A DNA stretch of 64,000 bases from Gammaproteobacteria bacterium (GTDB taxonomy: Bacteria; Pseudomonadota; Gammaproteobacteria; Arenicellales; Poriferihabitantaceae). The DNA lies in NCBI GenBank assembly GCA_047639475.1, contig JBLIOD010000003.1, forward strand, positions 25,875 to 89,874, in the 5' to 3' direction. A program made the position numbers and the translations under genes. Below the pieces are notes generated by a model. The model did not search any database and was not told the origin of the DNA. It worked only from the letters and a program-made list of their open reading frames with translations. Below are positions 1 through 64,000 of the stretch, one piece after another (position 1 is the stretch's first letter; every line of letters begins with the position of its first letter).

Positions 1-513
1 TGCGCCTGAGTAGTTCGCTGCATATAAGATAGCAGGGTGAACACCGCGGTCAACACCAGTAGGAGAACAGGCGATGACATTTTTAACACCAGCGACCTTG
101 GCTGTTGCCACGCTCATGATGGCAGAAGCAATGTGTGCATAACGTCCGCCAGGAATGTAACAACCCGCTGTTTGCACAGGAATTAAACGTTGGCCCGCGA
201 AAAGGCCCGGTGATAATTCAGTTGAAAACTCACCCATGCTATCAAGCTGCGCTTGCGCAAATTTTGTAACGCGCTCATGCGCAAACTTAATATCGTCTTT
301 TTGCTTCTCAGTTAACTGCGCTTCAGCGGCCGCAATTTCTTCAGGCGTGACGATAATGTCTTTATCCCAGTTATCGAGTTTTTTTGCGTACTCACGCGTT
401 TTAGCTTCGCCGCCTGCTTCAATTTCGCGAAGCATCGTTTCTACGACTTCACGGGTGTCATTTTCACCCGTAGTAGGGGTCTTGCTCGCTTTCTTTAAAT
501 ATTTAATAGCCAT
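1..513 (-). CDS. Histidinol dehydrogenase-family NAD-dependent dehydrogenase (HisD-like paralog); first 171 codons only, gene runs off the left edge
   Basis: Absent from the ORF track because it is truncated. My translation from the ATG at 513-511 gives MAIKYLKKASKTPTTGENDTREVVETMLREIEAGGEAKTREYAKKLDNWDKD...QTAGCYIPGGRYAHIASAIMSVATAKVAGVKNVIACSP. This is a HisD-family pattern of the type seen in HisD paralogs next to transporters. The frame is open for all 513 nt. Confidence 0.8.
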   Translation of the reverse strand, partial: MAIKYLKKASKTPTTGENDTREVVETMLREIEAGGEAKTREYAKKLDNWDKDIIVTPEEIAAAEAQLTEKQKDDIKFAHERVTKFAQAQLDSMGEFSTELSPGLFAGQRLIPVQTAGCYIPGGRYAHIASAIMSVATAKVAGVKNVIACSPTGVDRGVHPAILYAANYSGA

Positions 514-533
514 TTTTCTTTACAAATTTAAAA

Positions 534-638
534 TTAATTAATGCCGTACATTACGCCAGATAGCCACAGTACGATTTGAGGGAACACAATGAGCAAGATA
601 AGGCCGCATAACTGTACAACCATGCATTGCATCATTCC
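534..638 (-). pseudogene. Relic 3' end of a second TRAP DctM-type permease gene (34 codons, intact frame and stop), 20 nt upstream of the HisD-like gene
   Basis: My translation is G MMQCMVVQLCGLILLIVFPQIVLWLSGVMYGIN*. The C-terminus of the 823-aa TRAP permease at 1407.. is G MMQFMLIQLVGLILLFLFPQIVLWLPRVMGG*. 23 of 32 residues are identical. Homology stops abruptly at an upstream in-frame TAA. Confidence 0.6.
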
Positions 639-667
639 TTAGTGGGTGTCTTTTTATTTCACCCTTA

Positions 668-1402
668 CTACGACAGCGCGCTGCTGTAATGGTATTTGTC
701 GGTCAAAATCAGTGTTTTTCTGAATTCAACCGGTATATCTTCCAAGTCGAAGGCCAAACGCTTTACGCACAATAAAGCGGTGTTTTCGGCCACTTCTAAA
801 ATGCTCGCTTGTTCCGTGTCTGCATTAATAGCAATAACCTTGTCTTCGGCTCGCTTAATAATGACACCAAAACTTTGCTCGTATAACTCGTAAATATTAT
901 TTAATATTTCTGCTTTCTTAAGATCAATTACCGCATTAAACCTAAGCGCACAAATGGCCATGGTTTCTATAATTGTTGGCTCGTCTTGAAGGCGTCTCAC
1001 GCGCCGAATAAAAATAACGTTTGAGCCGCGCAGTAGTTTAAGCGCGTCAAGTTCTTCGTCATTTGATGGCCTGAGCTCTACCGACAATACATTGGTCACC
1101 GGTAAGCGGCGTTTACCCGTATTGGGTAAAATATTAAAAAAATGAAATAACTTTAATTCTGAATTATGGCTAGCAACATAAGTACCCTTGCCCTGTCTTC
1201 TCAGCAGTAGTCGGTTATCTACCAAAGAGTCAATCGCCTTGCGAACCGTACCTTGGCTTACTTCATATTCTATCGATAGCGCCGTTTCACCGGGTATTTT
1301 ATCGCCTGGTTGCCATTCTCCGTGGTGGATTCGCGCCACAATGAAGGCTCTGATTTGCACATAGAGCGGGGTGTCATCAAAAATGGTCTGGCCCGAATTC
1401 AA
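668..1402 (-). CDS. GntR-family transcriptional regulator, HutC/UTRA subfamily
   Basis: 244 aa. N-terminal winged HTH (PLYVQIRAFIVARIHHGEWQPGDKIPGETALSIEYEVSQGTVRKAIDSLVDNRLLLRRQGKGTYV) plus a C-terminal UTRA-like effector domain. It starts 4 nt after the permease stop. Confidence 0.85.
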   Translation of the reverse strand: MNSGQTIFDDTPLYVQIRAFIVARIHHGEWQPGDKIPGETALSIEYEVSQGTVRKAIDSLVDNRLLLRRQGKGTYVASHNSELKLFHFFNILPNTGKRRLPVTNVLSVELRPSNDEELDALKLLRGSNVIFIRRVRRLQDEPTIIETMAICALRFNAVIDLKKAEILNNIYELYEQSFGVIIKRAEDKVIAINADTEQASILEVAENTALLCVKRLAFDLEDIPVEFRKTLILTDKYHYSSALS

Positions 1403-1406
1403 ACCA

Positions 1407-3878
1407 TTAACCCCCCATTACTCTGGGTAGCCAAAGCACTATTTGCGGGAAGAGAAACAGCAAGATGAGACCGACGAGTTGAATCAACATGAACTGCATC
1501 ATGCCGAGATAGATGTCCTTGAGATCCCAATCCGGCACAACTCCCTTCAGAAAGTAGGCTGACAAGGCGACAGGTGGGGATAACCATGCTGTCTGCAGGT
1601 TCACCGCGACGAGTATGCCAAACCAGACCATCAGGTCGTAGCGATTTAGCCCATGGATGTCCAATGCTTCCACTGTTGGCAGCAAAATTGGTACAACGAT
1701 CAGAACAATAGGCACCCACTCCAGTGGCCACCCCAGAAGGAAAATCAGTGCCATCACACAAAGCAAAATCAGATAAGGCGACATGTCGAGGCCAAGTAGC
1801 AGCTCCGTCATCATCTTTGGTGTGCCCAAATAACTGAATTCGGCGCCAAAGAAGTTCGATGCAGCAACCAGAAACATAATCAAAACCGTGATCTCTAGGG
1901 CTTTGACAAGGCTATCAAAGAAACTCGGGATGGTAAATTTGCGGTAAGCAACAGATAACAGAATGGCACCAAAGGCCCCCATCGCTGCGGCTTCAGCAGG
2001 TGTTGCAATGCCAAGGAGAATCGAGCCTAAAGCAAAAGAAATAAGGATGGTGGGCGGCATAAGCCCGGCAAAGAACTCATCCCAGAGCGCCGAAAAGCGG
2101 AACTCAGTGTCAGCGGAAGCACTATAAATTGGCCGCCCCAGATACCCCAGAAGCGCGGTGAATGAGGCAAAGGTGATCGACCAGACCGGCAGACTACCGT
2201 CATCGCCCATATTCGCAAAGATCATATAGAGGTGGAAGATAACTGCGATCGGTAGCACTATCCTGAGTACATTCAATCGACGGTATGCACCGTAGGCTAT
2301 AGCACAGGCGATGGCCAACACAAACAAGCCGCCAAATGGAATCAGGCCCCCAAAAGCACCGCCCATGCCCAGACCAAAGACTCGGCAAACGGTCAACACG
2401 CCCAGGCAAATAAGCGCAACCTCAGCACCGTAAAATGCGGACGTTTCAGGTTGATCTTCTTCTGACAAAATTGGCCCGAGGTCTGGGTTCAGCCAGCAGC
2501 GTCCAAGTGTATAGATCAGATAAAGGGTGGCCAGCATGGCGCCAGGAATAAAGGCGCCACGAAAGAGATCAAGGGTCGAAACTTCCAGAACAGGTCCCAT
2601 GACTATCAGCATAATCGAGGGCGGGATCAGAATCCCCAAGGTGCCGCCTGCGGTGATGGTTCCGGCCGCAAGCTTGACGTCATAGCCGGATCTGGTCATG
2701 GTCGCGCCCGCCATGATCCCAAGCAGGGTCACCGAGGCACCTACAATGCCAGTGGCTGCTGCAAAAATCGTGGATACAATTAGCACGGCGATGAACAGCG
2801 CGCCGCGGACACGCGACATGATCATCTGAATCGACGCAAACAGTCGGTCCATCAAGCCCGCTGCCTCCATCACAATGCCCATCAGAACAAAGAGCGGCAC
2901 CGCCATGAGCTGATCGTTTAACATGGTGGAGTTTGTGTTCAGCGTCATCAATAGCGTGGTCAGCTTGAAATTGGCGCCCCAAATGCCGAAGGCAAAGGCA
3001 AGGAAGATCAACGTAAACGCAATGGGAAAGCCGATAAATATCACGAAGAGCATGGCTCCCAGCATGATCAACCCGATGGTCGCTTTGTCCAAGCTCGGCC
3101 GGGCAGACATGAGATCAGAAAATGCTTCGCCGCCAGGTGCCATACCCGGTTTGAACACCGCCAGTAGCAGCCAAATCAATGCGATTAAATAGACGGGTAA
3201 GGCTCGAACAAATAAACGCTCTCGCTCTTTACCCATCTTGTGAAATGCGCGGAAAATCTCAGGGATGCCTTGTAACATCAAGAGGAGAGCGCCGACTGGC
3301 ATGGCTAAGCGCGCGGGCCATAAAACGGGTCCCCAGGCGCTGTCGACCTGCATGGTTTCACCTGTTGAAAAGGCGAGCCACCAGAACTCCGAGGCGATAA
3401 CGGTAAAGAAGATCATTGAAGGCATGAAGAACAAAAGGTACAGTGATGCATCTACTGTTGCTTGTGTCTTTGCCGACCAATTTCGGTAGAGGAAGTCGGC
3501 GCGGATATGAACCCCGCGCATCAGGCCATAGCCCGCGGCCCCCATGAACATCACTCCGGCTATCATACGACTGGTGTCATACACCCAGAGCGTGGGGCCA
3601 AGTCCAAGGCTTCGGGCGAGATTTTCGAATCCTGCATCTTGCAAGATCCCAAAGGAATTTCGTGAAAATACTTCGAGCACCACTACTATAATGAGCGGTA
3701 CCATAAGCAGGGCAATAATCTGGCCTGCCCGATAATTAATGATGTCAATAGCGGCGGTTATCGGGCGTTGCCAGGAAGTCATATCCTCTGGCGTTTCACC
3801 CGGTGCCTCGGCACGACGCTCCGCAATTAGTTCGTCCGTAATCTCAAGATCTGCCGGATTTACTTCTTCTTCAGCCAT
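1407..3878 (-). CDS. TRAP transporter fused small/large permease (DctQ-DctM fusion)
   Basis: 823 aa and highly hydrophobic, with many TM segments. DctM-like body and C-terminus. Sits immediately downstream of a DctP-type binding protein gene. Confidence 0.85.
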   Translation of the reverse strand: MAEEEVNPADLEITDELIAERRAEAPGETPEDMTSWQRPITAAIDIINYRAGQIIALLMVPLIIVVVLEVFSRNSFGILQDAGFENLARSLGLGPTLWVYDTSRMIAGVMFMGAAGYGLMRGVHIRADFLYRNWSAKTQATVDASLYLLFFMPSMIFFTVIASEFWWLAFSTGETMQVDSAWGPVLWPARLAMPVGALLLMLQGIPEIFRAFHKMGKERERLFVRALPVYLIALIWLLLAVFKPGMAPGGEAFSDLMSARPSLDKATIGLIMLGAMLFVIFIGFPIAFTLIFLAFAFGIWGANFKLTTLLMTLNTNSTMLNDQLMAVPLFVLMGIVMEAAGLMDRLFASIQMIMSRVRGALFIAVLIVSTIFAAATGIVGASVTLLGIMAGATMTRSGYDVKLAAGTITAGGTLGILIPPSIMLIVMGPVLEVSTLDLFRGAFIPGAMLATLYLIYTLGRCWLNPDLGPILSEEDQPETSAFYGAEVALICLGVLTVCRVFGLGMGGAFGGLIPFGGLFVLAIACAIAYGAYRRLNVLRIVLPIAVIFHLYMIFANMGDDGSLPVWSITFASFTALLGYLGRPIYSASADTEFRFSALWDEFFAGLMPPTILISFALGSILLGIATPAEAAAMGAFGAILLSVAYRKFTIPSFFDSLVKALEITVLIMFLVAASNFFGAEFSYLGTPKMMTELLLGLDMSPYLILLCVMALIFLLGWPLEWVPIVLIVVPILLPTVEALDIHGLNRYDLMVWFGILVAVNLQTAWLSPPVALSAYFLKGVVPDWDLKDIYLGMMQFMLIQLVGLILLFLFPQIVLWLPRVMGG

Positions 3879-3965
3879 ACCCTTTCTCCACTATTATGCC
3901 AGTTCCATTTTGGGCTTTTATTAATGTAAATAGGGCCACAATAAAGCCCTGATAGAACTACGAAG

Positions 3966-3985
3966 CGAGACCCTGACGGGCCTCG
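3966..3985 (-). promoter_or_regulatory. Intercistronic stem-loop between dctP and the permease gene
   Basis: cgagaccc (3966-3973) pairs with gggcctcg (3978-3985) across a 4-nt loop. The single plus-strand mismatch (3970/3981) becomes a G:U pair on the transcribed minus strand. No U-run follows, so this is not a strong terminator. Confidence 0.3.
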
Positions 3986-3999
3986 CAACGAGGGCTTTT

Positions 4000-5103
4000 T
4001 TACTTCTTCTTCAGTGTATCTGCGTGTGCACGACCTAAACTTGCGTTTGAGGTTTGAGCACCAGACCAGAATGGTACTACAGTGTCAGCAAAATCCTTCT
4101 GAGACTGCCATACTTCTGCGAAGAACTCGTTTTCATCCGAAGCGGCTTGTAGCGACTTTTTAGCGGCCGCCATGTACTCTGTGAAGTAATCCGCTGGCGT
4201 ATCTTCAAGGATAACACCCTGATTGTCTACCAGGTCTTTCAGCGCCTTACCGTTCTCATAGATCCGGTAGGACAAGGATTTTGACAGAGATGCGTTTGCC
4301 GCAACTTCCAGTGCTTTTTGCTCAAGCGGGCTCAGTGAGGCGTAGAAATCGCCATTCACATACATGTCCGCGTTCACCACTACCTGGTGCAGACCCTGGA
4401 GATAGTAATGCTTTAGCACTTTCTGAAAACCAAAGACTGAGTCAGGCTTCGGGCAACACCACTCGGCTGCGTCGATCGTGCCTTTCTCAAGCGCTGGCAG
4501 AATATCTCCGCCGCCCATAGCAACCGCTGGAACACCGATTTCAGCGTACGCAGCGCCAACCATGCCCGGAGGTGCACGGAAGCGTAATTTACGGAAATCG
4601 TCCATTGAATTTATAGGGTGTGGGAACCAACCAAGTGCCTCAGGACCGACTGGCTGCAGCATGAAGCCCTTAACGTTCACGCCCATTTCATCCCACAAGC
4701 GGTCATACAGCTCTTTGCCGCCACCGTACTGGAACCAGCTCAGGAATGCGATGTTATCAAGACCTACACCGGCACCCGCAACAGGCGCACCGAACAGGTT
4801 GGCCGCAACGTGCTTGCCAGCCCAATAGTGTGTCCAGGCAAAGCCACCTTCAACGAGTCCCGCGTCAACGGCATCTATAATGTCTCGTGGTCCAACAACA
4901 GCACCTGCCGGCAGCACTTCGATAGTGAGCGAACCACCTGTCAGTGCCGCGACGTCTTTACCGAACTCCCTCAACATAACGACTTCGTCAGCTGAGGTTG
5001 CTAGCACCGACTGGATACGTAAGACCTTGTCAGCCGCCATGGCAGAAGATGCCATGAGTGCCAAGGCTACTGTGCTGGCAGCCATAAATTTTAGTTTGAT
5101 CAT
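4000..5103 (-). CDS. TRAP transporter periplasmic substrate-binding protein (DctP family)
   Basis: 367 aa. Signal peptide MIKLKFMAASTVALALMASSAMA, then a DctP-type body. It is the first gene of the dctP-dctQM-gntR run. Confidence 0.85.
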   Translation of the reverse strand: MIKLKFMAASTVALALMASSAMAADKVLRIQSVLATSADEVVMLREFGKDVAALTGGSLTIEVLPAGAVVGPRDIIDAVDAGLVEGGFAWTHYWAGKHVAANLFGAPVAGAGVGLDNIAFLSWFQYGGGKELYDRLWDEMGVNVKGFMLQPVGPEALGWFPHPINSMDDFRKLRFRAPPGMVGAAYAEIGVPAVAMGGGDILPALEKGTIDAAEWCCPKPDSVFGFQKVLKHYYLQGLHQVVVNADMYVNGDFYASLSPLEQKALEVAANASLSKSLSYRIYENGKALKDLVDNQGVILEDTPADYFTEYMAAAKKSLQAASDENEFFAEVWQSQKDFADTVVPFWSGAQTSNASLGRAHADTLKKK

Positions 5104-5276
5104 TTCTACTCCTCTTCGTTAAGAAAGCCTTCGTTATTTATGCGTCACGAGGTTGAAGGCAGCGCCCCGGAGCTTATTGAGTCGGCTATCCGACCTTGGT
5201 TTAAAGCCTAAATTTCGACAAAAATTAGTTTAGTCAGACTTCTATTATCTACCTTAAAACAATCTTGTGAGTATTA

Positions 5277-5296
5277 CAACTCTTATATAAGAGTTG
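5277..5296. promoter_or_regulatory. Perfect 20-bp palindrome CAACTCTTATATAAGAGTTG; candidate operator
   Basis: Exact self-complementarity read directly from the sequence. It lies 174 nt upstream of the dctP start, in the 422-nt divergent intergenic region. Confidence 0.35.
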
Positions 5297-5389
5297 CGTT
5301 CGTCGTAGCAGATGCGCTAAATAGGCACGCTTGATGATGCACCAGTCACAAGGGAGTTGGTGTTTACTAAGATTAGGATTTAGAGAAAG

Positions 5390-5452
5390 TGGTGGTTATG
5401 GGTGGGTTCGAACCACCGGCCCTATCATGTAAGAGTAATGTGCTCTAACGAC
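5390..5452 (-). pseudogene. tRNA 3' fragment (D-arm 3' side to CCA); non-functional remnant
   Basis: Minus-strand read: GTTAGAGCAC-ATTACTCTTACATGATAGGGCC-GGTGG-TTCGAAC-CCACC-CATAACC-A-CCA. It has a canonical T-arm, a 7-nt acceptor 3' strand, a discriminator A and an encoded CCA. No complementary 5' acceptor strand (GGTTATG) or D-stem 5' strand lies upstream. The anticodon stem is imperfect and its loop has 8 nt. Confidence 0.55.
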
Positions 5453-5525
5453 GCTTGCTTCTCAGTGCTGATTCGACCCATATTCTGCGGGTAACATCAG
5501 TATAAATTGCGTTAAACTACGCGTC

Positions 5526-7934
5526 ATGTCAAAACCCAAATCAACAAATTCATCGCAGACCGAGTCACCTTATTTGGGGGCTGGCAACGATCTAGTGCGC
5601 TTAGTTACAGGTGTTTGGGTGAGTGCGGATGATGCCCAGCGCGAATTTATTGGCTATACCGATGGCGATGCATCAGAAAATGCAGTCTATGAAGCGATCA
5701 GTAATGCCAAAGACCGTTCAGTAGATTCCTATGAGCTCGACACGCTGTGGGATCAGTGGGCGTTGGAGTACCATTTGACCGCCAGGCGAGCCAACATATA
5801 CCGCGGCCTGAATTTTACAGGCGTAAAGCGCGTACTGGAAGTGGGCTGTGGGTGTGGGGCGATTACACGTTTCTTAGGCGAGCAAGGCTTTCAAGTGGAT
5901 GCTATTGAAGGCACATTGCGCCGTGCGCAAATTGCGCGATTGCGTACGCAAGATTTGCCTAATGTGCAGCTGGTGTCGTCAAACTATCATCAACTGAATT
6001 TGCCAGAGAATGCCTATGATTTAATCGTGTTTACCGGCGTTTTGGAATATTCAGGGGCCTATTCGCAAGAAGGGTTGTCTCCTGAGAATCAGCTGGCTGA
6101 AACACTGGATGCAGCGCAGAAGGCTTTGGCGCCGAGCGGCGCCATTGTGGTGGCGATAGAGAATCGTACCGGGTTTAAATACGTGGCGGGTGCCAGCGAA
6201 GACCACCTTAATGTGCCGCATATTGGTTTGTTGGATTATCCAGAGCCTGCAGCGGGTGACATTACCCGCGGAATCCGTACTTGGAGCAAAAGCCAGTGGA
6301 GCGCGATGCTCGACAAGCAAGCAGGCATTAATGCCTACGCTTTTTGTTACCCCTTTCCTGATTACAAAATACCCGAAGTTATTTTATCTGATCACTTCAT
6401 TGATAGCGCGCAGTGTCCAGCTGAGCTGCTTAACGGCGTGCGCTCACGCGACTACTTTAAACCTTGGCAAAGTGGGGTTGATGAATCGATTTTTTGGAAA
6501 ACGGCAGCGCAAACCCATTCCTTGGCGGAATTTTCCAATTCATTGCTCATTGTGATGGCCAAGCAGGGCGGTCGGCCATCAGAAATTATCGACTTTGATT
6601 TCGTTCGATTTCCAGGTTCCAGTCGAAAGCGCGAACACCGCTATCAAATAAGCAAACTAGCGACCAGTGATGCGGTGATGCGCATCCCTCAAGTGGCTTC
6701 TGCAAGTGGCAAGCCGGGCCCCGTGGAAAGCGCCAATCTGCAGCAAGAACCTTTTGCCGAGGGGGCAGTGCTATTGCAGAGTTGGTTAGATCGGTTGACT
6801 GTTTCGCCTAACTATACCGAATTGGCTATGTTGCTCAGAGCCTATCACGATTGGTTGAAGGGTCAGTTTGTCAGTGATGCCTCGCCGCGATTACTAATAG
6901 ATGCTCTGCCGCAAAATATCATTGTAGATGCTGATAATAATTGGCGATTGATTGACAAAGAATGGTTGGCCACTGACGAGATAACGTCTGGTTTGGTCTT
7001 TTTTCGGGCGGCTTACCATTTTGGTTTAATCGCTCGAAGCCGAATAGTGGCCCTAAACCTGCTCAGTTCGCAGAGCGAATTAGATAACCACACCCCGTCA
7101 GCGTTAGTTGAAAATCTAGACCACTTTATTCGCTGGTGTTTTCAGGCGGTCGATGAAGAATTGACGGATGAGCAGTTAAATGCTTTCGTGCAATGGGAGT
7201 CGGCGATGCAAGACTACGTGGTGCGCGAACCCTATCGTCGGCTTGAAACTGAAGTGTTGAGCGAGCCCTTGGCTGAGAACACAGACCAAGTGAAGTTGGT
7301 TGATTTACATCCATTAGAAGTGCGTGTATTTTGGACTCAAGTTGATGGGGTGTGGCACATCGACCATTCGGCTGGCGCAAAATATCACGGCAAGGGCGGG
7401 CTAAGCGCCGAGGTTAAATTGCCGGCCATGATAGCTACACATCCGTTTATTCAAATAAGCCCCGCGCGTTGCCGAATTAATAATTGTAATGGATGGTTGG
7501 ATTTTAAAAGCTTAAGTATCGAAGAAATAGGCAGTGACGGGAAGCGAAAAATAGTGTTCGAAATCAACCAAACCGCAGACTTACTGAAAGCGGCGAAGTT
7601 GGAAAACATCAGCGTTTCTGATGCTGGATTACTCCTATTTACTGGTTTAGAGCCTAAGATTACACTGAATGCTAAAACGGCGAGCTGGTCGACTAACTGT
7701 GACGGGGCCGTATTGAACTTTCAGGTGAATGCCCCTCTGGTGCAAGATTACAGTGAGGTGCATCAAGCTTTGGTAAATGAAGATGATGGCTTGGCAGAAC
7801 GTATTCGTAATCGGCAGACATTGCTGAATATCCAAAACCAACGAATTGCACAAGCAAGTGAAATCTTGGCGCAGTTGGAGAGAAAATTAGGGGATAAAAA
7901 ATCGGAGTTGGTCAGTAGTTTTGGGAAAAGCTAA
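5526..7934 (+). CDS. Large orphan protein: N-terminal class I SAM-dependent methyltransferase, central kinase-like region, C-terminal beta-rich domain and coiled coil (WbdD-like architecture)
   Basis: 802 aa. SAM motif I is VLEVGCGCGAITRFLGEQG with a post-I acidic residue (DAIEG). Central LIDALPQNIIVDADNNWRLIDKEW resembles the D-x4-N ... ID-x-E-W catalytic/Mg-binding motifs of APH/choline-kinase-like folds. The C-terminal heptad-like segment is LAERIRNRQTLLNIQNQRIAQASEILAQLERKLGDKKSEL. Confidence 0.6.
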   Translation: MSKPKSTNSSQTESPYLGAGNDLVRLVTGVWVSADDAQREFIGYTDGDASENAVYEAISNAKDRSVDSYELDTLWDQWALEYHLTARRANIYRGLNFTGVKRVLEVGCGCGAITRFLGEQGFQVDAIEGTLRRAQIARLRTQDLPNVQLVSSNYHQLNLPENAYDLIVFTGVLEYSGAYSQEGLSPENQLAETLDAAQKALAPSGAIVVAIENRTGFKYVAGASEDHLNVPHIGLLDYPEPAAGDITRGIRTWSKSQWSAMLDKQAGINAYAFCYPFPDYKIPEVILSDHFIDSAQCPAELLNGVRSRDYFKPWQSGVDESIFWKTAAQTHSLAEFSNSLLIVMAKQGGRPSEIIDFDFVRFPGSSRKREHRYQISKLATSDAVMRIPQVASASGKPGPVESANLQQEPFAEGAVLLQSWLDRLTVSPNYTELAMLLRAYHDWLKGQFVSDASPRLLIDALPQNIIVDADNNWRLIDKEWLATDEITSGLVFFRAAYHFGLIARSRIVALNLLSSQSELDNHTPSALVENLDHFIRWCFQAVDEELTDEQLNAFVQWESAMQDYVVREPYRRLETEVLSEPLAENTDQVKLVDLHPLEVRVFWTQVDGVWHIDHSAGAKYHGKGGLSAEVKLPAMIATHPFIQISPARCRINNCNGWLDFKSLSIEEIGSDGKRKIVFEINQTADLLKAAKLENISVSDAGLLLFTGLEPKITLNAKTASWSTNCDGAVLNFQVNAPLVQDYSEVHQALVNEDDGLAERIRNRQTLLNIQNQRIAQASEILAQLERKLGDKKSELVSSFGKS

Positions 7935-8144
7935 AAAAGAAGCGGGTTTAACTGGTTTCAGCCTGACAGGGCAATTATAATCATGTCGATCAACAGTGAA
8001 GTAAATTCACTGCGAGGTGAAGTTTGGCTCCCTCTGCTTGGTGTTTTATTAAGCAGCTAAATAGTTAGTATGGGGGTTAATGCGGTTTCGCAAAAATATA
8101 ATTTAATTGGGCATGAGCCCGGGCAATAAGATAATTTTCAAAAG

Positions 8145-8501
8145 ATGTTAGCGAATTACTTACCTATTCTAATTTTTATCGGCGTTGGCATATTTGTCGG
8201 CGTTGCCGCGATAGCAGCGGGCCTGCTGTTATCTCCTAACCGCCCCGATGACCAGAAGTTATCCCCTTACGAGTGCGGTTTTGAAGCCTTTGAAGATGCG
8301 CGTAGTAAATTTGACGTACGTTTTTACTTGGTCGCCATCTTATTCATTATTTTCGATTTAGAAATCGCTTTCTTGTTTCCATGGGCAGTGGTGATGGAAG
8401 AAGTGGGCATATTTGGCTTTTGGGCAATGACCGTGTTTTTGGTTATTCTCATTATCGGCTTTATTTACGAGTGGAAAAATGGCGCCCTTGAGTGGGACTA
8501 A
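8145..8501 (+). CDS. nuoA: NADH-quinone oxidoreductase subunit A
   Basis: 118 aa, 3 [10 protein letters not shown] motif. First gene of the nuo run. Confidence 0.95.
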
Positions 8502-8540
8502 CGCCAATTACATATACTCAGTCAGCAGAGACATTAAACA

Positions 8541-9023
8541 ATGGCACTTGAAGGGCAATTAAGCGAAGGTTTCGCGACCGCCAAATTAGACGACCTAATC
8601 AATTGGGCGCGTACAGGCTCAATGTGGCCAATGACTTTTGGTTTGGCTTGCTGCGCAGTAGAAATGATGCAAGCCGGTGCAGCGCGTTACGATCTCGACC
8701 GTTTTGGTATGCTGTTTCGCCCCAGTCCGCGTCAATCTGATGTCATGATTATCGCAGGTACATTGACCAACAAGATGGCGCCTGCCCTACGCAAGGTGTA
8801 TGACCAGATGGCTGAGCCACGTTGGGTTATATCAATGGGTTCGTGCGCCAATGGCGGCGGCTATTATCACTATTCTTATGCCGTGGTGCGCGGTTGTGAC
8901 GCGATCGTGCCAGTAGATATTTATGTGCCGGGCTGCCCACCTACGGCGGAAGCTCTTATATATGGGGTGTTACAGTTGCAAGCGAAAATCAAACGCACCA
9001 ATACCATTGCGCGCACTGCCTAA
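8541..9023 (+). CDS. nuoB: NADH-quinone oxidoreductase subunit B
   Basis: 160 aa. Motifs [20 protein letters not shown] and GCPPTAEAL (N2 cluster ligands). Confidence 0.97.
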
Positions 9024-9054
9024 GTGATCAGATTGATAGCAAGAAATTATTAAC

Positions 9055-9669
9055 ATGGTTACTTTAAAACAATTAGAGAAACACATTAAGAAGTGCCTTG
9101 GCGCTGTTCTTGATCCACCCATTGGTAAAGGGGCGCTGACTTTTACCCATGCCTTTGGTGAATTGACGATAGAAGTGCCGGTGGAGCAAATTAAAGCGGT
9201 ATGTCAGGCATTGCGTGATGACGAGCAATGTCAATTTACGCAATTAATAGATTTGTGCGGCGTGGACTATAGTGAGATCGATCAGTTCAGCGTTGATAAG
9301 TGGGAGCAACCTCGATTTGGTGTGGTTTACCATTTAATGTCCATGGAGTTTAATATCCGTCTGCGCGTGAAGACGTATTTGGACGGCGAGCCGCCGATAC
9401 TTGACTCGGTAATAGATGTTTGGCCTGCAGCAAACTGGTTTGAACGAGAAGCATTTGATTTATTCGGTGTCGTCTTTAGAGATCACCCAGATTTACGTCG
9501 CTTGTTAACCGACTACGGTTTTATTGGTCATCCATTTCGGAAAGATTTTCCTTTGGAAGGCCATGTTGAAATGCGCTATGACGAAGAGAAAGGCCGAGTT
9601 ATTTATCAGCCAGTTACCATTGAACCACGTACCTTGGTGCCGCGCTCAGCGGGCACTGACAAGGTTTAA
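9055..9669 (+). CDS. nuoC: NADH-quinone oxidoreductase subunit C (not fused to D)
   Basis: 204 aa. 30-kDa subunit motif [24 protein letters not shown]. Confidence 0.95.
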
Positions 9670-9693
9670 CGCAGCACAACAAATTCCATAAAC

Positions 9694-10947
9694 ATGGCAG
9701 AAATACGTAACTACACCATGAACTTCGGTCCGCAGCATCCTGCGGCGCACGGCGTATTGCGCGTGGTGTTGGAGATGGATGGAGAGGTGATTGAACGGGC
9801 TGATACACATATCGGCCTACTGCATCGCGGGACTGAAAAATTAGCGGAAAATAAGCCATATAACCAGAGCATTGGTTATATGGACAGACTCGATTACGTC
9901 TCCATGATGTGCAATGAGCATGCCTATGTGATGACGATCGAAAAACTGTATGGCGTTACACCGCCTATCAGAGCGCAGTACATACGCGTGATGTTCGACG
10001 AAATCACCCGAATTTTGAACCACTTGATGTGGTTAGGCGCACATGCATTAGACGTCGGTGCGATGAGCATGTTCTTGTATTGCTTCCGCGAGCGTGAAGA
10101 CTTGATGGACGCCTATGAAGCCGTTAGTGGCGCGCGTATGCACGCAACTTACTATCGCCCCGGTGGCGTGTATCGTGATTTGCCTGAAGAGATGCCCCGT
10201 TATGACGTGAACAAGCGTTTTGACGAGAAGAAAACCAAAGAACGAAATGCAGATCGCGATGGCAGCTTGCTAGATTTCTTGCAAGCTTTTACCGAACGCT
10301 TTCCGGGTTACGTTGACGAATATGAAACCCTGCTGTCGGATAACCGTATATGGAAACAACGGACCGTTGACATAGGCATTGTGACGCCCGAGCGCGCTAT
10401 TGCTCTAGGCTTTACGGGCCCGATGTTACGCGGCTCTGGAATAGAATGGGATTTGCGTCGCAAACAGCCTTACGAAGTGTACGAAAAGCTAGATTTCTCG
10501 ATCCCAATTGGCACCAATGGCGATTGCTATGATCGCTACTTGATTCGCGTTGAAGAGATGCGCCAATCAAATAAGATCATTCAGCAGTGCATCGAATGGC
10601 TAAGGAAAAACCTGGGCGACGTAATGGCGCACGACGTTAAGCTAGCGCCGCCAGCGCGCGGCGATGTGAAAGGCGATATGGAATCGTTGATTCACCATTT
10701 CAAATTATTTACCGAAGGCTATGTATTGCCGAAGGGCGAAGCGTATTGCGCTATCGAGCATCCGAAGGGTGAGTTTGGTACCTATATCATTTCCGACGGC
10801 AGTAATAAGCCCTACCGTTTAAAAATTCGCGCGCCGGGTTATGTACATATTGCAGCGCTTGATGAAATGTCTCAAGGCCACATGTTGTCAGATTTGGTGG
10901 CCGTAATCGGCACCCAAGATATCGTGTTTGGTGAGGTAGATCGCTGA
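9694..10947 (+). CDS. nuoD: NADH-quinone oxidoreductase subunit D
   Basis: 417 aa. N-terminal [14 protein letters not shown] and C-terminal IVFGEVDR. Confidence 0.97.
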
Positions 10948-11432
10948 TGTTAAATCAGACTGGGCTAAGTCAAGCATCATTAGACCAAATTGAAATGGAA
11001 GCGGCGAAGTATCCGGCGGAAAGACGCAGCTCCGCCATTATGGCAGCTCTAACTATCGCGCAAGATGAGCACCAGTTTCTCAGCAAAGAGTTGATCGAAC
11101 ATGTCGCAAGCATCATCGGCATACCGCCAGTGCGCGCGTACGAAGTGGCGACGTTCTACTCTATGTATCAGCATAAGCCTTGCGGCGAGAATGTCATTAA
11201 GGTGTGCACCAATATATCGTGCATGTTGCGTGGATCAGGTGAGGTGGTATCTCATCTAGAGAGCCGCTTAGGTATCAAATTAGGTGAAGTTACCGCCGAT
11301 GGAAAAATTGGCCTACAAGAAGTTGAGTGTTTGGCCGCTTGCGCAGGGGCACCGATGTTGCAATTAAATAAGCAGTACGTTGAGAACCTGACACCAGAAA
11401 GTATTGACGAAATGCTGGAGAGTTTGTCATGA
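10947..11432 (+). CDS. nuoE: NADH-quinone oxidoreductase subunit E
   Basis: 161 aa. 2Fe-2S ligand pattern (VCTNISCMLRG ... ECLAACAGAPM). Confidence 0.95.
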   Translation: MLNQTGLSQASLDQIEMEAAKYPAERRSSAIMAALTIAQDEHQFLSKELIEHVASIIGIPPVRAYEVATFYSMYQHKPCGENVIKVCTNISCMLRGSGEVVSHLESRLGIKLGEVTADGKIGLQEVECLAACAGAPMLQLNKQYVENLTPESIDEMLESLS

Positions 11433-12739
11433 GACAATTAACCGCGATAGAAAAGAAGCAAGTTTTTGTATGTTTACCCGATCCACGCGTCGAAGAGCCG
11501 TGGACAATCGCCGCTTATAAAAAAGCCGACGGGTATAAAGCGCTTGAAAACGTACTAAAGAAAAAAGTCGATCAGGTCGAGATTCAAGAAACACTTAAAA
11601 CCGGTAATTTACGTGGCCGCGGCGGCGCGGGCTTTCCAGCAGGTGTTAAATGGAGTTTCATGCCTCGTCAAATCGAAGGCCCAAGCTATATCGTTTGTAA
11701 TTCAGATGAAGGCGAGCCAGGTACTTGTAAAGACCGCGATATTCTACGTTTTAACCCCCATTCTTTAGTTGAAGGGATGATCATAGCGGGTTATTCGATG
11801 GGTTGTTCTGCCGGCTATAACTATATTCGGGGTGAGTTTAATGAGCCCATTGATCGTTTTAACCAAGCCATCGAAGAAGCGCGTGCGGCGGGCTATCTAG
11901 GTAAAAATATTTTGGGCACCGGTTTTGATTTTGAGTTGTATTCGCACAGCGGTGCGGGCGCTTATATCTGCGGCGAAGAAACCGCCTTACTAGAGTCACT
12001 AGAAGGTAAAAAAGGTCAGCCACGTTTTAAGCCCCCTTTTCCAGCGCAGTACGGTTTATTTGGTCGACCTACCACTATTAATAACACCGAGACGTTGGCC
12101 TCAGTGCCCACCATTTTGCGCAAAGGCGGAGATTGGTTTAAAGGCTTGGGCGTTGAAAACTCAGGCGGCAGCAAACTATTCTCAGTAACAGGTCACGTTG
12201 AAAGCCCGGGCAACTTTGAAGTGCCAATGGGAATGCCGTTTAGTGAGCTACTAGAGATGGCGGGCGGCGTGTGGAAAGGCCGTAAGCTTAAAGCCGTTAT
12301 TCCCGGTGGATCATCAGTGCCGGTTGTGCCTGCTGAAACCATTATGAAAGCCAATATGGATTATGATTCTCTGACTGCAGCAGGCTCTTCTGTCGGCGCA
12401 GGGTCGGTGATCGTAATGGACGAAACCACTTGCATGGTATCGGTCTTAGAGCGCTTGTCTTATTTCTATCACGAAGAGTCTTGCGGCCAATGTACGCCTT
12501 GCCGTGAAGGCACGGGTTGGTTGTACCGCATTATCAAGCGTATTAATAAAGGCGAAGGCTCAATGAAAGATTTGGACACCTTATTAGATGTCGCTAATCG
12601 CATTGAAGGGCGTACTATTTGCGCATTAGGTGATGCAGCCGCTTGGCCGGTGCAAAGCTTCTTGAAACATTATAGGCATGAATTTGAAGCAAAAATTCAC
12701 CCGTCTAAAACGAAAGTGGCAAATGCGCATGCTGCGTAA
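11429..12739 (+). CDS. nuoF: NADH-quinone oxidoreductase subunit F
   Basis: 436 aa. GRGGAGFPAGVKW (FMN/NADH site) and ESCGQCTPCREG (N3 cluster). Confidence 0.97.
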   Translation: MRQLTAIEKKQVFVCLPDPRVEEPWTIAAYKKADGYKALENVLKKKVDQVEIQETLKTGNLRGRGGAGFPAGVKWSFMPRQIEGPSYIVCNSDEGEPGTCKDRDILRFNPHSLVEGMIIAGYSMGCSAGYNYIRGEFNEPIDRFNQAIEEARAAGYLGKNILGTGFDFELYSHSGAGAYICGEETALLESLEGKKGQPRFKPPFPAQYGLFGRPTTINNTETLASVPTILRKGGDWFKGLGVENSGGSKLFSVTGHVESPGNFEVPMGMPFSELLEMAGGVWKGRKLKAVIPGGSSVPVVPAETIMKANMDYDSLTAAGSSVGAGSVIVMDETTCMVSVLERLSYFYHEESCGQCTPCREGTGWLYRIIKRINKGEGSMKDLDTLLDVANRIEGRTICALGDAAAWPVQSFLKHYRHEFEAKIHPSKTKVANAHAA

Positions 12740-12762
12740 TCGATAGAGACACACATTAAAGT

Positions 12763-15249
12763 ATGGCAACTGTAAATATAACGGTCGACGGTAAAGAGCT
12801 CGAAGCGCAAGCAGGGCAAATGCTGATTGAAGTAACCGACCAAGCCGGTATTCATATTCCGCGCTTTTGTTATCACCCCAAGTTATCCATCGCGGCCAAT
12901 TGTCGTATGTGCCTTGTTGAAGTAGAGCGAGCGCCTAAACCATTACCAGCGTGTGCAACGCCTGTTATGGACGGCATGATTGTACAAACTCAGTCTGAGC
13001 TTGCGCAAACTGCGCAAGAAGGCACCATGGAGTTCTTACTGATCAATCACCCATTAGATTGCCCGATTTGTGACCAGGGCGGTGAATGCCCCTTGCAAGA
13101 TCAATCTGTGGGTTATGGTAAAAATGATTCGCGTTACGAAGAACCGAAAAGACAGGTTAGTAGCGAAGATATTGGTCCGCTAATCGCCACGTGGATGACG
13201 CGTTGTATTCATTGCACGCGCTGTGTTCGCTTTGGTGAAGAAATCGGCGGCGTGATGGAGCTGGGTATGATTGGGCGCGGTGAGCATTCAGAAATCGCCA
13301 CATTTCCTGATGCCAACGAAGCTGGCGAAGTACATAACCCGGTCAATGGTGCGCTATCGCAGAACCAACCAAATCGTTTTGTCGAAAGCGGTGAGCATAA
13401 TGCAGTTGATGCCTATTTGAGCAGCTCAGTTAATTCTGAATTATCAGGCAACGTAATAGAGCTTTGCCCTGTCGGTGCCTTAACCGCCAAGCCATCAAAG
13501 TACGCAGGGCGATCATGGGAATTAGAAAACCATGCATCGATCAGCCCACACGACTGTGTTGGCTCCAATATTAATATTCAAACGCTACGCGGCGAAATTA
13601 AGCGTAGCCTTGTGCGTGAGAACGACAGCGTGAACACCTGCTGGTTGTCTGACCGTGACCGTTACAGTTATGAGTCGGCTTTATCTGATAATCGCTTGCA
13701 ACAGCCCATGATTAAAGATCAACATGGCTGGCGTGAAGTAGATTGGGATACCGCATTAAAGCATGCAGCTGCAGGCCTAAAAACAGTGATTAATCGATCG
13801 GGCGAAGAATCTATCGGTGCCTTGGCAAGCCCTACGGCAACGGTAGAAGAGTTGTTCTTGGTGCAAAAACTAATGCGCGGCCTAGGTTCAAGTAATGTTG
13901 ACCATCGTCTGCATCAGCAAGATTTCAGAGGTGACTCTCAAGCGCCCGCTTACCCCGGCTCAGAGTTAGCGATTAACGAATTTGTTAATCTCGACTCGGT
14001 GTTATTAGTGGGTTCAAATATACGTAAAGAGCAACCCATCTTAGGTTTGTTCTTACGTCAAGCGGTGGTGAAGAACAGTGCAAAAGTCTGCGCGATTAAC
14101 AGCGTGGATTATGATTTTCACTTTGACGTTGAAGCAAAATCAACCGTCGCGCCAAACAAAATGGTTGGGTGTTTGGCTGCCGTAGCGAGTGAAATTGCCA
14201 AGATCAAAGGTGTTGATCTGGCTGCAAACATAGCAAGTCGAGTCGAGGAAAACACCGAGGCCAAAGCGATCGCTGAGTCATTACTGAATGATTCGGCAGA
14301 AAGTAAAGCCATCATATATGGCTCAAGTGCCTTAGCGCATAGCGAAATGTGCACTTTATTGGCCATTGGTGATTGGTTGGCGGATGCCACCGGCGCGAAA
14401 ATTGTGCGCTTACCGCAGGCGAATGCGGCAGGTGCTTGGCTGGCTGGTTGTGTGCCACATCGTGGACCACATGGTGAACATGTAGCTCGCACAGGTTTAA
14501 ACGCTAAACGAATGGTGAGCGAGAACGAAGCGCTTAGAGCATACGTTTTATATGGTGTTGAACCGGGTTTAGATATGCACCGCAGCGGTATGGCCATGAC
14601 GGCGATGGAGCAAGCTGATTTTGTGATTCAGTGTACGCCTTATGTTAGCGATGAAGCATTAACTTACGCAGATGTCTTATTACCGATCGCCAATTATGCG
14701 GAGCAATCAGGCACTTACATTAATTGCCAAGGCACTGCTCAAGGCAGTCGTGCAGCGACCAAGCCACTAGGCGAAGCACGGCCCGGCTGGAAAGTCTTAC
14801 GTGTGATGGGTAACTATTTCGACGTGGCTGGTTTCGACCATGTCACCATTGAAGATGTACAAGACGAATACGTTCTGGGTTTTGAAGGCATCATTCCGCA
14901 ACGTGGCATGGGCTTTAAAGAGATTCCCGAGAGCCTTGAAGAAGGCAAAGTAAACCGAATTTGCGAAACGCCGATGTACCGGATTGACCAATCATTGCGT
15001 CACGCAGCCGCTTTGCAAACCACAGCTGACAATCCGGCGCCGGCGCTAGGTTTAAATAAAGCCATGATTGAGAAATTGGGTTTAAGTGGAGCCGCGAGAG
15101 CACGGGTGAGTCAAGGAGGAGTTTCAGTTGAGCTCGCTGTGAAACTAGATGCAAGGCTGCCTGATGACTGCGCATTTGTCCCAGCAGGCCATTTGGATAC
15201 TGCTGCTTTAGCCGGTGTGGGTCAGCTAGATATTGAGGCCTGCGCATGA
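12763..15249 (+). CDS. nuoG: NADH-quinone oxidoreductase subunit G, with an extra ~40-aa insert
   Basis: 828 aa. N-terminal 2Fe-2S/4Fe-4S motifs ([43 protein letters not shown]) and a molybdopterin-oxidoreductase-like C-terminal part. Confidence 0.95.
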
Positions 15250-16301
15250 GTGACTGGCTGTATAACCTGATCATGTCATGGACATTTTTTCCTGAGTGGA
15301 TGCTGATATTTGGTTGGAATCTTCTAAAAATTGTCGCGATTATTGGACCTTTAATGGTTTGCGTTGCGTACTTCACGTTCGCCGAGCGCAAATTGATTGG
15401 CTATATGCAAGACCGCATTGGCCCGAATCGAGTCGGGCCGAGGGGTTGGCTGCAGCCTGTCGCTGATGCGGTGAAGTTGATGTTCAAAGAGATCATCATT
15501 CCGAGCAAATCGAATAAATACTTGTTCCTAGGTGCGCCTTTGTTATCCATTGGCCCAGCGTTAGCCGCATGGGCAGTGATACCATTTACTGGCGACTTGG
15601 TGTTGGCGGATATAGATGCGAGTTTATTGTTCGTTTTGGCGCTAACCTCGATGGGGGTTTACGGCATCATCATTGCGGGTTGGGCATCAAACTCAAAATA
15701 TGCCTTCTTGGGCGCCATGCGATCGGCAGCCCAAATTGTTTCTTACGAAATTGCCATGGGCTTTGCGCTGGTCGGCGTGCTGATGTGCGCAGGTTCGTTA
15801 AATCTGGGTGATATTGTGAATGCCCAAGCAGGCGGCATTCATCAATGGTATTTCTTGCCCTTATTCCCTTTATTTATCGTCTATTTTATCTCTGGTGTTG
15901 CAGAAACCAACCGCGCCCCATTTGACGTGGCAGAAGGTGAATCCGAAATCGTTGCAGGCTTTCATGTCGAATATTCAGGCATGACTTTCGCGGTGTTCTT
16001 TTTAGCGGAATACGCCAACATGATCTTGATCTCGGCACTAACGGTGCTGCTGTTTTTAGGTGGCTGGCAACCGATCGCCGATGTTGCCCCTTTCACGTGG
16101 ATACCGGCATTTTTCTGGTTTTTCGGTAAAACCGCCTTTGTGGCGTTCTTCTTTTTATGGCTGCGTGCAACTTTTCCGCGCTATCGCTATGATCAAATCA
16201 TGCGTTTAGGGTGGAAAGTATTAATACCCGTTACCTTGGTTTGGATCGCCGTGATAGCCGTCGCGCGTTTCTTTACGCCTTTTGGCTTCATCTTTCAGTA
16301 G
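15246..16301 (+). CDS. nuoH: NADH-quinone oxidoreductase subunit H
   Basis: 351 aa polytopic. Motifs [19 protein letters not shown] and ETNRAPFD. Confidence 0.96.
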
Positions 16302-16309
16302 GATACAAA

Positions 16310-16807
16310 ATGGCTAATCGACTAAAAAACTTCATCAAGACCTTTGGCTTAATAGAGTTACTAAAGGGTATGAAAGTAACGGGCAAGCACTTAGTGGGGC
16401 CGAAGGCGACCATTATGTATCCCGAGGAAAAGACACCTAAATCAGTTCGTTTCCGCGGTATGCATGCACAGCGCCGTTATGAAGATGGCTCTGAGCGTTG
16501 CATTGCTTGCAAGCTTTGCGAGGCGGTATGTCCGGCGCTTGCCATTACGATTGAGTCGCATGAGCTGCCAACCGGTGAACGCAGAACCAAGCGTTATGAC
16601 ATCGATATGTTCAAATGCATTTACTGCGGCTTTTGTGAAGAGGCCTGTCCGGTAGATGCCATTGTAATGACCGACATCCACGAGTTCCACATGGAAGACG
16701 GCGCAGCAGAAAGAGTTTTCGATAAGCAAAAGCTACTTGAGATCGGCGACAAGTATGAAAAATCCATTGCGGCCAACCGTGCGCAAGATGCTCGGTATCA
16801 CACATAA
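16310..16807 (+). CDS. nuoI: NADH-quinone oxidoreductase subunit I
   Basis: Two ferredoxin motifs, [12 protein letters not shown] and [13 protein letters not shown] place the start at ATG 16310 (MANRLKNF...). The 33-codon extension in the ORF track (from 16211) overlaps nuoH. Confidence 0.93.
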
Positions 16808-16815
16808 ACAGTGAC

Positions 16816-17445
16816 ATGACATTTTTTCAGCTCACATTCTATTTCTTCGCCTCCGTTTCAGTGCTGGGTGCTTTGGCAGTGGTTACTGTCAAAAACCCTG
16901 TTAAAGCGGCATTGTTTCTGGTGTTGTCGTTTGTCGGCGCTTCAGGCGTTTGGCTTACCTTGCAGGCAGAGTTTCTAGCCATAGTATTGATACTGGTTTA
17001 TGTCGGTGCGGTGATGGTGCTATTTCTCTTCGTGGTAATGATGTTAGACGTTGATCTGGCAGCTATGCGAGCTGGCTTTACACGTTATTTGCCCTATGGC
17101 TTGCTTATCGCAGCTATCTTGGTCGCTCAGCTGGTGTTTGTATTCAATGGCAGTTTTAGCGCGGTTGATTTTGCTGCTCCTGCGCTTGATTTACCCGCCG
17201 ACTATTCAAATACCAAGGCGCTTGGTCGAATTATTTATACCGATTACGTGCTGGCCTTCGAAGCTGCAGCGCTAATATTACTGGTAGCGATGCTGGCAGC
17301 AATTGCGTTGACGCACCGCAAGCGCTCAACACCTAATAAATCCGTTAATCCAGCGCAACAAGTGGTGGTCACCAAGGAAGACCGGTTGCGTATTGTTGAT
17401 ATGGCATCTGAAAAGAGGCGTCCGGTTAAGAGGTCAAAGACATGA
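16816..17445 (+). CDS. nuoJ: NADH-quinone oxidoreductase subunit J
   Basis: 209 aa hydrophobic protein with a basic C-terminal tail, in the expected position in the operon. Confidence 0.9.
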
Positions 17446-17747
17446 TTCCATTAACGCACTATCTAACGCTTAGCGCGATCTTATTTGCACTGAGTATTAT
17501 CGGTATCTTTTTAAACCGTAAAAACCTGTTGATCATTTTGATGTCGATTGAATTACTGTTATTGGCAGTGAATATCAATTTCGTTGCGTTTTCGCATTTC
17601 TTGGGTGATTTACACGGACAAGTATTTGTCTTCTTTATTTTGACCGTTGCCGCTGCTGAAGCCGCGATTGGTTTAGCGATATTAATTGTACTTTTTAGAA
17701 ACCGTCAGACGATTAACGTCACTGACCTTGATTCATTGAAAGGATAG
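17442..17747 (+). CDS. nuoK: NADH-quinone oxidoreductase subunit K
   Basis: 101 aa, 3 TM, motif [16 protein letters not shown]. Confidence 0.95.
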
Positions 17748-17750
17748 CTC

Positions 17751-18016
17751 AGTGGTTCTTCAATCTAATCATTACGGATTCAGCGCGATTGTCTGCTCTC
17801 GCAGCAAGGCGTTGATTCGCAGACATAGTCACTCTATGTCAAGAACCAGCAACGCTGTTGAGGGAGCAGACAATCGCGCCCGAAGGGAGCTCAAGAGTCG
17901 CTGCATTGCGGTGTTGCAGCTCTTGCCAATGGGATCAATCATTGCCTACGAGCTGCGCCTTACACTGCAACGACTCTTGAGCTCTGAATTTGCAATTATT
18001 AGATTGAAGGACCACT
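17751..18016 (+). repeat. 266-nt nested inverted-repeat element (three-way-junction fold) filling the nuoK-nuoL spacer; either a MITE-like insertion or a structured mRNA segment
   Basis: Outer arms 17751-17783 and 17984-18016 give 33 paired positions with 2 mismatches and 3 G:U pairs. Inner perfect stems are 17783-17798/17864-17879 (16 bp), 17822-17828/17834-17840 (7 bp), 17887-17900/17971-17984 (14 bp) and 17916-17922/17950-17956 (7 bp). All pairings were read directly from the sequence. Confidence 0.8.
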
Positions 18017-18017
18017 A

Positions 18018-19985
18018 ATGACAGATATGTTTTCAATTTACCTAACTATTCCACTGCTGTGCTTGTTTGGTGCTTTAGTGGCGGGTTTTACGGGCCATAT
18101 TGTGGGACGTAAAGGCGCACACTGGATTACCATTCTGATGGTATTCGCAGCGTTTATTCTGTCAGTGGTGGTATATCAAGATGTGCGCGCAGGCAATATA
18201 TTTAATGGGCCTTTATATACTTGGGGCATCAGTGACGGTGTGTCTTACGATATCGGTTTTTTAATCGACGAATTGTCCACCACGATGATGGTTGTCGTCA
18301 CGTTTGTGTCTTTGATGGTGCATATTTATACCATCGGATATATGTCTGAAGATCCAGCTTATCAGCGATTCTTCGCCTTTATCTCTCTGTTCACTTTCGC
18401 CATGCTAATGCTGGTAATGTCGAATAATTTCCTGCAGTTGTTTTTTGGCTGGGAAGCAGTGGGCTTGGTGTCCTATTTGTTGATTGGTTTTTGGCATAGT
18501 AAAGAGACCGCTGTGTTTGCGAACATGAAAGCCTTTTTAGTTAATCGCGTGGGTGACTTTGGCTTTTTGCTAGGTATTGCCGGTGTATGGTATCTATTTG
18601 GCAGCCTAGACTACGAAGCCGTGTTTGCACAGGCCCCTAGTCGGGCTAGCGAAATTGCGAGTACGCCGTTTGGCGATATCAAATGGGTCACACTTATTTG
18701 CTTATTGTTATTTGTGGGCGCGATGGGCAAATCAGCCCAGTTTCCGCTCCATGTTTGGTTACCGGACTCAATGGAAGGCCCTACCCCCATTTCAGCGTTA
18801 ATCCATGCTGCAACTATGGTGACAGCAGGCATCTTTATGGTGGCCAGAATGTCGCCTTTGTATGAGTTATCAGAAGTTGCGCTATCGGCCATTCTAATCA
18901 TCGGCGCCACTACAGCAATATTCATGGCACTGATTGGTTTGGTGCAAAATGACATTAAACGGGTTGTCGCATACTCTACTTTATCGCAATTAGGCTATAT
19001 GACAGTTGCCCTGGGTGCGTCAGCTTATGAGGTGGCTATATTTCACTTAGGTACGCACGCTTTTTTTAAGGCTTTGCTGTTCTTGGGAGCAGGCTCTGTC
19101 ATCATCGCCATGCACCACGAGCAAGACATGCGCAAAATGGGCGGTTTACGTGCCATCATGCCGATCACTTACATCACCATGTTTATTGGTTCTTTAGCGC
19201 TCGCAGGCATACCGCCGTTCGCGGGTTTCTTTTCAAAAGACATGATCATTGAAGCGGTGCACGCGAGTGGCCTTCCTGGTGCAACCTACGCTTACTATGC
19301 CGTACTGTTGGGTGTGTTTATCACGGCGTTTTATTCTTTCCGCTTAATGTTTATGACCTTCCACGGTAATAACCGTGCGGATGAGCATACGCGTCATGGT
19401 CTAAAAGAATCACCTGGTGTGGTTGTTTGGCCGCTAATTTTATTGGCCATTCTTTCCGTTGTTGCAGGCATGTTATTCTTTGAGCCCGTAATGCTGGGTA
19501 ATTACTTTGGTAATGCGATAACTGTTTTCGCGCAGCACGATACCGTCGCGCATGTCGCTAATACCTTGCATGGCAGTGGTTTTGGTTTGCTAGGTGCAAC
19601 AATGTTGCATGCTTTCGTTACTTTGCCATTTTGGTTGGCGGTAGGCGGCATTGCTTTTGCGGTTTACTGTTATTTGATCAACCCAGCGCTGCCCGGCAAG
19701 ATTGCTCATGCATTTGGGCCTATCACCAGACTGTTAGAGAATAAATACTGGATAGATGAATTGTTCCAAAAGGTATTCGCTGATAGCTCAGTGTGCTTGG
19801 GCAAGAGCCTTTCAAAAAACATTGATTCAGGGCTAATCGACAGCGGAATTGTCAATGGCAGTGCACGATTTATCGGTGGTCTGTCTGGCAAGTTACGCCA
19901 GATACAATCAGGTTTTGTTTATCACTATGCCTTTGCCATGATAATTGGCTTGGTGTCGTTGATAGCTTTCGCCATTTGGGCTTAA
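18018..19985 (+). CDS. nuoL: NADH-quinone oxidoreductase subunit L
   Basis: 655 aa antiporter-like subunit (GWEAVGLVSYLLIGFW, SAQFPLHVWLPDSMEGPTP). GAAGGA Shine-Dalgarno at 18006-18011. Confidence 0.96.
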   Translation: MTDMFSIYLTIPLLCLFGALVAGFTGHIVGRKGAHWITILMVFAAFILSVVVYQDVRAGNIFNGPLYTWGISDGVSYDIGFLIDELSTTMMVVVTFVSLMVHIYTIGYMSEDPAYQRFFAFISLFTFAMLMLVMSNNFLQLFFGWEAVGLVSYLLIGFWHSKETAVFANMKAFLVNRVGDFGFLLGIAGVWYLFGSLDYEAVFAQAPSRASEIASTPFGDIKWVTLICLLLFVGAMGKSAQFPLHVWLPDSMEGPTPISALIHAATMVTAGIFMVARMSPLYELSEVALSAILIIGATTAIFMALIGLVQNDIKRVVAYSTLSQLGYMTVALGASAYEVAIFHLGTHAFFKALLFLGAGSVIIAMHHEQDMRKMGGLRAIMPITYITMFIGSLALAGIPPFAGFFSKDMIIEAVHASGLPGATYAYYAVLLGVFITAFYSFRLMFMTFHGNNRADEHTRHGLKESPGVVVWPLILLAILSVVAGMLFFEPVMLGNYFGNAITVFAQHDTVAHVANTLHGSGFGLLGATMLHAFVTLPFWLAVGGIAFAVYCYLINPALPGKIAHAFGPITRLLENKYWIDELFQKVFADSSVCLGKSLSKNIDSGLIDSGIVNGSARFIGGLSGKLRQIQSGFVYHYAFAMIIGLVSLIAFAIWA

Positions 19986-20010
19986 TACACGGATTAAAGA
20001 GTAAATAGCA

Positions 20011-21489
20011 ATGTCTGAAGTGTTACTTAGTGTTTTGATCTGGTTGCCCGTTTTGGGCGGCATAGCGGTGTTGCTACTTTCTAAGGAAGAGCAGGAAAAC
20101 ACGGCCCGTGCCTTGAGCTTGGGTGTCTCCTTTGCAGTTTTCTTACTTAGCTTGGGTTTATGGACGGGATTCGATCGCAACACTGCGGCGATGCAATTCG
20201 TTGAAAAGCACCCTTGGGTAGAAGCCTTCAATATTTATTACCACTTAGGTGTAGATGGCATATCCATGCCGTTGATCATTCTGACGGCTTTACTCACCAT
20301 TGTCGTGGTGATTGCGGGCTGGGAAGTCATTCAAAAACGCGTCTCTCAATATTTTGCTGCTTTCCTCATTATGGAAGGCATCATGATAGGTGTCTTTGCA
20401 GCGCAAGATGCCATGTTGTTCTATTTGTTCTGGGAAGTGATGCTGATTCCCATGTTCTTGATTATAGGAATCTGGGGCGGGCCGAATCGGATATACGCGA
20501 CCATTAAGTTTTTTCTATACACCTTGCTCGGTTCTTTACTGATGTTGGTGGCCTTGTTGTATTTGTATAACGCTTCTGGCGGGTCATTTGCTATCAGTGA
20601 TTTCCACGCGTTAAAGATGCCACTGAATGTGCAAACTTGGATATTTATAGCCTTCTTTATGGCCTTCGCGGTCAAGGTGCCGATGTTTCCAGTGCACACC
20701 TGGTTGCCTGATGCACACGTTGAAGCGCCTACGGGTGGTTCGGTTATCTTGGCGGCCATCATGTTAAAAATGGGTGGTTATGGTTTTTTACGATTTAACT
20801 TGCCGATTACCCCGGATGCCAGTCACTCTTTAGCTTGGTGGGTTATTGGGCTCTCGCTTATCGCTATTATCTACATTGCCTATGTGGCTTTGGTGCAGAG
20901 CGACATGAAAAAGCTCATTGCTTATTCATCCATTTCGCATATGGGCTTTGTCACCTTGGGCTTTTTTGTCTTCAACCAAACTGCGCTAGAAGGCGCAATG
21001 GTGCAGATGATTTCACACGGCTTTATCTCAGGTGCCATGTTTCTAATTGTGGGCGTGTTGTATGACCGTCTGCATTCACGTGATATCGCTACCTATGGCG
21101 GTGTCGCGACAGTGATGCCAAAGTTCGCATTCTTTGCGGTTTTCTTTGCCATGGCGAATGCGGGACTGCCGGGTACCTCTGGTTTCGTCGGAGAGTTCCT
21201 CGTAATTTTAGGTGCCTTTCAATTCAGCGGATGGGTGGCTGCTCTAGCGGCGCTGACTTTAATCTTGGGCGCGGCATATACTTTATGGATGGTTAAACGC
21301 GTTATGTTCGGCCCCATCACCAATGAAGCTGTGAAAACTTTGAGCGATATCAATAATCGTGAAATGCTGTTTTTAGTCATACTGGCTGTGTTTACTCTCG
21401 CGGTAGGCGTGTGGCCAAATCCATTATTAGATGTCATGCGAACTACTTTAGAAAACTTAATAAGCCACGTTGCAGTGTCTAAGCTATGA
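20011..21489 (+). CDS. nuoM: NADH-quinone oxidoreductase subunit M
   Basis: 492 aa antiporter-like subunit (VPMFPVHTWLPDAHVEAPT). Confidence 0.96.
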   Translation: MSEVLLSVLIWLPVLGGIAVLLLSKEEQENTARALSLGVSFAVFLLSLGLWTGFDRNTAAMQFVEKHPWVEAFNIYYHLGVDGISMPLIILTALLTIVVVIAGWEVIQKRVSQYFAAFLIMEGIMIGVFAAQDAMLFYLFWEVMLIPMFLIIGIWGGPNRIYATIKFFLYTLLGSLLMLVALLYLYNASGGSFAISDFHALKMPLNVQTWIFIAFFMAFAVKVPMFPVHTWLPDAHVEAPTGGSVILAAIMLKMGGYGFLRFNLPITPDASHSLAWWVIGLSLIAIIYIAYVALVQSDMKKLIAYSSISHMGFVTLGFFVFNQTALEGAMVQMISHGFISGAMFLIVGVLYDRLHSRDIATYGGVATVMPKFAFFAVFFAMANAGLPGTSGFVGEFLVILGAFQFSGWVAALAALTLILGAAYTLWMVKRVMFGPITNEAVKTLSDINNREMLFLVILAVFTLAVGVWPNPLLDVMRTTLENLISHVAVSKL

Positions 21490-22931
21490 TGCCAGAAAAC
21501 TTCAACTTGTTACTCGGTCTGCCCGAAATGTTCATTTCGGCGATGGCCTGCTTTATCTTGATCTATCGTTTATACGATACCAGTCATTGCCCCAATTTAA
21601 TGCCGTTTGTGATGAGCGTGGCGACCTTGGTTTTGAGCGCTTTGATGATGATCGGAGGTTATTCTACCGAAGTACAGATGGCGTATAACGACGCTTATGT
21701 AAGAGACCCGATGAGCATTGTGGTCAAAACTACCATTGTGCTGATTACAGCCTGCGTTTTCATCTATGGCGCACGTTATAACAAAGAGCGAGGCTACTTC
21801 AAAACAGAGTTTTATGTACTCGGGCTGTTCGGTGTGGTCGGTATGATGCTGATGACATCAGCCAGTAACTTACTCACTCTATATATAGGCTTAGAACTAT
21901 TTTCACTAAGCTTGTACGCCATGGTCGCGTTCTACCGTGATTCGCGTGTGGCATCTGAGGCCGCAATCAAGTACTTCATACTCGGCGCGCTGGCTTCTGC
22001 CATTTTGCTGTATTCGATTTCACTGTTATACGGTTTAAGTGGCTCATTACAGTTATCAGAAATCAATGTAGCGATAGCAGCGCTCGGCACAGATAACTTG
22101 GGCGTGATACTCGCAGTGGTATTGGCTGTAGTCGGTTTGGCATTCAAACTGGGCGCAGTTCCCTTCCACATGTGGGTACCGGACGTTTACCAAGGTTCGC
22201 CGACATCGGTTACTGCTTATCTAGGCGCCGCGCCTAAAATCGCGGCATTTGCCATGATAATGCGTTTATTGGTAGAAGGCTTAGACTCACAGTTGGTTAA
22301 CTGGCAAGGTATGTTGATCATATTGGCCATCTTATCTGTAGCGGTTGGAAACATCGTTGCGATTGTACAAACCAATATTAAACGCATGTTGGCGTACTCC
22401 ACTATTTCACACATGGGGTTTTTCTTGTTTGGTATTTTAAGCGGTACCCAATTAGGGTATGGTGCAGCGCTTTTTTATGTATTGATTTACGCAGTAATGA
22501 GTCTCGGTGTATTTGGGCTTATTTTACTGCGCTGTACCCCCAGTTCTGAGTCTGAACGCATGGTGGATTTCAAAGGTCTGGCTACACGTAGCCCTGGTTT
22601 AGCCGTGTTGATGGGCATCTTGATGTTCTCGATGGCAGGTATCCCGCCGTTCGCCGGTTTCTGGGCGAAGTTGTCAGTGATTAACGCGTTGGTGGATGCA
22701 GATCTTATATGGGTAGCGGTCGTCGCTGTTCTATTGGCCGTAATCGGTGCTTATTACTACCTACGAGTTATAAAGGTGATGTTCTTTGACGACGCTGATC
22801 TTGAACTAGCACCGGTGGCAGAAAATCATTTCGCCATTCGTTGGTTGTTGGTCTTTAACATCTTAGCCTTGCTACTGATCATTCCATGGATTGGATCACT
22901 AATAGATTTAACGCGTTCAGTTATTTTATAA
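21486..22931 (+). CDS. nuoN: NADH-quinone oxidoreductase subunit N
   Basis: 481 aa antiporter-like subunit (GAVPFHMWVPDVYQGSPT). Last gene of the nuo run. Confidence 0.95.
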   Translation: MMPENFNLLLGLPEMFISAMACFILIYRLYDTSHCPNLMPFVMSVATLVLSALMMIGGYSTEVQMAYNDAYVRDPMSIVVKTTIVLITACVFIYGARYNKERGYFKTEFYVLGLFGVVGMMLMTSASNLLTLYIGLELFSLSLYAMVAFYRDSRVASEAAIKYFILGALASAILLYSISLLYGLSGSLQLSEINVAIAALGTDNLGVILAVVLAVVGLAFKLGAVPFHMWVPDVYQGSPTSVTAYLGAAPKIAAFAMIMRLLVEGLDSQLVNWQGMLIILAILSVAVGNIVAIVQTNIKRMLAYSTISHMGFFLFGILSGTQLGYGAALFYVLIYAVMSLGVFGLILLRCTPSSESERMVDFKGLATRSPGLAVLMGILMFSMAGIPPFAGFWAKLSVINALVDADLIWVAVVAVLLAVIGAYYYLRVIKVMFFDDADLELAPVAENHFAIRWLLVFNILALLLIIPWIGSLIDLTRSVIL

Positions 22932-22965
22932 CTTCACAGTACGACCTTATTAGCAGGTACAAATA

Positions 22966-24069
22966 ATGAGCGGCAAAATAAACTTAGCCATTCTATTTGG
23001 TGGCCAATCTTGCGAGCATGCAGTATCTGTTGTTTCAGCTCGCTCGGTTCTAGAGGCAGTAGATAAAGAAAAGTATCAGCTTATTCTTATTGGTATCACT
23101 GAGGAAGGGCAATGGCAATACGCACCTCAAGGTGATTTCGAAAGCTTAATTCAAAACAAAAAGGTTAAACCGGGAGCAGGCCTAAAGATTGCGCCAGATT
23201 TAGGTAAATCGGGCCGGTTTGTCACGTTAAGTGATGCTGGTATTGAGGTTCCCAAAATTGACGTGGCGTTTCCTGTCTTGCATGGCACCTTTGGAGAAGA
23301 TGGCGTGGTACAGGGATTACTGGAGTTAGCTGATGTGGCCTATGTCGGTTGCCCGCTTTCCGCCGCTGCTTGTGGCATGGATAAAGTCATCGCCAAACGG
23401 TTATTTGATGATGCCGATATTCCGCAAGCTGATCACGTTTTAGTATTAGCAAAACAATGGACAACTGCTTCAAGTGCCCAACTTGATCGGTGTGACTCGA
23501 AGCTTAGGTATCCATTGTTTATCAAACCCGCTAGTTTGGGCTCTAGCGTGGGCATTTCGAAAGCGCATACAAGAACTGAGCTTCAAATTGCTATTGAGCA
23601 TGCGCTTGAGTTTGATGAAAAGGTATTAGTAGAATCATCATTCGAAGATTGTGCTGAAGTAGAGTGTGCGGTACTAGGAAATGATGAACCAGAAGCTTCG
23701 GTGGTGGGTGAGATTGTTGCTGGGGCAGAGTTTTACGATTATGAAGCCAAATATCTTAGCGATGTTTCTGAGACGCATATTCCAGCAGACATTTCAAAAG
23801 AGTCCGCTGAACGGGTTAGGGAATTATCGATTAAGGCTTTCCAAGCTATTTTAGGCAAGGGCTTGTCACGAGTTGATTTTTTTGTTTCAAGAAAAACAGG
23901 TGAAGTTTGGCTGAATGAAATTAACACCATGCCTGGTTTTACACCCATTAGTATGTATCCAAAATTATGGCAGGCGAGCGACTTGCCATATGCGAAACTA
24001 ATCGATAAGCTAGTACAACTTGCCGATGAGCGGCATGTAATCAAAAAAAATCTCAAGCGCTCGTATTAA
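22966..24069 (+). CDS. ddl: D-alanine--D-alanine ligase (DdlA-like, long form)
   Basis: 367 aa. N-terminal INLAILFGGQSCEHAVSVVSA and an ATP-grasp C-terminal part (EVNTMPGFTPISMYPKLW-like: LNEINTMPGFTPISMYPKLW). Confidence 0.92.
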   Translation: MSGKINLAILFGGQSCEHAVSVVSARSVLEAVDKEKYQLILIGITEEGQWQYAPQGDFESLIQNKKVKPGAGLKIAPDLGKSGRFVTLSDAGIEVPKIDVAFPVLHGTFGEDGVVQGLLELADVAYVGCPLSAAACGMDKVIAKRLFDDADIPQADHVLVLAKQWTTASSAQLDRCDSKLRYPLFIKPASLGSSVGISKAHTRTELQIAIEHALEFDEKVLVESSFEDCAEVECAVLGNDEPEASVVGEIVAGAEFYDYEAKYLSDVSETHIPADISKESAERVRELSIKAFQAILGKGLSRVDFFVSRKTGEVWLNEINTMPGFTPISMYPKLWQASDLPYAKLIDKLVQLADERHVIKKNLKRSY

Positions 24070-24121
24070 ACGGTGCCTTTGTGTTGAGAAAATATTAATA
24101 GGTCGAGAATCGGAGAGAGAA

Positions 24122-24469
24122 ATGGCAGCAGATATGATGCAAAAGTGTTGTGACGATGTTAAGAAACACAATGGTTCGGTAGACGAAGCGATGGTTGCAA
24201 CCATGCTTAAAAGCTATCGTTTGGTGATGAGCAAAGCTGATACACGTTTAGTCGCTTGTGGCGATGTAAATGAGTTAGAAACCGTTAAGAAAAATTTCTT
24301 AATCAAAAAGTTGGGTATGAAAGAAAGCGGTGACAACTTAGATAACTTGGTTGCAGGCGTATGTGCAAAGATGAAAGGCACAAACCAGAAGCAGCGTCTT
24401 ACGTTTTACTATTTGCTAGCGCATGCAGCGGGCAAGGCGAGTGCTTTCCAAGGTTCAGCCAAGAAGTAG
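24122..24469 (+). CDS. Small soluble protein, DUF2853-like
   Basis: 115 aa. The segment ELETVKKNFLIKKLGM matches my recollection of the DUF2853 family. The family assignment is from memory only. Confidence 0.55.
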   Translation: MAADMMQKCCDDVKKHNGSVDEAMVATMLKSYRLVMSKADTRLVACGDVNELETVKKNFLIKKLGMKESGDNLDNLVAGVCAKMKGTNQKQRLTFYYLLAHAAGKASAFQGSAKK

Positions 24470-24514
24470 TGTTCAAGTAGTAATATGGGTTAAGTGCCGG
24501 TATTGATACGATTT

Positions 24515-24540
24515 AAAGCAGCCTTTATGGCTGCTTTTTT
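24515..24540 (+). terminator. Rho-independent terminator in the convergent gap (DUF2853-like gene / pmbA)
   Basis: Stem aaagcagcc (24515-24523) pairs with ggctgcttt (24529-24537) across loop tttat, followed by a T-run to 24540. On the minus strand only a short U-run follows. Confidence 0.7.
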
Positions 24541-24596
24541 ATACCTGCTAGAGTTAAGTCAAAGGTGACTTCAACCGCCATTGGGAAAGCCATATT

Positions 24597-25973
24597 TTAA
24601 CTCCCCCCTATCGTCATCTCTTCAATAAGTACCGAGCCCGTTCTGGTATTACCGCGTAAATCGACATCATCAGCGATGGCCACAATACCCATAAACATCT
24701 CACGGAGATGACCAGAAAGGGTGATCTCATGCACGGGATATTGAATTTCTCCGTTCTCTACCCAATACCCTGCTGCGCCGCGTGAGTAGTCACCGGTTAC
24801 AATATTTATGCCAAAGCCCATCATCTCGGTAACCAGCAGCCCGGTACCCATCTTCTGAAGCAATTCTGTACGACTTACCGGATGAGTGGAATTAAGGTGC
24901 AAGTTGCGAACGCCGCCTGCATTGCCGGTGGTTTTCAACCCTAACTTACAAGCTGAATAGCCGCTCATAATATAACTACTGAGGTTGCCAGCGTCTATAT
25001 AGGTGTTATTGCGCATCGCGACTCCTTCGCCATCATACAGGGCGCTGCCCATGGCCTTTTGTATAAAAGGTTGCTGGGTTACTGTTAGATGAGAGGCGAA
25101 GACTTGTTGATCGATTTTGCCTGATAAGAATGTGGCTTTTTTATAAACGGCATTGCCGCTAATTGCAGAGGTCAGATGTGAGAGCAAACTGGGTGCAACA
25201 GTGGCATCGAACATCACAGGTGCTTTGCGTGTAGTTATTTTTTGTGCATCTAAGCGTTTTATTGTGCGGAAAGCGGCAGTTTCTCCTATAACTGTTGCAT
25301 TTTGTAAATCCGCAAAATCGCGTACCGAGTCGTACCAGTAATCGCGTTGCATGGCGTCTATTTTTCCTGCCAGCACCGAGCAACTCAAGCCATACCGCGT
25401 GCCGCGTGAAAAGCCAACAAAGCTGTTGCTGTTAAGCATTAAGCTGACGCCTTCATGAGCGCTAAAGCTCGCGCCTTCGGTGTTGTTGATTTTTTTATCG
25501 AATTCAATCGCTGCAGCTTCACATTGCGTGGCGAGTTCTAAACCACGTAAGGCAGTTTCTTCACTGTTCCACGCTTGTGGGTGGTGTAAGTCGAGATCGG
25601 AGAGTTCGTTGGGATAGAGGGCGCTGTCTGCCAATTTCAAGCAGGGATCACCCTCCGTCACTTTAGCTATCGAGTGCGCTGCAGTGACTGCGTCAAGAAT
25701 AGCTTCAGCACTTAAGTCAGTGGTCGAGGCGTTACCAATTTGATGTCCCAAATAAACACGAATATCTAAGCCCTTGTCTTGATTGCGTTCTATGGTTTCT
25801 GGCTCACCATTGCGCACTGTGTACCCGTTGCCACTGACTTGATTTAAACTGACATCCGCATCGGAGCAACCCAATTTCTTGGCGTATTTTAGTGCTTGCC
25901 CTGCAGCTTCGAGCATACGGGATTCAGTTTCATTAGCGGGTTCCTTGCTGTGGCTAATTAGTTTGGTACTCAT
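24597..25973 (-). CDS. pmbA: Metalloprotease PmbA (TldE)
   Basis: 458 aa, collinear with the E. coli PmbA pattern ([26 protein letters not shown]). Overlaps tldD by 4 nt. Confidence 0.9.
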
Positions 25974-27415
25974 GCGTCACCTCCTACCGTTAGACCATCG
26001 ATTCGCATACTGGGTTGCCCTACGCCTACAGGGACACTTTGACCTTCTTTACCACAAACACCGACGCCTGAATCAAGTTGCATGTCGTTGCCTACCATGC
26101 TGACCCGGGTCAATACATCTGGCCCATTGCCAATCAATGTTGCTCCTTTTATGGGTTGGCCAATTTTACCGTTCTCAATTTTGTAAGCCTCTGATGCACT
26201 AAACACAAACTTGCCTGACGTGATGTCGACTTGCCCGCCGCCAAAGTTAACGGCATAGATGCCATCTTTCACTGATTCAATGATCTCTTGTGGGTCATAT
26301 TTTCCGTTGTGCATATAAGTGTTGGTCATTCTGGGCATGGGTAAATGAGCATATGATTCGCGTCGCCCATTGCCAGTCGGTGACATACCCATCAGGCGTG
26401 CATTGAGTTTGTCTTGCATATAGTTTTTTAGGATGCCGTTTTCAATCAAAACGGTGTCTTGTGTTGGCGTACCTTCGTCATCAACACTGAGTGAGCCGCG
26501 GCGATCTTTGAGTGTGCCGTCGTCCACTATAGTGCATTGGTCGCTGGCAACGCGCTCACCGATTTTTCCACTAAATGCAGAGGTGCCTTTACGGTTAAAG
26601 TCCCCTTCAAGGCCATGCCCGATAGCTTCATGTAACAAGATGCCTGGCCAGCCAGAGCCCAGCACTACGGTCATTTCTCCCGCAGGTGCTGCCCTAGAAT
26701 CTAAGTTCACCAAAGCTTGGCGCACGGCTTCTCTCGCATAGTCTTCAGCGCGGTTATCTTGATAAAAGTAATCATACTTGTGACGACCGCCACCGCCCAT
26801 GGAGCCTGATTCTCGGCGTCCATTGTCTTCTACAATGACACTGACGTTTAGGCGAATGAGGGGCCGAACATCACTTTGATAGGTGCCATCACTGGCCGCG
26901 ACGAATATGACTTCGCGGCCACCTGAGAGGTTGACCGACACTTCTTTCACTCGCGAGTCACACTCTCGGGCGACCTTGTTGACAGTTTGTAGCAACAGTA
27001 CTTTGTCTGCATCTTCTAAGCCTATGATTGGATTGTCATCATGATAGAGTGAGATCGGTTTATGACGGTTAAATGCTGTTGGGGTTGGATTATTTTGGCC
27101 TTTGCTCGCTATGCTGCGAGCTGAGTGGGCGGCGTCTAAAATAGCCGCAGGGGTGACCTCATCTGAATAAGCAAACCCTGTCTTGTCTCCGCTGATAGCT
27201 CGGACCCCGACCCCTTGCTCAATATCGAACGAGCCAGACTTAACTTTATTCTCATCTAGCGACCAGCTTTCAAAAGTGCCATGCTGAAAATACAGATCAG
27301 CAAAATCGATACTTGATGTCATCATCTGAGCGATGCTATTGCTCAAGACAACGTCGGTGATTTCTCCATTGTTGAAAAGTAGTTGTTCAACCAGTGGGTG
27401 TGTTTGCAGCGTCAT
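25970..27415 (-). CDS. tldD: Metalloprotease TldD
   Basis: 481 aa with the [20 protein letters not shown] zinc-binding motif. Confidence 0.92.
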
Positions 27416-27462
27416 AAGCGAGTTATTGTGAATTTAAAGGGCTCTTATTAATTTGGGTGGTG

Positions 27463-29121
27463 TTACGTCAAAATCAAGTCGGCTTTATGGGCTTGTTTCA
27501 TTTCGACCTTGTACCTGGTTTCGCTCCAGCTCAATTGCGCCTGCATGATTTTAGCAATTCGAATGGCAGTAGATAAAGATACTCGCTGATTGTGCGCGAG
27601 AGTGGTTCTGCGACAGAGGACATCTGTTAAACGTTGGGCATATTCGTGGTCGATGGCATAACATACTTCACCGACCAGTGTTTCACCGGTAACCGGCCTT
27701 AAATACCCCTCCCGCTTTGAAAAATATTCGGTAGTTTGCTGCCAGCGGTGGCCGTATTTGTTGAATAACGTCTTTTCTAATTCAGTTTTTGGTCGAGATC
27801 GTTGCGCGCTATCAACAATTTCAAAACTAAGGGGGTTCTTGCGGTTTGTTGATAATTGATAATGTGATTTGAGCATACTTACCACTTCGTCTGCCACCGC
27901 TGGGGCAGTAGTGAACTTAACGCCTCTCACTTCTATGATGCCGCGCCGTGCTTGAATTTGAGTTTGCTCTTGCTGCTGCAGATGATCTTGTTGGAACAAA
28001 TGGAGGTTAACGCTAGAGTGGTCACGCAACTTAAACGAAGCCTTTGTTGACGTTGAATCCAGTGGCAACCAGCCACTTTGCCAGTGCGTCACTTCGTCAA
28101 GTTGAATCTTTAACTTAGGTTGCGCAGTATTGATATTAGCAACAATCGTTTGTTTGTCTTTGCTGCTGAGTTTAAGTCCGTTGTTTGATTGGCTCTGATG
28201 ATTATAGAATGTTCCAATAACTGTTTGCTTGCCTTTAGGGAGTATGAAAAATTGGCGTTCTTTGGTCTTACCCTTTCCTTCGTCACCGTTTAAGTGCTCT
28301 TGAATAGGCAAGCCAAACGCCGAAGAGGGATGTATTAAGCGGTCAATCACCAGATTGATAGACCTAGCCCACTGGGTGTTTTTTAGTGAGGCAGGTATGG
28401 GGGCGTTAAGGTTGCCAAGATTGTGACCTGTCGCATCAATTAACCACCGAGTGGCTATGGTGGCAGTTTTGTTGGTGAATCTATTTTTAACGGACACGCC
28501 GCTGAATTTGCCTTTATCTAGAAGGGTTTTTTCGACCTTGCAATAGTTGGCCAGGTGGCAGCCGTGTTTACGTGCGGCCATGACCACTTCTAGCACCAAT
28601 CTCTCCGGGTGGTTAATGACTGTTTCATGCCAGCGTGCCACTGCACTTACTGAAGTCTGGTCGTATAATAGTGACCCTTTGTCTAGCGAGTTTTTAGGAA
28701 TAACCCGAGAGTTAGGTATATGAACACTGGAGGGTACGCCCAAGTTACGATTTTGACTGACTAGATCGTTAAGTGCTAACGCGCAGCGCATTAGCCAGGG
28801 ATTTCTAATGCTGAATGTTTTTAGTGCGATGTTAAACGGTGTAATAGTGGCCAGTTGAGGAGCCAACTGCAGAAAATAGCGTCTAGATTCGACTGAGCGT
28901 TTGATTCGTTTAAAGTCTAAACGCGGTATATAGCGCAAACCGCCATGCAGTATGCCTAAAGTGTTGGCTGAGGTTTTTGCGCCAAAATCGGTGGCTTCAA
29001 GCAATGCGCATTTGTAACCCGCTTTCGACAGTTTTTCGGCGATACACGCACCGTATATCCCGCCACCCGCAATGACGACATCAAATCGCTCTTTGGACAG
29101 AGATTCAATGTGGCTGCTCAT
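27463..29121 (-). CDS. FAD-dependent oxidoreductase, glycerol-3-phosphate dehydrogenase (GlpD/GlpA)-like
   Basis: N-terminal dinucleotide fold FDVVIAGGGIYGACIAEKLSKAGYKCALLE and motif GILHGGLRY. The C-terminal LTDVLCRRTTLAH resembles the GlpD C-domain. I prefer the ATG at 29121 (MSSHIESL...). An upstream start at 29163 is possible. Confidence 0.75.
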   Translation of the reverse strand: MSSHIESLSKERFDVVIAGGGIYGACIAEKLSKAGYKCALLEATDFGAKTSANTLGILHGGLRYIPRLDFKRIKRSVESRRYFLQLAPQLATITPFNIALKTFSIRNPWLMRCALALNDLVSQNRNLGVPSSVHIPNSRVIPKNSLDKGSLLYDQTSVSAVARWHETVINHPERLVLEVVMAARKHGCHLANYCKVEKTLLDKGKFSGVSVKNRFTNKTATIATRWLIDATGHNLGNLNAPIPASLKNTQWARSINLVIDRLIHPSSAFGLPIQEHLNGDEGKGKTKERQFFILPKGKQTVIGTFYNHQSQSNNGLKLSSKDKQTIVANINTAQPKLKIQLDEVTHWQSGWLPLDSTSTKASFKLRDHSSVNLHLFQQDHLQQQEQTQIQARRGIIEVRGVKFTTAPAVADEVVSMLKSHYQLSTNRKNPLSFEIVDSAQRSRPKTELEKTLFNKYGHRWQQTTEYFSKREGYLRPVTGETLVGEVCYAIDHEYAQRLTDVLCRRTTLAHNQRVSLSTAIRIAKIMQAQLSWSETRYKVEMKQAHKADLILT

Positions 29122-29245
29122 GGTTATAACAGGTTGTTCAACTTGTCCAAGCGATTGAAGCAAAGGCGCTCTATAATTTGGTTCGAAGTTTGTTTGGGGG
29201 CGTGTGTCGCGCGGATTTTGTTAGCGATTACTCTAGTGTGTATGT

Positions 29246-29680
29246 TCATTGTGCGCTTGCGCCTAGTGGCTCTTGATTCGTTAGTTTATCAACCCAGGTC
29301 GTAAAAGCGCGAAGGGCATTAATGAAACTATTCATGGTAAGGTTGATTTTATTGAGCATGTTCTTTATGCGCTTAGTGACTATATTCGAATCAAAAGTGG
29401 GTTTAATGTTTAAAAGTACCAGCGTCATTTGTGCTTTTATTTAATTTGGTTTTATCTTTTTGACTAGCCCCTTTATCGCAGATATTTGTTTACTGTACTT
29501 GATTTGTATCGTCGCTATCAATCTACCGAAGTGGTGGCGGAGAATGATATTGACTAAAAAAATGATACCAGGGCCTTTGCCTAAATATCCAAATGGTAGT
29601 GCTTTCCAGCGGATAAAGTTAGCCAAAACTCGGCGGCAACTTAATCCATTGAAGTCATATTGTGAGTTGGTAGGTTTCAT
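29246..29680 (-). other. Two small ORFs (79 and 60 codons) in the same frame, separated by one TAA plus 4 codons; either a disrupted gene or two small proteins
   Basis: The minus-strand junction reads ...AAA CCA AAT TAA ATA AAA GCA CAA ATG ACG CTG... The pair is tightly packed, 2 nt after the HAD-like gene stop. I recognise no family. The region is AT-rich. Confidence 0.3.
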
Positions 29681-29682
29681 GG

Positions 29683-31758
29683 TTAGTGTGATAAAAAACG
29701 GTAGGCGTTGTTAATGAACCAGGCTAAGCGAGTGAAAGGGTTAAATCTTAGCTTGCTCTTACTGGCAGTCCATAGCGAGCTATCATCCTTTATCGATTTT
29801 GTAGACCCCTGATGTTGGCCTGCAAAATCATCTTGATGTGCTTCATGTCGCACTCGAATGATTTCAGCTGTTTTAGGAAAGGCCACTTTGGCTAAGTACA
29901 TAAAGTTAAGCCACGCCTTTAAATTCCCCGTTTTATAGTTGTATATCTGCGCGGCGGCAGCATACCTTTTTGCATTTTCGACTACGCCTTCATGTAGTGG
30001 GGCGTAATATTGACTTTGTGCGATTTCATCTTGGCCAATGGCATCATCCGTTTTACGGAACACCAGTTTTGGTTTGCCGGCTTCCACTTTATAAGCAATC
30101 AAGGTGGGGTGGGGCGCGCGGCAAATTTCTTCCAATACGGGTTTTAGTGTATTGGTCATTGAGCTGTAAAAGCTCACGCGGTGCGCGTCGTAAACTAAGC
30201 CTTCAAGGCTATTTTGATGTGTGTTGCGATAAGGCGCTGCGCGTATGGCACCTAAAGTAAAGCCGAAAATTCGTGGCTTATCGGTACGCGGCTCGATGGC
30301 GTCAGATAAATAGTGTTGAATGGTGCCTAGCCAACCTATGTCGACCAAGGCGACTTTGTCACTTTCAAAAAAGCCCTCGCTTTCCAAATATAGCTGGAAG
30401 GCGCTATTGCTGTCTTTAGTCTGTCGTTTTACTTCCGTTTGAAACGCTTGGTCATCTAGCAGGTGTGCAAACTTGCCATCTGCTGCTTCATTGTAATCTG
30501 CGCTGTTAAAACCGATGGCGTCGTCGTCGTTGAGACCGAAACGATCGAGGTGACCAGTAAACTGCTCAACGTCCAATTTGAATATACGGCAAATGTCTTT
30601 GAAGTCACGGTTGCCGGCAGGGAAACGGGCGACATGAGAATTGAGCACACTCAATCCTTGATGGGCGCAAGCCGTAGAAGCTACGCCCATTCGGCTAACG
30701 TAGAGATAGCTGGCTTTAGGCGCGTCACCGAGTGGATAAAACCACGGTACCATGGCATCCCATATTTGTTTAAATAGCCACCCTTCGCGGGCGCAAAAGT
30801 AGACCCTTTCAATGTCTTCCTCCTTGCAGCGCTCGATAAGCTTATGAATAAAGTAGCTTAATAAGTAGCCAAAAAATCCGAAGCCGTCGGTGTATAACGG
30901 ACTTTTATCTTGATTTTCTTGTTCCAGTGGCAACATCCATTGTAGGTGGTTTCGGCCTTTCCAGAAATCGCGTTTAGTCGCGTAGTAGTTATAGCGAGTT
31001 GCCAAAGACAAGCGATGGTGTTCACCGATGTCGTGCAAGTGATAGGCGCTAATGCCAAACTCAATAGGCTTGATAAAATCGGAGTGAGCATTATCTCCAA
31101 TGTGCAGCCACTTGTCTTTGTTTAAGTCATGTTTTGTTTGCAGCAATGGCCAGGCAGCGCCGGATGCTTTGGCATTAAAAGTATCAGCTGAGGAGATAAT
31201 GTCTTCAAAATATTGCGCAATATGTTTGTCCTTGGCCAATGTTTTTAAGTACTTTGCGGGTAGATAAATATCGGACACCAAAAACAAACGAATGCCTTTA
31301 AGGTGCAATGCTTTTATCCAGTCAACTGCTTCCTCACGAACCACTATCATGGCGCTTTCCATCGCAATTTCAAAGTTAGCAACTTGTTTAAATAACGAGG
31401 AGGGAAGCTTTTTGCCAAAAATGCTGAGTAGCACTTCTTGCATGTAATCGTCATAGCGCGCTTCAAAATCTGGATACGTGGCGCCGTTGATATCACGATG
31501 AGTTTGTTCAATGGTATTGCGTAATAGTTGAACTTCACGCGGACTAATTTGGATGTCTGACTTTTTAGCGGCATCACTGATCATCTTTGCCACCGGAATT
31601 TTGATCATGTTCGGGTCAGGCACCCGCCGAATGAACAGTGTGTCGAAGACATCAAAACTGATAGTGTCAAATTGATCAAGCTGGCTGTTGGCTTGTTGGA
31701 TCAGGCTTTGCCAGGTATAAAAGCTTTGCAAGGTGGTGTCCGGTCTATTATTTTCCAC
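29683..31758 (-). CDS. Large HAD-superfamily hydrolase-like protein (COG5610-like) with a long uncharacterised C-terminal region
   Basis: 691 aa. HAD motif I-like ISFDVFDTLFIRR, motif II RLFLVSDIY and motif IV WLHIGDNAHSDF. Overlaps the upstream GT2 gene by 11 nt. Confidence 0.7.
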   Translation of the reverse strand: MENNRPDTTLQSFYTWQSLIQQANSQLDQFDTISFDVFDTLFIRRVPDPNMIKIPVAKMISDAAKKSDIQISPREVQLLRNTIEQTHRDINGATYPDFEARYDDYMQEVLLSIFGKKLPSSLFKQVANFEIAMESAMIVVREEAVDWIKALHLKGIRLFLVSDIYLPAKYLKTLAKDKHIAQYFEDIISSADTFNAKASGAAWPLLQTKHDLNKDKWLHIGDNAHSDFIKPIEFGISAYHLHDIGEHHRLSLATRYNYYATKRDFWKGRNHLQWMLPLEQENQDKSPLYTDGFGFFGYLLSYFIHKLIERCKEEDIERVYFCAREGWLFKQIWDAMVPWFYPLGDAPKASYLYVSRMGVASTACAHQGLSVLNSHVARFPAGNRDFKDICRIFKLDVEQFTGHLDRFGLNDDDAIGFNSADYNEAADGKFAHLLDDQAFQTEVKRQTKDSNSAFQLYLESEGFFESDKVALVDIGWLGTIQHYLSDAIEPRTDKPRIFGFTLGAIRAAPYRNTHQNSLEGLVYDAHRVSFYSSMTNTLKPVLEEICRAPHPTLIAYKVEAGKPKLVFRKTDDAIGQDEIAQSQYYAPLHEGVVENAKRYAAAAQIYNYKTGNLKAWLNFMYLAKVAFPKTAEIIRVRHEAHQDDFAGQHQGSTKSIKDDSSLWTASKSKLRFNPFTRLAWFINNAYRFLSH

Positions 31759-32683
31759 TTAGCTTGGCAGCTAATCGCTTGAGCAAAGTTTTTGCTAAGC
31801 TTGCGGTAGGGATGTTGGCGATGTTTTGAGCGTCATTAGCGAAAGCAGGCTTTAGCTGCATACGCACGCCGTGCAATTCTTGTTCTAGCTGTACCAATCT
31901 ATCAATGCCGACGTTTACCCGTTCTTGTTGCGCAGAAGGAACTTGTCGTAAAACAGCGTTGCGGATGATTTCTTGGTCTTGCTCGCGCCCGATGATGGCC
32001 GCTTGACTGATGGTGTTGCCACTGTGAATGCGGTAATTCATCAATGCCTCGTCGTGGGCGTAATGTACTCTATTTTCAAATGCATTCAGCAATCTGAAAA
32101 TGTAGTCATAATCGTGTAAATAGCGATATGGTGCAAATTTACCGACAGTATTTTTAGCCTCTGCTGTCATCAGCAGATTAGAAGTGGTCACCATTAAGTT
32201 TCCTTTTAAGAAACCACGATAAACATCATCGGGTTGCTGCAAGAAGAAGTCACGATTGTTTTTATGCCATTGTAGCCAACCAAATTCTGGGTTGGTGATG
32301 GCAGCGCTATCGTCGTCGATGGGTGAGACTTCTGAGAAAATGGCTGCAGATTGTTGCTCAATCATTCTGTCGATCAACCGCTCAATTCGGGCAGGATGGA
32401 ATACATCGTCAGAATTGATGATACCTACGTACTCGCCTTTGGTCTTTGCTAAGCCTGCATTGAGGGCGTTATAGGCGTCTTGGTTATGTTGGTGAAAATA
32501 TTGTACCCGCGAGTCATCGTATGCCTTTACAATATCGGGGGTGCTATCTGTTGAGCCATCGTCAATGATGATGAGCTCCAGATTTTCCCAGGTTTGATTC
32601 AAAACGCTGTCTATCGCCTCACTCACGAACTTTTCGTGGTTGTAAGCAGGCATCACAATACTGACTAATGGTAACAATTTCAT
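31748..32683 (-). CDS. Family 2 glycosyltransferase (GT-A fold), soluble type
   Basis: 311 aa. VSIVMPAYNHEKFVSEAIDSVLNQTWENLELIIIDDGSTDST and a DXD-like INSDD. No C-terminal TM segments. Confidence 0.85.
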   Translation of the reverse strand: MKLLPLVSIVMPAYNHEKFVSEAIDSVLNQTWENLELIIIDDGSTDSTPDIVKAYDDSRVQYFHQHNQDAYNALNAGLAKTKGEYVGIINSDDVFHPARIERLIDRMIEQQSAAIFSEVSPIDDDSAAITNPEFGWLQWHKNNRDFFLQQPDDVYRGFLKGNLMVTTSNLLMTAEAKNTVGKFAPYRYLHDYDYIFRLLNAFENRVHYAHDEALMNYRIHSGNTISQAAIIGREQDQEIIRNAVLRQVPSAQQERVNVGIDRLVQLEQELHGVRMQLKPAFANDAQNIANIPTASLAKTLLKRLAAKLSGK

Positions 32684-32722
32684 TAATTTATTGCTCGTGG
32701 CTCAATTGACTGAATTCGGATT

Positions 32723-35174
<2,452 letters not shown>

Positions 35175-35329
35175 TCTCGTTTGCTTAGAGTTGGCTAAAA
35201 AAGGTGAAAAAAGGCTGTTATCACCTGAATTAGCTTGATCTGGCGTCCCTTTGGGCCTGTAAATCGCATACAATCGCGAGCCATTTTATTCCGCGCATTT
35301 TTTAAAAGGCATTTTGCCTGGCCCATCAC

Positions 35330-37150
35330 ATGAAAGACTTAAGAAATATTGCCATAATCGCTCACGTTGACCATGGTAAAACAACCCTCGTTGATAGACT
35401 ACTACAACAATCAGGTACGCTAGGTGATCGATTTGGCCCTGTCGAGCGGGTAATGGATGGTAACGATCTAGAAAAAGAACGCGGAATTACCATTGTGTCT
35501 AAGAATACTGCGCTTAAGTGGAATGACTATCGTATCAATATCGTTGATACGCCAGGGCACGCAGATTTCGGCGGCGAAGTCGAGCGCGTGTTGTCGATGG
35601 TGGATAGTGTATTGTTGCTGGTGGACGCCGTAGAAGGGCCAATGCCGCAAACTCGTTTCGTAACACAAAAGGCCTTCGAACACGGATTACGGCCAATCGT
35701 AGTGGTAAACAAAATTGACCGCGACGGCGCTAGGCCAGACTGGGTGGTTGACCAAACCTTTGATTTGTTTGATCGTCTAGGCGGTACAGATGAACAGCTA
35801 GATTTTCCTGTCGTTTATACTTCAGCGATCGAAGGCTATGCAACGCTTGATGCGAACGTTCGCACAGAGAGCATGGATACTCTGTTCCAAGCCGTCATTG
35901 ATCACGCTCCAGAGCCGGATGTTGACGTTGAAGCGCCATTTCAGATGCAGGTTTCTTCAGTAGATTACTCGAGTTTTGTGGGCGTTATTGGCATAGGCCG
36001 AGTACGGAACGGCAAAGTGAAGCGCAACACACCTATTACAGTGGTAGATAGTGAAGGCAAAAAGCGCAACGCGCGAATTATGCAAATATTGGGCTTTCAC
36101 GGCCTGCAACGAATTGAAGTGGAGACTGCTCAGGCAGGAGACATTATCGCTGTAACTGGTATAGAACAATTATCTATTTCTGATACCTTGTGTGACCCGG
36201 CAGCACCAGTAGCGTTACCGCCATTGACGGTCGACCAGCCCACGGTGACAATGATGTTCCAGGTTAACACATCCCCTTTTAGCGGCAAGGAAGGCAAGTT
36301 TGTAACGTCTCGACAGATACTTGAGCGTTTAGAAAAAGAACTGATTCATAACGTGGCGCTGCGCGTAACACCAACGCCAAACCCAGATATGTTCGAAGTG
36401 GCTGGAAGAGGTGAATTACATTTGTCAATTTTGCTTGAGACCATGCGCCGTGAAGGCTTTGAGATAGCGGTCTCTAGGCCTCAAGTTATTTATAGAGAGA
36501 TAGATGGGGTTCGCTGCGAACCCTTTGAGGATGTGGATATCGATATTGAAGAAGCAAACCAAGGGGCTTTGATGGAAGCCATTGGGATGCGCAAAGGTGA
36601 ACTTAAAGATATGCAGCCTGACGGCAAAGGCCGAGTGCGTTTAGTTTATTTTATGCCAGCGAGAGGCTTAATTGGTTTTCAGACTGACTTTATGACGCTG
36701 ACGTCTGGCACGGGTCTAATGAACCATGTCTTTAGTGAATACCAACCCGTTGTCGAAGGTGAATTTTCGGGTCGACGAAATGGTGCGCTTGTTTCGATGG
36801 CGACCGGTAAAGCTGTTGCGTTTGCGCTTTGGAATTTGCAGGAGCGTGGAAAGTTGATGTTGGGGCACGGCGCCGAAGTTTACGAGGGGCAGATAGTGGG
36901 CATTCACTCGCGTAGGAATGACTTAGTGGTGAACCCATTGAAGGGGAAGCAGTTGAGTAATGTTCGAGCTTCGGGTAAGGATGACAGTATTAATCTTGAG
37001 CCGCCAATGCAAGTAACCTTAGAGTCAGCTTTGGAATTAATAGAAGACGACGAGTTGGTGGAAATCACGCCGTTGAGTATTCGAATCCGCAAGAAATTAT
37101 TAACTGAGAGCGATCGAAAGCGCGCAGGACGAAGTAAGGATAAAGAGTGA
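35330..37150 (+). CDS. typA: Translational GTPase TypA/BipA
   Basis: 606 aa. G-motifs [26 protein letters not shown] and NKIDR. Confidence 0.96.
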
Positions 37151-37322
37151 TTTGTTGAATCTGATAGAGAATTTAGGGAAAATATAGGCTAATATCGCTA
37201 TCTTAGCTATATTTCTACATGAAATTACTAGTTTTGCGTGGTAACTTCTTGATATAGAATAATATTGTCCAACTAATTGATGGGTACGGTCTAACTGTAA
37301 CAATAAATTTCTCTATACGAAC

Positions 37323-38381
37323 TTGTTTGGATTAGGTAACAAAACTAGCTTATTAGGCGTCGACGTAGGTGAATCATCGATCAAGATGGTTCAGCTAGAA
37401 CATCTTAATAAAAAATTTCGCTTGGCCAAGTTTCATATTGAACCTATGCCCAGAGGGCTCATTGTAGAAGGCAGAGTGATGGATGTGTCGCAATTATCTG
37501 AGACACTACAGCGAGTTTTAAAGGAACAAAAAATATCGGTAAAAGCCGTCGTTGCTTCAGTAAATTATACTGATGTGATTGTTAAAAGACTACGCTCGAA
37601 AAAAGGCATGAGAGAGCGTGAACTCGAGCAATGGGTCGAGTACGAGGTAGATAAATTTGTACCGTACACCATGGATGAGTTAAATCTGGATTTTGAAATA
37701 GATGAAGCGCAATCTAACGAGCTCGAAGATGAGATAGTGGTTACAGCATGCCGAAAACAAGCTGTAGAAGGCATTGTTGAGTGTGTGGAAAAGGCTGGGC
37801 TCGAGCCTTATGCTGTTGATATATCAAATCAAGCGCTATTACGTGCGGGCGCAAGTGATCTAGAAGGATTTGCTGGAGGCGGTTTAAACGATCTTACGGC
37901 CATTATTGACGTTGGCATGTCGACAACACGGTTCTATGTTTTTTCCGGCCAAAACATGGTTTATCACCGAGATGAGGCCTTTGGTGCGAATTATTTGATT
38001 GATGACTTCGCTTCAGAATACAAAATTAGCGCGGATAAAGCCCACGCGATGTTATATAAAAATAAGATGCCTAAAGCTTATAAGGAGAATGTTCTTAAGC
38101 CCTACGTGAAATCTTTTTTGAACGAAATAGAGCGCGGAATGTATGCGTTTGAGTCATCAGGGACCCGAGGACAAATCGCTCGAGTTTTATTGGTTGGCGG
38201 AAGTGTCCAGATACCCGATATTGAGAACATTCTCTCTAAAAAGCTACGCATTGACGTAAAACTGATGAACCCACTTGCGAGCATCAAAAAGCCCAGCCGT
38301 ATAAATGCCAATATGTTGAATGAATTCGGCCCTCAATTAGCGCATGCTTGTGGTTTGGCTATGTGGAAGGGGCCCAAGTGA
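37323..38381 (+). CDS. pilM: Type IV pilus assembly protein PilM
   Basis: 352 aa actin-like ATPase fold (LLGVDVGESSIKMVQL). First gene of the pilMNOPQ run. TTG start. Confidence 0.9.
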   Translation: MFGLGNKTSLLGVDVGESSIKMVQLEHLNKKFRLAKFHIEPMPRGLIVEGRVMDVSQLSETLQRVLKEQKISVKAVVASVNYTDVIVKRLRSKKGMRERELEQWVEYEVDKFVPYTMDELNLDFEIDEAQSNELEDEIVVTACRKQAVEGIVECVEKAGLEPYAVDISNQALLRAGASDLEGFAGGGLNDLTAIIDVGMSTTRFYVFSGQNMVYHRDEAFGANYLIDDFASEYKISADKAHAMLYKNKMPKAYKENVLKPYVKSFLNEIERGMYAFESSGTRGQIARVLLVGGSVQIPDIENILSKKLRIDVKLMNPLASIKKPSRINANMLNEFGPQLAHACGLAMWKGPK

Positions 38382-38950
38382 TGGGGAGCGTAAACTTACT
38401 GCCCTGGCGCGAGGAAAGGAGATATAGGCGCGACAAACGATTGCTCGGTGTCAGTATCATTTACTGGCTCGTTTGTGCGGCAATAGTAATTCTGATGTTG
38501 TCCTCAATCAGCGGTTCGGTCAGTAGTCAGAATAAGCGGAACCAATTTTTGATCGGCCATAACGCCAGACTAAATGTGGAAATTAAAGATGTTGAGCAAT
38601 TAAAGGAAGACAAAATAGAGTTGCTTGCTCGAATCGAGATAATACAAAATTTGCAGGATAACCGAGTACAAATCGTACACGTGTTAGATGACATGGTTCG
38701 TAAACTCCCCAGTGGCGTTACCCTGGATGTCATGTCTAAGCAAGATAAAAAAATAAAGTTAATCGGCCGAGCTCAGTCAAACTCGAGAGTCTCTGAATTG
38801 ATGAATTATTTGGATTCCTCGTTGTGGTTTGGCAAATCAGATCTAACGGTTGTGAATGTCACAGACGAAGAAAATAACAAATTAAGTCAGTTTGAGTTAG
38901 CCGTTACCGAAAAAAATCTATCGGCTGGCAAGCTAGGGGAAGCAAACTAA
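38381..38950 (+). CDS. pilN: Type IV pilus assembly protein PilN
   Basis: VNLLPWREERR motif followed by a single TM. I place the start at ATG 38381, which overlaps the pilM stop (TGATG). Confidence 0.88.
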   Translation: MGSVNLLPWREERRYRRDKRLLGVSIIYWLVCAAIVILMLSSISGSVSSQNKRNQFLIGHNARLNVEIKDVEQLKEDKIELLARIEIIQNLQDNRVQIVHVLDDMVRKLPSGVTLDVMSKQDKKIKLIGRAQSNSRVSELMNYLDSSLWFGKSDLTVVNVTDEENNKLSQFELAVTEKNLSAGKLGEAN

Positions 38951-39603
38951 TGGCACTTAGTGATTACCTAGAAGAGCTACAGGAAATAGAGTTATCCGAT
39001 TTATCTTCATGGCCTTATTGGCTGAAAGTTATAGGGTCGCTGGTAGTGGGTTTGGCCATAATGCTGGCGGGTTACCAGTTATTGTACTCTCCAAACCAGA
39101 GCCGGCTGGAAAGCGCTGAAGCTCAAGAAGTTACGTTAAAAACGGAATTTGAAACTAAACAACAATTGGTAGCAAATCTACCCGCTTACAAACTGCAAAT
39201 GCTAGAGATTCAAGATCGATTTGATGCACTGCTTAAGCAGTTGCCGAACCAGACAGAGGTGCCGGCTTTGTTGACGGATATTTCTCAGGTAGGTAAGGAG
39301 CGAGGTCTAGAGTTTAGACGTTTTAAACCACTCCAAGCCAACCAGAAAGATTTTTATGTGGAGTTACCTATCGAAATTGACGCGTCGGGAACATACCACC
39401 AGTTGGCCAGCTTTGTCAGTGACATAGCGAACTTCGAACGCGTCGTCACTATCGGTAATGTTGAGATGCAGCGTACTGAATTTAAGCAGGACGCGGATCT
39501 TGCTATTGAGAACATACCGCTGACTTTTAAGGCGATCTTACATACCTACCACTATAATGAATCAGACCAAAAGAAAAACCTAATCAGTGAGGCCTTGAAA
39601 TAA
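38950..39603 (+). CDS. pilO: Type IV pilus assembly protein PilO
   Basis: 217 aa with an N-terminal TM, a coiled region and a ferredoxin-like C-terminus. Positioned as in the pilMNOPQ order. Confidence 0.85.
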   Translation: MALSDYLEELQEIELSDLSSWPYWLKVIGSLVVGLAIMLAGYQLLYSPNQSRLESAEAQEVTLKTEFETKQQLVANLPAYKLQMLEIQDRFDALLKQLPNQTEVPALLTDISQVGKERGLEFRRFKPLQANQKDFYVELPIEIDASGTYHQLASFVSDIANFERVVTIGNVEMQRTEFKQDADLAIENIPLTFKAILHTYHYNESDQKKNLISEALK

Positions 39604-40139
39604 TGATTGTGGCGCGCTCACTCTGCAAAAGTGTTTTTTTGGTTGCTATTAGCCTATTGCTGACGGCGTGTACAGACGATAGAGGAATACAAGACTTGGA
39701 GCAATTTGTTGCTGAACAAAAGAGCATTAAACCACCTGAAATTGAACCATTGCCAGTGATAGAGCCAGCAGATTCATACGCTTACGCAGCTGCTTCAGAA
39801 GGCAATCCATTTTCGATATCGAACGTAATACCGGATGTTAAGGTTATGCCGAAAGCGGAACCGCTCGTCATGAAGTTGGATAGGGACCGTGAAATTCTTG
39901 AATATTTCCCGATCGATTCCTTAAAAATGGTAGGTACCTTGAATCAAGGAGGCGCACTTTGGGCTATGGTGGTTGCGCCTGATGACACGATTCACCGTGT
40001 TAAAAAAGGCAACTACATCGGAACTAATTTAGGTAAAATTTTACAGGTAGTAGAAGGCCAAATAGTGATTGAAGAGACCTACGAATCTGATAATGGTGAG
40101 TGGGAAAAGAGAAAAGTTAGTGTTGCCTTGCCAGAATAG
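39603..40139 (+). CDS. pilP: Type IV pilus assembly lipoprotein PilP
   Basis: 178 aa with lipobox LLLTAC. Position is consistent with pilP. Confidence 0.85.
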   Translation: MIVARSLCKSVFLVAISLLLTACTDDRGIQDLEQFVAEQKSIKPPEIEPLPVIEPADSYAYAAASEGNPFSISNVIPDVKVMPKAEPLVMKLDRDREILEYFPIDSLKMVGTLNQGGALWAMVVAPDDTIHRVKKGNYIGTNLGKILQVVEGQIVIEETYESDNGEWEKRKVSVALPE

Positions 40140-40183
40140 ATAGACTATAAGATAGATTATATAACGTTAAATACAACGATTTA

Positions 40184-42487
40184 ATGCCATTTATTAAATT
40201 GAAATCGCGAACAATATTGAGACTATTCGTCGTGCGAGCAAACATCACAGGTAATGATTACAAAAGCAAAGCTAAACAGACATGGCTAGCCGTCGTGCTG
40301 ATGGCCATGTTATCGCCCTTCTTAGTCAGTAATGTAAGTGCCAGTGATTTATTATCCATTGAAGCTAATCAATTGACAGATGGAAACTCTGCAATCGATC
40401 TAATGCTGAGCGAAAAGCATGTAGAGGTCCAACATTTCCTAATGGCTCAGCCCAATAGAGTGATAGTGGATTTACAGGGCGTGCAAAATCAAACCCGACA
40501 AAGAATTATTAAAGTCAACCAGGGTATAGTCGAAAGCGTTTTATTATTGGAGAGTAAGGACAAGCTTAGATTAATACTGAACCTTTCAAAAGCGGCGGCC
40601 TTCAAAGTTGACGACTTGACGGGCGGTATGAGGTTAGTGGTAGATGGTTCCAAAAACACGGGGCCAGTTGTTAATCAGTTAGCGCAAAAGGTTTTTGGAG
40701 CTGGTAGCAAAGCAAAAGGATACACTAAACTCAACAACATTGATTTTAGACGTACCGTTGCGGGTAACGGTAAAGTCATTGTTTCCTTGAGTTCTTCTAA
40801 TGTAGTGGTAGATTTTAAAGAAGAATCGGGTGAATTAGTTGCTGACTTTAAACGCAGTTTAGTTACCAAAGTGCAGGAAAAAAGATTAGACGTTGTCGAC
40901 TTTGCAACGCCGGTAAACACCATCGACATTTTTCAAAATGGGCAAGATGTACGTATGGTGATTACACCAAACGGCCTATATCGACACACAGTGACTCAAA
41001 CGGATAAAGAGTTTATCGTTGAAGTCAGCCCTATTAGTCAGGAAGAAATTGGAGCACGAGAAAAGGCTAAAGCGGGTTATGGCGGAGAAAAGTTATCACT
41101 TAACTTTCAGCGTATTCCCGTTCGATCGGCGCTTCAGGTTATTGCAGACTTTACCGGTTTGAACATCATTACTTCAGACTCGGTGGATGGAGATTTATCG
41201 CTACGTTTGAATGAGGTACCCTGGGATCAAGCACTGGACTTAATCCTGCAAACTAAAAAATTGAGCATGCGCCAGAAGGGCAATGTCGTTCGAGTTGTGC
41301 CCACGGCGGAATTAGCTGCACAAGAGCTGTCGTTATTCGAATCGCAGAAAAAAGTCAAAGACTTAGAGCCATTGGTGACTGAGCTGATTTCAGTTAACTA
41401 TGCGAAGGCTGAAGACATCGCAGAATTGCTTAAATCAACTAAGTCAGTTAAAAGTTCTGATACCGAAGAGTCTGAAGTACGAAGTGGCACTGACTCAAAC
41501 GTTTTTGACCCAGATACAGGCACATTTGGTTCTGGTTCTGAACCAACTACTGTGACTCGTAATAATGTCGTAGCCGTAGATAACTCGCTTATTTCGGCAA
41601 GAGGTTCGGTATCTGTTGATGCTAGGACCAACACCATTTTGATTCAAGACACTGTGTCTAAGATTAAAGAAGTGCGAAAACTGGTTGCTAAGTTAGATGT
41701 TCCCGTCCGACAAATTCAAATTGAAACTCGTATCGTGGAAGCAACCGATGATTTTAGTCGTAGTTTAGGTGCACGCCTAGGTTTTACTAGCGCCACTGAC
41801 AATGCGAATTTCCCCGGTACTTCCAGAAGCCGCTCACTGGGTACGGTTTTCGGCGGAGGAAGTGTAGAAAACAATAACTCAGTAAGAACTGATAATACCG
41901 TACTCTACCCAGATTCACTTAGTGTGAACTTGGGAGCTGACGACCTAGGTTCTGAATCGGCTGCTCGATACGCCTTCCAAATAGCCAAAGTAGGTGCGGG
42001 TTACTTACATCTGCTAGACTTGGAGTTGTCAGCGTTACAAGCGGAAGGCAAGGGCAAAGTCATTGCGAATCCCAAAATAACGACTACCGAAAAACACGAA
42101 GCGCGGATAGAGCAAGGCCAAGAACGTGTGTTTGGTACCTCCGGTGGCGAGCCAGTCACCAAAAAGGCCGTCTTAGGATTAACCGTTACGCCGCAAGTGA
42201 CACCGGACGATGAAATTATTTTGGATGTAAATATCACTAACGATACTTTTTCGGGAGACGCAACGCTTAACACTAAGCGGATTGTTACACAAACCATATT
42301 GAAGAATGGTGAGACCATAGTGATTGGTGGCATCTACCAACAAACCGAAGCAGAGTCGGTGACTAAGACACCATTCTTGGGCGATATTCCAATCTTAGGG
42401 CATCTGTTTAAAAAGAAGACCAAGCGAGAAAATCGTACTGAGTTGTTGATTTTCTTAACACCAAGACTGATCAAACCTGAATTCTAG
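40184..42487 (+). CDS. pilQ: Type IV pilus secretin PilQ
   Basis: 767 aa with AMIN-like N-terminal repeats and a secretin C-terminus (TKTPFLGDIPILGHLFKKKTKRENRTELLIFLTPRLI). The exact start is uncertain; the signal peptide is near WLAVVLMAMLSPFLVSNVSA. Confidence 0.92.
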   Translation: MPFIKLKSRTILRLFVVRANITGNDYKSKAKQTWLAVVLMAMLSPFLVSNVSASDLLSIEANQLTDGNSAIDLMLSEKHVEVQHFLMAQPNRVIVDLQGVQNQTRQRIIKVNQGIVESVLLLESKDKLRLILNLSKAAAFKVDDLTGGMRLVVDGSKNTGPVVNQLAQKVFGAGSKAKGYTKLNNIDFRRTVAGNGKVIVSLSSSNVVVDFKEESGELVADFKRSLVTKVQEKRLDVVDFATPVNTIDIFQNGQDVRMVITPNGLYRHTVTQTDKEFIVEVSPISQEEIGAREKAKAGYGGEKLSLNFQRIPVRSALQVIADFTGLNIITSDSVDGDLSLRLNEVPWDQALDLILQTKKLSMRQKGNVVRVVPTAELAAQELSLFESQKKVKDLEPLVTELISVNYAKAEDIAELLKSTKSVKSSDTEESEVRSGTDSNVFDPDTGTFGSGSEPTTVTRNNVVAVDNSLISARGSVSVDARTNTILIQDTVSKIKEVRKLVAKLDVPVRQIQIETRIVEATDDFSRSLGARLGFTSATDNANFPGTSRSRSLGTVFGGGSVENNNSVRTDNTVLYPDSLSVNLGADDLGSESAARYAFQIAKVGAGYLHLLDLELSALQAEGKGKVIANPKITTTEKHEARIEQGQERVFGTSGGEPVTKKAVLGLTVTPQVTPDDEIILDVNITNDTFSGDATLNTKRIVTQTILKNGETIVIGGIYQQTEAESVTKTPFLGDIPILGHLFKKKTKRENRTELLIFLTPRLIKPEF

Positions 42488-42587
42488 GATACCAATGCTC
42501 GGGGTGAAGCTAACTAAAAGGTGATCGCTTCATTAGAGTTTGGTGTAGCTTATTGTATTGTTCTAAACTAGCACCAATATTGTCGGT

Positions 42588-43106
42588 ATGAGTAATATCT
42601 ATTTGGTGGGCATGATGGGGGTCGGAAAGACCACAATAGGAAAAAAGCTGGCAAAGCTTTTATCCCTGCCTTTTATTGATACCGATCAAGAACTAGAAAA
42701 GCGCAATGGCGTAACAGTTGCACATATTTTTGATATAGAGGGAGAAGATGGTTTTCGTTCTCGTGAAACGCGTTTGCTAGAAGAACTATCCGAAGGATTT
42801 TCTGGAGTAGTGGCGACTGGCGGTGGTATCGTTACACAAAGCGCTAATAACGAAATTCTTGAATCTTCGGGTTCAGTTGTTTATCTAAAAGCCAATCTCG
42901 GCACTTTGTGGTCAAGGCTCCGATACTGCAATAATCGGCCTCTATTGAAAACAGCTAACCCCAAACAGCGGATTGCTGAATTGCTCAAAGTGCGAGACCC
43001 TCTTTATCAAGCTATTGCTCATCAGGTTGTCACGGTAGGGAAAGGCAGCGCTTTTCAAATGGCCAAACGTATCCACTCCTCAATTAATGAAAACACTAAA
43101 AATTGA
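42588..43106 (+). CDS. aroK: Shikimate kinase
   Basis: 172 aa with P-loop GMMGVGKTTIGK. Confidence 0.95.
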   Translation: MSNIYLVGMMGVGKTTIGKKLAKLLSLPFIDTDQELEKRNGVTVAHIFDIEGEDGFRSRETRLLEELSEGFSGVVATGGGIVTQSANNEILESSGSVVYLKANLGTLWSRLRYCNNRPLLKTANPKQRIAELLKVRDPLYQAIAHQVVTVGKGSAFQMAKRIHSSINENTKN

Positions 43107-44169
43107 ATTAGGCGCTAGAAGCTATCCCATTCACATAGGTCAAGGTGGATTGAGCGACGTCAGTCTTTACGCTCCTCATATTTCCGGTCACCAGATATTC
43201 ATTATTACTAATGAAGTAGTTGCACCTTTGTATTTAGAGCAAGTGAAGTCGACATTGGCTTCTTTGGGCGAGGTTTTTACGCTGATTTTGCCAGATGGTG
43301 AGCACACAAAAAATTTAGACAGTGCTTCTTTGATATTCACGGAAATGCTGCAAGTTCCCTGTGACCGCAAGGTCACTGTGATTGCATTAGGAGGGGGCGT
43401 GATCGGTGATCTCAGTGGATTTAGTGCAGCTTGTTATCAGCGCGGCGTTGCTTTTATTCAGGTTCCGACAACTTTGATGTCACAGGTTGATTCATCGGTG
43501 GGCGGAAAAACAGGGGTGAATCATCCGCTAGGGAAAAATATGGTAGGCGCGTTTTATCAGCCACAAGCGGTGATTATTGATACCGATACGTTGAAAACAC
43601 TCGATGATCGCCAATTTTCCGCGGGACTGGCTGAAGTGATTAAATACGGTCTGTTAGGTGATGCTCCATTTCTGCAACGTTTAGAAGAAAAAATGCCTGA
43701 AATCATGTTACGCGAGACTGACCTGATAACAGAAATAATAGAGCGGTCTTGCCAAGCAAAAGCCGATATCGTTGCTGCTGACGAAAGAGAACAGGGTGTA
43801 AGGGCTTTACTGAATTTGGGTCATACCTTTGGCCACGCTATTGAAAATGCCTTGGGCTACGGAGTGTGGCTGCACGGGGAGGCAGTGGCATTAGGGATGC
43901 TAATGGCAGCGGATCTCTCACGTCGTATGGGCAGCATTGACCAGGGAAATCAATTAAGAGTCAAAGCGATACTTGAATCCGCAAATTTGCCGGTTAATGG
44001 GGTAGGTGGCGTTAATTCCCAACAGTTGTTTGAGTTGATGGCGGTCGATAAAAAAGCAGAGAAGGGGAAGGTAAGATTCATCCTATATCAAGAGCTCGGA
44101 AAAGCGATTATTAGCGATGAAGTAGATCATGTACAGCTAATGGAAACACTGGATGCTTTCGTCCTGTAA
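43087..44169 (+). CDS. aroB: 3-dehydroquinate synthase
   Basis: 360 aa. Motifs GGGVIGDLSGF and LNLGHTFGHAIE. Confidence 0.95.
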   Translation: MKTLKIELGARSYPIHIGQGGLSDVSLYAPHISGHQIFIITNEVVAPLYLEQVKSTLASLGEVFTLILPDGEHTKNLDSASLIFTEMLQVPCDRKVTVIALGGGVIGDLSGFSAACYQRGVAFIQVPTTLMSQVDSSVGGKTGVNHPLGKNMVGAFYQPQAVIIDTDTLKTLDDRQFSAGLAEVIKYGLLGDAPFLQRLEEKMPEIMLRETDLITEIIERSCQAKADIVAADEREQGVRALLNLGHTFGHAIENALGYGVWLHGEAVALGMLMAADLSRRMGSIDQGNQLRVKAILESANLPVNGVGGVNSQQLFELMAVDKKAEKGKVRFILYQELGKAIISDEVDHVQLMETLDAFVL

Positions 44170-44253
44170 AGCAGGGTTTATCTATTGTTCACGGCTTTTA
44201 TTAATTGAATGTTGATGGTAATTTCGGTATCTTCAGGGCTGTATTGAAAGATC

Positions 44254-44601
44254 ATGATCAGAGAGCCATATATGGGCATTAGCCACCTTAAAAAAATATT
44301 GATTGCAACTAGCTTGTTGCTGATTACTAGTTGCGCTCACCATGGAGCAGCTTATATTCAGTCTGTACCTAGTGGCGCTGAAGTAGTAGACCTTACTCAA
44401 GGCACGCTGATCGGTGTTACACCTGTTAAAGTTTGGTGGCAAGAAGGTTCGTCTTCACGTAAGTTTATAAATCTTCGGTTACAAAAAGAAGGCTATGAAG
44501 ATAAAACTACCTCGTTTTGGGTTGCTTTACGTCATGGCAGTCGAGATTCTGCGATGCGAAATGCGCAGCCAGTAGAAATGAATTTGGATAAAGTGAACTA
44601 G
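44254..44601 (+). CDS. PEGA-domain lipoprotein
   Basis: Lipobox LLLITSC, then SVPSGAEVV...GVTPV...KEGYED (PEGA-like). An alternative start at ATG 44272 is possible. Confidence 0.7.
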   Translation: MIREPYMGISHLKKILIATSLLLITSCAHHGAAYIQSVPSGAEVVDLTQGTLIGVTPVKVWWQEGSSSRKFINLRLQKEGYEDKTTSFWVALRHGSRDSAMRNAQPVEMNLDKVN

Positions 44602-44677
44602 TGCGAACAACAAAAAGATGTCAGTTAAAACGAATTGTCAGATACAGTTATGAGAATAAGTAAGTTTCACCAATGCT

Positions 44678-45034
44678 ATGAAAAATATTAGAGTACTTTT
44701 TATCATTTTTATTGCGGGATTTTTAACGGCTTGTAGTGGCGTAAAAACGGTCCCCATTAAAGTGCAATCTAGCCCATTGGGTTCTTACGTCACGTATCAA
44801 ATGCAAGTACCTACTGAAGGTAGCAATGACTGGCTATTTTTGGGTAAAACACCGATTGATATTAAGCGCCGTGTTTCTAAAAAACAGTATAAGAAAGCCA
44901 GTCTTATTCGTCTTAGGGTGATGAAAGAGGGTTACAGTGAACAAATTCGTGACTGGACTCGAGAAGAAATTGAAGAAGATATTGATAGCAAAGGGTCTGT
45001 TTTCTGGAACCCAAAGCTGGTGCCCAGTCAGTAA
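44678..45034 (+). CDS. PEGA-domain lipoprotein (paralog of the preceding gene)
   Basis: Lipobox GFLTAC, then SSPLGSYV...GKTPI...KEGYSEQ. Confidence 0.7.
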   Translation: MKNIRVLFIIFIAGFLTACSGVKTVPIKVQSSPLGSYVTYQMQVPTEGSNDWLFLGKTPIDIKRRVSKKQYKKASLIRLRVMKEGYSEQIRDWTREEIEEDIDSKGSVFWNPKLVPSQ

Positions 45035-45056
45035 CGCGGCCCCCAAAAACTTATTG

Positions 45057-45082
45057 AAGGCCGTCTAAGGACGGCCTTTTTT
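45057..45082 (+). terminator. Rho-independent terminator
   Basis: aaggccgtc (45057-45065) pairs with gacggcctt (45070-45078) across loop taag, followed by TTTT. Confidence 0.8.
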
Positions 45083-45183
45083 ATCGTAGATTAATAATGC
45101 TCTTGATGCGCTGCGCATTAAGTGTAGAGCCAAAACATAGTACGTGAAATTTATTCACGGTTATAGAGAATAGAGAGGTCATC

Positions 45184-48100
45184 ATGAGTCAATACGGTCT
45201 ACCGTTAAAACAAGGTCTTTACGACCCAGCTAATGAACATGATGCTTGTGGTGTTGGCTTTGTAGCCAATATTAAAGGCAATAAAACCCATGACATCGTC
45301 AGCATGGGTTTGGACATTTTGAAACGTATAGAGCACCGTGGTGCGGTTGGAGCTGATCCAAAGGCGGGAGATGGCGCGGGTATCTTGATTCAACTGCCCG
45401 ATGCCTTTCTACGAAAGGAAGTAAAATTTACTTTACCAAAACTGGGCGAGTACGCGGTTGGGTTTGTGTTTCTACCGAAAGCACAGCAAGAACAGTCTTT
45501 GGCTGAACAACTCATCGAGCAGGTCATTAAGGAAGAAGGCCAAACCGTGCTGGGTTGGCGCACTGTTCCGGTAGAAAACAGCGGTTTGGGTGAATCAGTG
45601 AAGCCGACGGAACCCTGCATAAAGCAACTATTCGTCGGAAGGGCGACTGAGTGTGACGGACAAGAAGCGTTTGAGCGGAAGATATTTGTTATTCGTAAGT
45701 TACTCGAAAACCAACTGATACGGGCTAATTGGTCGGGTAGTGACCAAGTTTATTTCACATCATTTTCATCGCGAACGGTTAACTACAAAGGCTTGTTAAT
45801 GGCAGACCAAGTGGGTGAATATTACGTGGATTTATTGGACCCCACGGTCGTATCTGCCATGGCGTTAGTTCACCAACGCTTTTCTACCAACACATTTCCT
45901 ACTTGGCAGTTATCACATCCTTACCGAATGATTGCCCACAACGGTGAAATTAACACGGTTCGAGGCAATAAAAACTGGATGGCAGCGCGTCGCCACTCTA
46001 TGGCGAGTGATCTTTTTGGTGACGACCTGGAAAAAATATGGCCGTTAATTGACGATAGCCAATCAGACTCAGCCTGTTTCGATAACACGCTAGAACTATT
46101 AACCTTGTCGGGGTATTCGCTGACTCACGCGATGATGATGCTAATTCCAGAAGCTTGGGCAGGCAATCCTTTGATGGATAAAGACTTGCGAGCATTTTAT
46201 GAGTATCACGCTGCACTGATGGAGCCATGGGATGGTCCTGCTGCGGTTGCATTTACTGATGGTCGACAAATCGGTGCTACTCTCGATCGTAATGGCTTGC
46301 GTCCAGCTCGTTATATTCTTACTGACGACGACTTGTGTGTGATGGCATCAGAAACAGGCGTTTTAGATATTCCGGAAGAAAAGATTATAAAGAAATGGCG
46401 TTTACAACCGGGAAAGATGTTTCTGATCGATCTAGAGCAAGGTCGCATTGTAGATGATAGTGAACTGAAGTCTGATTTGGCCGAGTCTCAACCATTTCAG
46501 GACTGGTTAGACCAAGCGCAAATGAATGTGCATGAGTTACCTTCAGTCGTCGGCGCAATGGCGCCGGACAAGAAAACGCTGCTCAACACGCAGCAAGCGT
46601 TTGGTTATACGCAGGAAGACATCAAATTCTTATTGCGGCCGATGCTTGAAACCGGTGCTGAAGCAACGGGTTCTATGGGCACTGATGTGCCACCTTCGGT
46701 ATTGTCATCAAAATCAAAACACCTATCGACTTACTTCAAGCAGAACTTTGCACAGGTAACGAATCCACCAATCGACCCAATACGGGAAGACGTAGTGATG
46801 TCTTTGGTTTCACTGATCGGGCCACGCCCGAACTTGCTAGACCGTGACTCAGGTGGGAAATCAATGCGTTTAGAAGTCAGTCAACCGGTATTAACTAACA
46901 GCGAACTCGAAGCTATTCGTAAAATAGAAGATCGTACGGATGCGTTCTTAACGCGAACCATTGATATATGTTATGCGGAAGATAAAGGTGCCGCTGGGAT
47001 GAAGCCCGCGCTGGGTGCTATCTGTCGCAAGGCCGAATCATTGGTGCTGAAAGGCAATAATATTCTGATTCTTTCTGATCGCTGGTTAGACGTAGATCAC
47101 ATCGCTATTCCGGCCTTATTGGCAACGGCAGCAGTGCATCACCATTTGATTCGTAAGGGTTTGCGTACGCAAACCGGCTTGGTGGTAGAAACAGGCTCAG
47201 CGCTTGAGGTGCATCATTTTGCCACATTGGCAGGTTATGGCGCAGAAGCCATTAACCCCTATCTAGCGTTAGATACGCTACATGCTGAATTGGGCAACTT
47301 AAACCAAGAACTCAGCTTTGAAGACGCGCGTGATCGCTACATCAAAGCCTTGGGAAAAGGCATGAAGAAAGTGATGTCGAAGATGGGTATCTCGACATAT
47401 CAATCCTATTGCGGCGCACAAATATTCGATGCTATTGGTTTATCTAGTGAGTTCGTAGCCAAATACTTTACCGGTACGTCGACGACTATCGAAGGTGCTG
47501 GACTTGAAGAAATTGCAGAAGAAACTTTCCGCTGGCATCAAAATGCTTACGGCCATAACCCTGTCTATAGCAAACACTTAGACGTGGGTGGTGACTACGC
47601 AATGCGTTTACGCGGAGAACAACACGCATGGACATCTGAATCAGTTTCGGCGCTACAACATGCGGTACGCGGTAACGACTGGGCAAGTTTTAAGGCATTC
47701 TCAAAGCAAATGAATGAACAGCAAGAACGCATGCTGAATTTGCGCGGTTTGTTCAAGTTTAACTATGCTCCGACAGCGATTCCCATCGACGAGGTGGAAT
47801 CAGCAAAAGATATCGTTAAACGATTTTCTACGGGCGCAATGTCTTTTGGTTCTATCTCCTACGAGGCGCATTCTACTTTGGCCGTGGCGATGAACCAAAT
47901 CGGTGGTCGCTCAAACACTGGCGAAGGCGGTGAAGAAGCGATGCGTTTCAATCCATTAGCGGACGGCTCGCCAAACCCAGAGCGCTCTGCTATTAAGCAG
48001 GTTGCATCAGGTCGTTTTGGCGTAACCACTGAGTATTTGGTGAACGCTGACGATATTCAAATTAAAATGGCGCAGGGCGCAAAGCCGGGTGAGGGTGGAC

Positions 48101-49782
48101 AATTGCCAGGGCATAAGGTGGATCAACGTATCGCCAATGTGAGGCACTCGACGCCGGGTGTGGGGTTGATTTCCCCGCCTCCGCACCATGACATTTACTC
48201 GATTGAAGATTTAGCGCAGCTAATACATGACTTAAAGAACGTTAACCCAAAGGCACGTATCTCGGTTAAGTTGGTGTCAGAAGTCGGTGTCGGCACGGTG
48301 GCGGCCGGTGTGTCAAAGGCGCACGCGGATCATATTACTATCGCAGGCTATGATGGCGGCACAGGTGCCAGTCCACTGACCTCGATTAAGCATGCGGGTT
48401 CTCCTTGGGAGATTGGCTTGTCTGAAACGCATCAAACCTTGGTGCTAAATAATTTGCGTAGCCGCATTTCGGTGCAAGTTGACGGCGGTTTAAGAACGGG
48501 CCGCGATGTGGTTATTGGCGCTCTATTGGGCGCAGATGAATTTGGCTTCGCTACCGCTCCCTTGATTGCTGAAGGCTGCATTATGATGCGCAAATGTCAT
48601 TTAAATACCTGCCCAGTGGGTGTGGCAACGCAAGACCCTGAATTGCGTAAGCGTTTTACAGGGCAGCCAGAACACGTAGTGAACTATTTCTTTTTCGTCG
48701 CGGAAGAAGTGCGAGAAATTATGGCCAAATTGGGCTATCGCACGATTGATGAAATGGTCGGTCAATTTCAATGTTTGGATTCGCGTAAGGCAATCAATCA
48801 CTGGAAAGCGCAAGGGCTGGACTTTGGTCGTTTACTAACCAAGCCTGATGTGGACGATTCCATCGGCATACGGCGTTTAATTGACCAAGATCATGGCCTA
48901 GATAAAGCCTTGGATCATGGGTTGATCAAGCAAGCCAAAGATGCGTTAGAAAATGGCGTGCCAGTACAAATTGAAACCAAAGTACATAACTATAACCGCA
49001 CTATGGGAGCGATGATCTCAGGTGAGGTTGCCAAGCGCTATGGCCATTCAGGTTTACCTGATGACACTATACATATTAAGGCGGAAGGCCGTGCTGGTCA
49101 GTCTTTAGCCGCGTGGCTAGCCCACGGCGTTACCATCGAACTAGAAGGTGAAGGTAATGATTACGTTGGTAAGGGTTTGTCAGGTGGTCGCATTATTATT
49201 TACCCAAATCACAAATGCGCAATTACCACCCCTGAAGAAAATATTATCGTTGGCAATACCGTGCTATATGGGGCGATTGCAGGCGAAGCTTACTTTAACG
49301 GCGTGGCAGGTGAACGATTCTGTGTCCGTAACTCAGGTGCTACCGCGGTAGTTGAAGGAGTGGGAGATCACGGCTGCGAATACATGACAGGTGGAATCAT
49401 GGTTTGCTTGGGCGAAACAGGTCGCAATTTTGCGGCGGGCATGTCAGGTGGCATGGCGTATGTTTTCGATCAATCGGGTCTGTTTAAGTCTCGTTGCAAT
49501 ACTGAGATGGTTGAACTTGAATCTATGGCTGACAAGAAATTTGAAGAGGCTGACGAAGACCAAGTGGCAGCAGACTTAACCCGTTTTGACGAAAATCGTC
49601 TAAAGCAAATTATTTTACGCCATAAAAACTACACCAATAGTCCGGCGGCTAAGCGTGTGCTCGACAATTGGGACGAGATGAAAGACAAGTTCATTAAAGT
49701 GATGCCGGTGGATTACAAACGTGCATTGCAAGAGCGGACGCAAGCCTCACAGTCTGCAACTTCAACGAAGGAGGCCGTGTAA
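45184..49782 (+). CDS. gltB: Glutamate synthase (NADPH) large subunit
   Basis: 1532 aa with an N-terminal Ntn Cys ([13 protein letters not shown]), an FMN/3Fe-4S central domain and a GXGXG C-terminal domain. Confidence 0.97.
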
Positions 49783-51236
49783 TGGGCAAGCCAACAGGAT
49801 TTATCGAAACACCGCGCAAAGAACGAGGCTATAAGCCTGTTGAAGAACGCTTAAAGCACTTCAAAGAATTTGTGGTCAATTTGTCTGACGAGCAAGTCTC
49901 AGCGCAGGGTGCACGTTGTATGGACTGCGGTATTCCGTATTGTCATACAGGCTGTCCTGTTGATAACCAAATTCCTGATTGGAATGACTTGGTGTACACA
50001 GGACAATGGCGCGAAGCCTTGGATCAACTGCATTCAACAAATAATTTTCCCGAGTTTACTGGCCGAATTTGTCCCGCTCCCTGCGAACAGTCTTGTACCT
50101 TGAACATCACTAACGAACCAGTGACGATCAAAACCATTGAGCAAGCAATTATTGAAAAAGGCTGGAAAAATGACTGGGTAGAGCCGCGCATTGCTAAACA
50201 CCGCACCGGTAAGCGTGTGGCGATTATTGGTTCAGGCCCTTCTGGGCTGGCTTGTGCGCAACAGTTAGCGCGAGCAGGGCATCAGGTTGACGTATACGAG
50301 AAGCAAGCGCGTATCGGCGGCTTGTTGCGATATGGGATACCCGATTTTAAATTAGATAAAGCGGTCATCGATCGCCGTATGAGCCAAATGCGGCGAGAAG
50401 GCGTGCATTTCCATACCAATACCCACGTCGGCGTTGATTTACCCGTGTGGAAGTTATGGCGCAAATTTGACGCGATTGTATTAGCAGGGGGAGCTGAAAA
50501 GGCCCGTGACTTGCCGATACTCGGTCGTGAATTAAATGGGGTGCACTTTGCAATGGATTTTCTGCGTCGTAACACCGCTTGGGTGCAGGGTGATGATAAT
50601 GCGGAGGCGGAAGTTATCTCTGCTGAAGGCAAACACGTTTTAGTGATTGGCGGTGGTGACACGGGCTCTGATTGTATCGGTACATCAGGGCGCCATGGCG
50701 CGGCCAGTATTACGCAGATTGAGATTATGCCGCAGCCACCTGAACAGGAAGACAAAGGGTTGGTGTGGCCTGATTGGCCCAATAAAATGCGCACGTCGTC
50801 ATCGCAAGAAGAAGGCTGTGAACGTATGTGGAGCGTGTTAACCAAACGTTTCGTTGGTGATGATAACGGCAACTTAACGCATGTAGAGTGTGTGAAGGTG
50901 CAGTGGCAACAAGACGACAAAGGTCAATGGCAGATGTCTGAAGTGGCTGGTAGTGAGTTTGAAATAAAAGCTGACCTGGTTACACTGGCAATGGGCTTTG
51001 TTCATCCAGTGCAACACGGCATGCTAAAAGAAATGGATGTTAACTTTGACGCCCGCGGCAATGTTGCTGCTAACACTGAGGGTGAGTTGGCCTACCATTC
51101 TTCGGTAGAAGGTGTGTTTGCCACCGGCGATACGCGCCGCGGTCAATCACTGGTGGTATGGGCCATTCGTGAAGGTCGACAAGCGGCCAGATCTGTTGAT
51201 GTTTACCTAATGGGCGATAGCCAATTACCCCGATAA
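49782..51236 (+). CDS. gltD: Glutamate synthase (NADPH) small subunit
   Basis: 484 aa. Cys clusters ([19 protein letters not shown]) and an NAD(P)/FAD fold ([22 protein letters not shown]). Confidence 0.96.
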
Positions 51237-51254
51237 TTAGTAAAGAAAAACTTC

Positions 51255-52331
51255 ATGACCTTAAAAAATGATCGGTTCTTAAAAGCGCTGGCTTGTGAGC
51301 CAGTAGACTGCACGCCCGTTTGGATGATGCGTCAAGCAGGGCGCTATTTGCCAGAATATAGAGCCACTCGTGAACGGACGGGCGATTTCCTTACTTTATG
51401 TAAAACGCCAGAGCTGGCTTGTGAAGTAACGCTGCAGCCCTTGGAGCGTTTTGAGTTAGATGCGGCCATTTTATTTTCAGACATCTTAACGATTCCCGAC
51501 GCGATGGGTTTAGGTTTGTCTTTGAACGAAGGCGTAGGTCCCGTTTTCTCTGATCCTATTCGCACGACTGCGCAGATAGATCAACTCGCTGAGCTGGATG
51601 TTGAGAACGAGCTGACCTATGTATTTGACGCGGTTAAGCTTATTCGTCAAGAATTGGATGGCAGGGTGCCATTGATTGGCTTTACTGGTAGCCCTTGGAC
51701 CTTAATGACCTATATGGTTGAAGGCGGCGGCAGCAAAGATTTTAAATACGCCAAGGGCATGATATTTAATGAAAATATAGCTGCCAACACCTTGCTTCAA
51801 AAGGTAACCAACGCGGTCATTACTTACTTAAAAGCGCAGGTAAAGGCTGGAGCACAGACCTTGATGATTTTCGATACATGGGGCGGGTTGCTGTCTACAA
51901 AAAGTTATCATGAGTTCTCATTGCAGTATATGCAACAAATCGTGCAAGCATTGAAAAGCGACCCACTAACCAAGCATGTGCCCGTGGTGTTATTCACCAA
52001 AGGCGGCGGTCAATGGTTAGAAGCCATGGCGGCAATAGGCTGTGATGCCTTGGGCCTAGATTGGACAACCTCAATGGGGCAGGCTCGCACGCGTTTAGGC
52101 GACAAGATGGCGCTGCAGGGCAATATGGACCCAACGGTGTTATACGCCGGACCTGATACGGTACGCAGCGAAGTACGGCACGTACTCGATGATTTTGGCC
52201 AAGGTGTAGGTAACGGTAATGGACACATTTTTAATTTGGGTCACGGCATTCACCCAGGTATTGACCCCGAAAATGTGAAGGCCATGGTAGATGAAGTGCA
52301 TGAGTACTCAGCGCGAACGCTGGTCAGCTAG
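51255..52331 (+). CDS. hemE: Uroporphyrinogen decarboxylase
   Basis: 358 aa with motif [16 protein letters not shown]. Confidence 0.96.
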
Positions 52332-52350
52332 AACCTAGGCGTTAGTCAAA

Positions 52351-53523
52351 ATGATAGTCCAAGTAAAGAAGATACTTAAAGATTTAGTTGGCTTTGATAC
52401 CACCAGCCACCTTTCCAACCTTGAACTCATTGCTTACATTCAAGATTATTTAGGCCAGCGGGGCATACTCTCAGAACTGGTTCCTAACGAAGAAGGAACA
52501 AAGGCCAATCTATATGCCACCATAGGCGATGCATCTGTACCAGGGCTAGTCTTGTCAGGCCATACTGATGTAGTGCCTGTTACCGGCCAACCGTGGAGTT
52601 CTGATCCGTTCGAGTTGCTAGAAGTGGACGAGAAATTATACGGCCGCGGCACCTGCGATATGAAAGGCTACATCGCGGTGTGCTTGGCCATGACCGACAC
52701 CTTTATAGCCGCTAAAATGCCGGTGCCTATTCATTATTCTTTTTCTTATGATGAAGAAATTGGCTGTATCGGGGTGCGTGATTTAATTGAAAAACTAGAT
52801 CACCTGTTGGTAAAGCCATTGGGTTGTATTGTCGGCGAGCCCACCAATATGCAGTGCATCGGTGCGCACAAAGGATTATTGCATTCCAAGTGCTCGGTTA
52901 AGGGTTGCCCGGGGCATTCGAGCGCACCGGATAAAGGGGTGAATGCGATTTTTCAGGCAACCAAATTAGTGGCAATGTTACAAGAAATAGGCGACGACAT
53001 TAAGCAAAATGGCCCATTTGATCACCGTTTTGAACCGCCTTACAGCACTGTGCACGTAGGCACTATTTCAGGCGGTGTGGCGCTTAACATTATCCCTCAA
53101 AATTGTGAGTTTGAGTTTGAGTTTAGAAATATTCCTAGCCATGATGTTAGACCGTATTTACAGCAATTAGAAGATCACGCTGAAAAACAGCTATTGCCCG
53201 CGATGCAAAGCGTGTCAACCGACACAGGGTTTAGGTGGGATACGGAAGTGGGGATGGCATTAGATACCCCTGATGATGACGACTTTAGCTTATGGATACG
53301 CCAGATATTGGTTAGTAACCAAGCTTCAAGCGCGGTGAGTTACGGCACTGAGGCTGGCATGTTTTCTGAAATTGGGATTCCGACGGTTGTCTGCGGGCCC
53401 GGGTCGATTGATCAGGCGCATCGACCTAACGAATTTGTCGAAATAAGCGAATTACAAGCCTGCATAGATTTTTTACATCTTTGTATTGCCGATATCGATT
53501 CACAAAACTGGATCAATCAGTGA
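52351..53523 (+). CDS. argE: Acetylornithine deacetylase (M20 peptidase family, ArgE-type)
   Basis: 390 aa. Motifs LSGHTDVVPV and GRGTCDMKG. Confidence 0.8.
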   Translation: MIVQVKKILKDLVGFDTTSHLSNLELIAYIQDYLGQRGILSELVPNEEGTKANLYATIGDASVPGLVLSGHTDVVPVTGQPWSSDPFELLEVDEKLYGRGTCDMKGYIAVCLAMTDTFIAAKMPVPIHYSFSYDEEIGCIGVRDLIEKLDHLLVKPLGCIVGEPTNMQCIGAHKGLLHSKCSVKGCPGHSSAPDKGVNAIFQATKLVAMLQEIGDDIKQNGPFDHRFEPPYSTVHVGTISGGVALNIIPQNCEFEFEFRNIPSHDVRPYLQQLEDHAEKQLLPAMQSVSTDTGFRWDTEVGMALDTPDDDDFSLWIRQILVSNQASSAVSYGTEAGMFSEIGIPTVVCGPGSIDQAHRPNEFVEISELQACIDFLHLCIADIDSQNWINQ

Positions 53524-54785
53524 TTTATCTAGGGCTGGGTTCTAACCTGGGTGACCGCAGGCAGAACCTGCAACAAGCAATCGAGCTTCTAGCCGTAAAA
53601 GGCTTCACCGCAAAGCGATGCTCTCCAATCGTTGAATCCCCTGCTTGGCTAACACCTGAGGCTGACCCAAAATGGAACAAGCCCTATTTGAACTTGGTGC
53701 TGGAAGGTCAAAGCGAGACAACGCCACAAGCGTTATTAAAGCTGATCAAAGAAATTGAGCAGCAATTGGGGCGCAATTTAAACAACCCAAGGTGGTCACC
53801 CCGACCAATTGATATTGATATTTTGGTATGGGAAGATTTGACCCTTAATACTGAAAATTTAACCATTCCGCATATGGCCGCTACACAGCGACCTTTTGTT
53901 ATCACTCCTTTGGTTCATCTGAATCCTGGCTTATTGATCGCGAATAAAACTGTTTATCAACACAGTTTGAAACTCAGGCCGATTCCCTTGTGGATGGGTA
54001 TTGTGAATGTGACGCCCGATTCTTTTTCCGATGGCGGCGCCTCGGATGATGAGCAGGCTCTAGAAAAAAAGCTGAATAATTGGTTAGATGAAGGCATCCA
54101 TGTTCTAGATGTTGGCGCTGAATCAACGCGTCCAAATGCGCAAGCGTTAACACCAGATGAAGAATGGCAGCGCTTGCAGCCCGCTCTGACATTGATTCAA
54201 AAATTGATCAAACCGCTTCATTTTAAACCAATTATTTCAATAGATACCCGTCATGCCGAAGTAGCCGATAAAGCCCTGGGGTATGGCCTGGACTGGTTAA
54301 ATGACGTTACAGGCTTGAATGACAAGAACCTACAAAAACTAACTAAGCAAGAAGGCATACAGGCCGTCGCCATGCATAGCTTAAGTGTGCCAGTGATTCC
54401 CAGCGATGTCTTGGACCCGAAGCAGGACAGTGTCGAGCAAGTAGCGCAGTGGCTTGAGCAAAAGCGTCTACAGTGGTTAGCAGCAGGGCTTGACCTTGGT
54501 AGGATCATATTTGACCCGGGTATTGGCTTTGGCAAAACCAGTTTGCAAAATCAGGCATTGCTCAAGAGCTGCGCGGCTTTACGAAGCCTGGGTTTTCGGC
54601 TAATGATGGGCCATTCTAGAAAGTCCTTTATGAATGAATTGACCAAAACAGCTTATGGCAACCGAGATATCGAAACGCTGGGTGTGAGCATGGCTTTGTG
54701 CCAGCAAGGAGTAGACGTTATTCGAGTGCACGAACCGATCAGTCATATGCGAGCTTATCGGGCTTGGACGCATATTCAAAACTAG
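53520..54785 (+). CDS. Bifunctional HPPK (FolK) - dihydropteroate synthase (FolP) fusion
   Basis: The N-terminal half has IYLGLGSNLGDR and RWSPRPIDIDIL (HPPK). The C-terminal half has MGIVNVTPDSFSDGG, DVGAESTRP, DPGIGFGK and GHSRKSF (DHPS). The start is either GTG 53520, overlapping the argE stop, or TTG 53481. Confidence 0.85.
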   Translation: MIYLGLGSNLGDRRQNLQQAIELLAVKGFTAKRCSPIVESPAWLTPEADPKWNKPYLNLVLEGQSETTPQALLKLIKEIEQQLGRNLNNPRWSPRPIDIDILVWEDLTLNTENLTIPHMAATQRPFVITPLVHLNPGLLIANKTVYQHSLKLRPIPLWMGIVNVTPDSFSDGGASDDEQALEKKLNNWLDEGIHVLDVGAESTRPNAQALTPDEEWQRLQPALTLIQKLIKPLHFKPIISIDTRHAEVADKALGYGLDWLNDVTGLNDKNLQKLTKQEGIQAVAMHSLSVPVIPSDVLDPKQDSVEQVAQWLEQKRLQWLAAGLDLGRIIFDPGIGFGKTSLQNQALLKSCAALRSLGFRLMMGHSRKSFMNELTKTAYGNRDIETLGVSMALCQQGVDVIRVHEPISHMRAYRAWTHIQN

Positions 54786-54789
54786 CGCG

Positions 54790-55602
54790 TTGACTAATAT
54801 CGCGCAAACAGTCGACATTCATCGTTTATATGAAGCAGCGGTGCAATGTGTTGAAGCGGAAATCGATATGGTGGATGCCACTTACAAAAGCATCCGCGGG
54901 TATCACGCAGATTACTTGAGAGAAGATTTTTGCGGTACGGCACAAACCAGCGTGGAATGGATCAATCGACGTTCGGGTAATCTGGCGCTTGGTGTAGACA
55001 TAGATTCGCAGGTATTAGCCTGGTCGCAAGCCAATCATCTTGAATCTCTATCTGAAGCAGAGCGTGCACGTATTCAACTACTTTGCGAAGATGTGAACAC
55101 CGTTGAACTGGAGCCGGCGCAAATCATACTGGCGATGAATTTCAGTTACCAACTATTTGATACACGGGAGTCCTTAAGAACCTATTTTAAAAACGTACGC
55201 CAATCATCAAGTGATGACGGCGTGTTTTTTTTGGACGCTTACGGCGGTTACGAATCTTACAAAGAGGTTACTGAAGAAACTCAGTGTGAATTCGAGGGAC
55301 ACCCGTTTACGTATGTCTGGGAACAAGCCAGCTACAATCCCATCACTGGTGCGATGCATTGTTACATTCATTTTTCTTTCGAAGATGGTTCTAAAATTAA
55401 TAGAGCCTTTAGCTACGCCTGGCGATTGTGGACCTTGCCAGAGTTACAAGAGTTGTTACTAGAGGCTGGTTTTCAGCATGTAAAAGTGTACTGGGAAGGA
55501 ACGGATACCGAAACAGGTGAGGGTAACGGCCTTTACCAAGAGAGCATTAAGGGTGATGCAGATGCCTCATGGATTTGCTATCTTAGCGCCCACAACAACT
55601 AA
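54790..55602 (+). CDS. Class I SAM-dependent methyltransferase-like protein
   Basis: 270 aa. LREDFCGTAQTSVEW...ALGVDIDSQVLAW looks like a motif I / post-I pattern. TTG start. Confidence 0.55.
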   Translation: MTNIAQTVDIHRLYEAAVQCVEAEIDMVDATYKSIRGYHADYLREDFCGTAQTSVEWINRRSGNLALGVDIDSQVLAWSQANHLESLSEAERARIQLLCEDVNTVELEPAQIILAMNFSYQLFDTRESLRTYFKNVRQSSSDDGVFFLDAYGGYESYKEVTEETQCEFEGHPFTYVWEQASYNPITGAMHCYIHFSFEDGSKINRAFSYAWRLWTLPELQELLLEAGFQHVKVYWEGTDTETGEGNGLYQESIKGDADASWICYLSAHNN

Positions 55603-55612
55603 ATTTGATACG

Positions 55613-55978
55613 ATGCCCAAACCAGGAAAAAAAGGTCTACCTAGAATTATCGATGCTGCAGGTTATTCGTGGCAAGGCTTAAAATATGCCTATACCAACG
55701 AAGCCGCGTTTCGCGAAGAGTGTTGGCTGTTGCCGTTCATTATTGTTGCCGCTTTTTGGCTAGGAGATTCAGCTGAACAGGTAGTGCTTTTACTCATCCC
55801 AACTTTTTTAGTGCTGATTACAGAACTTCTGAATTCAGGTATTGAAGCCGTGGTTGACCGAATTAGTGATGAAGTGCACCCCTTAAGCGGCGCCGCGAAA
55901 GATATGGGATCAGCCGCCGTCTTTATGGCAATGATGCTGTTTTTGGTAATATGGGTGGGTGTTATTTTCTTTGGCTAA
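55613..55978 (+). CDS. dgkA: Diacylglycerol kinase
   Basis: 121 aa. RIIDAAGYSWQGLKYAYTNEAAFREE...ELLNSGIEAVVDRIS...SGAAKDMGSAAV is closely collinear with E. coli DgkA. I take the start at ATG 55613 rather than the ORF-track start at 55517. Confidence 0.93.
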   Translation: MPKPGKKGLPRIIDAAGYSWQGLKYAYTNEAAFREECWLLPFIIVAAFWLGDSAEQVVLLLIPTFLVLITELLNSGIEAVVDRISDEVHPLSGAAKDMGSAAVFMAMMLFLVIWVGVIFFG

Positions 55979-55987
55979 GGTTTAGCG

Positions 55988-56020
55988 AAAGCGGCCGACT
56001 GACTTCAGCACAGCCGCTTT
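55988..56020. terminator. Hairpin in the convergent gap dgkA / thioredoxin
   Basis: aaagcggc (55988-55995) pairs with gccgcttt (56013-56020) across a 17-nt loop. The flanking U-runs are weak. Confidence 0.4.
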
Positions 56021-56026
56021 CAATAA

Positions 56027-56416
56027 TTAAGCCGTGCCTGTGGCTTTCTCAGCTTCTTCTTTAGCTGCAATTTCCTCACGTACCATTTTCATGTCCAACT
56101 CATTCGCGTTGGTTAGTAGTTCATCTAAACCCGACGCAGGCATGGCGCCAGCTTGAGAAAACACCACTATCTGCTCTTTAAACACCATCAAAGTAGGAAT
56201 TGAGCGAATCTGAAACATACCGCCGAGTGCTTGTTCGTCTTCAGTATTCACCTTGGCGAAAACGATACCCTTATTCTTTTCAGCCGCGGTTTCAAAAGTA
56301 GGTGCGAATGATTTACAAGGACCGCACCAAGGCGCCCAAAAATCAACGATTACAATATCGTTTCCATCAATGATTTCTGAAAAATTTTCTTTAGTTAATT
56401 CAACGACTTTGCTCAT
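56027..56416 (-). CDS. Thioredoxin with a C-terminal helical extension
   Basis: 129 aa with active site WAPWCGPCK. Confidence 0.9.
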   Translation of the reverse strand: MSKVVELTKENFSEIIDGNDIVIVDFWAPWCGPCKSFAPTFETAAEKNKGIVFAKVNTEDEQALGGMFQIRSIPTLMVFKEQIVVFSQAGAMPASGLDELLTNANELDMKMVREEIAAKEEAEKATGTA

Positions 56417-56566
56417 GGCTACGGCCCGATTAATATTAATTGAATCTCTTAGATGCGGTGTTAGGAAAAAAATTCAAGTTTAATTTCTGTGCTAAAAATA
56501 AGTTTGGGTGGCTTTTCACTTCCGCTGAAATTACTATCGGTTATAGATACTTTTATTTTTAAGACC

Positions 56567-57379
56567 ATGACAGAAGAGCAACGCCCGATCGACGACTATA
56601 TGATCACTGAAGAGCCGTTTTATGCAGCTCAAGGAAATGAAGTCGAGTTATATGAAGCAGCGTATAAAAATGGCATACCTATATTGCTAAAAGGCCCGAC
56701 TGGCTGTGGTAAGACACGTTTTATGGAACATATGGCCTGGCGTTTAAAGAGACCTCTTATCACGGTTTCTTGTCATGATGACCTAACTTCTTCTGATTTG
56801 GTGGGTCGTTACCTAATCATCGGCGGTGAAACCCGTTGGACGGATGGCCCGCTCGCCCGGGCAGTGCGCAATGGCGGCATTTGTTATTTAGATGAGGTGG
56901 TTGAGGCGCGTAAAGACACCACTGTGGTAATTCATCCGTTGGCAGATGATCGACGGGTATTGCCGATAGAAAAGACCGGCGAGTTATTACAAGCAACTGA
57001 TGAGTTTTGTTTAGCTATATCCTATAACCCTGGTTATCAGAGTGTGCTCAAAGATCTCAAGCAAAGTACTCGTCAGCGCTTTATCGCTATTGAATTTGAT
57101 TACCCGGATGCGGCGCTAGAGCAAAGTATCGTTGAAAGAGAAACGGGTGTTAATAGCGATATTGCAAAGCAGTTGGTGAAGTTTGCCAAAATGACGCGTA
57201 ACTTGAAAGGCAGTGGGTTAGATGAAGGGGCCAGTACACGTCTGTTAGTGCACGCAGCTAAGTTGATAGAAAGCGGTATCGATCCTGTTACCGCTTGCCA
57301 AGGCGCGATCACCCAAGCCTTAACTGACGACCCAGAAATGTTACAAGCTGTGAACGAATTGAGTGCTTCATTGTTCTAA
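56567..57379 (+). CDS. AAA+ ATPase of the CbbQ/NirQ/NorQ/GpvN (MoxR-class) family
   Basis: LLKGPTGCGKTRFMEHMA (Walker A), ICYLDEVVEARKDT (Walker B) and SYNPGYQSVLKDLKQSTRQRF. I take the start at ATG 56567 (MTEEQRP...). Confidence 0.88.
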   Translation: MTEEQRPIDDYMITEEPFYAAQGNEVELYEAAYKNGIPILLKGPTGCGKTRFMEHMAWRLKRPLITVSCHDDLTSSDLVGRYLIIGGETRWTDGPLARAVRNGGICYLDEVVEARKDTTVVIHPLADDRRVLPIEKTGELLQATDEFCLAISYNPGYQSVLKDLKQSTRQRFIAIEFDYPDAALEQSIVERETGVNSDIAKQLVKFAKMTRNLKGSGLDEGASTRLLVHAAKLIESGIDPVTACQGAITQALTDDPEMLQAVNELSASLF

Positions 57380-57393
57380 ACAGATATCCCAGG

Positions 57394-57639
57394 ATGACTA
57401 AGAAAACACTTGCTGCTTATGAGCAAGAACTGAAATGGCTAGCTTTGGTTTTAGGAATATTGAGTACCATCGCCATTGTGCAAGATTGGTATCCGTGGAC
57501 CATGTTTATTAGTTTGCCGTTCTGTCTAATATGGATTTACTGTGCGTGGCTACATACAGAGCGACAACTTAAGTACATAAACATAGTTTTTGCAGTACTT
57601 TATATTTATGGTATCGGACGTTACCTGATCAACGTTTAG
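57394..57639 (+). CDS. Small three-TM membrane protein, unknown function
   Basis: 81 aa with three hydrophobic segments. Begins 14 nt after the ATPase gene. Confidence 0.5.
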   Translation: MTKKTLAAYEQELKWLALVLGILSTIAIVQDWYPWTMFISLPFCLIWIYCAWLHTERQLKYINIVFAVLYIYGIGRYLINV

Positions 57640-57657
57640 GGCATTGAACGGCTAATC

Positions 57658-57831
57658 GTGCAAATAAACAAACTGACGTGGCAGGGCGTTTTGCCGATAC
57701 GTCACCAAGTATTGTGGCCAGCAGAAGTGCCTGAATTTTGCAAGGTGACAGGTGATGAAGCAGCGATACATTATGGCGTTTTTATGGGGGAATTGCTCGG
57801 GTATAGGAAGCATAAACCCCTATTCCTCTAA
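57658..57831 (+). pseudogene. N-terminal fragment of a GNAT-family acetyltransferase
   Basis: 57-codon ORF, below the ORF-track cutoff: VQINKLTWQGVLPIRHQVLWPAEVPEFCKVTGDEAAIHYGVFMGELLG... It matches the R-x-x-VLWP...D...A-x-H-x-G N-terminal GNAT pattern. It then diverges and stops before the acetyl-CoA-binding motifs. Confidence 0.45.
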
Positions 57832-57951
57832 ATCAATAAGTATCAGCCAGCCCAAAAACCTCATCACTTCCTTTGAAAATAGCCTCAACTGGGCGAAATC
57901 TACTGCCTCTGCGAGCAGTAAAGATGGAATACAGTCTGGTTTACACTTTAT

Positions 57952-58215
57952 TTAGCAATTTTCTGCTCTGCGAATGAACAAGGCCCTGCGGTAGTACCCA
58001 TTCTCCTTGGGGATATCAAATGTATGAAATGGGGTGGGGTTAAGAGACCATGAATCAGTCAAGTTATCGTAAACCCCGACGCGCAATTGGCCCGTGATGC
58101 GCTCGCTGACGAACATTCTGCCGTCAGGTGAAAATGCGAGGCCATCTGGATCAGATAAGCCATTGATCACTTCAACGTTGTCGAAGTTGGGGGTAAGGTG
58201 TAGGATTGTGCACTT
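57952..58215 (-). pseudogene. Fragment of a PQQ-dependent sugar (glucose/sorbosone) dehydrogenase-like gene
   Basis: ...FDNVEVINGLSDPDGLAFSPDGRMFVSERITGQLRV... matches the first beta-propeller blades of the YliI/SGDH family. The frame then ends after about 70 codons, whereas the family is about 370 aa. Confidence 0.4.
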
Positions 58216-58526
58216 GACATGGATGCTACTAACCCAAGTAGTATCCAGAGCTTGAATAAGATAAATCTTGAATGGCAGAACCGCATTGTTTGGCTAGTTC
58301 GTCGGATTAATGACTTATTTGATGTGCGTAGAGTAGGTGTATTAGCCGTTAGACGCTTTAATTGCTGCGGATCAAGTTGATGGCGGAACTTACGGAGTGT
58401 TAAAAATCGAAAAGCATGCCGCTTGTTTTCGCTCTTGATAAGGAAGCAGGCGGTTCAGCGCGCAAGCGAAAAATAGTGGATCTCGCTATAGTAATAAGTA
58501 GATAACCAAGTTAAGCGGAGGCTAGA

Positions 58527-58853
58527 ATGAGTGGAGATATGGCGAATGCTGAGTTAGGCATTTCAATGGTGGACGCCACGGGCGCAAAGTCTAGAATGGG
58601 CGCCTCAAATGATTTAGCCAATCAACAACAATGGAGCTTGGGCTATTTAAATGAGCGTATTGTAGGCATGTTGGCGGCTTTAGCTGTTTCAACTATCGTG
58701 ATCGTTTGGGTAGTCGATACGCCAGCCATTTTTCGCTATAGCGTGACTATCACAGTCACTCTATTAGTCGCGGCGGTTGTGGCAGGCTTGCTTCGGGGCA
58801 AAGCCAAATTAGCGGCACTGCGACAGCAACAAATGAAAGCGCACCCGACCTAA
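58527..58853 (+). CDS. Hypothetical membrane protein
   Basis: 108 aa with two hydrophobic segments (MLAALAVSTIVIVWVV and VTITVTLLVAAVVAGLL). I recognise no family. Confidence 0.4.
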   Translation: MSGDMANAELGISMVDATGAKSRMGASNDLANQQQWSLGYLNERIVGMLAALAVSTIVIVWVVDTPAIFRYSVTITVTLLVAAVVAGLLRGKAKLAALRQQQMKAHPT

Positions 58854-58869
58854 CATTCTCTATAGTTTC

Positions 58870-59955
58870 TTAGCCGTTCTTCTGCATAAAGGCTTGCATA
58901 AAGTTTACTAGGCTCTCTACGCCTTCGGTGGGCATCGAATTATAGATGCTGGCGCGTATGCCTCCTAATACTCGGTGACCACGTAAATACGGCATGCCTT
59001 GCTTTGCAGCTTGAGTATGGAATTCAGTTTCTAATTCAGGGGTAGGTAAATTAAAAACCACGTTCATGGTTGATCTGTTTTCGATCGCTGCAGGGCAAGT
59101 ATAAAAACCATCACTTGAATCAATGTTCGAGTAAATCAGACTTGAACGATGTATGGCAGCGTGCTCCATTGCCTTAACACCACCGCGTTGCTCCACCCAT
59201 TTAAGCACTTTGCCCATGACCCAAATAGAAAACGTACTGGGCGTATTAAAGAGTGATTGTGTGTTTTGGTGAATGTCGTAGCGTAAGTAACGGGGCAGAT
59301 CGATTCGGGTATTTTCTAGAATAGATTTTCGGATAAATACCACGGCTACGCCAGAAGGGCCTAAATTCTTTTGAGCGCCGCCATAAACGATGTCAAATAA
59401 TTGCCAAGGGATTTCGCGCGCTATCATTTCTGATGACATATCCGCTACCAACGGCACACCGACATCGGGAAATTCCGCGTAACGGACGCCGCTGATAGTT
59501 TCGTTGGGGGTGATGTGTAAATAGCGGGTGTTATCTTGTAGTTTGATTTCATGGCTGCGTGGCATGCGCATGAAATTATCCGCTTCACCGTTCCATGCTT
59601 CATAGACAGAGCCGACAGTGTGGGCATCGGCAATCGCGCCTTTGGCCCAGTGGCCGCTATTAATATAAGCCGCTTTATTTTTAGCATTGAGCAAGTTCAT
59701 CGGAACAAATGCAAACTGCCCCGTAGCACCGCCTTGAATAAACAGTACGTCAAAGTCATCAGGCGTATTCCATACGCGCAATGCCGTCTCTCGTGCTTCG
59801 TGATGTAAAGGCTCATACAAAGACCCTCGATGACTGACTTCAATCAATGAGGCGCCTTGGCCTTGAAAATCAAGTAATTCAGCCTGAACCTCTTCAAGTA
59901 CCGATTGCGGTAGCGTGCAGGGGCCCGCACTAAAATTATAAACCCGGTTTGTCAA
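58870..59955 (-). CDS. serC: Phosphoserine aminotransferase
   Basis: 361 aa. N-terminal YNFSAGPCTLPQSVLEE and GGAQKNLGPSGVAVVFIRK (PLP Lys region), collinear with E. coli SerC. Confidence 0.9.
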   Translation of the reverse strand: MTNRVYNFSAGPCTLPQSVLEEVQAELLDFQGQGASLIEVSHRGSLYEPLHHEARETALRVWNTPDDFDVLFIQGGATGQFAFVPMNLLNAKNKAAYINSGHWAKGAIADAHTVGSVYEAWNGEADNFMRMPRSHEIKLQDNTRYLHITPNETISGVRYAEFPDVGVPLVADMSSEMIAREIPWQLFDIVYGGAQKNLGPSGVAVVFIRKSILENTRIDLPRYLRYDIHQNTQSLFNTPSTFSIWVMGKVLKWVEQRGGVKAMEHAAIHRSSLIYSNIDSSDGFYTCPAAIENRSTMNVVFNLPTPELETEFHTQAAKQGMPYLRGHRVLGGIRASIYNSMPTEGVESLVNFMQAFMQKNG

Positions 59956-59998
59956 TGCTTAGCAGGGGGTGTGGGTGCAATATGCTGGCGTAACAGCG

Positions 59999-60739
59999 CT
60001 ACTTACGTAGGCGAATAACCTTTGCAGGAGCGCCGACCGCGACCGCATATTCCGGAATATCCTTTGTGACGATTGAACCAGCGCCAATAACAGCGCCGTG
60101 GCCGATATTGATACCGTCAAGTACGATGACGTGAGCGCCTAGCCAGACATCGTCACCAATGCTGACCCCTTGGGTTGGCACCATGGCTTGTTCGGTGATG
60201 GGTATTTCAGTGTCATCAAAGCTGTGCATTTGTCCACCAATATAACAGTGGCCGCCAAATAAGCAGTGCTTGCCGATGGTGAGTTTGCTGGCTGTGCCGA
60301 TGTGACAATCAGGGCCTATATTGCTGCTTTCGCCAATCGAAATAGTGCCGCTACGAGAGCGTAAACGTACGTTTGGACCAATCAGCGTTTTATCCGCAAT
60401 GTGGATGCCGTCATCGTTTTCACCGCGAGCAGAAAATTGCACGTAATCATCAAAAACACAGTTTGAGCCAATCGACACTCTACCGGGATTTCTTAGGTCA
60501 ATATGGTGACCAAAAATCACTTTCTTGCCCACAGATTTAAATACCATTGGAAAAAATACTTTTCGCAATGCCAGTCCTAACGCACCCTGGATGGGACTGA
60601 GGAAAGTCACGCAGAACTCGTAAGCGATTAGGCTGAGCCAGCTACGGTTGCCGATTTGAATATCTTGGTATTTTGATAAAAAGCCACGGCTTTCATCTTC
60701 CATGATGTTAGAAAATCGATGGTGATCGGTGCTGCCCAT
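59999..60739 (-). CDS. Hexapeptide-repeat (left-handed beta-helix) acyltransferase with an N-terminal hydrophobic segment
   Basis: 246 aa with repeated [LIV]-G-x4 hexapeptides (IGDDVWLGAHVIVLDGINIGHGAVIGAGSIV). Confidence 0.8.
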   Translation of the reverse strand: MGSTDHHRFSNIMEDESRGFLSKYQDIQIGNRSWLSLIAYEFCVTFLSPIQGALGLALRKVFFPMVFKSVGKKVIFGHHIDLRNPGRVSIGSNCVFDDYVQFSARGENDDGIHIADKTLIGPNVRLRSRSGTISIGESSNIGPDCHIGTASKLTIGKHCLFGGHCYIGGQMHSFDDTEIPITEQAMVPTQGVSIGDDVWLGAHVIVLDGINIGHGAVIGAGSIVTKDIPEYAVAVGAPAKVIRLRK

Positions 60740-60805
60740 GAGGTCTAAAGTCGGTTTATAGGTGAATTACAATTATAGTTGAATGAACGGGACTACTCAA
60801 AGTTG

Positions 60806-61831
60806 CTAGCTGATTAGGTTTTGCTCTTTGTACCATGCGGCCGTTTCAGCTAAGCCTGTTTCGTTATCATGAATAAATTCATAGTCCAGCAAGTTGCGTA
60901 CTTTTGAATTATCAAATTGCCGATCTTTGGTGTAAAAGCCCACTCTGCGTCGATATATCGGTGGCTGAATGCCCAATGGCGTGCAGATGGTTTTTGAGAT
61001 GTCCGCGGCCAAGAAAAATGGCCAAATAGGCAAACGAATAGTGCGCGGCTTTTTGCCAATAGCGCGGCCGATTGATTTGCCCATTTCTATGATTGAAATA
61101 GGCTCATCGCCTGCGGCAATAAAAATCTCAGAAGCCGCTTTGTCAACCGTAGCTGCAAGCATGAAAACATGTACTAAATCTTCAACATGAACCAAATGGT
61201 ACATGCCTTTACCGCCGCCCAGCATCAAGGTGAAACCGCGATCTGCCATTTTGAAAAACTTGAGTAAACGCTTGTCACCTGGGCCATAAATTGGGGCTGG
61301 GCGCACTATGGCATAAGGGAAGTTATTCTCCGCGGCATACTCAGCGAGCCACAGTTCGCCTTCCAGTTTGGTACGCTGGTAACCATCACCAGGTGCAAAT
61401 CGATAGTTCTCATCAGCGCGGTCGATTTCTATATGGCCGTGAACGCCGACGGTTGAAACGTGTAAAAAACGTTTAAAGTCTTTGCGCCCTAAAAGTAACT
61501 TGGCAAGAATTTGCGTGCTGTATACATGTACTTTTCGGTAGTCTTCGTCGGTCGCCTTTTCTTCATTAAATGCTGCCGCAACGTGAAATACATAATTCAC
61601 GCCTTTTGCTGCTTTCGTCAATGTGGCTTCATCGTAAACTTCGCCGCGAACCCATGTTATGGGTAAATCGTCTAACGCACTGATGTCTGACGATTCGCGT
61701 GCCACGCACACCAATTTTGCGCCAGCACTGGCCAGTTTTCGGCAAAGAGTTTGCCCCGTAAAACCCGTTGCACCAGTGACTAAAATCGTTTCTCCGCTAA
61801 GTTTTTGTAACACCGCTTCCACGTTGATCAA
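60806..61831 (-). CDS. NAD-dependent epimerase/dehydratase (extended SDR family)
   Basis: 341 aa with ILVTGATGFTGQTLCRKL (Rossmann fold) and a YQRTK catalytic Y-x3-K. Confidence 0.85.
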   Translation of the reverse strand: MINVEAVLQKLSGETILVTGATGFTGQTLCRKLASAGAKLVCVARESSDISALDDLPITWVRGEVYDEATLTKAAKGVNYVFHVAAAFNEEKATDEDYRKVHVYSTQILAKLLLGRKDFKRFLHVSTVGVHGHIEIDRADENYRFAPGDGYQRTKLEGELWLAEYAAENNFPYAIVRPAPIYGPGDKRLLKFFKMADRGFTLMLGGGKGMYHLVHVEDLVHVFMLAATVDKAASEIFIAAGDEPISIIEMGKSIGRAIGKKPRTIRLPIWPFFLAADISKTICTPLGIQPPIYRRRVGFYTKDRQFDNSKVRNLLDYEFIHDNETGLAETAAWYKEQNLIS

Positions 61832-61939
61832 CCCTGTATTGTTAAGTAGGCGAATTTTACACTAATAGACAAGTCGACCCTGCAATAAAACAGCGCTTTA
61901 AAGCCGCATTAGCATTGGGTTATTGGTTACAATGTTGCT

Positions 61940-62815
61940 GTGAAAATATTGCATGACATTCGTTTAGGTCGCGCCTCGGTGCACAAATATTTTTGGCTTT
62001 ATGGTGTGCTTGGCTTTCTATTGGTAATAGTGGGCGGGTACTTTGTGATCAGCCGTTTATTCAATCCTGGCATTTTTCACTGGAGCATTGCCGCCTATTT
62101 GCTGTTCTCGGTTCTGTTCTATTTGATGTTGTTTGTTGGTTTGGTGCGGTCCGCTGGGCACCACATTCAACAAGGGGGAAACGTGCAGCTCGCCTCGATT
62201 TATCAGGCTTTGGGTTTATTAGGTGCTTTAGGCTTGTTTTACTTAAGCTTAGATGCAGTCCAACTAGGTACCGAGGATTACACGCCTTTGAGCCGGCCCT
62301 ATAGCGCGGTTGAGCGAGAAACTTACAAACTAGGTTTGGCGACAAACAAGCAAACTATTGTCATTAAAGGGATCATAAACTTAGGCATTACAAAGTCGCT
62401 GAGAAGGTTATTAGATGAAAATAAAACCGTCGAAAAAATCATACTACAAAGTGATGGCGGGCATATTTATGCAGCACGTGGAGTGGCTAAACTGATCCTT
62501 GAGCATCAAATTGATACCCATGTCGACACGGCGTGTTCTTCTGCTTGTGTCGTGGTATTTGCGGCCGGGTCAAAGCGTTCCCTAGCGGAAGGCGGCAAAC
62601 TGGGTTTTCATCAATATACCTTTGATACGGGTAAGTCATTGCCCTTTAATGTTCAAGATGAGCAGCAAAAGGAAACAATTTTTTACCTTGAAAGAGGGGT
62701 GAGTAAAACATTTTTAGATGAAATATTTTCAGTACCTTTCACACAACTGTGGCAACCCAAGGCTGAAGAGTTGCTACAATCTGGTTTGGTACACGTAATT
62801 CTTCCGGCGTCGTAA
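61940..62815 (+). CDS. Membrane-anchored protein with a ClpP/SppA-like (COG3904-like) C-terminal domain
   Basis: 291 aa with N-terminal TM segments. The C-terminal IILQSDGGHIYAARGVAKLI...ACSSACVVVFAAGSKR resembles the serine-protease-like crotonase fold. GTG start. Confidence 0.5.
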   Translation: MKILHDIRLGRASVHKYFWLYGVLGFLLVIVGGYFVISRLFNPGIFHWSIAAYLLFSVLFYLMLFVGLVRSAGHHIQQGGNVQLASIYQALGLLGALGLFYLSLDAVQLGTEDYTPLSRPYSAVERETYKLGLATNKQTIVIKGIINLGITKSLRRLLDENKTVEKIILQSDGGHIYAARGVAKLILEHQIDTHVDTACSSACVVVFAAGSKRSLAEGGKLGFHQYTFDTGKSLPFNVQDEQQKETIFYLERGVSKTFLDEIFSVPFTQLWQPKAEELLQSGLVHVILPAS

Positions 62816-62820
62816 ATAAG

Positions 62821-63429
62821 ATGGAAAATAAGCCGATAGGCTATCCTGATTTCAGCGGTTTGGTGTTCGACCATACCCAGCATCCTTCAATCGAAGTACC
62901 CGAAGGGGACGTCTGGTTCTTTGGTTATGGATCCCTAATGTGGCGTCCTGAGTTTGACTATCTGGACTCGGTCTCTGCTCGTCTATACGGCTACCATCGC
63001 GCTTTATGTTTATGGTCTATTGAGTATCGCGGTGATGTCACGCAACCTGGTTTGGTGTTAGGTTTGGATCGGGGTGGCTCATGTCTAGGCCGAGCGTTTA
63101 AAATATGTGCTACGCAAATTGACGAAATCCTGCCCCAATTAAACCGCCGAGAAATGATTACCGGGGCGTATCAATCTATTATAAAGCCGATCTATCTCGC
63201 CTCAGGAGAGAAGGTGCAGGCGGTGTCATTGGTTGCTCGTCACGGACATACACAATATGTAACGCCGCCATTGACCGATGCCCAGACAGCAGAAGTGTTA
63301 CAAAAAGCCAAAGGCAAAATGGGCCCCAATATCGATTACGTTCTAAACACCGTCAGTCATTTGCGTGAACTGGGTATCAAGGATGTCACTTTGGAAAGAG
63401 TTGCAAACCAATTAGCCCCCAATGGATAG
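62821..63429 (+). CDS. chaC: ChaC-family gamma-glutamylcyclotransferase
   Basis: 202 aa with the FFGYGSLMWRPEF motif. Confidence 0.85.
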   Translation: MENKPIGYPDFSGLVFDHTQHPSIEVPEGDVWFFGYGSLMWRPEFDYLDSVSARLYGYHRALCLWSIEYRGDVTQPGLVLGLDRGGSCLGRAFKICATQIDEILPQLNRREMITGAYQSIIKPIYLASGEKVQAVSLVARHGHTQYVTPPLTDAQTAEVLQKAKGKMGPNIDYVLNTVSHLRELGIKDVTLERVANQLAPNG

Positions 63430-64000
63430 TATCAGTCAAATAGTATTAGGCAGCTCGGTAGCCTATTTGGTCACAGGTAAGCAGGCGCCTCGCCTAAGCT
63501 TGTTAGCTGGTGCGGTAGTGGGCACGATTCCCGATTTAGACTTCATTGTTACCTATGCAGATGCTTTGCAAAGTACTGTTGCGCATCGAACTTGGTCGCA
63601 TTCTTGGTTAATACAAACCGCTGTTTCGCCGTTGCTGGCTTACGCGGCCAGTTTGTATCTGCCCAAACTGAATTTTAAACAATGGTTTTGGTTGATTTGG
63701 CTTTGCCTAGTTACCCACACCTTACTTGATTGCTTTACGGTATATGGTACCGGTGCTTTATGGCCATTGCCGGTGTCAAATATCATGCAAGGGTCGATTT
63801 TTATTATTGACCCTTTGTATACCCTGCCATTGCTCTTTGCCGTGATAGTGGCATGGCGCAGACATAAAAAAGGGGCGAGAGCTTGCGTGATTACAGGGCT
63901 GGTGCTCAGTTGTGTTTATCTAACATGGGGGCTGTCTATCCAGCAGAGTGTTAAGCAACGCCTTATTCACCAACTTGAAAAGCAGGGCATTTTGTCGAAT
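63422..64000 (+). CDS. YdjM-like (DUF457) membrane-bound metal-dependent hydrolase; 5' 193 codons, runs off the right edge
   Basis: Not in the ORF track because it is truncated. Translation from ATG 63422 gives MDSISQIVLGSSVAYLV...GTIPDLDFIV...AHRTWSHSWL...THTLLDCFTVYGTGALWP, the typical DUF457 His/Asp pattern. It overlaps the chaC stop by 8 nt. Confidence 0.7.
   Translation, partial: MDSISQIVLGSSVAYLVTGKQAPRLSLLAGAVVGTIPDLDFIVTYADALQSTVAHRTWSHSWLIQTAVSPLLAYAASLYLPKLNFKQWFWLIWLCLVTHTLLDCFTVYGTGALWPLPVSNIMQGSIFIIDPLYTLPLLFAVIVAWRRHKKGARACVITGLVLSCVYLTWGLSIQQSVKQRLIHQLEKQGILSN

What the first reader, a model, noticed from the sequence alone, without database searches (positions are those of the whole stretch)
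17748..18020. A 266-nt nested-palindrome element fills the nuoK-nuoL spacer and pairs the nuoL Shine-Dalgarno with sequence just after the nuoK stop
Every other junction in this nuo operon is tight, from a 4-nt overlap to a 39-nt gap. nuoK-nuoL is 270 nt.

The spacer is almost entirely one element with a three-way-junction fold:
- The outer helix pairs 17751-17783 with 17984-18016. That is 33 positions, with 2 mismatches and 3 G:U pairs.
- It closes two hairpins of about 97 nt each.
- The first hairpin has a 16-bp perfect stem (17783-17798/17864-17879), capped by 17822-17828/17834-17840.
- The second has a 14-bp perfect stem (17887-17900/17971-17984), with an inner 7-bp stem (17916-17922/17950-17956).

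The G:U positions (17757/18010, 17776/17991, 17777/17990) are pairs only in the plus sense, which is the mRNA sense. On the other strand they would be C:A mismatches. That points to RNA-level structure rather than DNA-level structure.

The outer helix begins 3 nt after the nuoK stop (17745-17747) and ends 1 nt before the nuoL ATG (18018). The nuoL SD GAAGGA (18006-18011) is base-paired to UUCUUC (17756-17761).

Model: the insert is structurally looped out, which brings the nuoK stop and the nuoL start together. A ribosome terminating on nuoK would melt the left arm and release the SD, giving long-range translational coupling.

Alternative: a MITE-like selfish insertion. I see no target-site duplication (flanks CTC / AATG) and no second copy in this window.
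Basis: partly seen in the sequence, partly recalled or inferred. Interest (0 to 1): 0.7.

Follow-up and report, generated by a model that had tools for sequence, protein, structure and literature searches.

The report
Translatable MITE between nuoK and nuoL
The 266-base, tightly folded spacer between two respiratory-complex genes is one copy of a small mobile DNA element also found in other salt- and sediment-dwelling Gammaproteobacteria, and its ends carry a start codon, an open 88-codon frame, stop codons and a ribosome-binding site that may let ribosomes cross it without breaking the operon.

Summary

It is not a conserved regulatory RNA. The closest relatives (NuoL 78-87% identical) have 2-10-nt nuoK-nuoL spacers. 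The same element occurs at about 12 unrelated loci in other Gammaproteobacteria, including two copies in one Wenzhouxiangellaceae MAG. It keeps the same terminal inverted repeats, the same three-way fold and CTA/TAG-type flanks. It is therefore a lineage-specific insertion of an undescribed MITE family. The pairing of the Shine-Dalgarno sequence (SD) to the post-stop sequence is simply its terminal inverted repeat.

One feature was unexpected. Three other copies also sit in tight operon junctions, and a fourth sits between two co-directional genes. In each, as here, an ORF starts at the element's first GTG or just upstream and crosses the whole element. Here and at nuoC-nuoD and 2-oxoacid dehydrogenase E1alpha-E1beta it is exactly 88 codons and ends at a stop that overlaps or abuts the downstream start. 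Four complete copies found by DNA pattern alone lie elsewhere and carry stops in every frame.

I infer, but cannot show, that ribosomes are relayed across the insert. Strand-specific G:U evidence for an RNA-level function is not supported across the family.

The parts
17442..17747 (+). nuoK (101 aa), stop TAG at 17745-17747
   Evidence: Pfam PF00420, E = 1.4e-28. Identical gene call on same-species contigs.
17739..17744 (+). AAAGGA inside the nuoK 3' end. It is probably the ancestral nuoL Shine-Dalgarno and now lies 7 nt upstream of GTG 17752.
   Evidence: Read from the sequence. Relatives without the insert have AAAGGA/AAGGG 7-12 nt before their nuoL start. The function is inferred.
17750..17751 (.). 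Left flanking dinucleotide CA, a candidate degenerate copy of a TA target-site duplication
   Evidence: Flank table of the ten complete copies listed (nine independent loci): 13 of 18 flanking dinucleotides are TA and the other 5 differ by one transition.
17751..18016 (+). The 266-nt element (AGTGG...CCACT), a member of a dispersed MITE family
   Evidence: Family HMM hit at E = 6e-69. Aligns along its whole length with copies in other genomes. Absent from relatives' junctions.
17751..17783 (+). Left terminal inverted repeat, the 5' arm of the outer helix. It contains the GTG at 17752. Stops follow in the other two inbound frames: TAA at 17766-17768, inside the repeat, in the frame of nuoK, and TGA at 17813-17815, inside hairpin 1, in the third frame.
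17783..17879 (+). Hairpin 1 (16-bp perfect basal stem, 7-bp cap)
   Evidence: Pairing is kept through compensatory changes in other copies.
17880..17886 (+). Central CC-GAA-GG mini-hairpin. The GCGCCCGAAGGG motif is conserved in the family in either orientation.
17887..17984 (+). Hairpin 2 (14-bp perfect basal stem, 7-bp inner stem)
17984..18016 (+). Right terminal inverted repeat, the 3' arm of the outer helix. With the flanking TA it carries outward-facing stops in all three frames.
18006..18011 (+). GAAGGA, the SD-like core of the right TIR, 6 nt before the nuoL ATG. It is fully paired in the free mRNA.
   Evidence: Unpaired probability 0.00 when free. Only 18010-18011 open with a ribosome on the nuoK stop. 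An SD-like core is present in 14 of 20 family ends.
17752..18018 (+). 88-codon ORF running from GTG (first triplet of the element proper) to TAA, which overlaps the nuoL ATG (TAATG). Candidate relay ORF.
   Evidence: No Pfam or NCBIfam family. 40% identical (E = 1e-4) to the 88-aa ORFs of other copies. Zero stops, against an expected open-frame probability of about 0.05 in structure-preserving shuffles.
18016..18017 (.). Right flanking dinucleotide TA (candidate target-site duplication), which forms the TAA stop of the ORF
18018..19985 (+). nuoL (655 aa)
   Evidence: Pfam PF00662 and PF00361. Homologues at 78-87% identity.
17735..17749 (+). The nuoK 3' end is complementary to nuoL codons 2-7 (18023-18037). 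This extends the closing helix beyond the element (15 nt, 80%).
   Evidence: pair I4. Present in the MFE of 17700-18060. Significance unknown.

Best explanation
**What it is.** The spacer is a recent, lineage-specific insertion of a 266-bp non-autonomous transposable element (a MITE) from a family not described in the sources searched here. The family is scattered through uncultured Gammaproteobacteria, including Wenzhouxiangellaceae. The element is AGTGG...CCACT at 17751-18016, or 264 bp GTGG...CCAC if the flanking dinucleotides are counted as a TA duplication. It landed in the 4-nt gap between the nuoK stop and the nuoL start.

**Anatomy.** It consists of ~33-bp terminal inverted repeats and two ~97-nt internal hairpins around a CCCGAAGGG centre. 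Any transcript of it, on either strand, folds into a closed three-way junction. That is why the nuoL SD, which lies in the right repeat, pairs with sequence just after the nuoK stop, which lies in the left repeat.

**Shown.**
- The structure.
- Absence of the element in relatives.
- Dispersed family members sharing the architecture and the CTA|GTGG...CCAC|TAG ends.

**Inferred.**
- Cut-and-paste transposition by an unidentified DDE transposase of a TA-duplicating type (IS630- or IS5/IS427-like).

**How the operon most likely survives (inferred, about 0.4).** The element's ends act as a built-in non-polar module.
1. The ribosome that terminates at nuoK TAG has already unwound the base of the outer helix.
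2. It re-initiates 4 nt downstream at GTG 17752. This is the first triplet of the element and is served by the old nuoL SD, AAAGGA, 7 nt upstream.
3. It translates the 88-codon frame, unwinding the whole fold.
4. It terminates at TAA, which overlaps the nuoL ATG (TAATG), and re-initiates on nuoL.

The repeat-borne GAAGGA and the physical closeness of the two helix ends may add to this.
For: **Insertion.**
- Four same-species contigs carry the identical 270-nt spacer.
- Relatives with 85-87% and 78% identical NuoL, in the same nuoH-I-J-K-L-M-N order, have spacers of 5, 10, 5 and 2 nt.

**Dispersed family.**
- A 19-nt TIR pattern found full copies in three other MAGs, including two loci of one Wenzhouxiangellaceae MAG (L012, L013), and in a sediment metagenome.
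- Protein searches with ORFs translated from the element found more copies.
- In all there are about 12 unrelated loci.

**Shared architecture.**
- 96 consensus pairs over nine copies. 34 of them are kept through double changes, including in the TIRs (L033 CATCCAGC/GCTGGATG, L038 AGTAC/GTACT).

**Flanks.**
- 13 of 18 flanking dinucleotides are TA and the rest are one transition away.
- The next base outward is C on the left and G on the right in most copies, giving a CTAG-like target.

**Filled versus empty site inside a gene.**
- L011 carries exactly 267 extra nt where the intact relative L040 and 11 other homologues have one codon.

**No match to known families.**
- No Rfam family matches.
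- No similar DNA in E. coli genomes, plasmids or phages.

**Relay step.**
- Copies between nuoC and nuoD (L023/L028), between 2-oxoacid dehydrogenase E1alpha and E1beta (L033), and between a small ORF and a rhodanese gene (L038) each carry an uninterrupted ORF in the same frame.
- In L023/L028 and L033 that ORF starts at the element's first GTG. In L038 it starts at an ATG 9 nt upstream of the element, overlapping the upstream stop (ATGA).
- The start is next to or overlapping the upstream gene's end. In L023/L028 and L033 the ORF ends at a stop overlapping or 1 nt before the downstream start (TAGTG, TAATG, TGAcATG). In L038 it runs 47 nt past the element and stops 35 nt before the rhodanese start.
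- The four complete copies found by DNA pattern alone, all in other contexts, are 267 or 259 nt long and have stops in every frame.
- The 267-nt type differs by one base in a hairpin loop, and that base closes the frame on both strands.
- Structure-preserving shuffles leave the frame open in 5% (window) to 18% of trials, and open on both strands in 0.4-4%.
- The amino-acid sequence is not conserved. dN/dS is 0.4-0.8, within the range of control frames. AlphaFold2 gives pLDDT 45.
- The repeat-borne SD is degraded in L033 (GGATGGA), while its ORF is intact.
Against: - No autonomous partner or transposase with these TIRs was found in any sequence held.
- The copy number in the window's own genome is unknown. 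There is one copy in 64 kb, and the genome was not in either scanned collection.
- The family looks small: about 12 loci in very large collections.
- TA and CTAG are palindromes, so a duplication cannot be told apart from a longer inverted repeat.
- The one site that can be reconstructed (L011) fits a TA duplication only with an extra C-to-T change.

For the relay step:
- Three of the four operon-junction ORF copies were found through a protein database, which can only hold open frames. The association with operon junctions is therefore biased.
- The one unbiased case, the window, has p of about 0.05-0.09 on its own.
- The orthologous pair L023/L028 differs at only 12 positions, too few to show selection against stops.
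- No expression data exist.
Confidence: 0.8

Rival explanations
1. First reader's main model. The spacer is an evolved cis-regulatory RNA of the nuo operon. The fold sequesters the nuoL SD, and a ribosome terminating on nuoK melts the left arm, releases the SD and gives long-range translational coupling.
For: - The SD is fully paired in the free mRNA (unpaired probability 0.00).
- The helix starts 3 nt after the stop and ends 1 nt before the ATG.
- The plus strand folds 5 kcal/mol better than the minus strand over 17740-18025, and 7.6 kcal/mol better over the 266-nt element alone.
- Six of six transitions at paired sites between the orthologous copies L023 and L028 alternate between Watson-Crick and G:U on the sense strand.
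Against: - The element is not conserved at this locus in any relative.
- The same sequence occurs at unrelated loci, including inside a peptidase gene and in divergent intergenic DNA.
- The pairing is a terminal inverted repeat.
- A ribosome footprint at the stop frees only 2 of the 6 SD bases.
- There is no consistent sense-strand G:U bias across the family.
- The repeat SD is degraded in the E1alpha-E1beta copy.

As a by-product effect of the insertion it remains possible. As an evolved locus-specific device it is not supported.
Confidence: 0.08
2. The MITE insertion acts mainly as an RNA processing and stability element. The long perfect duplexes are cut by RNase III or similar, as reported for other co-transcribed MITEs. 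This would split nuoA-K and nuoL-N into separate mRNAs, with nuoL translated from the processed 5' end.
For: - The fold has 16-bp and 14-bp perfect stems and a 33-bp outer helix.
- Co-transcribed MITEs are reported to regulate mRNA stability, and ERIC is reported to create an RNase E site (PMC3184786).
- No intrinsic terminator and no excess of promoter-like sites lies in or next to the element, so it is probably co-transcribed.
Against: - Nothing in the sequence tests cleavage.
- After a cut in the outer helix the SD would still sit in a duplex.
- It does not explain the open 88-codon frames that are exactly bounded by the neighbouring stop and start codons in four loci.
- It is compatible with the best explanation rather than exclusive of it.
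Confidence: 0.15
3. The 88-codon ORF (17752-18018) is a real gene for a small basic protein carried by the element.
For: - Open frames of exactly 88 codons occur in the window, L023/L028 and L033.
- Weak protein-level similarity: 39-41% identity, E = 1e-4 to 1e-3.
Against: - No Pfam or NCBIfam family.
- dN/dS is 0.4-0.8 and no different from shifted control frames.
- The frame is also open on the opposite strand in L023, L028 and L033.
- Most copies have stops.
- AlphaFold2 gives mean pLDDT 45 and pTM 0.28.
- The protein similarity is what 61% DNA identity in a fixed frame would give.
Confidence: 0.03
4. Ribosomes hop or shunt over the folded insert without translating it, in the manner of T4 gene 60 bypassing or a viral shunt. 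The closed helix brings take-off and landing sites together.
For: - The last nuoK codon and stop read GGA TAG, the same as the gene 60 take-off site.
- GGA recurs at 18009-18011, in frame with nuoL (read from the sequence).
- In copy L011, TAT TAG precedes the insert and a TAT lies two codons after it.
- Gene 60 features are taken from PMC5009743.
Against: - The gap is 264 nt, against 50 nt for gene 60.
- The GGA match follows trivially from both sites being SD-like AAGGA.
- A hop would fuse NuoK to NuoL.
- No matched codons exist at the nuoC-nuoD or E1alpha-E1beta copies.
- No nascent-peptide signal was examined.
Confidence: 0.02

Closest known systems
Bacterial MITEs in general (definition as in Delihas 2011, PMC3184786)
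   Same: - Small and without a transposase.
- Terminal inverted repeats and a very stable predicted fold.
- Dispersed copies, with filled and empty orthologous sites.
- Often co-transcribed with neighbouring genes.
   Different: - At 266 bp it is longer than most bacterial MITEs, which the review puts at generally under 200 bp and up to about 400 bp.
- It is an inverted duplication of a ~130-nt unit (repeat plus hairpin), which gives a three-way junction rather than one hairpin.
- Its partner IS is unknown.
- Its sequence matches nothing in Rfam, E. coli genomes, plasmids or phages.
Correia elements (CREE/NEMIS) of Neisseria, and ERIC/IRU of Enterobacteriaceae
   Same: - MITEs with TIRs.
- A 5'-TA-3' motif at both termini, reported for ERIC-type elements (PMC3184786).
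- They lie in transcribed intergenic DNA, form hairpins in mRNA and affect mRNA fate.
- ERIC-type repeats can carry ORFs (PMC2759123, title and abstract).
   Different: - Different hosts, sizes (about 104-157 bp and about 127 bp) and sequences.
- Those elements are described as acting on mRNA stability or promoters. They are not described as bridging a stop and a start codon with a complete ORF.
- A 2024 review of prokaryotic MITE functions does not mention ribosome-binding sites, start codons or stop codons at all.
Rickettsia palindromic elements (RPE) and other in-frame intragenic MITEs
   Same: Palindromic mobile elements that stay open in one frame and are tolerated in essential genes because ribosomes read through them (PMC10969869).
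   Different: - RPEs are about 150 bp and are translated as part of the host protein.
- Here the frame is a separate cistron between two genes.
- The one intragenic copy (L011) has the right length (267 nt) but carries stop codons.
Neisseria REP2 and Borrelia IR repeats
   Same: Repeats located immediately upstream of genes that bring a ribosome-binding site and a start codon (PMC3184786).
   Different: - Those repeats also bring a promoter and sit at the 5' ends of genes.
- They are not TIR-bounded insertions inside operons and do not carry a through-ORF.
Translational coupling by termination-reinitiation at overlapping stop/start signals (own knowledge), and engineered non-polar cassettes that carry stops in three frames plus an SD and start (own knowledge)
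   Same: - TAGctcaGTG at the upstream end and TAATG at the downstream end.
- Stops in all three outward frames in 13 of 20 family ends, and an SD-like core in 14 of 20.
   Different: - It would be a natural, mobile version.
- Nothing here shows that the signals are used.

Membership tests
MITE (miniature inverted-repeat transposable element) | Small size and no transposase gene | tested here: met
   266 nt. Its only ORF (88 aa) matches no Pfam or NCBIfam family.
MITE (miniature inverted-repeat transposable element) | Terminal inverted repeats | tested here: met
   33-36-nt arms with 28 of 33 Watson-Crick pairs. The same ends occur in all family copies, with compensated changes.
MITE (miniature inverted-repeat transposable element) | Several dispersed copies at unrelated loci, including within one genome | tested here: met
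   About 12 loci in different genomes. Two are in one Wenzhouxiangellaceae MAG (L012, L013). For the window's own genome this could not be tested, since only 64 kb is held and it contains one copy.
MITE (miniature inverted-repeat transposable element) | Filled versus empty orthologous sites | tested here: met
   nuoK-nuoL is 270 nt here and 2-10 nt in six loci fetched from relatives. The S9 peptidase gene is filled in L011 and intact in L040.
MITE (miniature inverted-repeat transposable element) | Target-site duplication flanking the repeats | tested here: inconclusive
   TA on 13 of 18 flanks, with four loci perfect TA/TA. The window is CA/TA. TA is palindromic, so it cannot be separated from a longer IR. 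The L011 empty site needs one extra substitution under any model.
MITE (miniature inverted-repeat transposable element) | An autonomous IS with the same terminal repeats | not testable with these tools
   None appeared among the loci returned by the TIR pattern scans. L016/L022 show only a solo 24-nt TIR.
IS630/Tc1-mariner-derived (or IS5/IS427-type) MITE | TA duplication in a CTAG-like target, and a cognate DDE transposase (criteria from my own knowledge) | tested here: inconclusive
   The consensus flanks C-TA|...|TA-G fit. No transposase was identified.
Conserved cis-regulatory RNA of the nuo operon | Conservation at the orthologous locus with covariation | tested here: not met
   Absent in all relatives examined. 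No Rfam match at E <= 1.
ERIC/IRU or REP/BIME of enterobacteria | Sequence similarity to the enterobacterial repeat families | tested here: not met
   No blastn match in 5,426 complete E. coli genomes, which carry those repeats.
RPE-like in-frame translated insertion | Inserted in frame within a host ORF and read as part of the host protein | tested here: not met
   In the window it lies between genes, in a frame different from both. L011 adds 267 nt in frame but has an in-frame TAG at the junction and further stops.
Termination-reinitiation coupling | Stop and next start overlapping or within a few nt, at both ends of the bridging ORF | tested here: met
   The sequence signals are met. nuoK TAG is followed 4 nt later by GTG 17752, and TAA 18016-18018 overlaps ATG 18018. 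The same geometry occurs in L023, L028 and L033. Actual re-initiation cannot be tested here.
T4 gene 60-type translational bypass | [quoted passage not shown] | tested here: inconclusive
   GGA TAG ... GGA in frame with nuoL is present in the window. It is absent at the other operon copies. The gap is 264 nt, and the nascent-peptide signal was not examined.

The most novel reading that the evidence does not exclude
The element is not merely tolerated in operons. Its ends may be an evolved 'translation-transparent' module made of:
- TA|GTG, which regenerates the upstream stop and supplies an overlapping start;
- a 264-nt body kept free of stops in that frame, in some copies on both strands, so that either orientation works;
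- CAC|TA(A/G), which supplies a stop on the next start codon;
- outward stops in all frames, and an SD.

Ribosomes leaving the upstream gene would be relayed through, or shunted across the closed base of, the 266-nt fold onto the downstream gene. This would let a MITE colonise translationally coupled junctions of essential multi-subunit operons (nuoK-L, nuoC-D, E1alpha-E1beta) without polarity.
Probability: 0.3. Interest if true: 0.75.

Novelty: new member of a known kind. Interest (0 to 1): 0.5.

Why it matters
As a MITE insertion the finding is ordinary, and it removes the claim of a dedicated nuo riboregulator.

What could matter is how an insert folding at about -148 kcal/mol, and burying the next gene's SD, persists inside an essential, stoichiometric operon. 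Persistence is documented in four contigs fetched from three JGI metagenomes and one SRA run. An orthologous nuoC-nuoD copy in two lineages has diverged by 4% and is still open.

If the built-in start/ORF/stop is used, this would be a natural 'non-polar' mobile element. It would also be a simple system for studying termination-reinitiation and ribosome unwinding across very stable RNA. It would explain why some repeats can enter the 'repeat deserts' of housekeeping genes.

It is also a practical caution. Gene callers annotate these 88-aa frames as hypothetical proteins.

Tried and rejected
1. **Known RNA family.** Rfam at E <= 1 on the window region, and at E <= 0.1 on three other copies, found nothing but an unrelated tRNA.
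2. **Second copy or partner IS in the window.** blastn with word size 7 and a family HMM found none.
3. **Similar DNA in plasmids, phages or E. coli genomes.** None. The viral contig scan returned 0.
4. **Strand test (G:U versus A:C) for RNA-level selection.** Inconsistent across copies, so dropped as evidence.
5. **Element orientation.** The element is about 67% identical to its own reverse complement, so 'orientation' is nearly undefined. I stopped using it.
6. **Protein-coding test of the ORF.** dN/dS against shifted frames, family scans and AlphaFold2 give no sign of a real protein.
7. **Exact target duplication from an intragenic copy.** The empty site was recovered (L040), but it does not discriminate between models.
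8. **Empty site for the E1alpha-E1beta copy in the window.** The window lacks that operon.
9. **Literature.** No paper combines MITEs with translational coupling. The TIR sequence appears only in unrelated primer lists. The 2024 MITE census paper has no supplementary text held.
10. **Pattern-scan hits L017-L021.** These appear to be chance 19-mers in unrelated, eukaryote-like DNA. L019 is a possible remnant.

Full report
**1. The observation**

The region was read directly. nuoK (17442-17747, stop TAG) and nuoL (18018-19985) are confirmed by Pfam. They are separated by 270 nt, whereas the other nuo junctions range from a 4-nt overlap to a 39-nt gap.

- a 33-position outer helix with 28 Watson-Crick pairs, 3 G:U pairs and 2 mismatches;
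- perfect 16-bp and 7-bp stems in hairpin 1;
- perfect 14-bp and 7-bp stems in hairpin 2;
- GAAGGA (18006-18011) opposite TTCTTC (17756-17761).

The MFE fold is the proposed three-way junction at -148.7 kcal/mol, with z = -11.9 against dinucleotide shuffles. The complementary strand folds nearly as well at -143.4 kcal/mol. No Rfam family matches, and there is no second copy in the window.

**2. The element is an insertion, not a conserved feature of the locus**

The exact NuoK protein occurs on 18 public contigs. The four fetched carry an identical 270-nt spacer. The closest other NuoL proteins are 87, 86, 85 and 78% identical. Their contigs have the same gene order, but their nuoK-nuoL spacers are 5, 10, 5 and 2 nt. 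Removing 17751-18016 from the window leaves TAG-CTCA-ATG, an ordinary tight junction.

**3. The element belongs to a dispersed family**

A scan of one genome per species with the 19-nt terminal repeat returned four loci, and all are real copies:
- one in a gammaproteobacterial MAG (L011);
- two at different loci of one Wenzhouxiangellaceae MAG (L012, L013);
- one cut by a contig end in a Wenzhouxiangella MAG (L014).

The metagenome scan added one full copy (L015). It also found a solo 24-nt repeat remnant that lies exactly between a stop codon and the next ATG (L016/L022).

The copies are 259-308 nt long. They share the ends AGTGGTCCTTCAAYCTAAT...ATTAGRTTGAAGGACCACT, the central GCGCCCGAAGGG motif and the two-hairpin architecture. 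The window copy is only about 61-67% identical to them, yet it aligns from end to end. Over nine copies, 96 consensus pairs are predicted and 34 are maintained through double changes, including within the terminal repeats.

The element is itself about 67% identical to its own reverse complement. In effect it is an inverted duplication of a ~130-nt unit made of a repeat plus a hairpin.

Flanks are as follows:
- The two bases outside GTGG...CCAC are TA in 13 of 18 cases, and one transition from TA in the rest. The window is CA/TA.
- The next bases outward are mostly C and G, so the target looks like C-TA-G.

Because TA and CTAG are palindromes, a duplication cannot be separated from a longer repeat.

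The one copy inside a gene (L011, an S9 peptidase) adds exactly 267 nt where 12 homologues have a single codon, Q in 11 of them. The intact relative L040 reads GAC CAG GTG at that point. The junction now reads TAG on both sides, which needs one extra C-to-T change under any model.

No transposase partner was seen. No similar DNA exists in plasmids, phages or E. coli genomes. No paper in the library holds the repeat sequence in a relevant context.

Measured against the published MITE definition of TIRs, direct repeats, no transposase, a stable fold, and filled and empty sites (PMC3184786), this is a MITE of an undescribed family. The duplication and the partner IS are still open.

**4.

The SD is indeed completely paired in the free transcript (unpaired probability 0.00), but it is paired because it lies in a terminal inverted repeat.

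I forced the footprint of a ribosome sitting on the nuoK stop to be unpaired. This opens 18010-18019 (the spacer and the first two bases of the AUG), while GAAG of the SD stays paired at about 0.99. The 'release' is therefore partial.

The argument that G:U pairs prove an RNA-level structure fails across the family. Strand preference is inconsistent, and one copy folds 25 kcal/mol better on the non-coding-sense strand. A weak hint in the other direction comes from L023 versus L028, where six of six transitions at paired sites alternate between Watson-Crick and G:U on the sense strand.

**5. An unexpected regularity**

The window copy contains an 88-codon ORF (17752-18018). Its GTG is the first triplet after the flanking dinucleotide. 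It lies 4 nt after the nuoK stop and 7 nt after AAAGGA, which is probably the old nuoL SD. Its TAA overlaps the nuoL ATG as TAATG.

Searching protein collections with frames translated from the element found ORFs spanning other copies. Their contexts are striking:
- **L023-L031.** The copy lies between nuoC and nuoD, with GTG 3001 and a stop TAG or TAA overlapping the nuoD start. nuoC reads 18 nt into the repeat.
- **L033-L037.** The copy lies between 2-oxoacid dehydrogenase E1alpha and E1beta. The E1alpha stop TAG is made of TA plus the element's first G, and it overlaps the ORF's GTG. The ORF's TGA lies 1 nt before the E1beta ATG.
- **L038.** The copy lies between a small ORF and a rhodanese gene. 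An ATG overlaps the upstream TGA, and the frame is open through the element.

All four of these are the 266-nt length class. In that class the only inbound frame free of repeat-encoded stops (GTG GTC CTT...) and the only outbound one (...AAG GAC CAC TAx) coincide.

The complete copies found by DNA pattern alone lie in other contexts, are 267 or 259 nt long, and have stops in every frame. The 267-nt type differs by one base in a hairpin loop, and that base closes the frame on both strands. In L023, L028 and L033 the frame is open on both strands.

Statistical context:
- Shuffles that keep the structure and composition leave the sense frame open in 5% (window) to 18% of trials, and both strands open in 0.4-4%.
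- The other frames carry 1-4 internal stops.

The peptide itself is not conserved:
- dN/dS is 0.4-0.8, indistinguishable from shifted frames.
- No family matches.
- AlphaFold2 gives mean pLDDT 45.

Thirteen of 20 family ends have stops in all three outward frames, and 14 of 20 have an SD-like core 8-10 nt from the tip. The SD is degraded in L033, while its ORF is intact.

**6. Interpretation**

Shown:
- a folded 266-nt MITE copy inserted into the nuoK-nuoL junction;
- start, ORF and stop signals placed for termination-reinitiation at both ends;
- the same geometry at three other junctions between co-directional genes.

Inferred (about 0.4): ribosomes leaving nuoK restart at GTG 17752, unwind the fold by translating it, stop on TAATG and restart on nuoL. 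The repeat-borne SD and the closeness of the helix ends act as auxiliaries.

Caveat: three of the four junction copies were found through a protein database, which can only contain open frames. The window alone gives p of about 0.05-0.09.

RNase-mediated processing of the duplexes, as described for other co-transcribed MITEs (PMC3184786), is a compatible alternative that I could not test. No terminator and no excess of promoter-like sites is present.

**7. Comparison and novelty**

The closest described things are:
- Correia and ERIC-type MITEs (TIRs, TA flanks, co-transcription, effects on mRNA stability);
- RPEs (palindromic elements that are read through in frame);
- Neisseria REP2 and Borrelia IR repeats, which bring an RBS and an ATG.

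A 2024 review of MITE functions mentions no RBS, start-codon or stop-codon role. No paper links MITEs with translational coupling.

I file the finding as a new member of a known kind, a MITE. The 'translation-transparent' reading is the novel case, at probability about 0.3.

Noticed in passing
L023:4521-4790: In the organism whose nuoC-nuoD junction holds a copy of this family, the next junction (nuoD-nuoE) is also 270 nt. It is filled by a different nested palindrome, with arms 4521-4539/4650-4668 and 4546-4573/4615-4642. nuo junctions in these halophile-type genomes seem to accumulate palindromic inserts.
   Followed up: partly
L022:1357-1380 (= L016:4852-4875): A solo 24-nt copy of the terminal repeat (TGATTAGGTTGAAGGACCACT AG) exactly fills the gap between the stop of a 179-aa membrane-protein ORF and the ATG of a 457-aa ORF. 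By eye these look like DsbB and a class II DAHP synthase, but this was not tested. The repeat supplies GAAGGA 8 nt before that ATG. It may be a footprint of an excised or deleted element.
   Followed up: partly
window 17742-17747 and 18009-18011: nuoK ends GGA TAG, the same codon pair as the T4 gene 60 take-off site. GGA recurs at 18009-18011 in frame with nuoL. This is almost certainly a side effect of both sites being SD-like AAGGA, but it is the formal signature of a bypass site.
   Followed up: partly
window 18018 vs 18027: nuoL has two in-frame ATGs 9 nt apart (ATG ACA GAT ATG). The N-termini of relatives L006 and L007 align with the second, and the L005 call aligns with the first. If 18027 is the true start, the repeat-borne SD is too far away (15 nt) and the TAATG overlap would not be the restart point.
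   Followed up: no
window 17735-17749 / 18023-18037: The last 13 nt of nuoK (including its stop) plus the 2 nt that follow are 80% complementary to nuoL codons 2-7, which lengthens the closing helix beyond the element. By eye the match is weaker (8 of 15) in the closest relative without the insert (L005).
   Followed up: partly
L011:4289-5536 and L040:2001-2465: The copy in L011 splits an S9-family peptidase gene after residue ~128. There is an in-frame TAG at the left junction, and a GTG start 2 nt after the right end, preceded by the repeat's GAAGGA. The downstream fragment could still be translated as a separate polypeptide. In L040 the intact relative's ORF is itself truncated at 154 aa for another reason.
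   Followed up: partly
L009:6153-7608: In one relative's contig the nuoN gene is called as two pieces (80 aa and 367 aa) with a 110-nt gap. This could be a frameshift, an assembly error or another small insertion.
   Followed up: no
L039:819-1113: This is a longer variant of the family (295 nt) with extra sequence in both hairpins. Its repeats carry a compensated change (CGTCAA/TTGACG) that weakens the SD-like core to GACGGA. Its flanks are a perfect CTAG...CTAG.
   Followed up: partly
window 16211-16807: The mechanical ORF list starts nuoI at GTG 16211, which overlaps nuoH by 91 nt. Gene calls on the identical contig start it about 99 nt later, 8 nt after nuoH.
   Followed up: yes
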